A DNA stretch of 64,000 nucleotides from Octopus vulgaris (taxonomy: Eukaryota), in contig OX597834.1 of assembly GCA_951406725.2 (NCBI GenBank), positions 23,126,001 to 23,190,000 on the forward strand. The letters run 5' to 3'. The position numbers were made by a program, and so were the translations under genes. The notes beneath the pieces were generated by a model, which worked only from the letters and a program-made list of their open reading frames with translations, had not been told where the DNA came from and did no database searches. Positions 1 through 64,000 of the stretch are shown in pieces. Position 1 is the first letter of the stretch. Each line of letters opens with the position of its first letter.

Positions 1-660
1 AAACAGTTTGGCAGGAACTGATTGCACCAAACTGCAATGTCTGCTTTTCTATGGTTCCAATAGCTGGATACTCTTCTAATGACAACCACTCTACAGTGTC
101 TTCGGAGTGCTGTTTTAATGCCATCGACAACACTAGTGTGGTCAAGATCTCTCGATTGAGTGGCAGCAAGTATTGAGGGAGGTGAAAGTATGACAGATGG
201 ACAGGACAAGGTGTCTGACTGAAGAAGAAATATATGGCTAACCCAGTTGGAAAGGGGAGATGGTGAGGGTGTATCCTCAAGGTACAAGGTGAACAGAAGA
301 GAGAGAGACAGAGACAGAAAGGGTGGGTGGGTAGCTTCGTCTCTGATTAGAGATGGGGGATTATAGAAAAGAAAACATTTCTTATAAGTACACATACACA
401 CGCACACATATATATATTCGCAAACTGAAAATGCATTTTGAAAAGTTATCAAAAATATTGTTTGAAATTTTACAGAAGGGCAGTTTATGGATGTAGTTTT
501 GTATGTTCAACCAAATGTGTGTGACTGTGTATATATATAGATAGATATAGTAGTTAAAACTAAATAAACTTATTACTTATTCAATGATGTCATTAGACTC
601 AGCATAGTTTTGTGCTGTGTTGAACTGTTAATCCCTACACATTTTTTTTTTGCTTCCCAA

Positions 661-699
661 TCTGTTCTGTTGAAGAGCATAGGCTTGAAACGTCAAAGA
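661..699 (+). ncRNA. Minimal type I hammerhead-like motif (CTGTTGA variant) in a Penelope-like terminal remnant, decayed copy
   Basis: CTGTTGA-A-GAGC..GCTT-GAAAC-GTC-AAAGA; same family as 20363 and 39175. Confidence 0.5.
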
Positions 700-979
700 C
701 TTCTCCATTCTTCCTGAGAGTTAAGCTAATACACCTGCTTGTTGTTCCTTCACCTATCTTTGTCATTTGTTTTGTGTCTCTTCGTGAAGATCTGGAAGTT
801 AAAGGACAAAAATAGCAATTGTCATCTAATAGGGAACATTGCTAGGATATGGTAAGTCTTATGCTATGATATAGTTATAACCTCTGCTGTTGGGAATTGT
901 TGGAAATCTTAAACTGCATGGGTGATGTTATTGACAGATAAGGATCAAATGTCCACATTCTATCTGTAGAACTTTTTTT

Positions 980-1197
980 ACTCTTTAGCATTTAAACTGG
1001 CCAATCCCAGCCCAAATATTGTTTCATATTCAAACTGGCCATATCCAACCTCTCACACCTAACCTACACTGACATTCTAAAAATAAACAACCATATCATC
1101 AAAACCTCGAAGCTATGAGAGAATGCAGGGTTAATTCAAAGTAATTTGAATGAAAAGGTGTTGTATTTAACAAAGTAATCTGAATGCTAAAGAATTC
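980..1197. mobile_element. piggyBac-like MITE, decayed
   Basis: Ends ACTCTTTAGCATT / AATGCTAAAGAATT are imperfect inverted repeats; related fragment near 53455-53596. Confidence 0.45.
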
Positions 1198-2772
1198 AAC
1201 TTTAAATGATTCTATTAAGCATTCTCAAGTGCCAGATTATGTATCTGTAACTCTACAATATAGACCTTATCTACTGATAATGAGATTCATGGATTATACA
1301 GAGGTAGCCTGATGTATCCTAATACTCTTAACATCAATGATTGAAAATTCATATAATTTACAATTTAATAACTTTATTCAATTTGCTTCTAATCTTAGTT
1401 TTGGTATCTTATAATTGCTTAATCCTTCCAAGTTATGGCCTTTACAATTCTTTTAAAATTTTCTTAAATGCTTCCCATAAGTTAAAATTATTATTATTAT
1501 TAATCATGTGACTTACAGGATTTGCTTTATTCTCAATAATAACATGCAAATATTGGTGAACAAAAATGCTGGCATCCAAGGCTTTGAAATTTTGCAAACC
1601 TTTGATTTGAATTAACCCTGCATTCTCTCATAGCTTCTCTGCATTTTTCCCCTTAATAATAGCTAATATTCTATTAGTTCTACAGTAATTAATAGGTGCG
1701 CTTTAACCAATAGGATGAAAATGAATAAGAAATGCTTGAATTTATTAACCATGTCACTCCTTTGATCTATAAAATAATAGAGTAAATGGGTTTCTTTTTG
1801 AGAACATCAGCAACTGATTTGAAAATTTAAATATCACGTTTGGCACCTACCATCTGCTGGTTTATAAGTCTCTTTTGCCAGTACTAATTTCTATGAGAGG
1901 TGTCGTTAAGTTTAATGACATCTTTAGTTTAAATATACCTTTTAACAATTCTATAATTTACAACCTTATTCTGATGTCCACCTTCATAATTGACTGATTA
2001 CAGTCCCACACACGTTTCTTAAAGGTAATTCTGATTTGAAATTTCATTTATTGAGACGTCAACATGTTACTGTTGGCTTGTATATTCGGTAAACTTGATG
2101 AGTTGGGAATTGCATAGCATTACATAATTTTATGGATGTTGTGCTTACTGCATACCTAACTGTATCATGTTTATGTAACAATTAAGATTCTTCACAAAAC
2201 AACTGAAGTAGTACCAGGTAACCCATTTGTCTGTTTTTATGCCACACTTAAGGTTCCATTCATTGTTGGGTACCTTTGAATGTTATCAGAGCTGTGCATT
2301 ACCTAACAATGAATACCTCATCATTAATGCATTCTGTGCTATGACAACAGATTGTCTGTTTTGCATCATTCTGTCAAGCCAATAATTGTGGCATGCTTCA
2401 CTTTGATACATCCTTAATGAATCTCTTTTAATCAAATCAATCTATCAATATATACACATATATTTACATACATACACAATCACACATGCATGCAAATTGA
2501 TATGTATGTGTGTATACTCTTTTAGATGGCTTAAGATGCACCTCAATTTTTGCAGTGCTTTTCTTGAAATATCATTCCTATTTTATTTATTACCCATTGG
2601 TTTTCAATGTATGGAGACACTTTTCTCTATGTACAACACCAGCAGTGAAATCTGAAGTAGAGAATGTATACTTTAACTGTTACAAGTCTTGCAGAGAAAG
2701 AGGTGAAACACACACTAATATATACATATATAAGAATGTGTGTGTGTGTGTGTGTATGTACACACACACAAC

Positions 2773-2925
2773 AGGCTTCTTTCAGTTTCCATTTACCGAA
2801 ACCCAATGTCAAGGTTTTGCTTGGTTCAGGGCTGAAATAGAAGACACATGTCCAAGGTGCCATGTGATGGGATTGAACCTGAAACCACAGTTAGAGGTTA
2901 AACTTTTTTATCCTACACCCATATA
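2773..2925 (-). mobile_element. tRNA-derived CORE-type SINE
   Basis: Reverse complement of GGCACCTTGGGCAAGTGTCTTCT CORE-like block; many copies in window. Confidence 0.7.
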
Positions 2926-3453
2926 TGTACAATGCATGTAAATAATATCTAAGCATATAGATTAGATAAATGAAATAATGCACACAAAATATTAAAAGTA
3001 TATCCTATTGTGTTATAATGAAATATTTTATTTAAAGAAAAAGATGCGTTGTTGTTATCCCTGATTTAATACATGCCTCCGTTGTTTACCCACAATGTCA
3101 AATACATCAACTGTATCTTTTTCTCCTTTCTGGAGACAAGGTCAGATAGAATATATCTACTTTTATTAAGATTATGACAATGGTAAGTTATCTCACCAAT
3201 ATAGATGTAGTTATGGTTATAAAAAAAAAATAGAGTTGTTATCACATTGTTATATCTTCTATCATGTGTGAATATCTTTATAAGATGATGAATGACTTTT
3301 GACAGTACTACAGCTATAGTTTGGTATCAACAGATACAGGAGTTGTTACTTTCTCAGAGATTTTATCACAGATATCTGTTATCTTTTTTCCTTTCTATGA
3401 ATATATTTATCATCTGAAGTAATGTCAGTCAGAAAACAAGTTTGACATAAATA

Positions 3454-4284
3454 TCAAAGTGGAATGGCCTTCTCGCCTTTATGAATATGTTTGTGAGTTG
3501 TTAACATATTACTCCTAGAGAATGATTTGCCACAGATATCACAGTGATAAGGTGTCTCTCCTGTATGAGTACGCTTGTGAGTAATTAAGTCACTACCTAC
3601 AGCAAATGATTTACCACAGATATTACAGAGATATGGCTTCTCTCCTGTGTGAATACGTTTGTGTCTAGTGAAGCTACTACCACTAGAGAACATTTTACCA
3701 CAGGTATCACAGTGATATGGCTTCTCTCCTGTATGAGTACGTTTGTGAATAGTTAAGTCAGGATTTCTAGAGAAAGATTTACCACAGAAATCACAATGAA
3801 ATGGACTCTCTCCTGTATGAGTACGTTTGTGAGTAGTTAAATCACTACTTCCAGAGAACAGTTTTCCACAGATATCACAGTCATATGGTTTCTCTCCAGT
3901 ATGAATACGTCTGTGTTTCGTTAAATGGTCACTTACAGCGAATGACTGGCCACAAATATCACAGTGATATGGTTTCTCTCCTGAATGAATACGTTCGTGA
4001 ATAGTCAGGGAATGTTTAAGTCTGAATGACTTACCACAGACACTACAATGGTGTGGTTTTTCCCCCGTATGAATGCGTTTGTGCGTACTTAAAGCACTAC
4101 TCTGAGAGAATGATTTACCACAGATACCACAGTGATATGGCTTCTCTCCTGTGTGACTACGTTTGTGAGTGGTTAAACGACTACTTACAGAGAATGATTT
4201 ACCACAGATATCACACTGATATGCATTCACTTCTTTATGAATATATTTGTCAATATTTCTTGTATCACCGTCAGATGATGACAT
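3454..4284 (-). CDS. Tandem C2H2 zinc-finger protein (9 intact fingers), ZNF-A
   Basis: 276 aa ORF of CxxC-x12-HxxxH repeats with TGEKP linkers; single coding exon. Confidence 0.95.
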
Positions 4285-4699
4285 TTTACAGATATTTCAC
4301 AGCAGTTATCTCTTTCTTTATGCCATCAGTAAAAATCAATCTTTTTAGACTGTTATACAATTAATTTTCTTCTCATACAATATATTAACCATAATAGTTC
4401 TTCCCTCACTACAAAATACTGACATTTTTCTTATCTTCACTTTTATATTTCATTCCTACCATTTCTATTGTAAACTTCAACTTGGATTAAAATGTAAAAC
4501 AAGTCTTGTAGTTGTTCCAGACAGCAAAGTCGCAAATAATCTCAGTTCAAGAGGAAATTCTTCATGATAATTCTACCACAGATTTATATAAACAGAGTTA
4601 TATGTTGTGCATAATGTCTTCGTTTAGTCTTTAAATGATAAAAGGTTTGGGGATACACCTCAGGTAAACATTCTTTTATATCAACGTTGCCTGTTATTT

Positions 4700-4920
4700 C
4701 TGAAATAATAGAGAAACAGTATAAGATATAGGGGATACTTAAAGGTAGAGGTCAACAGTGGAAAATTTACATTTCTATATAAGTAGAAATTACAAGAAAA
4801 ATTTTTTTCCTTTCAAATTTTATGGAGATAATCGTAATCTGCACCTTCAAAGATATATTTCAGGAAAATGTTTTTAACCTTTGTAGGAAAAGATCCATCT
4901 ATTTAGAAATTCTGAACAAG

Positions 4921-4981
<61 letters not shown>

Positions 4982-5429
4982 AAATTGGAAAAATTCCGAA
5001 AACATTCCATTGTTGGTTGGATAGACATGGCTGGAACGTCAGTGTTATATTTCATATTAAAGCAGGTTATTAAAATAAAACTTTTAATGAATCTACACAC
5101 TACTAATATATACACACGAGTAACTGTGTATAAACAGAAACTAAAACGTTTCGTTTTTTCCATTCTAATTTTTCAGTTTTCTTGTCCTGTTTATAATAAG
5201 CAACATCCCTCCTTAGACAGTAAAATGTAATTCGAGGGAAGATCTGACTGCTATTTATAGCACGTATGGGCCCCTTCTCAATGTGTGGTTGTTAATGTTG
5301 TTGCCGTTTAGTCCCGGCTCAAGTCCTGACGGAACAGATCTACGAAATGTAGATTGTTTGATCGAATAAGAACAAACATAATTTATTGACGTACGAAGAA
5401 ATGGAAATAACATTAAACTAAAATGATAC
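4700..5429 (-). other. 5'UTR intron of ZNF-A
   Basis: Donor GAG|GTATCA at 5429 and acceptor tattatttcag at 4700; both positions mirrored in the ZNF-B paralog. Confidence 0.65.
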
Positions 5430-5755
5430 CTCGGATAATTCTAGTTGAGTAACGCCGATGTTTGAATTGGTGGAAAAGTAGCTTGGTCTCTGTCCATTAT
5501 TAGCTTCCAGTTGTTGGTTAAGAAATGCTGTAGATTGTTTGTGTGTGTAAGTAGTGTAGGTGGACGTCAAAATGAATGGGTAAATATGCTTTGTCAATGG
5601 AATTAGGCTCGCAGAACACTGCCTTGGAAAAGATCAGCAACACTGGAACCGTATGGAATAAATGACACACTGTCCAAGAAGCAAAGCGGAAGTTGAATTT
5701 TATTGGTAGGTTTAGGTCATGTGATAAAACCTATTGCAATATAGATGCGCGCGTG
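5430..5755 (-). promoter_or_regulatory. Non-coding first exon and promoter of ZNF-A (ETS-like CGGAAGT, E-box GTCATGTGA, GCGCGC box)
   Basis: CGGAAGT 5687-5693, GGTCATGTGAT 5715-5725, TGCGCGCG 5746-5753; homologous blocks at 9032-9310 and 15833-16410. Confidence 0.65.
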
Positions 5756-6439
5756 TGTGAACTTCTCTACGGAATATGGTAAACTCAGGGCTTCCTATTT
5801 ATAATTTTAAACAGCACCATTTAGTTTCTTTCCCAACATTATAATTATTGAACTAAGTGAAGCAGGGAAATGCTGAAAAGTATTCAACAATTAGTGGGGG
5901 GTCATGTGTTTTTGCTTCGAAAGATTTGTTAACTCTTTGAAATTCAGAAATAGTTTTTCTTGTCGTAGAACATTAAGCGTAGGACTTCAGCCGCACAGCA
6001 ATGTTCTTCATTCCTCGCAATTTAGGGGGTTCCCCCTCCACCTCAATTAGTCCACCCCATCAAAAATAAATTTCTGAGGTCATATACAGAAATATTACAT
6101 CAGCAAAAGTGGAACTATGTCCAAACTAAAAACAGTCCTCATTATATAATGAAAATGAAAGGGCCTGTTCTATTAACAGGGGTACCGAAATTTAATAAGG
6201 GTGGGAGACTGAAATTTAATGAATGGCAGGCAGGTATTTAATGGGGGGAAAGGAAGGCTATATAATTAAATTAATAAAATTTTGAAATTTGAAATTAAAA
6301 ATTAAATATTGGAAATTAGAAATTAAGAATTGAAAATTTTAAGTTAGAAAATTAAAAAAATTGGAAATAGAAAAAGTATAATAAAATCTTGAAATATCCT
6401 GGGCCTACACTGGCCGAAAGTTATCAAAGTCATCAAGCC

Positions 6440-6660
6440 TTGGGCCTACTCTAGACCCAAGGCTTGAAATTTGAGTGCAGGGGATGGAGTTGGCTGATTA
6501 TATTGACCCCTAGGGATCAACTGGGATTTGTTTTATTGATCCTGTAAGGATGATAGGCATAGTCGACCTTGGTGAAATTTGAACTCAGGACATTAGAATG
6601 AATGAAATGCCACTAAAAGTTTTACCTGGCATGCTAACAATTCTGCCAAATCACTGCAGC
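6440..6660 (-). mobile_element. SINE with MESC/Meta-like central domain
   Basis: Reverse complement of the GAGTTCAAATT..GAGGTCGAC..TCATCCT consensus seen in many copies. Confidence 0.65.
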
Positions 6661-6717
6661 AAATATCTATAATAAATAATGGCTACAAATTTTGGCACAA
6701 AGCCAAGCAAGTTGTCA

Positions 6718-7170
6718 GACGCTTTCGGAAATTCACGATGTGAATTTTCCAAGGCCTCTCCCCCACCCCCTCTTTCGCGAGCGCGGATTTTCTTTTGTTA
6801 TATTCGTTTAGAGCAAGTTGTTTTACACATATTACATTATTATTATTTTTTTTTGGCGATGCTTCGGTATAAGTACACACGTGACTTTGTTTACATTTCT
6901 GAAGATAACAGAAACCCTTTTCTCCCACCCCTAATCCTAACCCCCCATATATTAAAAAAACACAACACTTTCTTGAAATGTATCCGGTACTTACACCGAA
7001 GTTACGCCTTTTTTTTGTTTTTGTGCCCGGGTCTGACCCTCTGACGCTTTCGGAAATTCACGATGTGAATTTTCCAAGGACCCCCCACCGCATTCGCGAG
7101 CGCCCATTTTTTTTGTCATATTCGTTTTGAGGAAGTTGTTTTACACATATTACACTATTTTTTTTTTGTT
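6718..7170. repeat. Tandemly duplicated unclassified element (possibly Helentron-associated)
   Basis: GACGCTTTCGGAAATTCACGATGTGAATTTTCCAAGG at 6718 and 7043; 6860-7008 has an inverted homolog at 9479-9620. Confidence 0.55.
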
Positions 7171-7782
7171 TCTATGACCGGGTCAAACGCTTTAGTTTGG
7201 CCGTCGTTTCTAAGTTTCGGATTTTATTATGGTTTTACACTTTTTCTTGTTCTTCTCAAGCGATAAATTATTTTATGTAACGGCTGTTCTTTAAACAGTT
7301 TCGTTTCTGTTTCAAATATACGAACATTACAGGTTTCACACATGTAAACAGCGGTCTTTTGAGATATATATGTAGGCTCTATTCACCGTTTACGTTAGAT
7401 TGTTTACACGAAACCAAACCATGGGAGGTCACTGTCATGACTTCCGGTCAATTTACTCATATTTCGTTTTTTAAGTCCTCAGCTGTTTGTCAACCAGGAA
7501 ATGTGTCTACCAAATATCATTTTGAAAATACCGAAGAAAAAACAAAATGCAATTTCAAGAACAAGGAAAAAAATTGATGAGGTTGGGAGCAACAAACTGT
7601 AGTTACAACGAGCCAATGCATGTATAACTAGTGAGAGAGGCAAAATAAACTCCCACATTTTAGAGGTTGACAAAAAGGCCAAAATAAATATTATTTGAAA
7701 AAGTATTTTAATAATATTAACCTGAAGGAATACAGTTCGTTTCACATTGGTTTTGAAAATGATATTCTCCAAATGGTGGTCT

Positions 7783-8397
7783 CTAATCGATATAAACTGT
7801 TGTAGTTGGTTTCTTAAGTTTTTCATCACTCCGTGAGTCGATTTCATTACTCGGCGAGTCAGTTACATTACTCAGTGAGTCAGTTACATTATTCGGCGAG
7901 TCAGTTACATTACTCGGCGAGTCAGTTACATTACTCGGCGAGTCAGTTACTTTACTCGGCGAGTCAGTTACATTATTCGGCGATGCAGTTCCCTCACTCG
8001 GCGAGTCATATTTATGAAGTTCCTTAATAACCATTTTCTGCGGTTCGAAGTTGAGATCGGAGTGTAAAATTCTCCTGAGTGTTCGATCCGACAACCCTAG
8101 AGCAGAGGCATGTTTCCGAGCTGAACGGTTAGGTGATTGCAAAATATATTGTCTCACGGCTTGGACATTTTCTGGAGTTCGAATGCTCCGAGGTCTTCCA
8201 GGTGGATTTTTTTTAAGCGCTGAACCTGTAGTCCTGAACCTTTCAGTCCATAACAATATCGATTTTCGGCCTGGAACAGCATCATTTCGATTGAGTCCGA
8301 AATGAATACGAAAAGCTCTCTGGGTCGTAATCACAGATTCCCCATTCTTAATATACGTTTCAACCGCAAAAGCACGTTCTGGACCAGTCCACACCAT
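7783..8397 (-). CDS. Tc1/mariner transposase-derived DNA-binding protein (DUF4817-like HTH + GRPR + second HTH) with DSPSNVT heptad tail; no DDE/D domain; 204 aa
   Basis: MVWTGPERAFAVETY..TQRAFRIHF..W.ERFRTTGS..PGRPRSIRTPEN..SPNRSARKHA..LSDRTLRRILH; uninterrupted frame; ATG at 8397 just after acceptor tttcctttcag (8406). Confidence 0.85.
   Translation of the reverse strand: MVWTGPERAFAVETYIKNGESVITTQRAFRIHFGLNRNDAVPGRKSILLWTERFRTTGSALKKNPPGRPRSIRTPENVQAVRQYILQSPNRSARKHASALGLSDRTLRRILHSDLNFEPQKMVIKELHKYDSPSEGTASPNNVTDSPSKVTDSPSNVTDSPSNVTDSPNNVTDSLSNVTDSPSNEIDSRSDEKLKKPTTTVYID
7826..8008. repeat. 21-bp coding minisatellite, about 8 copies
   Basis: Unit TTACTCGGCGAGTCAGTTACA; encodes DSPSNVT on the minus strand. 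Confidence 0.95.
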
Positions 8398-8497
8398 GAC
8401 AGTAACTGAAAGGAAATGATAAAAAGGCAAAACTTTAGCTACATGAAGACATTCATTACCAATTTTCACTAGCATCACACTAATAAGCGTGGAAAAT

Positions 8498-8537
<40 letters not shown>

Positions 8538-8716
8538 CAGTGGTTTTCAACCAGGGTTCCGCAAGAAGTTACAAAACTGCTAAAATCGGCAGTAATTTTT
8601 AATTCTCCTGTGCAGATATGTGTGCATAAAACTATTAAATTATTGCACAGAGGCTCCTCGAGCCAGTGGAATGTTTCCTTGGGGTTCCGCTCCAGCAAAA
8701 AGTTTGAAAAGCACTG
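8538..8716. mobile_element. hAT (Charlie-like) MITE
   Basis: TIRs CAGTGGTTTTCAA / TTGAAAAGCACTG with perfect 8-bp TSD GTGTATAT. Confidence 0.85.
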
Positions 8717-8749
<33 letters not shown>

Positions 8750-8754
<5 letters not shown>

Positions 8755-8958
8755 GCCGGGCGAAATACGTAGCCGTATTTCGTCTGTCGTTACGTTCCGA
8801 GTTGAATTTCCGCCGAGGTCGACTTTGCCTTTCATCCTCTCGGGGTCGATAAATTAAGTACCAGTTACGCACTAGGGTTGATATAATCGACTTAATCCCT
8901 TTGTCTGTCCTTGTTTGTCCCCTCTGTGTTTAGCCCCTTGTGGGTAGTAAAGAAATAA
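8750..8958 (+). mobile_element. MESC/Meta-like SINE, 5' truncated
   Basis: CCGAGGTCGACTTTGCCTTTCATCCT..GGGGTCGATAAATTAAGTACCAG and AAAGAAATA tail. Confidence 0.75.
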
Positions 8959-9031
8959 ATATATATATACACAAACACACATACATGTATGTGTAAACGA
9001 AAAAACAAAGACAGCTGAATACAATAAATAC

Positions 9032-9310
9032 CTGTTAGGTTTCGAAACGTTGTAACTACTGCAGATGGACGTCAAGATATTTCACGGAACACGGAGTTTG
9101 TATGGAATAAATAATCTTTACTGGAATATTGGGGGTAGGGTGGAAGTGGCGAAGCTGAGATACTTCCGAAATAAAGACAGAACGGAAGTAGAATTATTGG
9201 ATGTTCATTTGGCTATTTAGGTCATGTGATAGCAACGGAGAGAGAGGCGGGTGTCTATAGCAACAAGTTGAGATGGATTACTCCCGTTTAGCCAAATGCG
9301 CGCGCGCGCC
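9032..9310 (-). promoter_or_regulatory. First exon/promoter paralogous to those of the ZNF genes
   Basis: TGGACGTCAA, GTATGGAATAAAT, CGGAAGTAGAATTATTG, TTTAGGTCATGTGATA and TGCGCGCG in the same order as at 5560-5753. Confidence 0.7.
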
Positions 9311-9326
9311 TGCTTGTGTGTATTTA

Positions 9327-9479
9327 GGTGCAGGCATGGCTAATTGGTAAGAGGTTTGCTTCCCGACTACATGACTCCAGGTTCAGTCTCACTGTGTGGT
9401 ACCTTGGGCAAGTGTCTTCTAATATAGCCTTGGGCTGATCAAAGCCTTGTGAGTGGATTTAATAGACAGAAACTGAAAG
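9327..9479 (+). mobile_element. CORE-type SINE
   Basis: tRNA-like head with GGTTCAGTC B-box then CCTTGGGCAAGTGTCTTCT. Confidence 0.75.
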
Positions 9480-9640
9480 GACGTAACTTCGGTATACGTA
9501 CCGGAAGTATCGGATACATTTCAAGAAAGTGTTTTTTTTATATATATGGGGGGTTAGAGTTAGGGTTTCTGTTACCTTCAGAAATGTAAACAAAGCCACT
9601 TACGGTACGTATACTGAAAGAAGCCCATTGTATATGTATA

Positions 9641-10405
9641 TGTAGTGTGATGGAGGAAAAGGACAACAGAAGAAAGATATACAAAAGGCCTTACCTCGGC
9701 GAAATCAGCGGTCTCTTTCACCAATTCAACATGTCTTGTCGCTCTACCGTCTGTGCTGGAACTGATCACGCTTCCTTGCTGACCACACGTGCTTCCTGCC
9801 CACGCATGTGCCTGTCACTCTTCCGCCGGCCCCTGCAAGCCTTACTTCCGCCCACCTCATCTGTCATCCTCTCCACCAACACCACATAGCTCATCACAGC
9901 CCATTTCACTGCCAACACCACACGTCCCCCTGATCTACAGATCATTCAACTGGCTTTCCCACTCACTCCTCGCTCCCGAACTCACACCTTAACTGGTTTC
10001 ATAATCAGCCAACCAGGGAGGGTGCCGCTCCCTCTCTGGTCGCAGTGCGACCCTAGGACTGGCCTGATTTCCTGGCATGTTGCTGCTGGCTTCATCATCT
10101 TGTCTACTGATGTTGTCTTCATCTTCTTGCCCACTGCTGCTGGTTCCATCCTCTGAGGTATGGACAATCTTCCATATATAATGTGGCATGGCATACCATC
10201 GACAGAGAGGTTCTTCAAATTGATGGAGGTTATCGTTCCCTTTCCCCATCGTGACGTACTCCGTGCGTTTTACCCAAACTTCTTCCCCGACCTGCACAAA
10301 GGCGTACTCTTCCTCTGCCCTGAGTCACATTGATGCAGTACACGGATGCTTCTACTCGTACCTGAATATTGTCTCCTCAGCCTGTCCTGATCTGGGCAAC
10401 ATATG
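9641..10405 (-). mobile_element. Gypsy-type LTR retrotransposon remnant: integrase C-terminus, PPT and 3' LTR (9641-9922)
   Basis: QVGEEVWVK and RPERERHPPWLADY motifs; AGGGGGA PPT next to an LTR bounded by TGTAGTGT..ACACCACA. Confidence 0.7.
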
Positions 10406-10599
10406 ATATAAACCATCATCATTTAATGTTTGCTTTCCATGCTGGCATGGGTTAGATGGTTTGCCTAGAACAGGTAAGCCAGTGGGTTATACCAGGTTCC
10501 AGTCTGATTCCTGGTGCAGCTCTCCACCATACCAGTTCCAGTCAAACCGTCCAACCCATGCCAGCATGGAAAGCAGACATTATATATATATATATAATT

Positions 10600-10780
10600 A
10601 TTCGCATTCATTTAAGTATAGAACAAAATGTAATTCTATGAGACTTAGTAAATGCATTTGGGATTTAAAAGATAGGAGCATTAAGCAGGATTTAGTTACG
10701 TACCATCATACAACATTAGTAATTTTAAATGTGATCTTTGCCTTGAGGAAATGTATTAAGTAATTACTTCTAAATTAATA
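10600..10780 (+). mobile_element. Penelope-like GIY-YIG C-terminal remnant
   Basis: HSFKY..RLSKCIWDLKD and CDLCLEE resemble the ORF at 24457-24795. Confidence 0.55.
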
Positions 10781-11626
10781 TTATTGAATTATAAGGTAGT
10801 TTTATATTGAAATGTTCTCACAAATATAAGAAAGCATTTAAATAACCCATTAGTCATTATTGCATTTCATATACTATATGCATAATTTTTCTAAAAATGT
10901 ATAGCATAAATAGATAATTGTCATGACATAGAATTTTTATGTTCCTAATTCTCGTAACATAGATTTCATGTTTATTTTTTATTCTTTTGTAATCTACTGA
11001 CATCATCAAAGGTTAAATACTAAACTGGCTTTTCTTAGAATATTATATTCCTTCATAATGTTCTTCCTGTATGCGTTCATCTACAAGGGATATTTTCCTA
11101 GTTCACTTTGAATTTAACCAATTTTGGATTGCCTTCATAATATTGTGTGTGGGATAGATATATTTGTGGATATCTCCTCTATATCAAGACAATTATTTCT
11201 GTCCTTCTATTATGCTCTAACCTTTCACCTGGCACACATTCACTTCCCTCCCTCAACTAAGAGGTCTTTAACTTGCAAGCTACTGGTACCACATAAAAAG
11301 CACCCAGTACACTCTGTAAAGTGTCTGCTGTTAGGAATGGCATCCAGCCATAGAAACCTCAAAACAAACAAATGGAGCCCAGTACAGCTCTCCGGCTGTT
11401 GTCAAACTCTCCAGCCTGTACCAATAGAGAATTGCTGTTAAATGATGATGAAGATGGTATGCATGTAATGTAGCCACAGACATGTAGTAGGAAGTTTCTT
11501 TCGCAACCACATGCATTTGGGTTCATTCAGTGTGACACTTTGTGTAAGGGTCTTCTATAGCACTAGGTTAACCAAAGCCTTGTGAGTAGATTTGATAAAT
11601 GGTTGGCGTTAGGAAGGACATCCAGC

Positions 11627-11878
11627 TGTAGAAACTCTGCCAGATCGGATTGGAGCCTGGTACAGCCTTCTGGCTTGCTAGCCCCCCAGTCAAACCATCC
11701 AACTCATGCCAGTATGGGAAAAGGATGATGATAATATATATATATATATATACATTACATATATATATATATATTATCATCATCCACTTTCCATACTGGC
11801 ATAAGTTGGATGGTTTGACTGGGGGCTAGCAAGCCAGAAGGCTGTACCAGGCTCCAATCTGATCTGGCAGTTTCTACA
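11627..11878. repeat. Tail-to-tail inverted duplication of an RTE-X-type 3' tail around (TA)n
   Basis: About 110-bp arms, near-perfect reverse complements. Confidence 0.85.
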
Positions 11879-11884
11879 TATGTG

Positions 11885-12092
11885 TGAGGGGGTGCTGAAA
11901 AGTTCCTGGCTTTGAGTAAAAGAAAATACAGGAGGATCAGTTAATTATGATTTTATTCAACAGATTCCTCTCTCAGACTCACAAACTTATTGCAGCAGCC
12001 CTTCAGTTTTCCTAAACCCTGTAAAAAATTTTGAAGGTTGGGCTTCCAACCAGGACTTTCTTTAAAGTCAGGAACTTTTCAGCACCTCCTGG
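11885..12092. mobile_element. Mariner-derived MITE
   Basis: TIRs GAGGGGGTGCTGAAAAGTTCCTG / CAGGAACTTTTCAGCACCTCC followed by TA; solo end also at about 54438-54463. Confidence 0.75.
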
Positions 12093-13592
12093 TATAATAT
12101 AGATAAATAAATAGAAATGAGTGTGTCTCCTTGTCTTGACATAATGTGATAGTTATAAATGTATGCCACTATCATATGAGCAGCGTTGTTCATTTCCAAT
12201 AGTCTACAATAAAGCATATCTGGTCATGGGGAAATATCTTACTTGGAAACAAGGGTTGGTGACAGGAAGGGTATCTGGTTGTAGAAAATCTGCCCCAATA
12301 AACTCTGACCTTTAGAAGAATGGATATGTGGATGTCAAAACAATGATAAAAAATGTGCATATGTATACATGCCATCATCGTATAAAGTCTGTTTTTCATG
12401 CTGGCATGGATTGGACTTGTCATCACAGTTCAAGTCAGTTTTTATTTGAAGTTACTACCTTACCACCTTCATTCATTTCATTTAGCCAGGGTTTCTACAC
12501 CTGAATGCCCATCCTAACACCAACCACTTTACAGTGTGTACTGAGTATATTTTATCGCTGTACCAACTCCAAGAGAAGTTGTCATGATCTCAAAAAAAGA
12601 CAAGATTAAAGAGCTGCACCAACTCTATGATGTGGCTATTCAATTACCAAACATTATATAGTGCAGTTCATCATGGTACCAACCCTACAATGTCTTCACT
12701 CACTCATCAACTACTTTACAAAGTGTACTTGGTACATCTTAATGTGGTACCACAAAACTGAGAATGCATACCTGTATCAATTGTGAAAGCAACACAAAAC
12801 TGTATATTGAAAGATGAAAATGGGAACATTCAACAAAGAATTGCCACACAGAGAGACTGATATGGAGAAGGAAACCTTTATTTAAAACAGCTTCCATTTT
12901 AGTAAAAATATTTTCCAAATTTACAGGAAGTCAATGAACAGGAGAATATTGTCATGTACTATGGTGCTATCATAGGATTGAAGTTTAACTGTTTTAGCAT
13001 CATACTTCTGATCAATTACACTGCTTTTGTTTGAAATAATTTTGAAAATAATGAAGAATTTAGTAAGATAATTGTCATTATTAAGCTGGTGTTAAGACCA
13101 AAGTAATATGAAATTTTGGTGGAAGATTTTAATATAAATCACTCTAAAACAGTGAGCTTGTATCATAGAGCCAGGGTTGGTACCAGAAGCTCTGGCTCCA
13201 ATGTTTACCATTCTGCAAAAGGCAAAGAAGAATCCATTCAACAACAACTCCTTAAGCAAACTAACACTGCCATATTAGATTGCCAATGCAATTAAGTGAT
13301 AAAAATATGGTTGTTGAGATAAATAAAGCAATATTTACAGAACACAAACAACATGTTGGATTATTGGGCAACAAGTTTTTGAAATGGTTAAAACAGTATT
13401 ATTTAGCTGAGGTTTAAAATAAACGAGTGGTCACTTTATTCCCAATAGCTGAAAATACATCCATCTAGATGTTACAAAGTCTTGTACAAAATAACAGACA
13501 AATGACTCAATATTAATATAGTTCTTTTTCTGCAAGAATCAATACAGGTTTGATGAATTACCTTTTTTGTAGAGAATACATTAACAAAGATA

Positions 13593-14639
13593 TCAGCCAC
13601 GTGACTTTCCTCCTGTGTGAATACGTTTGTGTCTACTAAGGCAACTACTAATGGTGAATGATTTACCGCAGATATCACAGGGGAATGGCTTCTCTCCTGT
13701 ATGAACACGTTTATGAGTGTTTAAGACACTACTTTCAGAGAATGATTTACCACAAACCTCACAGAGATACAGCTTCTCACCTGAATGAACACGAAGGTGT
13801 CTCGTTAAGTTATTACTTCTAGAAAATGATTTATTACAGATATCACAGTTGTATGGCTTCTCTCCTGTATGGCTACGTATATGACTGGTTAAGTTTGATG
13901 GATAAGAGAATGATTCATTACAGATATCACATTGATACGGTTTCTCTCCTGTATGAATATGCTTGTGTTTAGTTAAGTCACTATTTTGAGTGAATGATTT
14001 ACCACAGATTTCACAGGGATATGGCTTCTCCCCTGTATGAATACGTAGGTGTCTAGTTAAGTCACCTTTTCTAGGGAATGATTTACCACAGATATTACAA
14101 TGATGATATGGTTCCTCTTCTGAATGAATACGTTTGTGAGTAGTTAAGTTACATACTTGAGAGAATGATTTACCACAGATATCACAGCAATACGGTTTTT
14201 CTCCAGTATGAATGTATTTGTGAGTAATTAATTTTCCGGTTTGAGAGAAAGCTTTACCACATACATCACACTGATAAGGCTTTTCTCCTGTGTGAACACG
14301 TTTATGTTTAATTAAGTCACTACTTGTGTAGTAAGATTTACCACAAATATCACACTGATACGGTTTCTCTCCTGTATGAATACGTTTATGTCGAGTTAAG
14401 TCACGATTTCTAGAAAATGATTTACTACAGACATCACAGTGATATGATTTCTCTCCTTTATGAATGCTTTTGTGAGTGATTACATGATAATTTCTAGAGA
14501 ATGATTTACCATAAATATCACAGTGATATGGCTTTTCCCTTGGGTGAAAATTGTCTCGAGGAGTTAAATTATCTTCCTGAGAGAAAGACATTTTACAGGT
14601 GTCACAGTCATATGATGTTTTCCTTTTCTCTTTCAGCAT
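13593..14639 (-). CDS. Tandem C2H2 zinc-finger protein (10 intact + 2 degenerate fingers), ZNF-B
   Basis: 348 aa ORF with TGEKP-linked C2H2 fingers; finger 1 lacks the first His, finger 2 has Tyr for the second Cys. Confidence 0.95.
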   Translation of the reverse strand: MLKEKRKTSYDCDTCKMSFSQEDNLTPRDNFHPREKPYHCDIYGKSFSRNYHVITHKSIHKGEKSYHCDVCSKSFSRNRDLTRHKRIHTGEKPYQCDICGKSYYTSSDLIKHKRVHTGEKPYQCDVCGKAFSQTGKLITHKYIHTGEKPYCCDICGKSFSQVCNLTTHKRIHSEEEPYHHCNICGKSFPRKGDLTRHLRIHTGEKPYPCEICGKSFTQNSDLTKHKHIHTGEKPYQCDICNESFSYPSNLTSHIRSHTGEKPYNCDICNKSFSRSNNLTRHLRVHSGEKLYLCEVCGKSFSESSVLNTHKRVHTGEKPFPCDICGKSFTISSCLSRHKRIHTGGKSRG

Positions 14640-15042
14640 CCCATCAGGAAAAAAAAAAAATCAATCTTGTTTTACTGTTTTGCAATTAACTTTGTTTTCA
14701 CAGAATTCATTTGCCAAAAATAATTTCTTTCTCTCCATTATGTAGATATTTTTTTATCTGTTCAGTTTTGCCTTTTAATCCTTACAAATATTTGTGTTGT
14801 TGTCATTATCATTAAAATACAAAATGTTCCTCTAATATTCCTGACAGTGAAATTGGGAAAAACTTGCTGAGATTCTCGAGTTTGAAGGAATATTTCAGTC
14901 AATCCACCACAGATTTATTTAAACTGGGTTACATCGTTTGTGGATGATGTCTTCTTTTAGTGTTTAAAATAAGCTAAATATTGATGATGCAGCCAAACTA
15001 ATAAAATTCTCTTTTTTTTTATGCCAATGTCATCTGATATTT

Positions 15043-15832
15043 CTGAAATAATAAAGAAACAGTATAAGATATAGGGGAAATTTAAAAGCAGAGGGTCAAA
15101 AGTAGAAAATTTACTGCATTTCTATTGATAAAGTGCAAATATAAACATGTAAGGGCACTACTGAAATACAGAGGTCCCGATGCATCTACGTAACGATATG
15201 CTTATACACTGCACACTCGTTAGAGGGTTAGGGTTTCGTAGATGCGTCGAGATCTCTGTATTTAAGTAGTACCCGTTTAAGTTAATGATTGCATTAGACA
15301 ACTTTCTGTAGAGGTCTACAGGAGACCGTGAGATATTGGTTTCAAATTTTGGCACAAGGCCAGCAAGTTCGTGGGTGCGGGTAAGTCGATTACATTGACA
15401 GTTCTTTTATCGACAGAGAAAAGATGAAAGGTAAGGTCGACCTCAGCGGAATTTGAACTAAGACCGTAAAATCGGCTGAAATGCTACAGTTGGAGAAACA
15501 ACAATCTATAGGCTTATAAAGGTCCGTAACTAGTAAAGATTAAATAAAATCAAGTCGATGACAACAACAACAATAATAAATATATTCTTCTATGGCTGCC
15601 AGCCCGATACCAGTTATAATTTGACAATGTGAAGATGGTACGTTATAATCAAACATTCATCATCATCATCATTGTTCGACCGTGGTCGAGACAATGGAAT
15701 TTACCATGCTACGCCAGACTTCACGGTCCATCATGGCATTACGGAGGTCCTGTTGCTGGATGCTAATTTGGAAGGATCAAACATTACTTACTGGTGAACG
15801 ATGAAAACAACAATATTAAACCAAAGAAACAC
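15043..15832 (-). other. 5'UTR intron of ZNF-B
   Basis: Acceptor ttattatttcag at 15043 and donor CGAG|GTGTTT at 15832 align with the ZNF-A sites. Confidence 0.6.
15658..15775 (-). mobile_element. Young RTE-clade LINE 3' fragment with TSD
   Basis: (TGA)n tail; TSD ATCAAACATT at 15648-15657 and 15776-15785; identical to copies at 17543 and 59961. Confidence 0.85.
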
Positions 15833-16410
15833 CTCGTATAATTCTAGAGGTGACGTTTGAATAGGTAGAAAGTAGCTGTCTTCTTTGTCCATTATCAGCT
15901 TCCATTTGTGGGTTAAGAAATGTAGATTGTTTGTAACTTTTGTGAGTGGACATATATATGGTTGTATGCTATGGCCGGTCATAGGGTGACCATTGGTTTT
16001 GCAACTATAAATCGCTTAGCTGTATAGGCAACTCGTTAGACTCAAATGGCCAGAGGCACATAAGGTACTATTTAAGAAGAGTGGTCCCGGTGCGCGCACT
16101 CGGCAACCCGCGCTAGCTTGTCGATCTTTACTTTGTGTTTTATTTACTTTGCTAGGTAGTAGTTGTAGGATCGACTAGTTACGACTAGCTTGCGCGAGTA
16201 CGCGCACCGAGACCACTCTTCTTAAATAGTATCGCACACAACTTCTCTCAATATTTATATATACATACCTTGTCAAAGGAATTGGGTTCAGAGAACACTG
16301 TCTTGGAGGAGAACAACACTAGAATTGCAACCATCCACGTTGGAAGATTTAGAATGGGGGAATGGTTAAACATTTCCGGAATAATGACTTGGCGGAAGTA
16401 GAATTATTGT
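15833..16410 (-). promoter_or_regulatory. First exon/promoter of ZNF-B, interrupted by an insertion
   Basis: TGTCCATTATCAGCTTCC..GGTTAAGAAATG and TTGTCAAAGGAATT..AGAACACTG match ZNF-A; CGGAAGT 16393-16399. Confidence 0.6.
16068..16229. mobile_element. MITE with about 35-bp TIRs and TA TSD
   Basis: TA|CTATTTAAGAAGAGTGGTCCCGGTGCGCG ... CGCGCACCGAGACCACTCTTCTTAAATAG|TA. Confidence 0.85.
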
Positions 16411-17542
16411 TGTATCGGTTGCTTGTCTCCCGTAACGCAGAGAGAAGAATCAATAAATACAGGGTTATGACCGACCGTTATCAGCTTGGGTGTGAAAGGC
16501 CCTGCATGAACACGCCATGATCACCTACCAAAAGGTTTCAGCTAAAATAACAGGGCTCGTGGGATCGGCTATCCTGTTCTTTTAACTTCGTTTGTTTATT
16601 TGTCCTTATTTAATTTTCATTGTAAATTCATCTCATTGTGAATAACCCATCCGATTTTATTGTAAAAAGCTCCATGTTGACCCCAAACATTGTAATGTCC
16701 CCATCTGTGTTAATCCGTATGGATAATAAAGAAATTAGCTTGTGCCGATCGCCGTCAGATGTTCTCGGACCCCTTACTACCGATTTCCTCCGCAAAATAG
16801 GGGCAACGACGGCTCCAGGAGAAAGGAGCCCCGCTGGTTGGAGTTGCTGGCTGCTGCAGCGAGGGTCTCTGACCACCCACCGCGTCAATGCCACCCTGAT
16901 TATTACTGCTGGTTGTGGATGCACACCTCACCTGTTCTGGGGTATGTGCTCCATCGCACCCCGCACTTCATCTGCTGCTTTACTCCCCCACTTTCTTACC
17001 TCTCTCTTCTCCTGTTTGTTTGCATTGAAATTTGAATAAAGATATGCTTCTATGTTTAGTTAAATGAGGATAAATAGCCGAAATTTTCAGATGTCACTGT
17101 CGTTATTATCGGCGAATTACTTCCATTTATTCTAAGTTCAAAACCTACCTGTTAACCTTTTGCTTTCAGTAACTAAGTTTCAAATGTTTTAAAATGTCTT
17201 CTTACAATGCTACAACTTACATTCATTTTCATATAATTAATGATGAGCTTTTTACTTTATTTTTCCTTTTCTTCTTCAGTTGGAATAAAATTACTATTGC
17301 TTCCTAACTTGCGAAGTTGGCGTGTTTCTGACGAATCTGCTCAAATATAATAGACATTCTGGCTGAATTTCGTTTCGGTCTGTCAAGATAGCCAAATAAT
17401 TTTCTGTACAATCCCTATTATTGGTAGATTCAGTTTCATGTCAGTTTATATTTTTGCCTTTTCCTTTTTTTGTTAATCTAGTACTAGACGACAACTATGT
17501 TGCCTGAGGTACACCAACATATTTTTTGTTATATCATTATGC

Positions 17543-17776
17543 CATCATCATCATCATCATCATCATTGTTCGACCGTGGTCGAGACAATGGAATTTACCA
17601 TGCTACGCCAGACTTCACGGTCCATCATGGCATTACGGAGGTCCTGTTGCTGGATGCCTGTATCCCTGGAGATTACATCAGGGTAGGAGAGTGTGCGCCC
17701 TCTGGTATTGCGAGTAGATGGCTTCCAGAGGAGAAGAGTAGAAATTACTTCTTTTTCAGCTCTACAACAATGTCCA
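17543..17776 (-). mobile_element. Young RTE-clade LINE 3' fragment
   Basis: GHCCRA..LLLWKP..RGR..MMDREVWR C-terminus ending in (TGA)n. Confidence 0.85.
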
Positions 17777-18254
17777 TAGGAATTCACATTTTCATGTCCT
17801 TAAATCGAAAAATCTCTGTAATTCACATAGAAGTTGATAAAATACAAGATTTCACTATATCATCAGTTTCAATATGTATGAATTTTAATAAAGTTAATAT
17901 TATAGATTTTTCGGACTATTTTAGTTATATTTAGTAAAAATATTTTGAAGTTTAGTTTCGAATCATGAATTTAAAATTAATGTTATCAACGATCTTGCAT
18001 GTTACGCGAATGACAAATACAATGTATTTTGAAATTATTCAAAGTTGGTGTTTGGTCGGTTACGTATAGAAAGAGTTGTTTCCCCTCGTTTGATATCGTG
18101 AGCAATTACACCAGCTAATGAGATTAATGATAATTAGCCTCAGAGTTATCAATAATTACAACTAATTGTTATTGCTGTCTATGATAGTTTGAAATAGCTT
18201 TTTGTAATTACTAGGTCATAGAAACATTGTTTGGTTGCCAGTTACCAAAGGTTC

Positions 18255-18404
18255 GCGTTGCTGAGCGATAAGAAACTTGCTTCCCAATCACATGGCTCTG
18301 GGTTCAGTCCTACTGTGTGACACCTTGGGCCAGTGTCTTCTGCTATAACCTCTGGCCACCAAAGCCTTGTAAATGGGTTTGGCAGACGGAAACTGAAAGA
18401 AGCG

Positions 18405-18466
<62 letters not shown>

Positions 18467-18682
18467 TCTTTACTCTTTTACTTGTTTCAGTCATTTGATT
18501 GCGGCCATGCTGGAGCACCGCCTTTTATTCGATCAAATCGACCCCGGGACTTATTCTTTGTAAGCCCAGTACTTATTCTATCGGTCTCTTTTGCCGAACC
18601 GCTAAGTGACGGGGACGTAAACACACCAGCATCGGTTGTCAAGCAATGCTAGGGGGACAAACACAGACACACAAACCCACAC

Positions 18683-18744
<62 letters not shown>

Positions 18745-18880
18745 GACAGGCTTCTTTCAGTTTCCGTCTACCAAATCCACTCACAAGGCATTGGTCGGCC
18801 CGGGGCTATAGCAGAAGACACTTGCCCAAGATGCCACGCAGTGGAACTGAACCCGGAACCATGTGGTTGGTTAGCAAGCT
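18255..18880. mobile_element. SINE cluster (CORE-type +, second family -, CORE-type -) separated by (TA)n
   Basis: Matches to recurring consensus blocks, including GGTGCTCCAGCATGGCCGCA. Confidence 0.7.
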
Positions 18881-20301
18881 CATCATCATCATCATCATCG
18901 TTTAGCGTCCGTTTTCCATGCTAGCATGGGTTGGACGGTTCTACTGGGGTCTGTGAAGCCAGAAGGCTTCATCAGGCCCAGTCAAATCTGGCAGTGTTTC
19001 TACGGCTGGATGCCCTTCCTAACGCCAACCACTCCGTGAGTGTAGTGGGTGCTTTTTACGTGCCACCCGCACTGGTGCCAGACAGAGCTGGCAAACGGCC
19101 ACGAACGGATGGTGCTTTTTATGTGCCACCGGCACGAGGGCCAGGCGAGGCTGGCAACGGACACGAAACGGGGCGGTGCTGGCAACGGTCGCGAAACGGA
19201 AAGTTCTCTTACATGCCACCGGCACTGGTAACACATCTGCAATTTCCATTGATCGATTTCGATTCTGATCCTCACTTGCCTCAACGGGTCTTCACAAGCA
19301 GTTTTGACATGCCACCGGCACTGGTAGCACATCCGCAATTTCCATTGATCGATTTCGATTCTGATCCTCACTTGCCTCAACACGTCTTCACAAGTAGAGT
19401 TTTGTGTCCCAAGAAGGGAAGGTATGCATACGTAGGCCGGCTCCATCCCATGTAGAAGGCCACGGGTTATGGACTCACTTGTCCTGCCGGGTCTTCTCGC
19501 GCACAGCACACTTCCAGAGGTCTCGGTCTCTAGTCATTTCCTCAGTGAGACCTAAAGTTCGAAGGTCGTGCTTCACCACCTCGTCCCAGGTTTTCCTGGG
19601 TCTGCCTCTTCCACAGGTTCCCTCAACCGCTAGGGTGTGGCACTTTTTCACACAACTATCTTCATCCATTCTCGCCACATGACCATACCAGCGCAAACGT
19701 CTCTCTTGCACACCACAACTGATGCTTCTTAGGTCCAGCTTTTCTCTCAAGGTACTTACACTCTGCCGAGTGTGAGTACCGGCATTACACATCCATCGGA
19801 GCATACTGGCTTCATTTCTAGCGAGCTTACGCATATCCTCAGCAGTCACGGCCCATGTTTCACTGCCATGTAGCATGGCTGTTCGTACACACGCATCATA
19901 CAGTCTGCCTTTCACTCTGTGCGAGAGGCCTTTTGTCACCAGCAGAGGTAAGAGCTCTCTGAACTTTGCCCAAGCTATTCTTACTCTAGTAGTTACACTT
20001 TCAGCACACCCGCCCCCGCTGCTGACTTGGTCACCTAGGTAACGGAAACTATCAACTATTTCTAGTTTTTCTCCCTGGAAAGTGACGGAAGTTGGTCTCA
20101 GAGCATTTTCAGTGTTTATTGTTCCTGAGCATCTGCCACATACAAAAACCATCTTCCTAGTTAGCCTTCCTTTGACATTGCTGCATCTCTTTAGCTTACA
20201 CTTGGTGCATCTTATAGAGTTTCTACCTACACCTTTTCTACAGATCGAGCAGGGCCATCTACCTGAAGGTGTTTGTGATTTGTCTACCTTCCTACTGATT
20301 A
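18880..20301 (-). mobile_element. RTE-X-type LINE, 5'-truncated (Cys-rich insert, RT thumb/C-terminus, 3'UTR, (GAT)n tail)
   Basis: ORF 19475-20152 FRYLG..RVRIAWAKF..YDACVRTAMLHGSETW..RLRWYGHV.RM..GRGRPRKTW; CSICRKGVGRNSIRC motif; GGATGCCCTTCC tail motif. Confidence 0.9.
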
Positions 20302-20309
20302 CGACGTTG

Positions 20310-20495
20310 AATCACTAGCTTCTGCACGCATTTTTTTTCTCTCCTTGTTTCTTTTCTGTGTATCTTTCTGTTGAAGAGCGTAGGCTCGAAACGTAAAAGA
20401 CTTATTTTATTTATATTCCTGAGCGCCATACTAATACAATTTGTTTGTACTCCACCTGCCTTCGTCTTTTGTTTATTTTCGTAAAGCTTCCCGTT
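20310..20495 (+). mobile_element. Penelope-like terminal repeat fragment with hammerhead-like motif (20363-20400)
   Basis: TCTTT-CTGTTGA-A-GAGC-GTAG-GCTC-GAAAC-GTA-AAAGA; ends in (TA)n; near-identical copy at 39107-39310. Confidence 0.65.
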
Positions 20496-20581
20496 ATATA
20501 TATATATATATAGTATATTAATTGGATAGTATATTAATTGGAAGTATATTGATTTTAAATACTGAAAAAATTTTCTGATTC

Positions 20582-20840
20582 TGGGTGCTTTTTACGTGCC
20601 ACCTGCACAGGTGCCAGACAGAGCTGGCAAACGGCCAGCTCTGTCTGGCACCTGTGCAGGTGGCACGTAAAAAGCACCCACTACACTCACGGAGTGGTTG
20701 GCGTTCGGAAGGGCATCCAGCCATAGAAACACTGCCAAATCTGACTGGGCCTGATGAAGGCTTCCTTCTTCACAGACCCCAGTTAAACCGTCCAACCCAT
20801 GCTAGCATGGAAAACGGACGCTAAATGATGATGATGATGA
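20582..20840 (+). mobile_element. RTE-X 3' tail with a 47-bp perfect fold-back at its 5' junction
   Basis: Arms 20582-20628 / 20634-20680, loop AAACG; (ATG)n tail. Confidence 0.85.
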
Positions 20841-21290
20841 TATACTTTATTAAAAAGCAGCAAAAATATCACAAAGATTGCTATTCAGAGTTTCATGTTT
20901 CCATTTGTCGGACAGTTTTTGTGATGTTTTTGCTGCTTTTTAATAAAACATATTACTCTACCTCTGGTATTCGAGTACTATTTTTTCTACCTTTTTTTGC
21001 ATTTATGTACTTACTCTGGTATAGTGTGTGTGTGTGTGTGTGTATTTAATATTTTTGGACTAATGGGTAAATGTCAATCAGTGTGTTGAAGTGTTGAGTA
21101 AAGTGCTGGCACAGTTTGGGGCTACGTGGTGTCATCCACAGTCGTTAAGTCTTTAGGCTTGCATTTTTAGTGATTTGTTGGGTTCCATGTGTTTGTAGTT
21201 TCATCCATTAGATGCATAGGGCAGTAAAAAAAACTTAACAAACTTTTTTCGTTTTGCTTTTTCTTTTACTTTCATTAGCCTCTAAAATCA

Positions 21291-21447
21291 TTCTGAAGAT
21301 GTTTGTTGAATGTAATGAGGTCAATCTAAATTTACTCCAACTTGATAAACAGAAACATCAGTAAATGGTTCTGAAGATGTTTGTTGAATGTAATGAGGTC
21401 AATCTAAATTAACTCCAACTTGATAAACAGAAACAGCTGTAAATGGT
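21291..21447. repeat. 78-bp tandem duplication
   Basis: TTCTGAAGATGTTTGTTGAATG..GTAAATGGT twice. Confidence 0.85.
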
Positions 21448-21923
21448 CCTGAACTACAATTAAATAATGACTCTTTAATACCAATGATCAACTTCTCATT
21501 GCTAATTATTGCTCCATTTCTTTTCTATATATGTATATATATATATATACACACATACACACACACACACACACCTATAGAGAGAAAACAAATGTACAGA
21601 TGTTTGTATGTATCTATGTATGGAAAGCAGATGGCTTATAGAGGCCATAGTGGTATCAAATTGCTGGACCAGTTCATGTAAGTCGTGGAAACAGTTACAG
21701 TTGAGCAGGAAGAGAGTTGACCTAAATGAGATGCAGTTTGGCATTGTGCCTGGAAGAAGTACTACTAATGCTGGTGTCCCCATAACATAGCGGTTCGGCA
21801 AAAGACACCAATAGAATAAGTACTAAGCTTACATAGAATAAGTCCTGGGTTGATTTTTTCGACTAAAGGCAGTGCTCCAGCATGGCTGCAATCAAATGCC
21901 TGAAACAAATGAAAGGATAAAAG

Positions 21924-21952
<29 letters not shown>

Positions 21953-21954
<2 letters not shown>

Positions 21955-23288
21955 AACCCAGACCTGGTCTGGGCAGGCGTTATCCTTGCTAGGAAAGGTG
22001 GAGGTAGTGCAGATGTTTATAGCATCGGTTATCACATACCGTCTGACCATGGTGCCTTGCCCCGATTTGTGGCTGAACAAGTTGGAGAGAATCCTTTTCC
22101 ACTTTTTGTGGAAGGGAGGAAAGCCACTCGTGAAGCGCTCTGTCTGCTGCCAGAAACCGCTAAAGGGTGGGTTAGGGATACTTTGGCTAAGGATGCGAAA
22201 ATTCACGTTAAGGTTGAGGCACCTCTGGCTTTACCTGGATGGAGAGCAGGTGTGGTCACAGCATGTTCAGTTCTACCTTCCGCAATTAATGTCCTTAATG
22301 GACATTGGTAATTGGAGAAGCCATTACAAATTTCATTTGTAATGAGCAACCTAGGCTGGGGGACTGGCAATTGGAGTGCCGCCAGGCACTTCAGCTACTC
22401 TCTTGGGCAGGCAAGAGTTCCACCGCGGATTTCTATAGTGGGTTAGTGGAGGTTAAGTCCGAAGACGCCTCGGGGGGAGACCCTGGGCTATGATGAAAAT
22501 CAGTTAATCAACCTGTTCTGGAGAACTTTCGGGCCGGGGTATCTGGACAATTACCAGAAATCTCTGGCTTGGCAGTGCTTCCATGCAGCGTTACCCGTTC
22601 GTGATAAACTGTCAAGGTACGGAAGTGCCATCTCACCAACATGTCCGAGGTGCAGGCAGGACAGGGAAACTGTCTTGCACGCATTTGTGGAGTGTCCGGA
22701 ATTAACGAGACTGATAGTTTTCACAGAGCAACTGTTGTCATCGATGGGAAGAGTACAGATATCAGCTGAATCTATCATCGAGATTGTGCTGCCACCTGCT
22801 CTTAACAGGGAAAGAAAAGCTTGCTTTTTCTGCGTAGTAGCCATACTGAAAGAAACAGTATGGAAGACGCGTGTGAGAGGCATAGTGTCGGGTACCTTTG
22901 TATCCGGCCAGGGGTTGGTTAACTTTTTTAGTTACCACCTCAGTAATAAGATCAGGCTGGAGAAAAGGTACCTGTCACAAGATAGATTCATGAGAAAATG
23001 GAAGCCTGTGGCGAGGAAGCTGGAAGTGTTTGGCACCAGGTAAGTGGAACCCAAAAACAGGAGAGAAAAAGGGGTCTACCCTGGTGGTCAGATGACTATC
23101 CTTCAGAGAAGCCATTACAAATTTCATTTGTAATGAGCAACGCTTAAGTCAAAAGTTATAAACATATTTATTAAATTATATTTTTAAATTGTAAATATTT
23201 AATCACTACAGCTACTTCACCCTTTTATGTTTGTTCTTGTTCGTCCCCTCTTTGTAATGCCTTCATGGCAAATATTTATGAAATAAAG
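21953..23288 (+). mobile_element. L1/Tx1-clade LINE ORF2 3' remnant (zf-RVT region), disrupted
   Basis: LSLLGKV..FHFLWKG..PLKGGLGI; WQCFHAALP..CPRC..ETVLHAFVECP; stops and frameshifts. Confidence 0.85.
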
Positions 23289-23430
23289 TAGCTTGCTTAC
23301 CAACCACATGGGTCCAGGTTCAGTCCCACTACATGGCACCTTGAGCCAGTGTCTTCTATTATAGCCTCAGGCCAACCAATGCCTTGTGAATGGATTTGGT
23401 AAACGGAAACTGAAAGAAGCCTGTCGTATA

Positions 23431-23473
<43 letters not shown>

Positions 23474-23526
23474 GTTTAAATATTTGTTGTGCAAGATTTT
23501 TTATGTGAAGTCGTGTGTTGAAACAG

Positions 23527-23868
23527 ATATTGTTATATTTCGGAATGGTCATTTTGCCAGTTTAGCCAATAAAAACATACGCACTATATATTTGGTGTTA
23601 CTTTGCTTCAGTGTTATTTATTTTTTACATTAATCTTAATCTTATTTCGGCCAGAGTTCTTTCGTCACAGGAGTGTTATTTATTTTTACATTAATCTTAA
23701 TCTTATTTCGGCCAGAGTTCTTTCGTCACAGGAGTGTAACGAAAGAACTCTGGCCGAAATAAGATTAAGATTAATGTAAAAATAAATTACACTGAAGCAA
23801 AGTAACACCAAATATATAGTGCGTGTGTTTTTATTGGCTAAACTGGTAAAATGACCATTCCGAAATAT

Positions 23869-23876
<8 letters not shown>
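23527..23876. repeat. Long palindrome with an internal about 61-bp tandem duplication; probable Penelope-like inverted terminus in (TA)n
   Basis: Arms are reverse complements around TCACAGGAGTGTAA. Confidence 0.8.
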
Positions 23877-23926
<50 letters not shown>

Positions 23927-24179
23927 ATGTGTGTGTGCATGTTTGTGTTTGTCCCCCTCACCATCGCTTGGCAACCGATGTTGGTGTGTTTACGTTCCCG
24001 TATCTTAGCGGTTCGGCAAAAAAAAAAAAAAACTGATAGAATAAGTACTAGGCTTACAAAGAATAAGTCCTGGGGTCAATTTGCTCGACTAAATGCGGTG
24101 CTCCAGCATGGCCGCAGTCAAATGACTGAAACAAATAAAAGAATAAAACGTGCTTATATATATATGTGTATATATATCT

Positions 24180-24800
24180 ATACAATAATATGTTACATTA
24201 CTCAATAGTCAAGATAAAACTCTGAGTTTCAGATGCCGAAGTGGAAATCCACAACACCATCTCTTCGGTTATCTGGCTATTTGAAAACGTTATGAAAAAA
24301 TACCGTTATATAAAGGGAAATTACTGTGTTATAACTCTGCTTGCCTGCGTACTTATACATCGCTTGCATTTTTCGTCATAAAAATTATATAAAAATACAT
24401 AAAAAATATATAAAAATATATAAAATCTTCTTGGGACATAACATAGAAAGCATGTTCTATCTGTTTTCTTTAGGGGACCAAAAACGTAACAGAAATTTAG
24501 TCACATTTGGGGATGATCCGAAAAGTTCTGTCCTTGTGTTTAGACATGTAGTAGGGTCTAAGCTGCTTTTCCAGATAAGCCATCTCTCCATGTCGCATAG
24601 ACCGCACCTTCCGCTGCCGTTGGTATAGGGCTTACATCTGGCCAAAATCTTCCATTGTATGTTATAATCGACACCTTTATCTCTTAAAGACCAAATATGA
24701 TTAGATAATTGTGTCGCTTTTCTTTTGTTCCAGTGCCTAAAGCTCAAAGTGTGGTTATTGAACATGGACTTGAAATTACCCTCTGTAAGGCCCACGTATG
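24180..24800 (-). mobile_element. Penelope-like element 3' end: GIY-YIG endonuclease C-terminus and hammerhead-like motif (about 24212-24274)
   Basis: YVGLTEGNFK..NH..SF..TQLSNHIW..C.LC..E..LN; minus strand AGATAA-CCGAAGA-GATG..CATC-TGAAACTCAGAGTT-TTATCT. Confidence 0.8.
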
Positions 24801-24815
24801 TTTATATATATGTAT

Positions 24816-25950
24816 ACTAGCAGTATAGCCCGGCATTGCCCGGGTATGTAAGAGCCCCTAGTAGGCAACGACTAATCCCAATCTAGTGCTTTCCCTCTAG
24901 GGAACGAAGGCGCATGTATAGGTTGCAAATGTCTTCTCTTCACTTCCAAATAACTATCAAACAGCTATCGATAATTCAACCCAACCAATTCCTACCAGGA
25001 AGAAATTACATTCGAGATTTTACTTCTGCTAATAGCTGCTGCAGCCGCAAGTTATTCGAATACTTTTTTTGTTTACACTTTCTTTATAACTACCACCCCA
25101 AACGTTTTACCTTAAATTTTTGACGTACATTAAGGGTCCTCAGACGCTACTTGCAAACTCTTGGTTTATTATAAACTGCTTTTGTCGTGTGCACCAAAAA
25201 ACCCTTTTCCATTCGTTTGTTCAGTTTGGTCACTTTTGACTTTTTCGTTGTTGTCACATTGCTGCACGCTTTTTTGCCGTTTTTGTACATTTTTATACAT
25301 TTGGGGATACTTACCCCACGTATTCCGAGAGTTAAAAAGGTCGAGTTGCGTCCCCTAGACAGTCTGTGGTTTGTGTTTAATACATAAATCGGTTTGCTAT
25401 GTGTGCCACATATGATTTAATTAACCGATTTTTTCCAGTAATAAAGTATCCTATTGGAATAAAAAGGGCCATATAGCTCCTTGGAGCAGACATGATGCTC
25501 GCTGTGAACTTAAAAAAAAATTCCCGCCAATTTGTGAAAGATATTGTCGAAAATATATCATCTTGAATTTGAACGCGATTTCCCAAAATGGCATGATTTT
25601 ATCGATTTTTTCTGATATTAAGGTATTGCATGGAAAACTAACGTCAGAATTAAGTTTCTTAGGGTAACATTAAGCTTCACCATGAGTTTGGTGAAAATCG
25701 ATTACAAGTTGCAAAAACTACAATAGAAAATGTGTTGCATATAAAAAGCTTAGATTCTCGACCCCATGTCGAATTTATCGATTTTTTCAGAACTGGGGGA
25801 ACTTTTCAAAATTCTCGCTGCGTTAGTTTTGAATTATGACATTGGGCTATATGTGTGTCAAGTTTCATCAGAATCGGTTGAAAGCCGTGGTCAGGGTGAG
25901 GTTACAACCTGACAGACACACAGACACACAGACAGACAAACTGCCGTTTA
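24816..25950 (+). mobile_element. Non-autonomous Helitron/Helentron-like element
   Basis: 5' TACTAG..CCCGGC..GCCCGGG hairpin; 3' AAGTTTCAT..(CAGA)n..TTTATATAT. Confidence 0.6.
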
Positions 25951-26036
25951 TATATAATTAATTCGAGACAAAACCACTATTTTGCAAAACAAACAAGGAA
26001 ATACTTAAAAATTTTTAATATAAAGTAAATAAACCG

Positions 26037-26080
26037 CCACTACAATTGTTTCATGTCTTCAAATGACATTCGTCAGGTGG
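26037..26080 (-). ncRNA. Minimal type I hammerhead ribozyme (inverted copy)
   Basis: Exact reverse complement of 26123-26166. Confidence 0.75.
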
Positions 26081-26122
26081 ATTTCCGATCTTCTAATTAA
26101 AACTGATTAGAAGATCGGAAAT

Positions 26123-26166
26123 CCACCTGACGAATGTCATTTGAAGACATGAAACAATTGTAGTGG
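26123..26166 (+). ncRNA. Minimal type I hammerhead ribozyme
   Basis: Stem I CCAC/GTGG, core CTGACGA, stem II ATGTC/GACAT, GAAA, stem III C-AATT-G, GTA cleavage triplet. Confidence 0.8.
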
Positions 26167-26825
26167 CGGTTTATTTACTTTATATTAAAAATTTTTATGT
26201 ATTGATTAAGTCTTTCCTTGTTTGTTTTGCAAAATAGTGGTTTTGTCTCGAATTAATATTATATAATATTTTACTATAAAATTGGATTTAATCCTAAATC
26301 TGATTTTTTCCCTGTAAATTTGGATTTATTCCCTAATATTTATTATTATTATTATATATATATATATACATACATACATTTATGATGATTATGATGATGA
26401 TAACAATAGTAATCAGACAAACAACAGAAAATTTGAAAGAACAAAAAACAACAAAATAAAACATAAAGCTAAAAACTTCCGGCATTCTGTGGAGTGGATG
26501 GTGTGATGGGAGAGGTGGGGGTTGACGGGGGTAAGTGGTTGCGATTAAGAGTGGGGACGTCGGCGTGGCGGTGTGGTGGAGAGGACCAAGAAGGTGAGAA
26601 AGATGGTGGTGGTGGTGGTGGTTTATATGCAGAAACAAACGGAAACCATGATAAAAAAGGAAAAATAGGAGTCTTTTATGATAAAGAGGAATGACAACAG
26701 TTTAGTTGCCCTTGTTGCTGTGCTTTTAATGTTTGATTAGTGGAAATAAATGTATTGTGAACGAAGAGGTCATATACGACAGTCACTCGCCAACATACGT
26801 TTCATATTTACCAATTTAATCAACA

Positions 26826-26879
26826 ATGACAAATTCAAACGTATCCATGTTTCCATTATTGTGCCAGGAATATTTCTGG
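26826..26879 (+). CDS. ABCC1-like: ABCC/MRP transporter coding exon 1 (MTNSNVSMFPLLCQEYFW)
   Basis: Cys..FW then GTAAGT donor in phase 0, matching the MRP1 exon-1 pattern and the phase of the next exon. Confidence 0.65.
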
Positions 26880-27174
26880 GTAAGTGAAAAAGAAAGAAAA
26901 GCCCTTATTTTTTTTACTGTAGTTGTTTTTCATTTCCATGCTGCAAAACCAGGTTGTCCGAGCATTCTCTCAGGTCTCCTTCCATTAAACACTTAAAAAG
27001 TTCATTTTTGAAGCATCCACCCCGCCACTCTTTCTCTATTTCTCTTTTTACACATTATCCCTTTATTCATCTCAACTTTTCTCCTAATGAGATATTTTCT
27101 CTCTCTCTCATACACTGGCGCGCAGCAGTTTCACTTTTAACCAAAAGACCCAACTTGAAGGCCAAATCAAATCT

Positions 27175-27259
27175 ATCTGTCACCTATCTATCTATCTGTT
27201 TATCATCTATCTATCTATCTATCTATCTGTCTATCATCTATCTATCTATCACCTATCTG

Positions 27260-27341
<82 letters not shown>

Positions 27342-27350
27342 ATCTATCTA
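27175..27350. repeat. (TATC)n microsatellite
   Basis: Direct observation. Confidence 0.95.
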
Positions 27351-27619
27351 TTTCTCGATGTATCTATCTTTGTTCCTTTCTCCATTTTCTCTCCCGGTTT
27401 TGTATTTGTATTTTTAATGTTTTGTATTATAAATGTTTCATATACATAGGTGTTATATTCCAATAAAAGGTACTCACCCCACCCAAACAAAAACATTAAA
27501 ATACAAATTCAAAACCAAAGAAAACACACTTAAGTGAAGACAGAAAGAAAAAACACGTCAATTTAACACCAAGTGTCTCAGTTTTGTAAGATTTTGCCGG
27601 CAAATTTTTAAATTAACGT

Positions 27620-28532
27620 AAACATTTATTTACGTAAAGGAGAATTACCGGAGAACTTTCATCTAATTCTTCCAAATCTTTCTGTCAAAACTGAATCGGT
27701 AGGCCGCACACCACGAAGTTCAACGAAACTTACTGAAGCAACCAGCACATTCGCGGCATTACGACGGGCGATGGCGAGGCTAAGGCATTGAAACAACCCA
27801 GTATCCTCACGGGCATCATGTGGCACCTTGGGAAGGCGAACTGCCAGCGGTGACAAGAACTTCGTTGTTAGCAGCCAAGCTTCCCCAGATGTCTCAAACG
27901 CCACAGGCCCTTCCATTTATTGCAACATCCAGGATGTTCAAGGGAGCAAAGGAGTCACAGACTATGGTGCTCCAGATAAGGCACCTACCTCTTACCCACA
28001 GACAGAGGGTAAGACCATCTGGTCTTTTCCCATCACTTCTGTATAATTCAGTCGACTCCAGAACTAAAGGGATATTAACCTGAGCCAAGGCTCGTTTAAT
28101 GATGAAGTTTGGCTCGGTGTGATAAGCGAAACGACCAGCATTTAGGCAACAAGACAGACCTGTGGAGTTGAGGGGCCTACCACAGCGACATTTCAGTTCC
28201 CCACAGACGTCGGCTCCCACTCTGAATGCGATGGTGATGCTGAGCTCATCTACACCGAAGAGACCATCGATGTTGGTCACAGGCAGGGCATCAATCTAGT
28301 CTCTCGAGAATTTTGCCCAAGCAGAAAGTAGGTGACACCTTGATTGTCACATACTCTCTGCTTCCGTCTACCTTCAGCTGTATCAGGATCTGACAAACCC
28401 AGCTCTCTCCACTGTAGCAGAGCTTCATCCATCTCCCCGTTGGAATTAGTTCATGTTGGAGACGAAAGGATGTTACAAGCATGGATTGAGGAAAGAAAAC
28501 AGGGAAGAGATAGAGACAAGCACTTGCGCAGA
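27620..28532 (-). mobile_element. CRE-clade non-LTR retrotransposon 3' remnant (zinc knuckle + restriction-like endonuclease)
   Basis: C.CG....GLSC...GR..H, DGKRPDGLTL, PVAFETSG, FQCLSLAIARRNAA motifs; frameshifted. Confidence 0.8.
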
Positions 28533-28544
28533 CCCCCAAAATAT

Positions 28545-28757
28545 TCTTTTCTACTCGAGGCACAAGGCCCGACATTTTTGGGGAGGGGGTCAGTCGATTA
28601 GATCGACCTCAGTATGCAACTGGTACTTAATTTATCGACTCCGAAAGGATGAAAGGCAAAGTCAACCTCGGCGGGATTTCAACTCAGAATGTAAAGACAG
28701 ATTAAATACTGCTAAGCATTTCGCCCGGTGTGCTAACGTTTCTGCCAGCTCGCCGTC
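28545..28757 (-). mobile_element. MESC/Meta-like SINE, full length
   Basis: Ends in the reverse complement of GGCGAGCTGGCAGAA; second copy at 28930-29158. Confidence 0.75.
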
Positions 28758-30400
28758 TTTATTTTGTATTATATATGTTTCATATACATAGGTGTTATAT
28801 TCCAATGAAAGGTACTCACCGCCACCCAAACAAAAACATTAAAATACAAATTCAAAACCAAAGAAAACACACTTAAGTGAAGAAAGAAAAAAAGAAGAAA
28901 AGGGAAAAACACGTCAATTTTAACGTTTCTTATTTCTTTGTTGCCCACAAGGGGCTAAACATAGAGGGGACAAACAAGGACAGACAAAGGTGTTAAGTCG
29001 ATTATATCGACTCCAGTATATTACTGGTACTTAATTTATCCCGAAAGGATGAAAGGCAAAGTCAACCTCGGCGGGATTTCAACTCAGAACGTAACGGCAG
29101 ACGAAATACTGCTTAGCATTTCGCCCGGCGTGCTAACGTTTTTGCCAGCTTGCCGCCTAAATGGGAAGAAAATATTGAAAAACATCAATACTTGTCAGAG
29201 TGAGAAAGAAACGAGGAAGAATGATGATGGGATATGCTAGAAACAACAGTCAAATCTCCCTTTAATCCCACACCTTTTCTTCTGAATATATTTACTTTTT
29301 TTTAAAAAAGCTTTTAGTGCCCACAAAACCGACCGAAATTGATCCGGAGAGGGGTTAAGAAAAAAAAAAAAACGTTTTCCGAAAACTTTTTTTCCAGATC
29401 ATTGTCAAAGATATGAAAAAAAATCTGAATAATCCCAGGCAAAATGGAGAAATTCCAATTTATGTGGGCCACCTGTCGCTGACATCTGGCAAAATTAATA
29501 AACAAACATTACAAAAATAAAAATTACACAAAAACAATGTATGAACAGCGTGGTTTGCACGTTTAAAAAAACAAACTCCGACATTAATAAGCGTGGCATC
29601 AGCGACTTTTTTCCTTTTTAAACTATTTCTTTCATTCCAACCCCCTTATGTATGTCACTACAACATGCTCTATCGTCCTCAAAGGGAGACCTGAACCATA
29701 TCCGTGGTGACATACATCTCTTTATTTGAATGCTCAAGGATTCTTTTTCTCATAAATTGTTGGTTTGTCAGTATTTTCTGTCTGTGTGTGTGTGTCTGTC
29801 TATCTATCTATCTATCTGTCTGTCTGTCTAAAAAAATTCCCACGGTTATATTTTTTGGTCATTTTTTCGTTTTTTTTAAAAATTTTTACTTGTTGCAGTC
29901 ATTAGACTGTGGCCATGAAGAATTTTTAGTCAAATGTATCGACCCTAGAATTTTTATAAATGATTTTCAACCAGCGCATGAAGTTAAGCCTAGAAGGTCT
30001 CTCCACATGCTAGAAATAACAGCCAAATCTTTTGAAAATTTTTTGGTTATTCTTCGATTTTTTTTTATTTTCTAAAAATCTTTTTACTTGTTTCAGTTAT
30101 TGGACTGTGACCACGTGGGGGGCACAGCCTTGAGGAATTTTTAGTCGAATGTAGCGACCCCAGAATCTATTTTTAGGTGATTTTCTACCAGCACATAAAG
30201 TTAAGCCTAGAAGGTCGCTCCACATGCTAGAAATAACAGCCAAGTCTTAAAAAAAGTTTTCTGATAATTTCACGTAAACAAAAAAAGGAAAATTCTATTT
30301 TCCAAAATTCAAATTTTTAAGTAAACAAAATATATTCAATCGAAAATAAATAAGTAGAATAGAATAACAGAAATACACTTCTATATTTAAAAGATGAGGA

Positions 30401-30555
30401 ATTATTTACATTATTTACAATTGACGGATATTTGTCCTCATCTTGTTTGTTGTTAACACACCGTTTCGGATGATATACCCGCCAACCTTCATCAGGTGTC
30501 TTGGGGAAATTTCGAACCTGGGTTCTTATTCCTAAAGTATTTTTCGATGTTGTTA

Positions 30556-30610
<55 letters not shown>

Positions 30611-30832
30611 GAGCGCGGGCTACTAACCCCAAGATTCTGAGTTCGATTCCAGGCAGTGACCTAAATAACAACAACAACATCATCATCATCGAAAAATACC
30701 TTAGGAATGAGAACCCAGGCTCGAAATTTCCCCAAGACACCTGATGAAGGCTGGAGGTTATATCAGCCGAAACGTGTTAACAACAAACAAGATGAGGACA
30801 AATATCCGTCAATTGTAAATAATGTAAATAAT
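30401..30832. mobile_element. Palindromic Penelope-like terminal element with hammerhead-like cores in both arms, (ATT)n and a tRNA-like fragment in the loop
   Basis: GACAC-CTGATGA-A-GGCTG..CAGCC-GAAAC at 30736-30773 and inverted at about 30463-30500; flanking direct repeat TAGAATAACAGAA. Confidence 0.75.
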
Positions 30833-31329
30833 GTAGAATAACAGAACACGAGTCTCCTTACTACTCAATGTACAAATTGTCTGAATTCTAACAAATGGGA
30901 AAACATTTACTTCAAGAAATGTGTAGAAACGTAAAAATGACAAGAAGTACACTTGAATGACTGACTAGCCATTGGCACCATAATCCTGTTAGAACTTCAA
31001 TGGCTGGAGAAAGTTCAAAATGCCAGTTCATTCTCATTAATCTGGAAGTGTTGAGAAAATAAAATAAAAGACTTTAAATTTAAATTTTAAAATGCTGATT
31101 TCTCTGCGTCTAAAAATTCTTGAAGGCAGTGCCCCAGCATGGCTGCAAGTCTAATAACTGCAACAAGTAAAAATAAAATAAAAAAATTCTAGCATTGATA
31201 TGTTCAACTAAAAATTCTTCAAGGTGGTGCCCCAGCATGGCCACAGTTGAATTACTGAAACAAGTAAAAGGTGAACCCTCCCCCCCCAAAATAACTGTAA
31301 AATATAACAAAATATAGTAAATATAACAA

Positions 31330-31521
31330 ATGAAAAATCCTTCAAGAATCCATAAAAATTCCTGAATCACTTCCAAAATTTCATCATCTGTTCCTTGTGT
31401 CATTACCAACTTTTCCTGCGAGTTTCATCAAATACCGTTCACAACTTTTTGAGTTATTTTGCACACAGACAGACAAACCAACGCCGATGAAAACATGACC
31501 TCCTTCCTTGGCGGAGGTAAT
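31330..31521 (+). mobile_element. Helentron-associated (DINE-1/HINE-like) 3' end
   Basis: AGTTTCATCAAA..TTGAGTTAT..CAGACAGACAAAC..ACCTCC..GGCGGAGGTAA. Confidence 0.6.
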
Positions 31522-32071
31522 AAATATGTCATGACTAAAGACATGTTTGAACAAAAATAATTTTTAATATTACATTTCTGTCTTAAATGATATTTTTAAG
31601 GCATGCAGTCTTCTTTGTTTCCTTCATGTATTGTGATCTCCATTATATTTTTCGTGATATTATATAAAATTGTTCATCTGTCTTTACGTTCTGAGTTTAA
31701 ATTCCACTGAGGTCGACTTTGCCTTTCATCCCTTCAGGGTCAATAAATTAAGCACCAGTTGTGTACTGGGGTTGATCTAATTGACTGGACCCTCCCCCAA
31801 AATTCCGGGCCTTGTGCCTAGGGTAGAAAAGATTATATAAAATTGTTGTGTACCCTAACTTTTTAAACATTTAGAATGAACGGGTAAAGAAAGTGCAGTC
31901 AATACTTGAGTGAATATTTGAAATATGGATTTATTCCATCTATAAATAAAAAATGAGCAATTGTCACTATGTTTAATACGTAGGAAAAAGTTCTCAAATG
32001 AAGCAATAAAACCTTCAAGAATAATTGATAAGTTGCCTACCAGACAAACTTGGCAAATACAGAAGGGGGTT

Positions 32072-32406
32072 TTCTGTTGTGTCTGGGGAAAGTCATTTTC
32101 TTTTTGTGCTTTATAATGCAACACACTCACCGGTAAAATTTCCACTTATTTCTTATTTTTATTTTCCTAAAATTTTCATTGCGTCTTGCAACCTTTTCAA
32201 TAGTCTAAAATTTTTGTTGCGCCTTGCAACCTTTTCAATAGTCTTGCGTCTTGCAACCTTTTCAATAGTGAAGACTATTGAAAAGGTTGCAAGACGCAAT
32301 GAAAATTTTAGGAAAATAAAAATAAGAAATAAGTGGAAATTTTACCGGTGAGTGTGTTACATTATAAGGCTCAAAAAGAAAATGACTCTCCCCAGACACA
32401 ACAGAA
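32072..32406. repeat. Long palindrome with internal short tandem copies; probable Penelope-like terminus
   Basis: Arms are reverse complements; a single arm recurs at 55879-56040 next to a Penelope-like coding remnant. Confidence 0.8.
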
Positions 32407-32434
32407 TATGCTTCAACACACAAACTCATATAAA

Positions 32435-33665
32435 GAATCTGGCAAACCAAATCCAAAAACGGAAGAAGGGGGTTTGTTATGTCTTATAAACTTTCAAAAT
32501 TAATTGTGAAAAATGGCAAAGCACATACTATTGGCAAAACTCTTCTCTTACCAGCTATAACTGAAGTTTTGAAAGCTATGATTTACCTAGGTAAAAGTGC
32601 TGTAACAGCAGCAAGAATAGATGACATGACGAAAGATGTGGAAAGTAAACTATGTGATCATCATCATCATCATCATCATTGTTTAACATCCATTTTTCAT
32701 GCAGGCATGGGTTAGACGGTTTGATTGAGGTCTGGCAAGCCAGCAGCTGCATCAGGTTTCAATCTGATCTGGCAATGTTTTTACAGCTGGATGCCCTTAC
32801 TAATGTCAGCCACTCTGAGAGTGTAGTGGGTACTTTTTACATGCCACCAGTATGGGAGCCAGTCAGGCAGGCCTGGTATCGATCGCGTTCGGAGGATGCT
32901 TTTTACATGCCACCGGCACAAGCCAGTCAGGGAGTACTGGCAATGACCACGATCGGTTGGCGTTTTTTACGTGCCACCGGCACAGGAGCCAGTCAGGCAG
33001 ACCTGGCATTGATCATGTTCAGATAGTGCTTTTTATGTGCCACTGGCACAAGAACCAGTCAAGGAGTATTGGTATCGGCCATGATCTGTTGGTGCTTTTT
33101 ACATGCCACCGGCACAGGAGCCAGTCAGGCAGGCCTGGTATCGATCGTGTTCGGAGGATGCTTCTTACATGCCACCGGCACAAGCCAGTCAGGGAGTACT
33201 GGCAATGACCATGATCGGTTAGTGCTTTTTACGTGCCACCAGCACAGGAGCCAGTCAGGCAGACCTGGCATTGAACATGTTCAGATAGTGCTTTTTATGT
33301 GCCACTGGCACAAGAACCAGTCAAGGAGTATTGGTATCGGCCATGATCCGTTGGTGCTTTTTACATGCCACCGGTACAGGAGCCAGTCAGGTGGGCCTGG
33401 CATCAATCATGTTCGGATGGTGCTTTTTACGTGCCACCAGCACAGGAGACAGTCAGGCAGACCTGACATTGATCATGTTCAGATGGTGGCTTTAAAAAAA
33501 TGAAAAATATTTTCTCTACAACTTGAATCAACTTTATGTGACAATGAAACTTTGCTAATGGCCTACGTGCATTATGTAAATTCCAATCAGGAAATCTTAG
33601 AAGAGTTTCTACTTACTGAAAAGATGGTACTTGACTCAAAAGGTTCTACAATTTTTAAGATCCTT
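32435..33665 (+). mobile_element. hAT (Charlie/Buster-like) transposase remnant split by an RTE-X tail insertion
   Basis: SYKLSKLI.K.GKAHTIG.TLLLPA..ARIDDM..DVE resumes after 33490 as FSLQLES..LLMAYV..EEFL. Confidence 0.7.
32656..33490 (-). mobile_element. RTE-X 3' tail with an amplified about 65-bp tandem array
   Basis: (CAT)n + GGATGCCCTT motif, then 10 units of TGCTTTTTAC(G/A)TGCCAC..CCAGTCA. Confidence 0.8.
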
Positions 33666-34032
33666 TACTTGTTTCAGTCATTAGACTATGGCCATGCTGG
33701 GAAAACCTCCTTCAACAAATTTTAGTCAAATGATTTGACTCCAGTACTTTAGTTTTTGTTAAGCTTGGTACTTTATCGATGACTTTTGCTGAACTGCTAA
33801 GTTACTTTCACACCTACTTAACCAATAAGGTTTCTTAGTTACTAAGCAAACATGATATCCTGTTAATTTCATAATGGAATCTAATTTTCTTCTAATAATC
33901 CCATGGTGTAGCTTCAAAGATTGGACATGAATGACATTAAATGATGATGATGATGATGATGTTGATGATGATAAATATCGGAAGATCAGAAATGAATGAC
34001 ATTGCCTGCATGATAAGGAAGGACAAGGAAAC

Positions 34033-34070
<38 letters not shown>

Positions 34071-34739
34071 GCACGCACATACACACACCATATCCATTAC
34101 TGTCATTTTTTCTTTTTTCACCCTAAACTGACTTTCAAACTTTTTATCGTGCAATTCTGACCCCAGAAGAAACTTATCTATGCTCTGTAAAGATCCATCA
34201 TTAGCGTTGGCTTTGAAGCTACACCATGGGATTAATAGAAGAAAATTAGATTCCATTATGAGATTAACAGGATATCATGTTTGCTTAGTAACTAAGAAAT
34301 CTTATTGGTTAAGTAGGTATGAACGTAGTTGGTCCTTTTTATGTTGAATTTCATTTGTGAAATTTTGCATCCTGAAACAGAATGTGTCTTCGGAGTCTTA
34401 TTTTCCTAGAAATCAGGAAATACTCTGACATCTGAGTGTGTGTGTATCAATATGTATGCATATATATATATATATGTATACATACATACATACATATATA
34501 TATATATAAAATTTAGATTCAAATGAATATGATACTTGAGACACTAGAATTTAGTATGGTATTATCCATACAATTTCAAATCAAGGTGATTAAAATCAAA
34601 ATAAGCAACAAGGATATCCTTATTCCGCTAAAAAGTAATAAGACACATATATATATATATATGTAATTATATTTATATATACATGTGCTTGAGATTGTGT
34701 ATTTGGCTGTTTTATATGTATATATATTTATGAAAAGTA

Positions 34740-35083
34740 CAGTATTAAATATCCATCATGGCTGGTCTTATTAATTGGTTTCTCGCAAAAGTACAATGGA
34801 ATGTGAGGTAACAATCTGATTAAATAACTTTACACTCATCAGAGTTAGACGATATGGAAGGGAATATGACAACTACTTTCTCCAACCAATTCATAATCTA
34901 ACAACTATACTTTCAGAGAATTTTTCTCCACTTCTCATTAGAAAGAGCAGTTGCCATATTCCGTTCCAAATTGGTTTATTTTGATGAGTGTAAAGTATAT
35001 AATCAGACTGTTACCTAACACTCCATTGTATTTTTTACACGAAACCGATTGGTAGGATCAGCTGTGATGGATATTTAATACTA
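34740..35083. mobile_element. MITE with long decayed TIRs, TA TSD
   Basis: TA|CAGTATTAAATATCCATCA ... TGATGGATATTTAATACTA|TA; arms pair over more than 100 bp. Confidence 0.75.
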
Positions 35084-35430
35084 TACTGCTGACAGATATA
35101 CGAGTGCATCTTTTCTCTGACTTAGGGTCTGCAGACCGGTGCTGGTCTGCAAGCCATCAGTTACTGGTACATGGTGAGTTTCCAGAAAAGAAAGGAACAT
35201 TATCGAATGCTTATGTCATATTGTATTATTTGTTTACAAAATAAATGCAAGATAAAAAAAAAATGTCAACCTTTATTATATTCATTATATTGTTTCCGGT
35301 ATGAATTAATATTATTAAGAAATATTACCGGTCCCTGGCACATTGGAAAAAAAAAAACTGCTGGTATGCCACATTAGGTAGTCTGAGAAGCACTATTGTA
35401 CATGACTTACGTGCATGTATATATATATAT

Positions 35431-36320
35431 TGTTACGAGGGGACCTCCGAGAAGAACAAAAGCTGTTACGGAATCCCTCACACAGGCCCGTTCGATCAGC
35501 AAATGTTCGCCACGGAAACTCGGAGAGGAGAGAGAGAGACAACAACTACAACAGCAACCGCAAGAAGAGACACAGAGGCAATCGAGAGAGACACAAAGAA
35601 GGCAATTGGCTACGTTTAACAACTAGTTTATATGACTATTAATTGTTACAACATCAAATACATATCAGATACATTTAAAGAGGAAATACATGCAAGTAAC
35701 AGAATCAACGCATCACAGCATTTAAACATGCAAGTAACAACACATCAAATGCAATAAGAACAGCATTTAAAGAGTACACGTCGAATTAAACAACAAATCA
35801 ATACATCATACAGTCCGGAGACAACAGCTCTGTTTCAAATCACATTAACGTTACAGTTCAAAGGACATTAAAGGCATATCAGTTCAATGTTTATTACACA
35901 GTTCTCTCTTTTACATAAATAGTTCTGTAACATATATCAACACAGTTCCCATTGTTCTTTTTTTACTGTCTCATTTCTTTTATGTTTCAATACATCGATT
36001 CTTTTTTCCTTCTTTCTCTTCACATATCAATACAACAATAACACATACCGTTCAGTTCCTGCTATAATAGCCAATGTCTCATATTGTACCTCATCTCTCT
36101 TAGCACTGCTAAATCCAACTGCTAAACTGCTTGCCTTGTCACCACCCCAATCTCTCTCTGCTGGAACTGATTTACAGACTCACAGCTCCGGCAAAAGGGT
36201 AGGGGTCCTTCCAAAAGCCATTACTCTTCCCAAAACAAAGGACTATAACTTTGCATTCCAGACTTTCAGACTCCACCCCAAGCAAAGTAGGTCAAGAAGT
36301 ACTGTGAACCATTCACAACA
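35431..36320. mobile_element. Probable solo LTR
   Basis: TGTT...AACA termini flanked by ATAT within (TA)n; no coding capacity. Confidence 0.6.
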
Positions 36321-36609
36321 ATATATATATATATATACATATATGTATTTAGATATATATAATGTAGAAAAAGACCCCACAACTTTCAAATGGTACCTAG
36401 ACAACTTCCTCCAGGCAATACAGGATAAACCACCTACACATGGATACATCTCAACCAGCAACAACTCTCTGGTTGAGTAGTCCATGGTGTCCCGAAATAA
36501 TTAACTAAAAGACTTTTCCAGGTGTTGCTATTGAGTTAGTGATGGCCTGGGCCGATAATGGCCAAAACCAATCTAAGTTATCTAAGTTATATATATATAT
36601 AACTTCAAA

Positions 36610-36817
36610 ATGTGACCGCGTGTGTACCGTTGGCGATTTTTTTCCTCTGTCTTCCCTTCTCTGGATCTTTCCTTCTCCTATGTTTCTGACGAAGAGCTCC
36701 ACTCGAAATGTTAAACCCTCCTTCTTTCCGTCTTTCCTGAGCATCCAATAATACTATATTTGTTCCACGTCCTCGTGTTGTTGTGTTTTTTTTGTGCTTT
36801 CATGTTTGGATTAACTT

Positions 36818-36825
<8 letters not shown>
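36610..36825 (+). mobile_element. Penelope-like terminal fragment with hammerhead-like motif (36682-36716)
   Basis: GTTT-CTGACGA-A-GAG..CTC-GAAAT-GTT-AAAC, between (TA)n runs. Confidence 0.6.
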
Positions 36826-36853
<28 letters not shown>

Positions 36854-36856
<3 letters not shown>

Positions 36857-38496
36857 CAAAGGCTAAAGTTCTAATTAGCAGAACAGACAGAACAGTAATC
36901 CCTTCAAGTAAAGGGCCCCGTTCCATATGTAGACAAGGTATAGGTAGAAATTCCATACGGTGTGCTCAGTGCAAACTATAGACACATAAGAGTTTCAGTG
37001 GAATTAAAAGTAGGTTAACTGAGAAAGTAGAAGTTTTTTGTGGCAGATGTGCAGGTGCAATAAATAGTAAGAGTACACAGGAAATAGATGTAGTGAAATG
37101 CTTAGGAAGCTCCCTGGAAGTAGTGGATATTTTCTGTTATTTAAGTGACCTAATTAGCAATGGAGAAAATTGCTCTGAAAATATAGTTGCTAGATTATGA
37201 ATTGGTTAGAGAAAGTTCAGAGAACTTTTACCTGAGTTGGTAGCAAAGAGCCTCTCTGTTAGAGTGAAAGGCATATTATATGAAGCCTGTGTATGGTCGG
37301 CTTTGCTACATGACAGTGAAACATGAGCTGTGGCTGCAAATGGACATGAGGAGGCTCAAATGAAATGAACCCTACATGTTTCACTGGATGTGCAAAGTCA
37401 GTGTGCAAGCGTAAATGTTTTAAGTGAAAAATTGGATATAAAAGCCATTAGATGTAGAGTGCAAGAGAAAAGACTGCACTGGTATGGTTGTGTTATGTGT
37501 ATGAATGAGGCCAGCTGCATGCAGTGCTGATATCTAAATGTGGAGGAAAGAAGGAACCTGTGAAAAGGGTAGGCCGAGGAAGATATGTGACAAAGTGGTG
37601 AGAAATGATCTTCAGAGATTGAGCTTCACTGAAAGGATAACAAAGAACTGAGACAATTGGCAATTTGCTATGTTTGAGAAGACTCTCCCGGTTAAGTAAA
37701 ATCAAGACCATAAAGGCATGTCCTTTATGTCCCTGACCCTACCCCACCCTGAAAACCTCTTTACCTCTTCCCATCTTTCCTGCACTTTCCATTTCCCCTG
37801 TTTTCATGCTCACCATCTGCTGAACCCACCTCCTCACTGTCCCCCTATCACCCCTGATGAATCTCTTCTCCTCAACATATTCCTAGTTAAGCCCTCCCTC
37901 TATTTCTGTCCACTCACTACATTCCCTCCTCCACTCTACTTACCACCCTCCTTTCACAATCCTGTCAATTTACTCCACTACTAATCCTCTCCAGTCCCTG
38001 GTCCCACTAATATACACCTTCTTGTACCTTGAGTAGACCCCCTGTCATATCTTCACCACCTTCTCTCTCCTCTCTCTCTTCTCCTTCCTCTCTCTCTTCT
38101 CCTTCCTCTCTCTCTTCTTTCCCTTCTCTCTCTCCCCTACCGAAGTAGCCATGTATCACCTTAATTGCAAGACACCTATCTTTGTCCTATTCATACATTA
38201 ACCTCTCATCACCTGGTACAAAGCCACCTTCCTCAATACTACTTCGCCTCTCAGCTGAGGAAGGGGTTTTGTCGTGCAAGTTATTTGGTGACTTCACTGG
38301 TGCTGGTGCCTCATAAAAAGCACCCAGTCCACACTCTGTAAAGTGGTTGGCATTAGGAAGGGCATCTAGCTGTAGAAACCCTGCCAAAGCAGTAGAGCTT
38401 GGCACAGTCCTTTGGCTTGCCATCATCACCAGCATCTGTCAAACTGTCCAACTCCTACTGGCATAGAAAATAGACATTAGATGATGATGTTGATGA

Positions 38497-38497
<1 letters not shown>
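36854..38497 (+). mobile_element. Decayed RTE-X-type LINE
   Basis: TKAKVL..SICRQGIGRNSIRCAQCKL, homologous to 18880-20301; many stops; (GAT)n tail. Confidence 0.8.
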
Positions 38498-38552
<55 letters not shown>

Positions 38553-38972
38553 CAAATTGAAGGAATGGAGCAGGTAAAATTCGAGCTACATATGTTTCCT
38601 AACTAGCAGAACCTTGGGAGTAATAATTACTCAATGAAAGGTACTCAGCTGGCTACTCATTAGGCCAAATATACCTGAATTACATGAAGTTCGTTAAGGA
38701 GTCCGAAGTTAACTTGGATATATAATTTAAAATGAACTATAAAAAGACATTTTCAGTTTATTGAACTTCAATATCGGAAAACCCTACAACCTTCTACATC
38801 AATAAACCATTATTGTTACTGAAAGTTGTTTTTTATACTTTCTACAGACTACCTAAAGCTTATTAATTTCCTGCACCTGGATCCTTGGATCTTACAATTA
38901 CATATACATCATCATCATTATCATCATCATCATCATCATCATCGTTTAACGTCCATTCTCCATGCTAGCATC

Positions 38973-39028
<56 letters not shown>

Positions 39029-39062
39029 GATGATGATAATATATATACATCATAATACATTA

Positions 39063-39104
<42 letters not shown>

Positions 39105-39106
39105 TG

Positions 39107-39310
39107 TTGAATCGTTAGCTCCTGCATGTATTTTTTTTCTCTCCTTGTTTCTCTCCGTGTTTCTTTTCTGTGTATCTTTCTGTTGAAGAGCGTAGGCTCG
39201 AAACGTAAAAGACTTGTTTTATTTCTATTCCTGAGCGGCATACTAATACAATTGTTTGTTTGTACTCCATCTGCCTTCGTCTTTTGTTTATTTTCGTAAA
39301 GCTTCCCGTT
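39107..39310 (+). mobile_element. Penelope-like terminal fragment with hammerhead-like motif (39175-39212)
   Basis: Motif identical to 20363-20400; flanked by (TA)n. Confidence 0.65.
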
Positions 39311-39315
39311 ATATA

Positions 39316-39355
<40 letters not shown>

Positions 39356-39724
39356 TATGACTTTTTAGGTGCAAATTTCCTTTCTAATTATGCTGCTTGC
39401 TCAATCGGTTATGGTTGTGAAGCCGGTGCTATATCCAACCACTGATACACCAATATAATCAGTAATTACTTAATGTGCAAAGGAAAAGCACAATTTTAAT
39501 GTGTTGTTCGTTAGCCTATTTTGTAAGTAACCATACTTCACTGGTGCTGGTGCCTCATAAAAAGCACCCAGTTCACACTCTATAAAGTGGTTGGCATTAG
39601 GAAGGGCATCTAGCTGTAGAAACCCTGCCAAAGCAGTAGAGCTTGGCACAGTCCTCTGGCTTGCCATCATCACCATGTATTTATATATCCATCTGTTCAT
39701 CCATACACATATGCATACATCCAT

Positions 39725-39788
<64 letters not shown>

Positions 39789-40065
39789 GATGAGCTTTGT
39801 TTAGTTTTTGTCTCTCAAATTCACTCATTAAGCTTTGGTTGTGCCTGAATGGATTTGGTTGGCCTGGGGCTATAGCAGAAGTCACTTGTCCTCAGTGCCA
39901 TGCAGTAGAACTGAACCTGGAACCATGTATTTATATATCCCTCTGTCCATCCATACACATATGCATCCATCCATCCATATGTATATACCTATATACATAG
40001 ATGTATACATACATGTATGTATATCTTTGTGTATTTCCTGGTAGCAAGGATGTTGTGAACTTCAA

Positions 40066-40133
<68 letters not shown>

Positions 40134-40292
40134 GCGCGGACACACACTCTTAGCAATTTTGACCTGAAAAATTTGAAAAATGAGAGAAGTTATCTGAAAG
40201 GTTTCAACACTTTCAGACACTTGATATAGCTTTGTCAGTGACCTAGCAACAGACAGATCCTGTTGATCTCATAATATCTTGAGTTTCTTTCA

Positions 40293-40890
40293 TTATAGGG
40301 TGCGTCAGTTTTTTGAGGTCATTTGTATGAATTTAGAAATGGACACTTAGCTCATTAAAGAAAAGCTGCATTTGCAAACAAATTGAGGAACGGTTTTTTC
40401 ACACGTATTCAATGGATCTCCCATTAGTGTCAATGGCTGTTTAAGTATGGGGTCGGAAGTATTAACAAGCCTGAATCAGATGATCTTCTTCAAGTTTGGA
40501 TGTAATTTCTGTTTATAGCAGACTAGAGAAATTGTGTGTTGTTATGGGGGTGATTGACCTCACCTTGGCTAAGACTCCTAAGTAAATAGTCCAGTGGATT
40601 GAGGTCTAGTGAGCCAAGAGACCATGTGTCTGGGAGAACATGATCATGGAGATTGGTGCACATCCATGCATGGGTTGTCCTAGTCTTATGAGTCTGGTTG
40701 GAAGACGTATGGTCTTCCATTGTGTACTCTGTCTCTCCAAGGCCTCACAACTGTATAGAGGCAGCAGCATTGACTTTCAAACCCTGTGAAAAAAACAAAA
40801 AAAACAAGGGGTCATAACTTCTCCATCATTGCTAACTCCCAGAACTATTTCAGTTGCTGGCAACTTAGCATGCATGACTGTTGGACCCTA
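40293..40890 (-). mobile_element. Decayed Tc1/mariner (DD37D-like) transposase remnant
   Basis: W...SLDLNPLDY motif; TATAGGGTG terminus. Confidence 0.6.
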
Positions 40891-41715
40891 GCATTGGAAG
40901 TGAAATGCATTTATAGAGCTTCAAAATTACAGCAACATTCTTCCTAAACCAGGACTGCCATGTTATGTTGGCAAAAATATTTACTCTATAAATATTTTCA
41001 TTAATAATAATTTAATTAATATATATTGATTGCAATTTTTTCATTTCAAGTGTGACACCTATCATGATTGGTGCACTTGGGACCATCTCAAAGAAAGCAA
41101 TGTTCTTGCATGAAAAGCTGAAAATAGCCAAGGTTATAGGAAATCCTCAGTTGGCAGCAATAATTAGGATTGGGACAGCACATGCACTTGAGGACAGCTC
41201 ATGCACTTGTATTTATAAGCTGTGGGCAGCAGCTGGGATGTGACAGAGATAACCTAGGAACAGACAGAATAATGATAGCAGCAGCAGCAACAGTAGCAGT
41301 AGTAGTAGTAGTACTGTATTTTAACGTGTGTAAGGAACCCTTCTTTGTTAAAAATTAGGTTAAAAAATATGGGAATTTCTTATACATGGATAGTATTATA
41401 ATCCCTTACAAAACTTTTTTCCCAAATTTTAAGCCCCCAAAATTAGGAGGTTCCTGATACACGAGGGTCCCTTATACACATTAAAATATGGTAATTCTAA
41501 TTTTGGTACAAGGCCAGTAAGTTTTGTGTGGTTGGGGAGGTATTTTAATTTATTGACCTAGAAAGGAAGAAGGCAAAGTTGACCTGTATATATGCTTGCA
41601 TGTATGTATGCATGCATGTATGTATGTATGTATGTATGTAAGTAAGTAAGTAAGTATGTGTGTATGGTATGTATGGTGTGTATGGTGTGTATGTATGTAT
41701 GCATGCATTTATGTA

Positions 41716-42796
41716 CATAGTCTGATCAATAAGTATCCGGACTGTTGCTATAGTAACAATGCTAAAGCACAGAGAGTAAAGCTATTTGGCACTGATTGAC
41801 CTTGAATTCTGCATCAAATTTTGCCAAAAGCTTGGCGATATCTGCTCAGAGGCCTACACAAAGTTTTCAAAAAGTTTTCATTGTTCTCAACACAATCAAG
41901 GAAAGTGTCCTTTTTTATCAACTGAAAGCAGTTTTGGCACAAACTTGGCAGACATGAGTCTCATACCCAAATCTTCAGAGATAATGGACTGAACTGAACT
42001 GTAACTAATCTGCACGTCCTCTGATAACTCACAGATGGTGATTCGACGATTTCTGCTCACAGCTGCATGCACATCTGCTATGGTTTTGGCATTTCTGCTG
42101 GTTGTGGGTCTCCCTGAACGTTTATCAATATCAACATTTTTTTGGCCATCTTGGAAACATCTGAACCACTCGTCCACTTGCGTGCATCTCATACATTCCT
42201 CTTCATACACTTTCTGCAACCTTGCATAGACCTCTAAGCAGATATCACCATGACAACGTTCTCTGTCATGGTCAATGTGATGATCACACACACTACATAC
42301 CTTCCTTCCAAGCACTTCTGTAAACCGTAGACGTGAGCAAGTTAAGTTAAGTTAAGTTAATTTTTTGGCTCAAAAAGCAAAAGCAAGGCCATGTAGGGGG
42401 ACATGGAGTTATGTACAGGGAGGGTGTTCATGCAAAGAGTTCAGGCCATTTCTGGTCAAGAGAGTCTTTGAACCGAGCGGTTGTCGGCATCTTCACTATC
42501 TCGTCCGGCAGCTTATTACATGGATCCGCAACCCGGACGGAGAAACCTCTCTTCTTCGATTGAGATGAAATCGTCGCAGATAGATCTTTTCGGAGTGACC
42601 CCGCAGCCGATGTTCTGGAGCAGGAGTGAAGAACAGCTCTTTCAAGAGGTTACACTTTCCGCTTATGATGTTGTGATTAAAACTTAGTACGCATGCACTG
42701 CAAAGTTGAAGGTCAATATATGCCTGGCAGCATCATTCTGCAGGCTTTAGCTTTGTTACTATAGCAACAGTCCGGATACTTATTGATCAGACCAAG
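41716..42796 (-). mobile_element. Defective mariner element with TIRs and TA TSD
   Basis: TIR GTCTGATCAATAAGTATCCGGACTGTTGCTATAGTAACAA at both ends; HTH fragment EWFRCF..RSGRP..RRITICEL..AKFVPKLL. Confidence 0.85.
42339..42686 (-). mobile_element. CR1-clade LINE 3' fragment nested in the mariner
   Basis: LRGHSEKIYLRRFHLNRRR and RFKDSLDQKW motifs; (TTAAC)n tail. Confidence 0.7.
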
Positions 42797-43519
42797 TATG
42801 TATTATATGTATGTACACATGCATGTATGTATGTATTGCATGCATGTATGTATGTATGTATGTATGTATACATGCATGTATGTTTTCATGTAGGCATGTA
42901 TGTATATATGTGTATATGGTATGCATGTATGTATATATGTATGCATGTATGTAGGCATGTATGTATGACATGCATGCATACATGTATATATACATGCATG
43001 CATGTATGTATATATGCATGTGTGTATGTATGTATGCATGTATTGTATGTATATAAGTATGTATGCATGTTTTGAGTGGTTGGGGAGGTACTTTAATCTA
43101 TTGATGCAGAAAGGACAAAAGGCGAAGTTGACCTGTATATATGCTTGCACGCACACACATATGTGTGTGTGTGTGTGTGCACGCGTGTATGCGTGTGTGT
43201 GAGTGTGTGTGTATTAGGATTATTCCAGACAGCCAACGCCCCGACAACAATTGAGCTTGATTTAACAATGGAACCTGATGCAGCTCTCTGGCTTAGCAAT
43301 TCCAGTCAAACTGTCTAACTCACATCAGCATGGGAAGCAGATGTTAAATGATGGTGATGGTGGTGATGGTGGTGGTGGTGGTGATGGTGATGATAGTGAC
43401 GACGACGATGACGACAGCGGCGATGGCGGTGGTGATGACGATGACGATGATGACAATGCTGATGACGAATAACATAACCTAAGCATAAAAACATTTAATA
43501 ATATCATTTACTTATTTAT

Positions 43520-44258
43520 TTACTAAAGAGTAATTTTATTCAATAAAATCTCCATTGGCTTTGACCACAGCCTCCAGACGACTTTGGATCCTCCTGCAAC
43601 TCTTCTGGATGGTCTCTCTTTGTTTAAGTTGGTGAATGCTACCATAATCCTTGCTTTCTGTTTATCTTCAGTGTTACAAGGAGATTTGTTGATCTCTCAC
43701 TCAACTGGACCCCACACATAATAATCGAGGGGTTTGCAGATTGGAGAGTAAAGTGGCCGGATGTTAGGAGTGATGTGGTCATAGAAATTGTCTGACAGCC
43801 ATGACTGGGTTCTCCTGCTTGTGTGGTATGGTGCAGAGTCCTGTTGCCAGACATAGGATCTTCTAGCAGCCGCCACCCTCTTGATCCAGGGCAGTTCTAC
43901 CTCCTCCGGGCACTTGATGTAGGCCTCTGTGTTGGGTCTTAGGCCATGTGAGAAGATGAATGGAGGCATAATGTCACCATCACTAGTTATCACTCCAAAC
44001 ACCATGATGTTGACTGGATGTTTAATTTTTATCACTCTTGGTACATATTTGTACTGGAGCTTTTGGTGTGAATACCAAGCAGAACAGCATGTCATTTCCA
44101 AATTTCTGGCAGAGTGAATTGCATCATGGTGCTGTTTTTCTCACAGATGGTGCCCAACTGACCCGACTATATCAAAAACCCTACGAAATCAAAAATGAAC
44201 AATGTGCATGCACGAAATTTAAAATATAACATGGTGACAATTTACCTATCACACCCTG
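43520..44258 (-). mobile_element. Tc1/mariner DD37D (maT-like) transposase remnant, internally deleted
   Basis: MVFGVITSDG..MPP..WQQDSAPYH..PLDYYVWG; terminus TA|CAGGGTG. Confidence 0.8.
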
Positions 44259-46029
44259 TACGTATATATATCTGTGTGTGTGTATGTATACACACACACA
44301 TATATTGAGCAAAGTAATATCTATGTCCATGTCTCTCTCATTCCCTTTCAATCCATCCATGCTCATCACTGCTTTTTCTCCCCTCCCCTCTATTGTCCCT
44401 CATAAATCCACCAACCTACCTGTATGTAAAAACCCCAGTTAAATCTTTTCCCTTCTCTGCCACCTTTAGCTCCCACTCTCCTTTTGAAATTTTGTCACCC
44501 ACCTACACACCCTCTCCAACTCCCTGTCCACTCCATTATATACATCACTCAGTCACTTGTGTATGAACCCTGTCCCCTCTTGGTCACACCATCTTTCTCT
44601 CCTCTCTCTCTCTTTCCCTCTCCATCTGAGGAAGCCATGTCACTTTTCTGATGCAAGACACCATGTCTGTCCCCTAATACTACTCCCATCAGTTGAGAGG
44701 TCTTGTCCTGCAAATTACTTAGTGAATTCAGCGCTGCTGATGCCATGTAAAAAGAACCCAGTCTACTCTGTCAAGTGGCTGACATAAGGAAGGGCGTCCA
44801 GCTGTAGAAACCATATCAAAACAGACAGCATAGCTTGGTGGAGTCTTTGGACTTGCTGCTTCCTGTCAAGCCATCCTACCCAGGCCCAGCCTGGAAAACA
44901 GCCGTTAAATGATGATAAATAATGACAATATACAAACACATGTATTAATAAGTAAATATGAGCGTGCACACACGCACACACATTCATAACATATGCACTT
45001 ACACACAAAAATACACACAATATTTACATATGAACACACTAACACTCTGAAATAGGTGCCATTGTCACATCAGTAAAGAATGTCAATGGCTTTTAATTAT
45101 CTGCAACACTGTGTAACTGTAGTAAAATATAAAAACACTTTTTTTGATATCTGAAATTTCGCAAACTAAAACAGGAAATAGCCAAGAGATATGACTGCTT
45201 TCTCAACAAAATACAAATACACCATAGCTGACCTGGAAATAAAGAACAATAAAGTACTAAATGCTGGCCTATTACAGTACATCTGGTGCTAAATTGTTTA
45301 ATTTGTCAAGGAGAAGCACTTGTCAGGCTCTTAGAAAAAATTTTCTAGTTTATCCAATTTTCAAGAACTCTACTGATTGTTTCTCCTCCTTAGTTCAGTA
45401 TAAATCAGTTAGAGCTCAGTATAGATCAGTTAGAGTTTTGAGCATCAAAAGCAAGCTTTTTTTAATCTATTGTTAATTCGCAGACTCTTAATTGTTGAAA
45501 ATAAAACCAATCTCTTTTATGACATCTCCAAATTAGTTTTAACTCTTTCGTTACCATATTTCTGTCAAAATACACTGATTTTGTTTGAGTTAATTTTGGA
45601 AATGAAGGGTTTTGTGAAATAGGTCTGGTGTTTGAAAGCGGCAAGCTGGCAGAATCGTTAGCACACTGGGCAAAATGCTTGGCGGTATTTCGTTTGCTGT
45701 TATGTTCTGAGTTCAAATTCCGCTGAGGTTAACTTTGTCTTTCATCTTTTCGGGGTCGATTAAATAAGTACCAGTTATGTACTGGGATCAATGTAATCAA
45801 CTTAATCCTTTTGTGTGTCCTCATTTGTCCCCTCTATGTTTAGTCCTCTGTATATCTGATGTGGAATATCTGCTCTGAGTGTGCCCGTGTGGCTCTTGAG
45901 TACACATTGGGTAATCTGTCAATACTTGTGAAAGTGTGCAGAACTGGAAGGACAAATCTGTATTTACTTTAGTAAGCATTGTTTGGAAAATACTCTTTGA
46001 ATTTTCAAAAACATTTTTTCAAACTCAAT

Positions 46030-46258
46030 TGAACCCTTTCATTATCAACCCGGCCGAAACCGCCTCTAGCTCTGTACTACAAATGTCTTATTTTCTTAAG
46101 TTTTGAATTAAAATCTTCCACCAAACCTTAGTCACAATTTATGTTACTAACACTAGCTTAATGGTAACCAAGTTATTTTACTAAATTCTTTGTAATATTT
46201 AAAATAATTGAAAGAAACACAGAGCATCTCAAAATAAACATGGTAATGAAAGGGTTAA
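46030..46258. mobile_element. piggyBac-like MITE
   Basis: AACCCTTTCATTA ... TAATGAAAGGGTTAA termini. Confidence 0.65.
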
Positions 46259-46379
46259 GATGTTATTTTTGTAGCGTTTTAGACGAAATTTTACATGCTT
46301 TGGAATTGAAATGTACTCTTTAATGAATTTTTATTGATTTCTTTCACAATATAATTTTGAAGTGTAAAAATCCTTAATT

Positions 46380-47102
46380 TCAAGCATGAGAAAAAAAAAA
46401 AGAAATGTGTTTACTATTTTTGCATGAATTCAAGTTTGGATGCAATGCTTCCCAAACAGAGCGTGGGGTGAAGGGTCCATTAGTGATCGGATGGTACGGC
46501 GGTGGTTTGAGAGATTCCATAGTGGGGATGAGAGGTTTGAAGATCAAGAAATTAGAGGATGTCCATCCACCCTTGATGATCAGCATTTGAAAACAATACA
46601 GCTTTCTGGAACCTAACCAGAGCATTACAGTGGACGTTTACTGTAAGCAACTGGAAGAAATGCATGTTCACTTGAGCAAAATGAGATCTGCACTTGTTAA
46701 TTGATGTGGTCCAGTTCTACTACATGACAACGCTTGACTGCACATTTTCAAGATGACACTGCAGAAGCTCACAGATTTGGGATAAGAGACTTTACCACAT
46801 CCTCCATATTCTTTTGATCTTTTACCCATTGACTCCCACCTTTATAAGTACCTACACACATTTTTAAGGTGAAAAAAACCTTCCATTCCAGAACTAAGGT
46901 CAAAACTGAATTCAAGGATTTCTTGGCATCAAAATCTTTGGATTTTTATTGAAGAGACATAAATGACCTTGTTAATTGATGGGGGAAATGCATGGCTGTT
47001 CAGGGGTCATATTTTGAATAATTAAAACCTTTGTATAAGTTCAGTTTTTCTAGAATATAGGCTTATTTTTAAAATTGGCCATTATTTTCTGAACAGCCTA
47101 AT
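46380..47102 (+). mobile_element. Decayed mariner (DD34D-like) transposase
   Basis: FLHEFKFG.NASQ; VLLHDNA; LPHPPYSFDL.P.D motifs with stops. Confidence 0.8.
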
Positions 47103-47206
47103 TCATATACATCAACACACATTATTAGTGTACTGGTGCACTTATCCACAACTCTACTCTGGTGCTTTTACTATTTAAATATCTGATTCCATCACATCCT
47201 AACATT

Positions 47207-47323
<117 letters not shown>

Positions 47324-48029
47324 AACACACATGCATTGGACATCTACACACTGTGTTTATTCATTGGAGTTTTTCACCATCATCATCACAAACCGCCACC
47401 ATATACCACGCCCATCACTGTCACCACCACCACAACCACCACAATCACCACCACTACTGCCACCACCACCTCTACCTCCACAAGCATCACCACTTCAGTG
47501 TGAGAAACTAAATGACTTCAAGTGTTGACAGGTGTTACACAATAACCCTAGCCTTGCCATACCCTCTCCATCTCCTACTCCATCTCCTGACAACCTACTT
47601 GAACTGATATCTAAAACTCAGAGTTTCTCTGATTGACAGCAAACTATCCTGATAAAGCCAAGAGCATTCTTTAACGAAGCAACAGGTGGCCATTGGCAGG
47701 ACATAGTTATCAAATGACTGCTATCCACCCATTACTGTTTCTGTCGGCCTCATCTCCCATCTCACTGCACCCTTTCTTCCTTTTGATAATTTATTCCTAA
47801 CAATTTGTGGAATTCAACTAAAGACTCCACCACCTGATCGTTAAGTAGTTTGCAAATTAGCTTCTTGGCCATGTGGTTTCAAGTTCAGTCCCACTGGACA
47901 GATGTGTTTTAATACAAGCCTTGGGCTGACCAAAGCCTTCTCTGTGAATTCAATTGAAGTCCAGTTTATATGAATATAGATATATATCTGAATGTCTGTT
48001 TATACAAATGTATGTACACATACACACAC

Positions 48030-48103
<74 letters not shown>

Positions 48104-48379
48104 CACTATGACCCGGTGTTGCCGGGTCATAGTGCTAGTGCATGCATATACAGCTGTGTGTGTGTGCACATACATGCGAGTACTGTCCAAATCTCCGACC
48201 AATCACATACAGCTAGCTGGCATTCAATTGGCATATCAAGTTTCGGGCATTTTGATTGGGTTTTGGATAGAAAATTCACAAAAAAGTCACTTCTATTGAT
48301 TTTTTAATGGCTTTGCAGGGTGACTGGGGAAAAGTAAAGATGTGCATGACCACCTTGAAAAACAGCACTGGTTGCCCTT

Positions 48380-49995
48380 GAATTTAAGAAATACAACATT
48401 GCCATAGCTTCACTCAGTGAAACTTGTTTTGCAGGATCACCAGAGTTGGAAGAAAGCAAAGGTGGATACATATTTTTCTGGTGTGGAAGAAATCAAGATG
48501 AGCTGTGCCACTCTGGTGTTGGTTTTTGTCATCAAAACAGAAATAACTAGATCCTTTCTTTCTCTACTCAAAGGTATTTCTGATCACATCACGACACTAA
48601 TGTTGGAACTTAATCACAACACTCATGCTACGCTTGTCTGTTGCTATTCTCCAACCATGGCCAGCACTGAGCAAAGAAATTTTACAACCAACTCTGCGAT
48701 GTCACCTCCAGTTGTTACCATAGGGATAAACTCATCCTTATGGGTGGCTTTAACGCTTGTGTTGGTACTGACTATCAGGCATGGGAGGGTGTACTTGGTC
48801 GCTATGGTGTAGGTCGAATGAACTCCTGCAGTCTGCATGTGCTCTCCATCTGCAGAGAATTCAGTCTAAGCATCACAAATACCTTTTTCCAACAGCAAAA
48901 TTGACGACCTGGATGCATCCTAAATCTAAGGATTAGCATCTCATAGACTATGTTATCATTAAGAAATGAGATATTAGGGACTTTAACATTACGTGTTCCT
49001 TTCATAACGCCTGCTATCTCTCTGACCATTCTCTTCTTCATAGCAAGGCTACATTCCATCTGAAACACACAAGACTACAAAAGTCATCAGTGCCTAAGTG
49101 CAGTAATGCTCTGCCTTTGAAAACTGTTGAAAAGCAGGCTGAGCTCTCTATCAAGTTGGACACTGCACTCAACACTGTTGATATCAATGATAACATAGAA
49201 TCATCTTGGAAGGCTCTGTGTGATGCAATGCACACTCTGCATCTGTAGAGGTTCTTGGACTGCCTGTTCATAAAATCAAGATTGGTTCAACAATAACAAC
49301 ACAGATGTCCAACAGTTGATAGATAAAATGCACAGCTCTCACAAAACTTGGATAAATGATAAGAGCTTGTCCAGAAAAGAGATTGCCTACAAGAAATGCA
49401 GAGGCCAGGTCCAACATGCTCTGAGACAGATGAAAGAGCCTTGGTGATCTTCCAATGCTACTGAACTCCAAGGAGCTGCAGACAGAAAGGATTCTAAAGC
49501 CTTTTATGATGGCCTCAAGAAAGTGTATGGTCCTCAAGAGCATGGTGTTACTCAATAGAGAGACACTCCTAAATGACAAATCTGACATCCTGAAATGATG
49601 GAAAGATCACTTTGAAACCATTTTGAACTTCACCTCAGTCACTAATGACAACGTCGTAATGTCTGTTCCACAGCACACTGTAATACCGGAACTGTCTCTG
49701 GAGCCAACCTTCCTGGAAGTGGTAAACTCTATTAAACAGATCTCTTCTGGTAAAGTACCAAGCAGTGATGCTATCCCTCCTGAAATTTACAAACATAGTG
49801 GACAGAAGCTTTTTAAGAAACTGCATGACCTCTTCATAAACATCTGGAAAGTTGGCTGTGTACCACAGGACTTGAAGGATGCTTCAATTGAACATCTGTA
49901 TAAGAACAAAGCAACAGAAATGTCTGTGATAATCATCGTGGAATATCAGTGGTAAGATTCTTGCTCAACGCATTCTTGACAGGATCATCTAACAT
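48380..49995 (+). mobile_element. Decayed RTE (BovB-like) LINE: APE endonuclease and RT N-terminus
   Basis: GVGFVIK, CYSPT, MGGFNA.VG, ITNTFF, TWMHP, IDYVI, GKVPSSDAIPPEIYK, PQDLKDA motifs. Confidence 0.85.
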
Positions 49996-50072
49996 GTAAA
50001 TGATATCTATTTAGAATCTCAGAAAATAAGTGAATGTAGACCCTAATCTTCTTCTTTGATCTCTGTTTGTAG

Positions 50073-50231
50073 GAATTGAACAACCTGTTAAGTAACACAT
50101 GTTTACAGAACACTCTAGTGGCTTGGACTCCTGTTGGATGGCTACTGATCACTTCTTTCTTCTACATTCCATATTTAAAAAGAAACAAGACCATACGCAA
50201 ACGTTTATCCTATCTTACAATCACTAAATTG
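50073..50231 (+). CDS. ABCC1-like: ABCC exon 2 (TMD0 TM1)
   Basis: ag|ELNNLLSNTCLQNTLVAWTP..FFYIPYL..TKL|gt; resembles MRP1 CFQNTVLVWVP. Confidence 0.9.
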
Positions 50232-50290
50232 GTATGTATTATTATTATTATTATTATTATTACTATTATTATTATTATTATTATTATTAC

Positions 50291-50371
<81 letters not shown>

Positions 50372-50520
50372 CATTCACCGAGGTCAACTTTGCTTTTCAT
50401 ACTTTCAGAAGGGTCATAAAATAAGTACCAGTTGAGTACTGGGATTGATGTAATAAACTATCTTCTCCCCCAAATTTGCTGACCTTGTTCCAAAATTTGA
50501 AACCATTATCATTGTTGTTG

Positions 50521-50576
<56 letters not shown>

Positions 50577-50579
50577 GAG

Positions 50580-51052
50580 TGAGAGAGCAGTGCATGCCAT
50601 CAAAGTGACATTGGGGTAAAATATACGAAGCCCAGTATACCCATCATGACTACTTGTCTGATAAGGGTACACTAGGCTCATTTATCACAACCATATGTGC
50701 ATGACATGGTGATCTCATATCCAGATAAACAGTGCATGACCTTGCAGGTGGGGCCTGGTTAGAATTTTCTTCTGGTCAAGTAGCCCATCCCTCTCAAAAG
50801 GCCCCTGAATCAGGATTGTTTAAGGATGTTGAATGAAACACCCATGTTTCCAGAGCTGAATTATTCAAACCCCAAAGAATTCTTTTCAACACATGGCTAT
50901 GATGCTCCCCCACTACTTCTACTCATGATCAGAGATGTACATATCATCAGCCACTAAGGGACATGGTCAACTGCTTAAGGTCAAACAACTGACAAGCAAA
51001 TCTGTGGTATTGAGCAGAATATTTGTTGCAGCCCATCTTTTATACCAAGACA
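50580..51052. repeat. Unclassified about 470-bp interspersed repeat
   Basis: Second copy at about 56967-57433; both follow (ATT)n. Confidence 0.7.
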
Positions 51053-51067
51053 AAATATTATTATTAA

Positions 51068-51295
51068 AGCAGTGAGCTGGTAGAACTGTTAGCATGCTGG
51101 GCAAACTGCTTAGCAGTATTTCTTTTGTTCTTCTGTTCTGAGTTCAAATTCCACCAAGGTTGACTTTGCCTTTCATCCTTTAGGGGTTGATAAACTAAAT
51201 ACAAGTGAAGTACTCGGGTTGATGTAATCAACTATTCCCCTCCCCCAAATTTTAGGCCTTGTGCCTACAGTAGAAAGGATTATTATTATTATTAA

Positions 51296-51334
<39 letters not shown>

Positions 51335-51549
51335 GATAAAGTGGTGAGCTGGCAGAATTGTTAGCATGCAGGGCAAAATGCTTTGTGGTATTTCATGTCT
51401 TTATGTCTTGACTTCAAATTCCACTGCGGTTGACTTTGACATTCATCCTTTCAGGCTCGATAAATTAAGTACCAGTAAAACATTGGGGTCAATGTAATCA
51501 ACTAGTCTTCTCCCCACAAATTTCAGGCCTTGTGCCATTACTAGAAACA

Positions 51550-51590
<41 letters not shown>

Positions 51591-51780
51591 GGCAGTGAGC
51601 TGGCAGAACTTTTAGCATTCTGGGGAAAAAGCTTGGTGGCATTTTGTCTGTCCTTATGCTCTGAGTTCAAATTCCACTGAAGTCAATAAAATAAGTACCA
51701 GTTGAATACTGGGGTCAATATAATTGACTATCCCCTTCCCCTAAATTTCAGGCCTTGTGCCTATTGTAGAAAGGATTATC
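51068..51780 (+). mobile_element. Three tandem MESC/Meta-like SINEs separated by (ATT)n
   Basis: Three GAGCTGG(C/T)AGAA heads; similar cluster at 60473-60920. Confidence 0.75.
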
Positions 51781-52609
51781 GTTATTGTTGTTGTTGCTGT
51801 ATTTCATACAAGTTATTCTATTCTCACTCAGGGCCCTCAAATAACTGCTTGTCTTCACTTTGAAAACATAAGGACATAGGAAATGTGTCAAGTCCAACAG
51901 GAAACTGTGTTTCCTAGGGCTAAATAACAGTAGCATTCTTCCCTTTCATGGGACTGTCACATTAAGTTGACGACATACTATCAGCATGTCAGATGTTTTA
52001 TTGTGAGCAGCTTAGAAGTGCAGCCAGTTTTCCTCTGACCGGTAGGAATGGCAAAAGGGTTTGTAAGGCAGACAAGATTGAAATGACTGAAGATTAAGCA
52101 GAATCCTTTTGATCAAGCTTATGTCTTCTTCACCAACATCCACTTGGAGTGAAAGGTGCTGCCCTCTGCAGTGAATTTGATAAAACGGATTTGGGTGGTG
52201 GGGTGAGGCTGGCTTTTCTGAATGGGTCAGCTCTCAGTATGGAATAGGTCTTTCTGTCTTTATCTCTCTCACATTCTCTCTTCCATCTTCCTGCCCCGTT
52301 CCCCTCTCTCTTCTATTGCTCTCTCCTTCACCACCTTTCTATTTCTTACTCTTCCTACTTCTCTTTTGTATGCTCTTACACATACACACTTTTTATCTCT
52401 CTCTCTCCTCTTCACCTCCCCCTTCATTCTGCTATTTCCCTCTCTTGCCTCAGTCTTCATATCTCACCCTCTCTTTCTCACTCTCCCATCTTCAACCTCA
52501 TCTTCTCTCTTCCAATTTTCCTCTATGTTTCTCCCCTGACTGGCTGACCATCAGTTCATTCACCAATGACCACAATTACCTTACCTTTCACTCTCTCTCT
52601 CATTTACAG

Positions 52610-52726
52610 ACAGCCACCAGTTTATTAATCTCAGCCACCATTACTTTCCTCTTACACATCAACATGATAAAACACAAGGATAGAACTGTCATCAATTTTG
52701 GCAAAGGTCTTACTCTATTTTCACAG
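52610..52726 (+). CDS. ABCC1-like: ABCC exon 3
   Basis: ag|TATSLLISATITFLLH..LTLFSQ|gtgagt; phase 0-0. Confidence 0.7.
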
Positions 52727-53777
52727 GTGAGTGCTTAAATCTTCTGGTTCCCTTTTCACAGATGAGTCTATGCAGACCCCATTTACTTCTCATCTATAAC
52801 AGCACTTAAGCTCTTCACTCCCTGTGGAGCATAAACCATCAATGACTTATCTCCACTTGGAGGCTGGTGCGACCTCCTGGCTTGCCAGTCTCCAGTCAAA
52901 CTGTCCAACCCATGTCAGCATAGAAAACGGACGTTAAACGACGACGACGATATCGTCGACTGTGAGCTGGCATTCTACCTTCCTTATGAATCTATGTGTT
53001 TCCCTGAAGAAAGGTGTTCCTCTCCCAAGGCTTATTGGATTTCAATTCTCATCAATGCTCATGTAACTTTGACTTTTCATCTGTAGGGTATGTTGGCCCA
53101 ATGCAAATTCATTTTTATCTCTGTGAAGAGATGATCTTGCCCTTATTTTTTCACCTGTCTAGCACGAAAGGCCCTACTCAGAACCCTGTGTTCTGCTGAC
53201 ATATAATTCAGTGAAGGTCCTTAAGGCACATAAGGACGAGGTCTAGGCCTCGTGGTGGTTCTGTAACAGCCAGCAATCATTATCACCATCAACAGTTCGC
53301 AAATAGTAATTTTCACTTCACCATTAACTGTTTGGTGCTGTGGTTCTCAACCAGGCTTCACATAGTCCTTAGGGTTCCATATAAGATTTTGTTCTTAAAA
53401 TTTATCTCCAATAAATTGCTTACACCCCCACAATACACAAAATGCTTTAAGTTTTGAGATTTCAAAGATGTGATTGTTTATTTTTAGAATGACATTGTAG
53501 TGTAAGTGTGAGAGGCCTGATCTGGCCTGTTTGAAGGTAAAACAGGTACAATGATATTTTGGTCAGATATGGCCAGTTAAAATGATAAAAGGTTAGACAT
53601 CAAATAGTTATGGGCATTCATCTAAGTAAAACAGAAATCAAAAGGATCCATAGGTAAGAAATGGCTGAGAACCACTCACCTGGTGCAATGGAACGATTAA
53701 TCCATTGAACTGATAAACCATTAAACTGTTATTCTTGCAAATCCTCTTAACACTTAATATTTGTGCTTTGTGTGTAG

Positions 53778-53909
53778 GTTTTATCATTGGTCCTGCAGTA
53801 TGCGGAATTTAAGAAGAGAATCTTTACATCTGCTGTGAACTTCATCTATTGGCTGCTGGCCATTTTTGAAAATATTGTTTGGTTGATTGCTGTGGAGGAG
53901 CAGGCTGAG
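53778..53909 (+). CDS. ABCC1-like: ABCC exon 4
   Basis: ag|VLSLVLQYAEFKKRIFTSAVNFIYWLL..|gtaagt. Confidence 0.9.
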
Positions 53910-54366
53910 GTAAGTCTTGATAGTGGTGGTGGTGGTGTGTGTGTGTATGTGTGTGTAGGGATTGATGCTAGATGTGTTGAAACAATTGTGATTAATAATA
54001 AATTCTCATATATTCCATCTTCTGTCTTTCATTTGCCATATACATAATGATCACTGTAAAAGTGACCGTGCTTTACCAATAAGCTACCAGGTGTAAACCA
54101 TTTGTTTTATCATCCAATATATATATATGTAGAATGGTTGTATACTGTCAATCTAACGTGAATGTGACAGTAGGGGGTTACACCACCGCTATTTAGCCCT
54201 AGGAAGCATCGACGCCTCCTGATGGCTTTGACACATTTTTCCTGTGTCCTTATATACATTTACGTAACCCCCTACTGTCACGTTCACGTTAGATTGACAG
54301 TATACAACCATTCTATCGCCCCCACCACCGTACATATCTCTATGAGAGATTTAGAAATTTAATATT

Positions 54367-54412
<46 letters not shown>

Positions 54413-54733
54413 TTCTGTATTTTCTTTTATCCAAACCTAGGAACTTTTCAGCATCCCCTCGTATGTGTGTGTGTCTTTGTGCCTGTGTTTGGCACACTTC
54501 ACCTCCTGACAACCAGTATTGGTTTGTTTATATCCCCATAACTTAATATTTTGACAAAAGAGATGGAAAGAATAAATATCAGACTTCAAAAAAGAATAGT
54601 GAGGTCCATTTGTTTGACTAAACCCAGCATGGCCACAGTCCAACGACTGAAACACGGAAAGGATAAAAGATAAAATACAATTAATTGTTTCAGCTAACAG
54701 TTGAAATAAAAGTTTTCCATTTTCTGTTTTCAG

Positions 54734-54832
54734 CCAGACAAACTAGAATCGATCCTGGTGAAAATCAGCCTCTCCTTCAAGTGTGCCCTTTTCCTTTTAT
54801 TCTGTTTTTCAGAAAAAAGGAGTAAAAAACTT
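54734..54832 (+). CDS. ABCC1-like: ABCC exon 5
   Basis: ag|PDKLES..FLLFCFSEK..|gtaagt; matches MRP1 LSCFSD. Confidence 0.85.
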
Positions 54833-55878
54833 GTAAGTAAAGCATTATTTTACAAATCTTGTCTGTAAAATTACAAAAATGTTGTCAATAATAATAATAA
54901 TCCTTTCTACTGAAGGCACAAGGTCTGAAATAATTGGGGGAGGGATCTAATCAATTACGTCAACCCCAGTGTTTCACTGGTACTTAATTTATCAACCCCA
55001 ATAGTATGAATGGCAAAGTCAGCCTTGGTGGAATTTGAACTTGGAACATAGTGACAGGGGAAATACATTTCATCCAGTATGCTAACGATTTTGCCAGCTA
55101 GCCACCTTATATAATAGTAATGATAATGATGATGATGACGACGACGATGACGACGACACGGGTGTGTGTGTGTGGGTGTATGTATATGGTGTGTGTGTAT
55201 GTATATGGTGTGTGGGTGTATGTGTATACTTATATGTAATAGATGTATGTATGTGTGTGTGGGTAGGTGTATGAATATATATAATTATATGCACATTGTG
55301 GTGCACTTGAACTTGTGGTGCACCTGAGCACTGTATACAATAATTTCATTATTATTATTATTTTAGATCAACATACAGACGGATAGTTATATAGGTTATA
55401 TGAACAAACAAGCACACATACACAAATGAAGACCGAAACACATGACCATATATACACACACACACTTTACTTCACACAAGGACACATATGGAGACACACG
55501 TCCACACATATGGAAATGCACATCTATACATACAAACATGGTACATAGCTGCAAAACACACACACACTCAGACATGCACACACAAGGAGACAGAGGTACA
55601 CACACACACATATACAAACACACACACGCACATACATAAAAACACACAAACACCACAGACATGCAAACACATGAATATGCAGAATACATACATACAAATG
55701 TACACACATAGATAGATACATATGCACAGACATGCATACACACACATGCTTACATACATACATACATACATACATGCATGTATAGACACACACATACACA
55801 TACACACATGCTGATCCACACACATGAGAACAAACGAACAAACAAAAAGGAACACAGTGTGAGTAATGGACAGTCAAT

Positions 55879-56420
55879 GACTATTGAAAAGGTTGCAAGA
55901 CGCAACAAAACTTTTAGAAAAATAAAAAAGAAATAAGTGTAAATTTTACTGGTGAGTGTGTTAAATTATAAGGCATAAAAGAGAATGACCCTACCCAGAC
56001 ACAACAGAATATGCTTCAACACACGAACTCATATAAAGTATCTTGTAAATCAGGCTCTGTAGTGACGACCATGACTTTGAGACTAAGTCTCAACTCATGG
56101 CTTGCCACTTCATCCTACGTGGATATCCCCTCTCCACTATCCACACTGCCCTTGCCAGAGCATGTTCCATGGACCGTGCATCTGCTCTCTCCCCCCACAC
56201 CAACCCTGTCGTCTCCTGTTTCCCCTCACCTACCACTCCACCTTCCTATCTCTCCAATGCACCATTCTCCGAGCCTTCCGGCGACTCCAGTCCAACCCCT
56301 CCACTTGGCGCATCTTCCCTAACAGACCCCTCCCCTCCTTCAAATGAGCTCACAACCTATGAGACCTCTTGGTCCACAGCTTCTTCCCTAACCCAAGCTC
56401 CCAACCCGGCTTGTTACCCT
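55879..56420 (+). mobile_element. Penelope-like remnant (terminal segment plus RT-thumb/linker)
   Basis: F..RGYP..I..AL; PLTYH; F..RPLPSFK..NL.DLLV motifs. Confidence 0.65.
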
Positions 56421-56578
56421 GCTTTTGGGGTTGATAAATTAAGAACCAATAGAGGACGGGAGAAGGGATCGATGTAATTGACTTATTTCCTCCTCCTCCC
56501 AAATTACTGGCCTTGTGCTAAAATTTGAAACCTGTACTCTAACAGTCATGTGACTGTCTACCAATTTTTCTTTTCCAG

Positions 56579-56634
56579 AATCCTTATGAAACTGCTTCCT
56601 TCTTGTCGCGTTTAACATTTTTCTGGATGACAAG
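56579..56634 (+). CDS. ABCC1-like: ABCC exon 6 (L0/lasso)
   Basis: NPYETASFLSRLTFFWMT, the canonical ABCC lasso motif; AG/GT sites. Confidence 0.92.
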
Positions 56635-57560
56635 GTCAGCACAAACCCCTTCTGTTTTCTTTTCCTTTTCACTTCTAAATTGTCTTTCAAAGGGCAGGGG
56701 AAGCTTCAGTGGCTTGCTCCACATAAAATAATGATGAAATGCCTGGCAAGGATGAGGTTTGAAATTGCAAGCCATGAGCTAATTAACTAAATGATTTCTG
56801 GGGTTTTCTTTTTTTGGTGCAAAGGTAGTTGTTTATGATGATGATGATGATGTGGTGGTGACAGTCATAACAATAATGATGAAGTTGGTAATGTGTTCAT
56901 TATGCCAGACTGCTTTATCAATACCAGTGCTGTGTTCTTTATTTGTTGTTGTTGTTATTATTATTGGCAGTGCATGCCATCAAAGTGACACTGGTGTACA
57001 CATATACAAAGCCAAATATACCCATCATTACTACCCATCTGATAAGGGTACACCAGGCACATACATCACAACCATATGCGTGCAACATGGTGATCTCATA
57101 TCAAGATAAACTGCGTGTCACCTTGCAGGTGGGGCCCAGTTAGAATTTTCTTCAGGTCGAGTAGTCCATCCCACTCAAAAGGTCCCTGGAATATGGGATT
57201 CTTTAAGGATGATGAACAAAACACCTATCCTTCCATAGGTGAATTATTCAAACCTCAAAGAGTCCCTCTTGACACATGGCTATGATGCTCCCCCACTATT
57301 TTTGCTTGTGATCAGAGATGCACATATCGTCAGCCATTAAGGGACATGCTCAACTTGTTAAGGTCAAACAACTGACAAGCAAATCTGTGGTATGGAGTAG
57401 ATTATTTGGTGTTGGCCATCTTTTATACAAAGATTAAACATGTACTTGATAAAAGTTCCAGTCAGTTGAGATCGGAAGCCATGAGAGCCTGAGCCTGGCA
57501 TTTATTATTATTATTATTATTGTTGTTGTTATTGTTGTTGTTGTTGTTATTATTATTATT

Positions 57561-57594
<34 letters not shown>

Positions 57595-57621
57595 TTGTTA
57601 TCGTTGTTTTTATTTTTTCAG

Positions 57622-57735
57622 TGTGATGATTCGTGGCTACAGACAGAGGAACCGAGACAATTTCGTCCCCAGCCTGATGGAAAACGACACAACATCCTAC
57701 ATTCACTTGAAATGCAAAGCCTCGGAGAAGACGAT
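57622..57735 (+). CDS. ABCC1-like: ABCC exon 7
   Basis: VMIRGYRQ..SLMEND; phase 2-2. Confidence 0.85.
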
Positions 57736-58449
57736 GTACGTTATTGGAGTCACACCCCTCTCCCCAACCACTACTGTCACTTTTAGTACTGCTGCTGTTG
57801 CTGTGATCATGTGATGTAATGAGTTAAGACACATGTGGCTGGTCATGTGATAAGTCACATTTAATTGGTCTTATGACATCATGTGCTTGGTTATATGGCT
57901 TTGCTCTTGAGGTATAATATGATTGGCCACATCTATTCAGTCATGTGACATGCGATTGTTAGTGAAGGTGCATGGCTTAGTGGCTAGGATATTTAGCTCA
58001 TGATTGTAAGGTCTTCAGTTCAATTCCTGGCAGCAAGACATTTTATTTTATGTTGGCCCAGTTCACTCAGCTGGCAAAAATGAGTGGTACCAGTAATTAT
58101 GTTAAGGTTACTCTTACCTGTGGAGTACTCAGCCACTTGCATGTTAATTTCATGAGCAGGCTGTTCCATTGATCGGGTCAACTGGAACAATTGTCATCAT
58201 AACCAATGGAATCTCAGTTATTGATGTGATTGGTCCCATGTATTTAATTATTTGACATTAGGTGATGTCACATGTATCTGGTGATGTGGCATTTCAGTTT
58301 CAGTTGGCCATGACAACCAATGCCATGTGGTAACAAGCAACAAGCCACCCACACATCTTACTATACAATGCCACCTGTATCTTACTGTTTGCTAAACTTG
58401 TCGCCTCTTTGGACAGGAAACATTTCAACATATTTTCATTTAATTTCAG

Positions 58450-58572
58450 GAAGAGCAAAAACCATCATTGGTTTTCAGTTCTTGTGAGGATGTTCTGGAA
58501 AGAATTAATTTTCATCTTTTTAATACGAGCAATGTACGACATTTTGGTGTTTGTAAACCCTATCCTTCTCTT
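58450..58572 (+). CDS. ABCC1-like: ABCC exon 8
   Basis: FSVLVRMFW..RAMYDILVFVNPILL; AG/GTGAGT. Confidence 0.9.
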
Positions 58573-59257
58573 GTGAGTATCTGTCAAAGAGGTTTCTTTT
58601 GAATTTTGTTTGATGTAACACTTGTCTTGTGTGTTTAAGTTTAAGGTTAAGGGCTGTGTACATGGGCCAATGAAGGCCCTCCAAGGGCAGTGAGATTAAT
58701 ACAATTAATGTGTCATTCATTTCCAGTCTTTTGTTAAAACTTGTCTGGCTAAGAAGAAATATAAAATTACTTGGAAATGGGTGAGAGTTGGTGACGTGAC
58801 AAAAATCCACCTCAATGAACTTTGTGTAATCTATGAAGACATGGAAAAGTGGATGTTAAGATGATGATATTTCTTCCCACGATACCAAGAGATAGTAGCA
58901 GTAAGCTTCAGCTGTGAAGGGCACAACTCATTATACAATAATTAAAGGTTGATTGCCCAGTGTTTACACTAATGTTTAAAGTGGTGACCTGGCAGAATCA
59001 TTAGCATTCCTGGCAAAAGGCTCAGCAGCACTTTGCCTGTCCTTCTGTTCTGAGTTCAAATTCTGCTGAGGTTGACTTTGCCTTTCATCCTTTCAGCCTC
59101 GAGAAAATAAGCACCAGTTGAGTAATGGGGTCGATGTATTTGGCTTACCCTCGCCCCCAAAATTGCTAACCTTGTGCCTAATTTGAAACTAATATTTACT
59201 CCAATGTTAATGCATTCTACTGAACCTAACTCAATCTAAATCTTTCTAATATTTCAG

Positions 59258-59438
59258 TTATTTCCTCCCATTTCTTGAAAGTAAAACACCAGGTCCCAAA
59301 TGGATAGGTTATGTCTTCGCATTCACATTCTTCATTGTCAATATAGCAATGTCCATGGCAGACCAAGCGGTTTACTGGAGAAGTAACAGGTTGGGACTGA
59401 ATGTAAAGACAGCAATCAGTGATGCCATCTACAGGAAG
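59258..59438 (+). CDS. ABCC1-like: ABCC exon 9 (TMD1)
   Basis: PKWIGYVFA..GLNVKTAISDAIYRK; AG/GT. Confidence 0.92.
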
Positions 59439-59960
59439 GTACTTGATTGTATTTTAACATTTTATACATAGATCCATCATCCTTGGCCTCCTTCACTCCT
59501 TATTTCTCCTTTGTCCTCATCTTTTAGACTCTTGTAACACTGGTTACTGCAAGAGACTCCTTAGTTTCTCCATCTACCCTTAGCACTAAAATAACTTCTG
59601 CTTCAACCCCTATAGGTACAATAATTCTCTGACATCTGACATATCTACAATACCCCAAAACACTGCTATGCCAGAACACTTATATGGCACTATTATAACA
59701 CTGTTCTCCTAACTTTATCTCTACCACTCAGTATACAACACCCCAAAACACTGTTACAACATCACCCTAACAGCCCCATTTATTCCACAATGTGTGTTGC
59801 TTATGTGTCGATCTGACAAGGACCATCATGTGCATAAATGGCTGGTCAGTATAATCTGTGTGTAGAAATGTATTTGGGACTGCGAACAGAGAATGCAAAT
59901 GGCATTATGTGAGATCTCATGACATCTTCCTTTCTGACCTGCCTGCATTACCTAGCTACA

Positions 59961-60352
59961 TCATCATCATCATTGTTCGACCGTGGTCGAGACAATGGAA
60001 TTTACCATGCTACGCCAGACTTCACGGTCCATCATGGCATTACGGAGGTCCTGTTGCTGGATGCCTGTATCCCTGGAGATTACATCAGGGTAGGAGAGTG
60101 TGCGCCCTCTGGTATTGCGAGTAGATGGCTTCCAGAGGAGAAGAGTAGAAATTACTTCTTTTTCAGCTCTACAACAATGTCCAGCAAACTGGACTCTCCT
60201 ACCTTTCACAAGAGATGACACAGGTGGTAGTTTTCCATATATTTGCATTTTGGTTGGATGGCGCTTCCATGAGAGATTTTGAGCTCTCATAAGGAGGCGA
60301 GTGTAGGTTCCATCCAACCGCCTCTCAAGCTTCTTTGATAACGTCCAGGTTT
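59961..60352 (-). mobile_element. Young RTE-clade LINE 3' fragment with TSD
   Basis: Open C-terminal frame; TSD CTAGCTACA at 59952-59960 and 60353-60361. Confidence 0.88.
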
Positions 60353-61379
60353 CTAGCTACAGTCACTTTGTTAGCCTCACAGGTCATGGAGCTATTGGCG
60401 GTAGCTGTATACCATTCTCCTCTGTCCAATACTCTTGGTTGCCACTCTTTGTTGGTAATATTTTTCTTCACTAAGGCAGCGAGCTGGCAGAACTATTAGC
60501 ATACCAGGCAAAATGCTTAGCAGCATTTCATCCAGCTTTATGCTCTGAGTTCAAATTCCACCAAGGTCAACTTTGCCTTTCATTCTTTTGGGGTCAATAA
60601 GTACCAGTTGTTCAATAAGTACAAGGCTGCGAGCTGGCAGAAATGTTAGCATGCCGGACAAAATGCTTAGCGGTATTTCGTCTGTCTTTACGTTCTGAGT
60701 TCAAATTCTGCCGAGGTCAACTTTGCCTTTCATCCTTTCAGGGGTCGATAAATTAAGTACCAGTTGCATACTGAGGTCAATCTAATCGACTGGCCCCCTC
60801 CCCTAAAATTTTGGGCCTTTTGCCTAGAGTAGAAAAGAATAGATACCAGTTGAGCTCTGAGGTTGATATAATCGACCTGCTCCTCCCCCGAAATTGCTGG
60901 CCTTGTGTCAAAGTTTGAGACAAATATTTGTCTTCAGTCAGGATTTCAAAGTATCTCTGCAGCACTTTTTTTGATTTTTTTGTGAAAATGTTTACCATTT
61001 TGAAGTTCAATTTAAAACAGCTTCTCTGAGAGCTAGCAGCCTGGCATGTAAACTCCATGACCTGCTCAGCACTACAGTGACCGGATCAGGATTGTGAAGA
61101 CAAGGAATACTTTGGCAAGAGAGGATTTCTCTGATAGGAATCCTGTCCTGATAGGGAAATACTTCCCTTTGGCCTAGGGGTTAGAGTATTGCACTCACAA
61201 ATGCAAGATTATGGTTTCAGTTCCCAGACTGGTTGGTGCATTGTGTTCTTGAGCAAAACACTTCATTTCACATTACTCCTGTCCACTCAGGTGTAAATGT
61301 GTATTCCAGCCATGTACTGGCATCCTGTTCAATAGCAATCTTATCATTTATACACCATAGAAACTGAGTAACCAACTAT

Positions 61380-61652
61380 ATGAGTTGGAGTCAAAACAGT
61401 AAGGTCCAACTGTGAGTCATAGGGGCCAAAATAGTAATGTGCAGCCATGAGTCATAGAAGTCAAAACAGTAATCTCTAGATGTGAGTCATCGGAGTCAAG
61501 ATAGTAACGTCAAACTATGCATCATAGAAGTCAGAACAGTAATGTCAAACTACGAATTGTAGGAGTCAAGACAGTAACGTCCAGCCATGACTTGTAGGAG
61601 TCAAGACAGTAATGTTCAGCTGTGAGTTGTCGGAGTCAATACAGTTATGTCA
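61380..61652. repeat. About 30-bp minisatellite, about 9 diverged copies
   Basis: Recurring GAGTCATAGGAGTCAAGACAGTAA. Confidence 0.8.
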
Positions 61653-61789
61653 AGGGGTTGATGATGGTGATGAATCCTGTTTTGCCATTTTATGCTAAGC
61701 ATCTTTCAGGGGCAGATAGTATGGAATTGGCTCAAATTCCTTGCATGCCCTTGGTAGGCAGTCTGTGCTTCACAGCTATAGAATCACAC

Positions 61790-62055
61790 TCTGGTACACC
61801 TTGAGCTTCATCTTTAAAATGATATCTTTCTCATTCTACACATCCGCATGGAGTTTGTTGAATGTTGCGGTGTCTTTGGCAAGTCTGGCGTTCACATTAT
61901 CTTCAACAATAATGGCTCAAAAGAGTCTGTTTCCCAGCCAGGTGAACTTGTCCACTATGTTCAGTCGTTGCCCATTTACAAAGCCATTCGGTTCAACATA
62001 GGTCTTTTCTAGAGCTGGTTGATACATCACTTTGGTCCTCTTTCTACTGATTGGA
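61790..62055 (-). mobile_element. RTE (BovB-like) RT fragment
   Basis: TKVMYQP..VDKFTWLG..VNARLAK motif. Confidence 0.7.
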
Positions 62056-62299
62056 ATTGTTCAAAGCATCAGAGATATTGTCAACATTATTATTATTATT
62101 ATTATTATTGCATGTCAGCCTCTGAGACAATGTTGAGAGAGGGAGAGCTCAGTCAGACATTGGTGAACAGAAAGTCACTCATGTTGCATGTCGATAATTT
62201 CTGGCTTTGTTTTATTTTTATTGAAGTCTTCTGAGATTGAAGATGGAACAATCAGTAGGGTGACTGGTACCACTATCAAACCTGCCACATCCCTTATCA

Positions 62300-62358
62300 A
62301 CCCACCCACCCACCACCACCACCATCACCACAATGACTACCACCACTACTTCCACCAT

Positions 62359-62403
<45 letters not shown>

Positions 62404-62810
62404 TACCACTGTCACTGTCACCCCTGCCACCACTTTCACCATTACTACTATCATCACCACCACCATCATCACCATCACCACCAGCACCACCACTTTCACC
62501 ACTACTACTATCATCACCACCACCTCCATCACCACCACCACCATCATCACCACCACCATCATCACCATCACCACCAGCACCACCACTTTCACCACTACTA
62601 CTATCATCACCACCACCTCCATCACCACCACCATCATCACCACCACCATCATCACCACCATCACCACCACCACCACCATCATCACTCTACAACCACCACT
62701 ACCACTTTCACCACTACTACTATCATCACCACCTCACCTCCACGACCATCACCTTCACCACTATCACCTCCACCACCACCACCACCACCACCACCACCAT
62801 TATTACTACC
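62300..62810. repeat. Compound (CAC/CAT/TAC)n intronic microsatellite
   Basis: Direct observation; ends just before the polypyrimidine tract of exon 10. Confidence 0.9.
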
Positions 62811-62833
62811 AATTTTTATTCTCTATTTTCCAG

Positions 62834-63142
62834 TTACTGAAGAAGAGAGGTCAACTTTTACAGGACGTGTCCATAGCCAACTTACTCTCCGTCGACACTG
62901 ACATGTTCCATGAGTGTACTGCTTTCCTGTGGGTGCTTTGGTCGGCCCCGTTTCAGTTTATCATCTGTTTTGTCATTCTTGCGGTGCACTTCAAATATGT
63001 CGCCCTCTACTGTGGCCTCATCTTCCCTGCGTACATCTTAGTACGGTACTGCCTGAAAAAGATTGGTGAATGTCAAGAGGAATTTTTGAATGAGAAAGAC
63101 AACCGACGATGTGTGATGAAGGAAATCATGGACAAAATAAAA
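62834..63142 (+). CDS. ABCC1-like: ABCC exon 10 (TMD1)
   Basis: IANLLSVDT..LWSAPFQ..KDNR..MKEIMDKIK; AG/GTAAGC. Confidence 0.92.
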
Positions 63143-63210
63143 GTAAGCTTTGTCTTATTAATTTCAGTTTTGTCTTTCTTCAGATGCTTTGCCAATTTCC
63201 TGACACTGTA

Positions 63211-63393
<183 letters not shown>

Positions 63394-63781
63394 GTAATAA
63401 TAATAATAATCCTTTCTACTATAGGCACAAGGCCTGGAATTTAAGGGAAGGGGGATAATCAATTACATCAACCCCAGCACTTGACTGGTTCTTAATTTAT
63501 CAACCATGATAGAATAGAAAGCAAAGTTGACCTCAGTGGAATTTGGGAAACAGATAAACTAGATTAATCACATTCAGAACCTGTGTGTTTGAAATCTGTG
63601 TTTCCACAAAAGAAAGAAGGCTAGAAATACTTTCCCAGTTTCTCAATTCAAAAAACATCTGCTATTTATTCAACTTTTTTTCTTCTTCTTCACTGATTAT
63701 AAATGTCTGTGTGTCCCCACACATGTATTAAATTGTCACTGTGTTTGATAGTGTTGCTTTCTATTTCATTGTTATTCACAG

Positions 63782-63919
63782 GTTATAAAACTTCAAGCTT
63801 TAGAGTCAATTTTTCTGAAGAAATTACAAGACATCCGAATAAAAGAACTCAGCTTTTTGCAAAAACGTCTTCTCTGGGATGCCTTCATTGCAACAATCTC
63901 TGAAGTTCTTCCATTTGTG
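63782..63919 (+). CDS. ABCC1-like: ABCC exon 11 equivalent (last in window; gene continues)
   Basis: VIKLQALE..IRIKEL..PFV; homologous to MRP1 VLKLYAWE..IRQEEL. Confidence 0.9.
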
Positions 63920-64000
63920 GTATGAAAAATATTGATTTATCATTCCTTCTGGGGTTTTTTTCACCTTTTGTCTGTTTTCTATGAATTGTAGACTGTTTGT

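Follow-up and report, generated by a model that had tools for sequence, protein, structure and literature searches.

The window, a 64,000-nt stretch of Octopus vulgaris DNA (contig OX597834.1, positions 23,126,001 to 23,190,000), contains an internally deleted copy of a Tc1/mariner transposon that has been captured by splicing, has lost mobility and catalysis, is conserved in its DNA-binding part and is read through into the exons of zinc-finger (ZNF) genes. The copy and its transcription unit lie on the minus strand, as do the ZNF1 and ZNF2 features described below. The explanation that we favour, with moderate confidence, is that this DD41D copy, spliced as an internal exon, is a domesticated host gene whose product would bind the terminal inverted repeats (TIRs) of its own extinct family without cutting them. 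Domestication of the 204-aa frame appears quite probable; given domestication, a binding role at the relic ends and MITEs of the family is judged likely.

The sequencing runs carry no RNA label on record, and those used were presumed to be RNA. In two runs, X1 of study P1 and X7 of study P4, contigs show a non-coding exon 1 (9032..9198), which has no ATG from 9198, joined at 9032/8405 by a GT..AG intron to exon 2 (7722..8405), an internal exon of 684 nt that is wholly transposon-derived and shows 0 and 1 differences in the two. One contig starts further upstream, at 9407. The initial annotation had placed an acceptor 8 nt before the ATG and a donor at 9031 and had named the 9032/8405 minus-strand join as a check; both sites (AG 8407-8406 and GT 9031) are used in the X1 and X7 contigs, and the join was seen in two studies. 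A spliced transcript from a host promoter, here found in two studies at an exact GT..AG, is expected of a domesticated transposase gene. Intron 1 (8406..9031) holds a high-copy repeat (8752-8958), an inverted-repeat element (~8538-8716) and a (CA)n run. The small element at 8538-8716 has CAGTG..CACTG ends, is of high copy by read depth and adjoins the lost 5' TIR. Among the other runs, a contig of X14 (study P5) ceases to fit at 8405, its remaining part not being listed; a contig from the large run X19 crosses the acceptor unspliced; X16 gave no long piece across 7950-8495; and in X21 (organism F) exon 2 had no cover at 80% likeness, with slight depth over exon 1.

The acceptor of exon 2 was supplied by the transposon. 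At this column 30 of 43 sister copies have AG and 18 have CAG, the same acceptor occurs in a young DD41D family, and no match was found to the conserved ZNF acceptor that precedes the coding exons of the cluster. The donor at the other end (CAG followed by GT at 7722/7721, within 7716..7724) was not seen in 11 sister copies. Exon 2 stops at 7722 in X1 and X7, with zero depth past that point. In X7 it is joined to position 4699, where the coding exon of ZNF1 starts, and in X1 to the next ZNF, at an acceptor 1.1 kb ahead of the window (one contig from one study in each case). The layout with a single coding exon, as first described, therefore does not hold, since exon 2 ends at the donor at 7721 and is spliced onto two different ZNF exons. 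No fused transposase-ZNF frame is present in either modelled mRNA, in both of which 26 ATGs precede the ZNF start, and no longer transposase-ZNF fusion protein from this locus was found. The stop codon of the 204-aa frame lies 61 nt upstream of the next junction. The nonsense-mediated decay rule applies to stops more than 50-55 nt before a junction, and decay of this mRNA is thus possible; a search of the literature for decay rules in molluscs gave nothing usable.

The ZNF-type promoter stretch (9140..9260) is similar to the upstream regions of the two flanking ZNF genes and contains what we take to be a CCAAT-like box followed by ACTTCCG, and an E-box-like TCACATGAC. When 2636 windows in 264 kb were scanned for likeness to the stretch 9260-9032 (median score 23, 99th percentile 36), the upstream windows of ZNF1 and ZNF2 ranked first among non-self windows (scores 58 and 55). 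The match, which is short and consists partly of common motifs, was found both by nhmmer (E=9e-4 and 7e-3) and by blastn (E=8e-5). Queried against the whole genome at the DNA level, the promoter returned itself alone, and within 264 kb only the two neighbours matched. Since the two neighbours are the best matches, local tandem duplication is the simplest origin of the promoter. The proposed homology to the flanking genes in the same orientation thus stands for the promoter and the 5' part of exon 1, and fails for the 3' end of exon 1 and for a ZNF-type acceptor; the 3' ends of exon 1 of ZNF1 and ZNF2 share 76% over 138 nt, which is absent at the transposase unit. ZNF1 has its own promoter and exon 1 (5430..5760), spliced at 5430/4699 in X14 to the coding exon (3454..4699; acceptor 4700; ORF 4284-3454, 276 aa) that receives exon 2 in X7. 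The ZNF2 promoter stretch (16270..16470; ORF 14639-13593) is the third of this similar trio.

The cluster comprises 28 multi-finger C2H2 frames in about 215 kb, with the transposase locus at its edge. Four likely promoters and four ZNF exons were counted between 16400 and -7122, so that the promoter at 9260-9032 probably still serves ZNF exons, with the transposon in its intron. No CpG-rich unique stretch was found between the end of ZNF1 and the acceptor of the ZNF that lies beyond the window start (positions 1-3450 of the window and L033:8878-10000), and this ZNF, which starts 1.5 kb before the window, may need upstream first exons. A 74% identical inverted pair (6863-7011 / 9476-9618) brackets the promoter, exon 1 and the transposase exon; it has partial copies elsewhere in the cluster and is probably two repeat copies.

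Other transposase frames were observed on this chromosome. An intact 630-aa pogo/Tigger-type frame with CENP-B_N, HTH_Tnp_Tc5 and DDE_1 (L042:7853-9745, minus strand, ~23.035 Mb) lies in the same ZNF cluster, 90 kb before the window start and head to head with a ZNF gene. It has one 97% copy at 3.30 Mb of the same chromosome, its next best long match is 75%, and it is a second candidate for domestication. The cluster also contains two similar 127-aa Mos1-type HTH_48 frames without a catalytic domain (L040:8116-8499, plus strand; L036:1379-1762, minus strand). A 510-aa BED-finger frame (L153:7009-8541, minus strand) lies between two ZNF frames at 16.82 Mb of the same chromosome, 6.3 Mb away. 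Within the window the other transposase remnants are broken, as the initial annotation had noted, the Tc1-like piece at 43598-44020 being a fragment.

In a wider reading, octopus-type ZNF clusters would be a nursery for new DNA-binding proteins. Their non-coding first exons would splice promiscuously to a number of downstream exons, trap acceptor-bearing transposases repeatedly and yield bicistronic transposase-plus-ZNF mRNAs, adding TIR-reading factors without domain fusion. The DD41D domain, the distant BED-finger frame and the intact pogo/Tigger-type frame, 98 kb away, would be its cases, all on the same chromosome. We put this reading forward only tentatively, as possible rather than probable.

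The 204-aa ORF (7783..8397) begins at the first ATG of the mRNA starting at 9198, from which it would presumably be translated. A Pfam search detected DUF4817 at aa 5-59 (E=1.4e-12) and HTH_32 at aa 50-111 (E=1.3e-6, below the curated cut-off), in agreement with the intact frame (8397-7783) and bipartite HTH/GRPR region noted at first. The bipartite helix-turn-helix DNA-binding domain (aa 1-123; 8029..8397), which is the part under purifying selection, contains the GRPR-type linker expected of the DD41D group. The Ser/Pro-rich repeat reported in place of the DDE/D domain likewise proved real: a 21-nt tandem repeat of 8.8 copies (7824..8008) encodes a Ser/Asp/Thr/Pro tail that is predicted to be disordered, and the catalytic domain is deleted. 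In an AlphaFold model, two bundles of three helices are followed by a tail that is of low confidence from aa 123 on; pLDDT is mostly 80-97 over aa 1-120, the linker excepted. The top fold match of the model was the SETMAR DNA-binding domain on its TIR, at a weak E=4e-3, followed by Mos1; the structure comparison yielded no fold match below E=0.001, and a search of solved structures with the single protein sequence gave chance matches only. The relatives of the frame are intact transposases of 355-380 aa, and 41 residues separate the second and third catalytic Asp in all seven intact relatives checked, the DD41D spacing that is described as characterising the rosa group (PMC5490172). Outside this genome, the nearest intact transposase shares 102 of 123 residues of the DNA-binding part (83%). 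On these comparisons, the 204-aa frame represents the DNA-binding half of a Tc1/mariner transposase of the DD41D type. P0170, 84% identical, was rejected as an ortholog, being a piece of an intact transposase cluster.

The deleted copy spans about 8501-7628. Its 5' end (8398..8501) is of the old DD41D type and consists of an inner TIR remnant (~8501-8490), the leader and the native splice acceptor, the outer 5' TIR being replaced by (CA)n; at the 3' end lies a decayed TIR (~7628..7661). The statement that no TIRs are recognisable thus has to be withdrawn, and a complete TIR pair with TA flanks is not present at this copy. A remnant of the transposase C-terminus (7749..7847) is out of frame and decays like the dead copies, and the DD41D catalytic triad was lost by the internal deletion. 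Descent from the DD41D family is supported, whereas membership as an element is not, the triad being deleted and the TIR pair incomplete. In sister copies, few of which cover each side, ATGACT flanks the lost catalytic region on both sides, and the repeat unit is 3'-side sequence in another reading frame, which suggests that the Ser/Pro tail grew from the deletion junction. It likely expanded from a 21-nt piece at this junction; the deletion itself, joined at a 6-nt microhomology, caused a shift of frame.

Many sister copies are 220-bp MITEs with both ends, one of which finds at least 41 further matches at 68-81% (best 40 of 79 candidates scored). Divergence among the relic TIRs amounts to 20-30%, so that good sites may now be few. 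The 5' end of the old element recurs as a truncated copy inside the ZNF cluster at ~22,979,750 of the same chromosome, 146 kb before the window start. Many contigs contain, in addition, dozens of 86-aa open frames with one TAA in the same place whose identity to the N-terminus is 55-61%; these form another truncated family of many copies.

The cognate old family looks long dead, its copies being 17-20% diverged, which weakens a present-day role as a repressor of its own family. The protein might still act as a KP-like inhibitor of the younger related DD41D family, by occupying TIRs or by poisoning transposase dimers. This younger family exists, with seven copies 96-98% identical and one 359-aa frame that has all three catalytic motifs, its DNA-binding part is 59-62% identical to the 204-aa protein, and KP itself is described as a repressor of 207 aa that derives from a P element with an internal deletion (PMC7776569). 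However, the TIR of the young family differs from that of the old family beyond the first bases, and the insertion is far older than the young family (17-20% versus 2-4% divergence). We thus consider such inhibition unlikely. The terminal repeats of the young family (L017, L019 and five more loci) are 55 nt long and near-perfect.

Among the best candidates scored, the 204-aa gene appears to be single copy and immobile. A DNA copy search of the 2.8-Gb genome gave 43 matches (best 40 of 42 candidates scored), of which the best to the locus were 83% over 147 nt and 69% over about 430 nt, and the best other protein match was 62% (best 150 of 3623 candidates scored). The copy number check suggested in the initial annotation accordingly did not find many near-identical TIR-flanked copies. 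For the analysis of selection, 84 loci were examined; the alignment of the 5' part comprised 49 distinct copies and that of the 3' part 12, with significant matches only and with the majority of the dead copies alone as reference. Counted against this reference, the changes in the present copy number 17 at first, 7 at second and 30 at third codon positions, each out of 124, whereas the dead copies differ at 20, 22 and 19%, respectively. Second positions are thus spared relative to third positions (7/124 versus 30/124, p=6e-5). With 25 synonymous and 28 non-synonymous changes, pN/pS is 0.35 in this copy, compared with about 1.0 in nine dead sisters (125 synonymous and 400 non-synonymous; Fisher p=5e-4). 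The ratio ranges over 0.71-1.26 in nine of the 10 long dead copies; the tenth, L067 (0.38), was left out of the nine-copy count as a separate subfamily, and p is 0.004 when it is included.

A control within the element points in the same direction. Where two intact relatives have the same residue, the DNA-binding part was changed at 14 of 103 such positions and the C-terminal remnant at 10 of 28 (p=0.012), whereas in dead sisters the two parts were changed alike (291/713, 41%, and 80/201, 40%). The intronic parts of this copy were 17% (15/90) and 12% (10/83) diverged versus 18% and 17% in sisters. No frame break was found in this copy (8.3 expected) versus 5-13 in each of the 10 long dead copies, an argument that is inflated because the locus was chosen for its open frame and that weighs less than the codon pattern. 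Synonymous divergence was 0.285 in this copy and 0.199 in the sisters (p=0.06), and the C-terminal remnant was less diverged at the DNA level (9/81 versus 20% in dead copies); part of the selection signal may therefore reflect a different source lineage. Matching DNA was found in five organisms, and those compared differ by about 1%, which gives no cross-species dN/dS; one change in the ORF pieces of X19 was read as synonymous. No ortholog of the 204-aa protein of any length was found among annotated proteins. Purifying selection on the DNA-binding part is thus supported by controls within the genome and within the element, which are distinct from a cross-species estimate.

The possible difference in source lineage bears on the reading that the locus is neutral, an exonised relic that inserted later from a separate source lineage, has an open frame by chance and is passively read through. 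The closest outside transposase, at 83% identity, is about as near as the local sister majority (100/124), and both the slightly raised synonymous divergence and the absence of an ortholog from the protein collection fit this reading. On the other hand, no young sister copies were found among the best candidates scored, the TIRs and C-terminal remnant of this very copy are decayed, and third-position divergence is 44% in the truly separate subfamily copy L067 versus 24% here. A neutral relic therefore seems doubtful. In another reading, selection would act with no function of the protein, on an upstream frame that is long and translated and that, as a uORF or decay switch, tunes or silences the downstream ZNF output. 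This would suit an internal exon 2 with its many ATGs and its stop 61 nt before the junction, and a ZNF beyond the window start that has no CpG-rich unique stretch to itself and is spliced to from the transposase-unit promoter. It is improbable because such a switch needs an open frame and not conserved residues, and second positions are strongly spared.

The domesticated DNA-binding gene that we favour builds on the following observations. The transposon lies in the first intron of a ZNF-type transcription unit, where its native acceptor and a donor unseen in its sisters make it an internal exon, and its catalytic domain has been lost by an internal deletion that also shifted the frame. Transcription continues into ZNF exons without an in-frame fusion, and the DNA-binding part has been conserved while the remainder of the element decayed. 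Translated from the first ATG, the 204-aa product may still recognise the TIR of its family, the scattered relic ends and 220-bp MITEs of the old family being the putative targets, and it may act there as a sequence-specific chromatin or transcription factor in the manner of SETMAR or PGBD3. The Ser/Pro tail might serve as a flexible, possibly phosphorylated appendage. Of the original proposal that a promoter unit captured a transposase exon, domestication is retained (single copy, spliced, immobile, with selection on the DNA-binding part only), whereas a promoter swap is not, as the transposon sits in a ZNF-type intron with its own acceptor.

The capture route follows the vertebrate rule. In vertebrate host-transposase fusions such as KRABINER, an acceptor is reported to have been present just upstream of the transposase ORF in 8 of 9 cases (bioRxiv 10.1101/2020.05.07.082677). 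The present gene shares with KRABINER-type fusions, as described there, a mariner-type element in an intron of a ZNF gene and a DNA-binding domain under purifying selection (bioRxiv 10.1101/2020.05.07.082677). Unlike them, it has no fused host domain and no in-frame fusion: its upstream exon is non-coding, the transposase sequence forms an internal exon, and the coding exons of ZNF genes come only after a stop. The product resembles HTH-only mariner genes, CSB-PGBD3 and KP, and the locus is not a fusion gene. Among the Drosophila genes made of Tc1/mariner DNA-binding modules, LOC26532114 of the obscura group is described with a dN/dS of 0.7 and a bidirectional promoter shared with its neighbour (PMC13548663). 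As far as that account goes, the two genes have in common a retained HTH, a lost DDE, a 5' UTR intron and a borrowed promoter, as well as a restriction to a lineage and moderate constraint (PMC13548663). The octopus gene differs in its tandem ZNF-type promoter, its transcript that runs into ZNF exons and its DD41D family.

CSB-PGBD3 with the MER85 MITEs is a similar case of a natural exon trap through the element's own acceptor, in which the extinct family has left MITEs as possible binding sites; PGBD3, in contrast, is reported as a full-length piggyBac element that is a terminal exon fused to host exons (PMC2268245). P-element KP resembles the present gene in its size of about 205 aa, its internal deletion and its retention of the DNA-binding front end only, and differs, by the published description, in being multi-copy and mobile, in using the element's own promoter and in acting on an active family (PMC7776569). 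The rosa/Visitor DD41D family, as described, shares with the relatives of this copy the spacing found in 7/7 of them, short TIRs and derived MITEs (PMC5490172), whereas this copy is without a catalytic domain and a complete TIR pair. For Octopus, transposon-derived factors of other families have been reported in a paper whose main text does not mention DUF4817 (PMC10027918). In the literature covered, mainly the main texts of open-access papers, no paper on this gene was found.

If the favoured explanation is true, the locus would provide an example of transposase capture, young and datable, from an animal that is neither a vertebrate nor a fly. It would come with a built-in control, in which one half of the element is conserved and the other half decays, and with defined candidate targets in the MITEs of the family. 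First exons of this cluster can also be spliced to alternative coding exons. This bears on how the large C2H2 repertoire of cephalopods is expressed and on whether these ZNF clusters deal with transposons, a role that, as far as the accounts consulted go, is predicted and not shown for cephalopod ZNFs (PMC10547256, PMC12513265, PMC9068888, PMC13282606).
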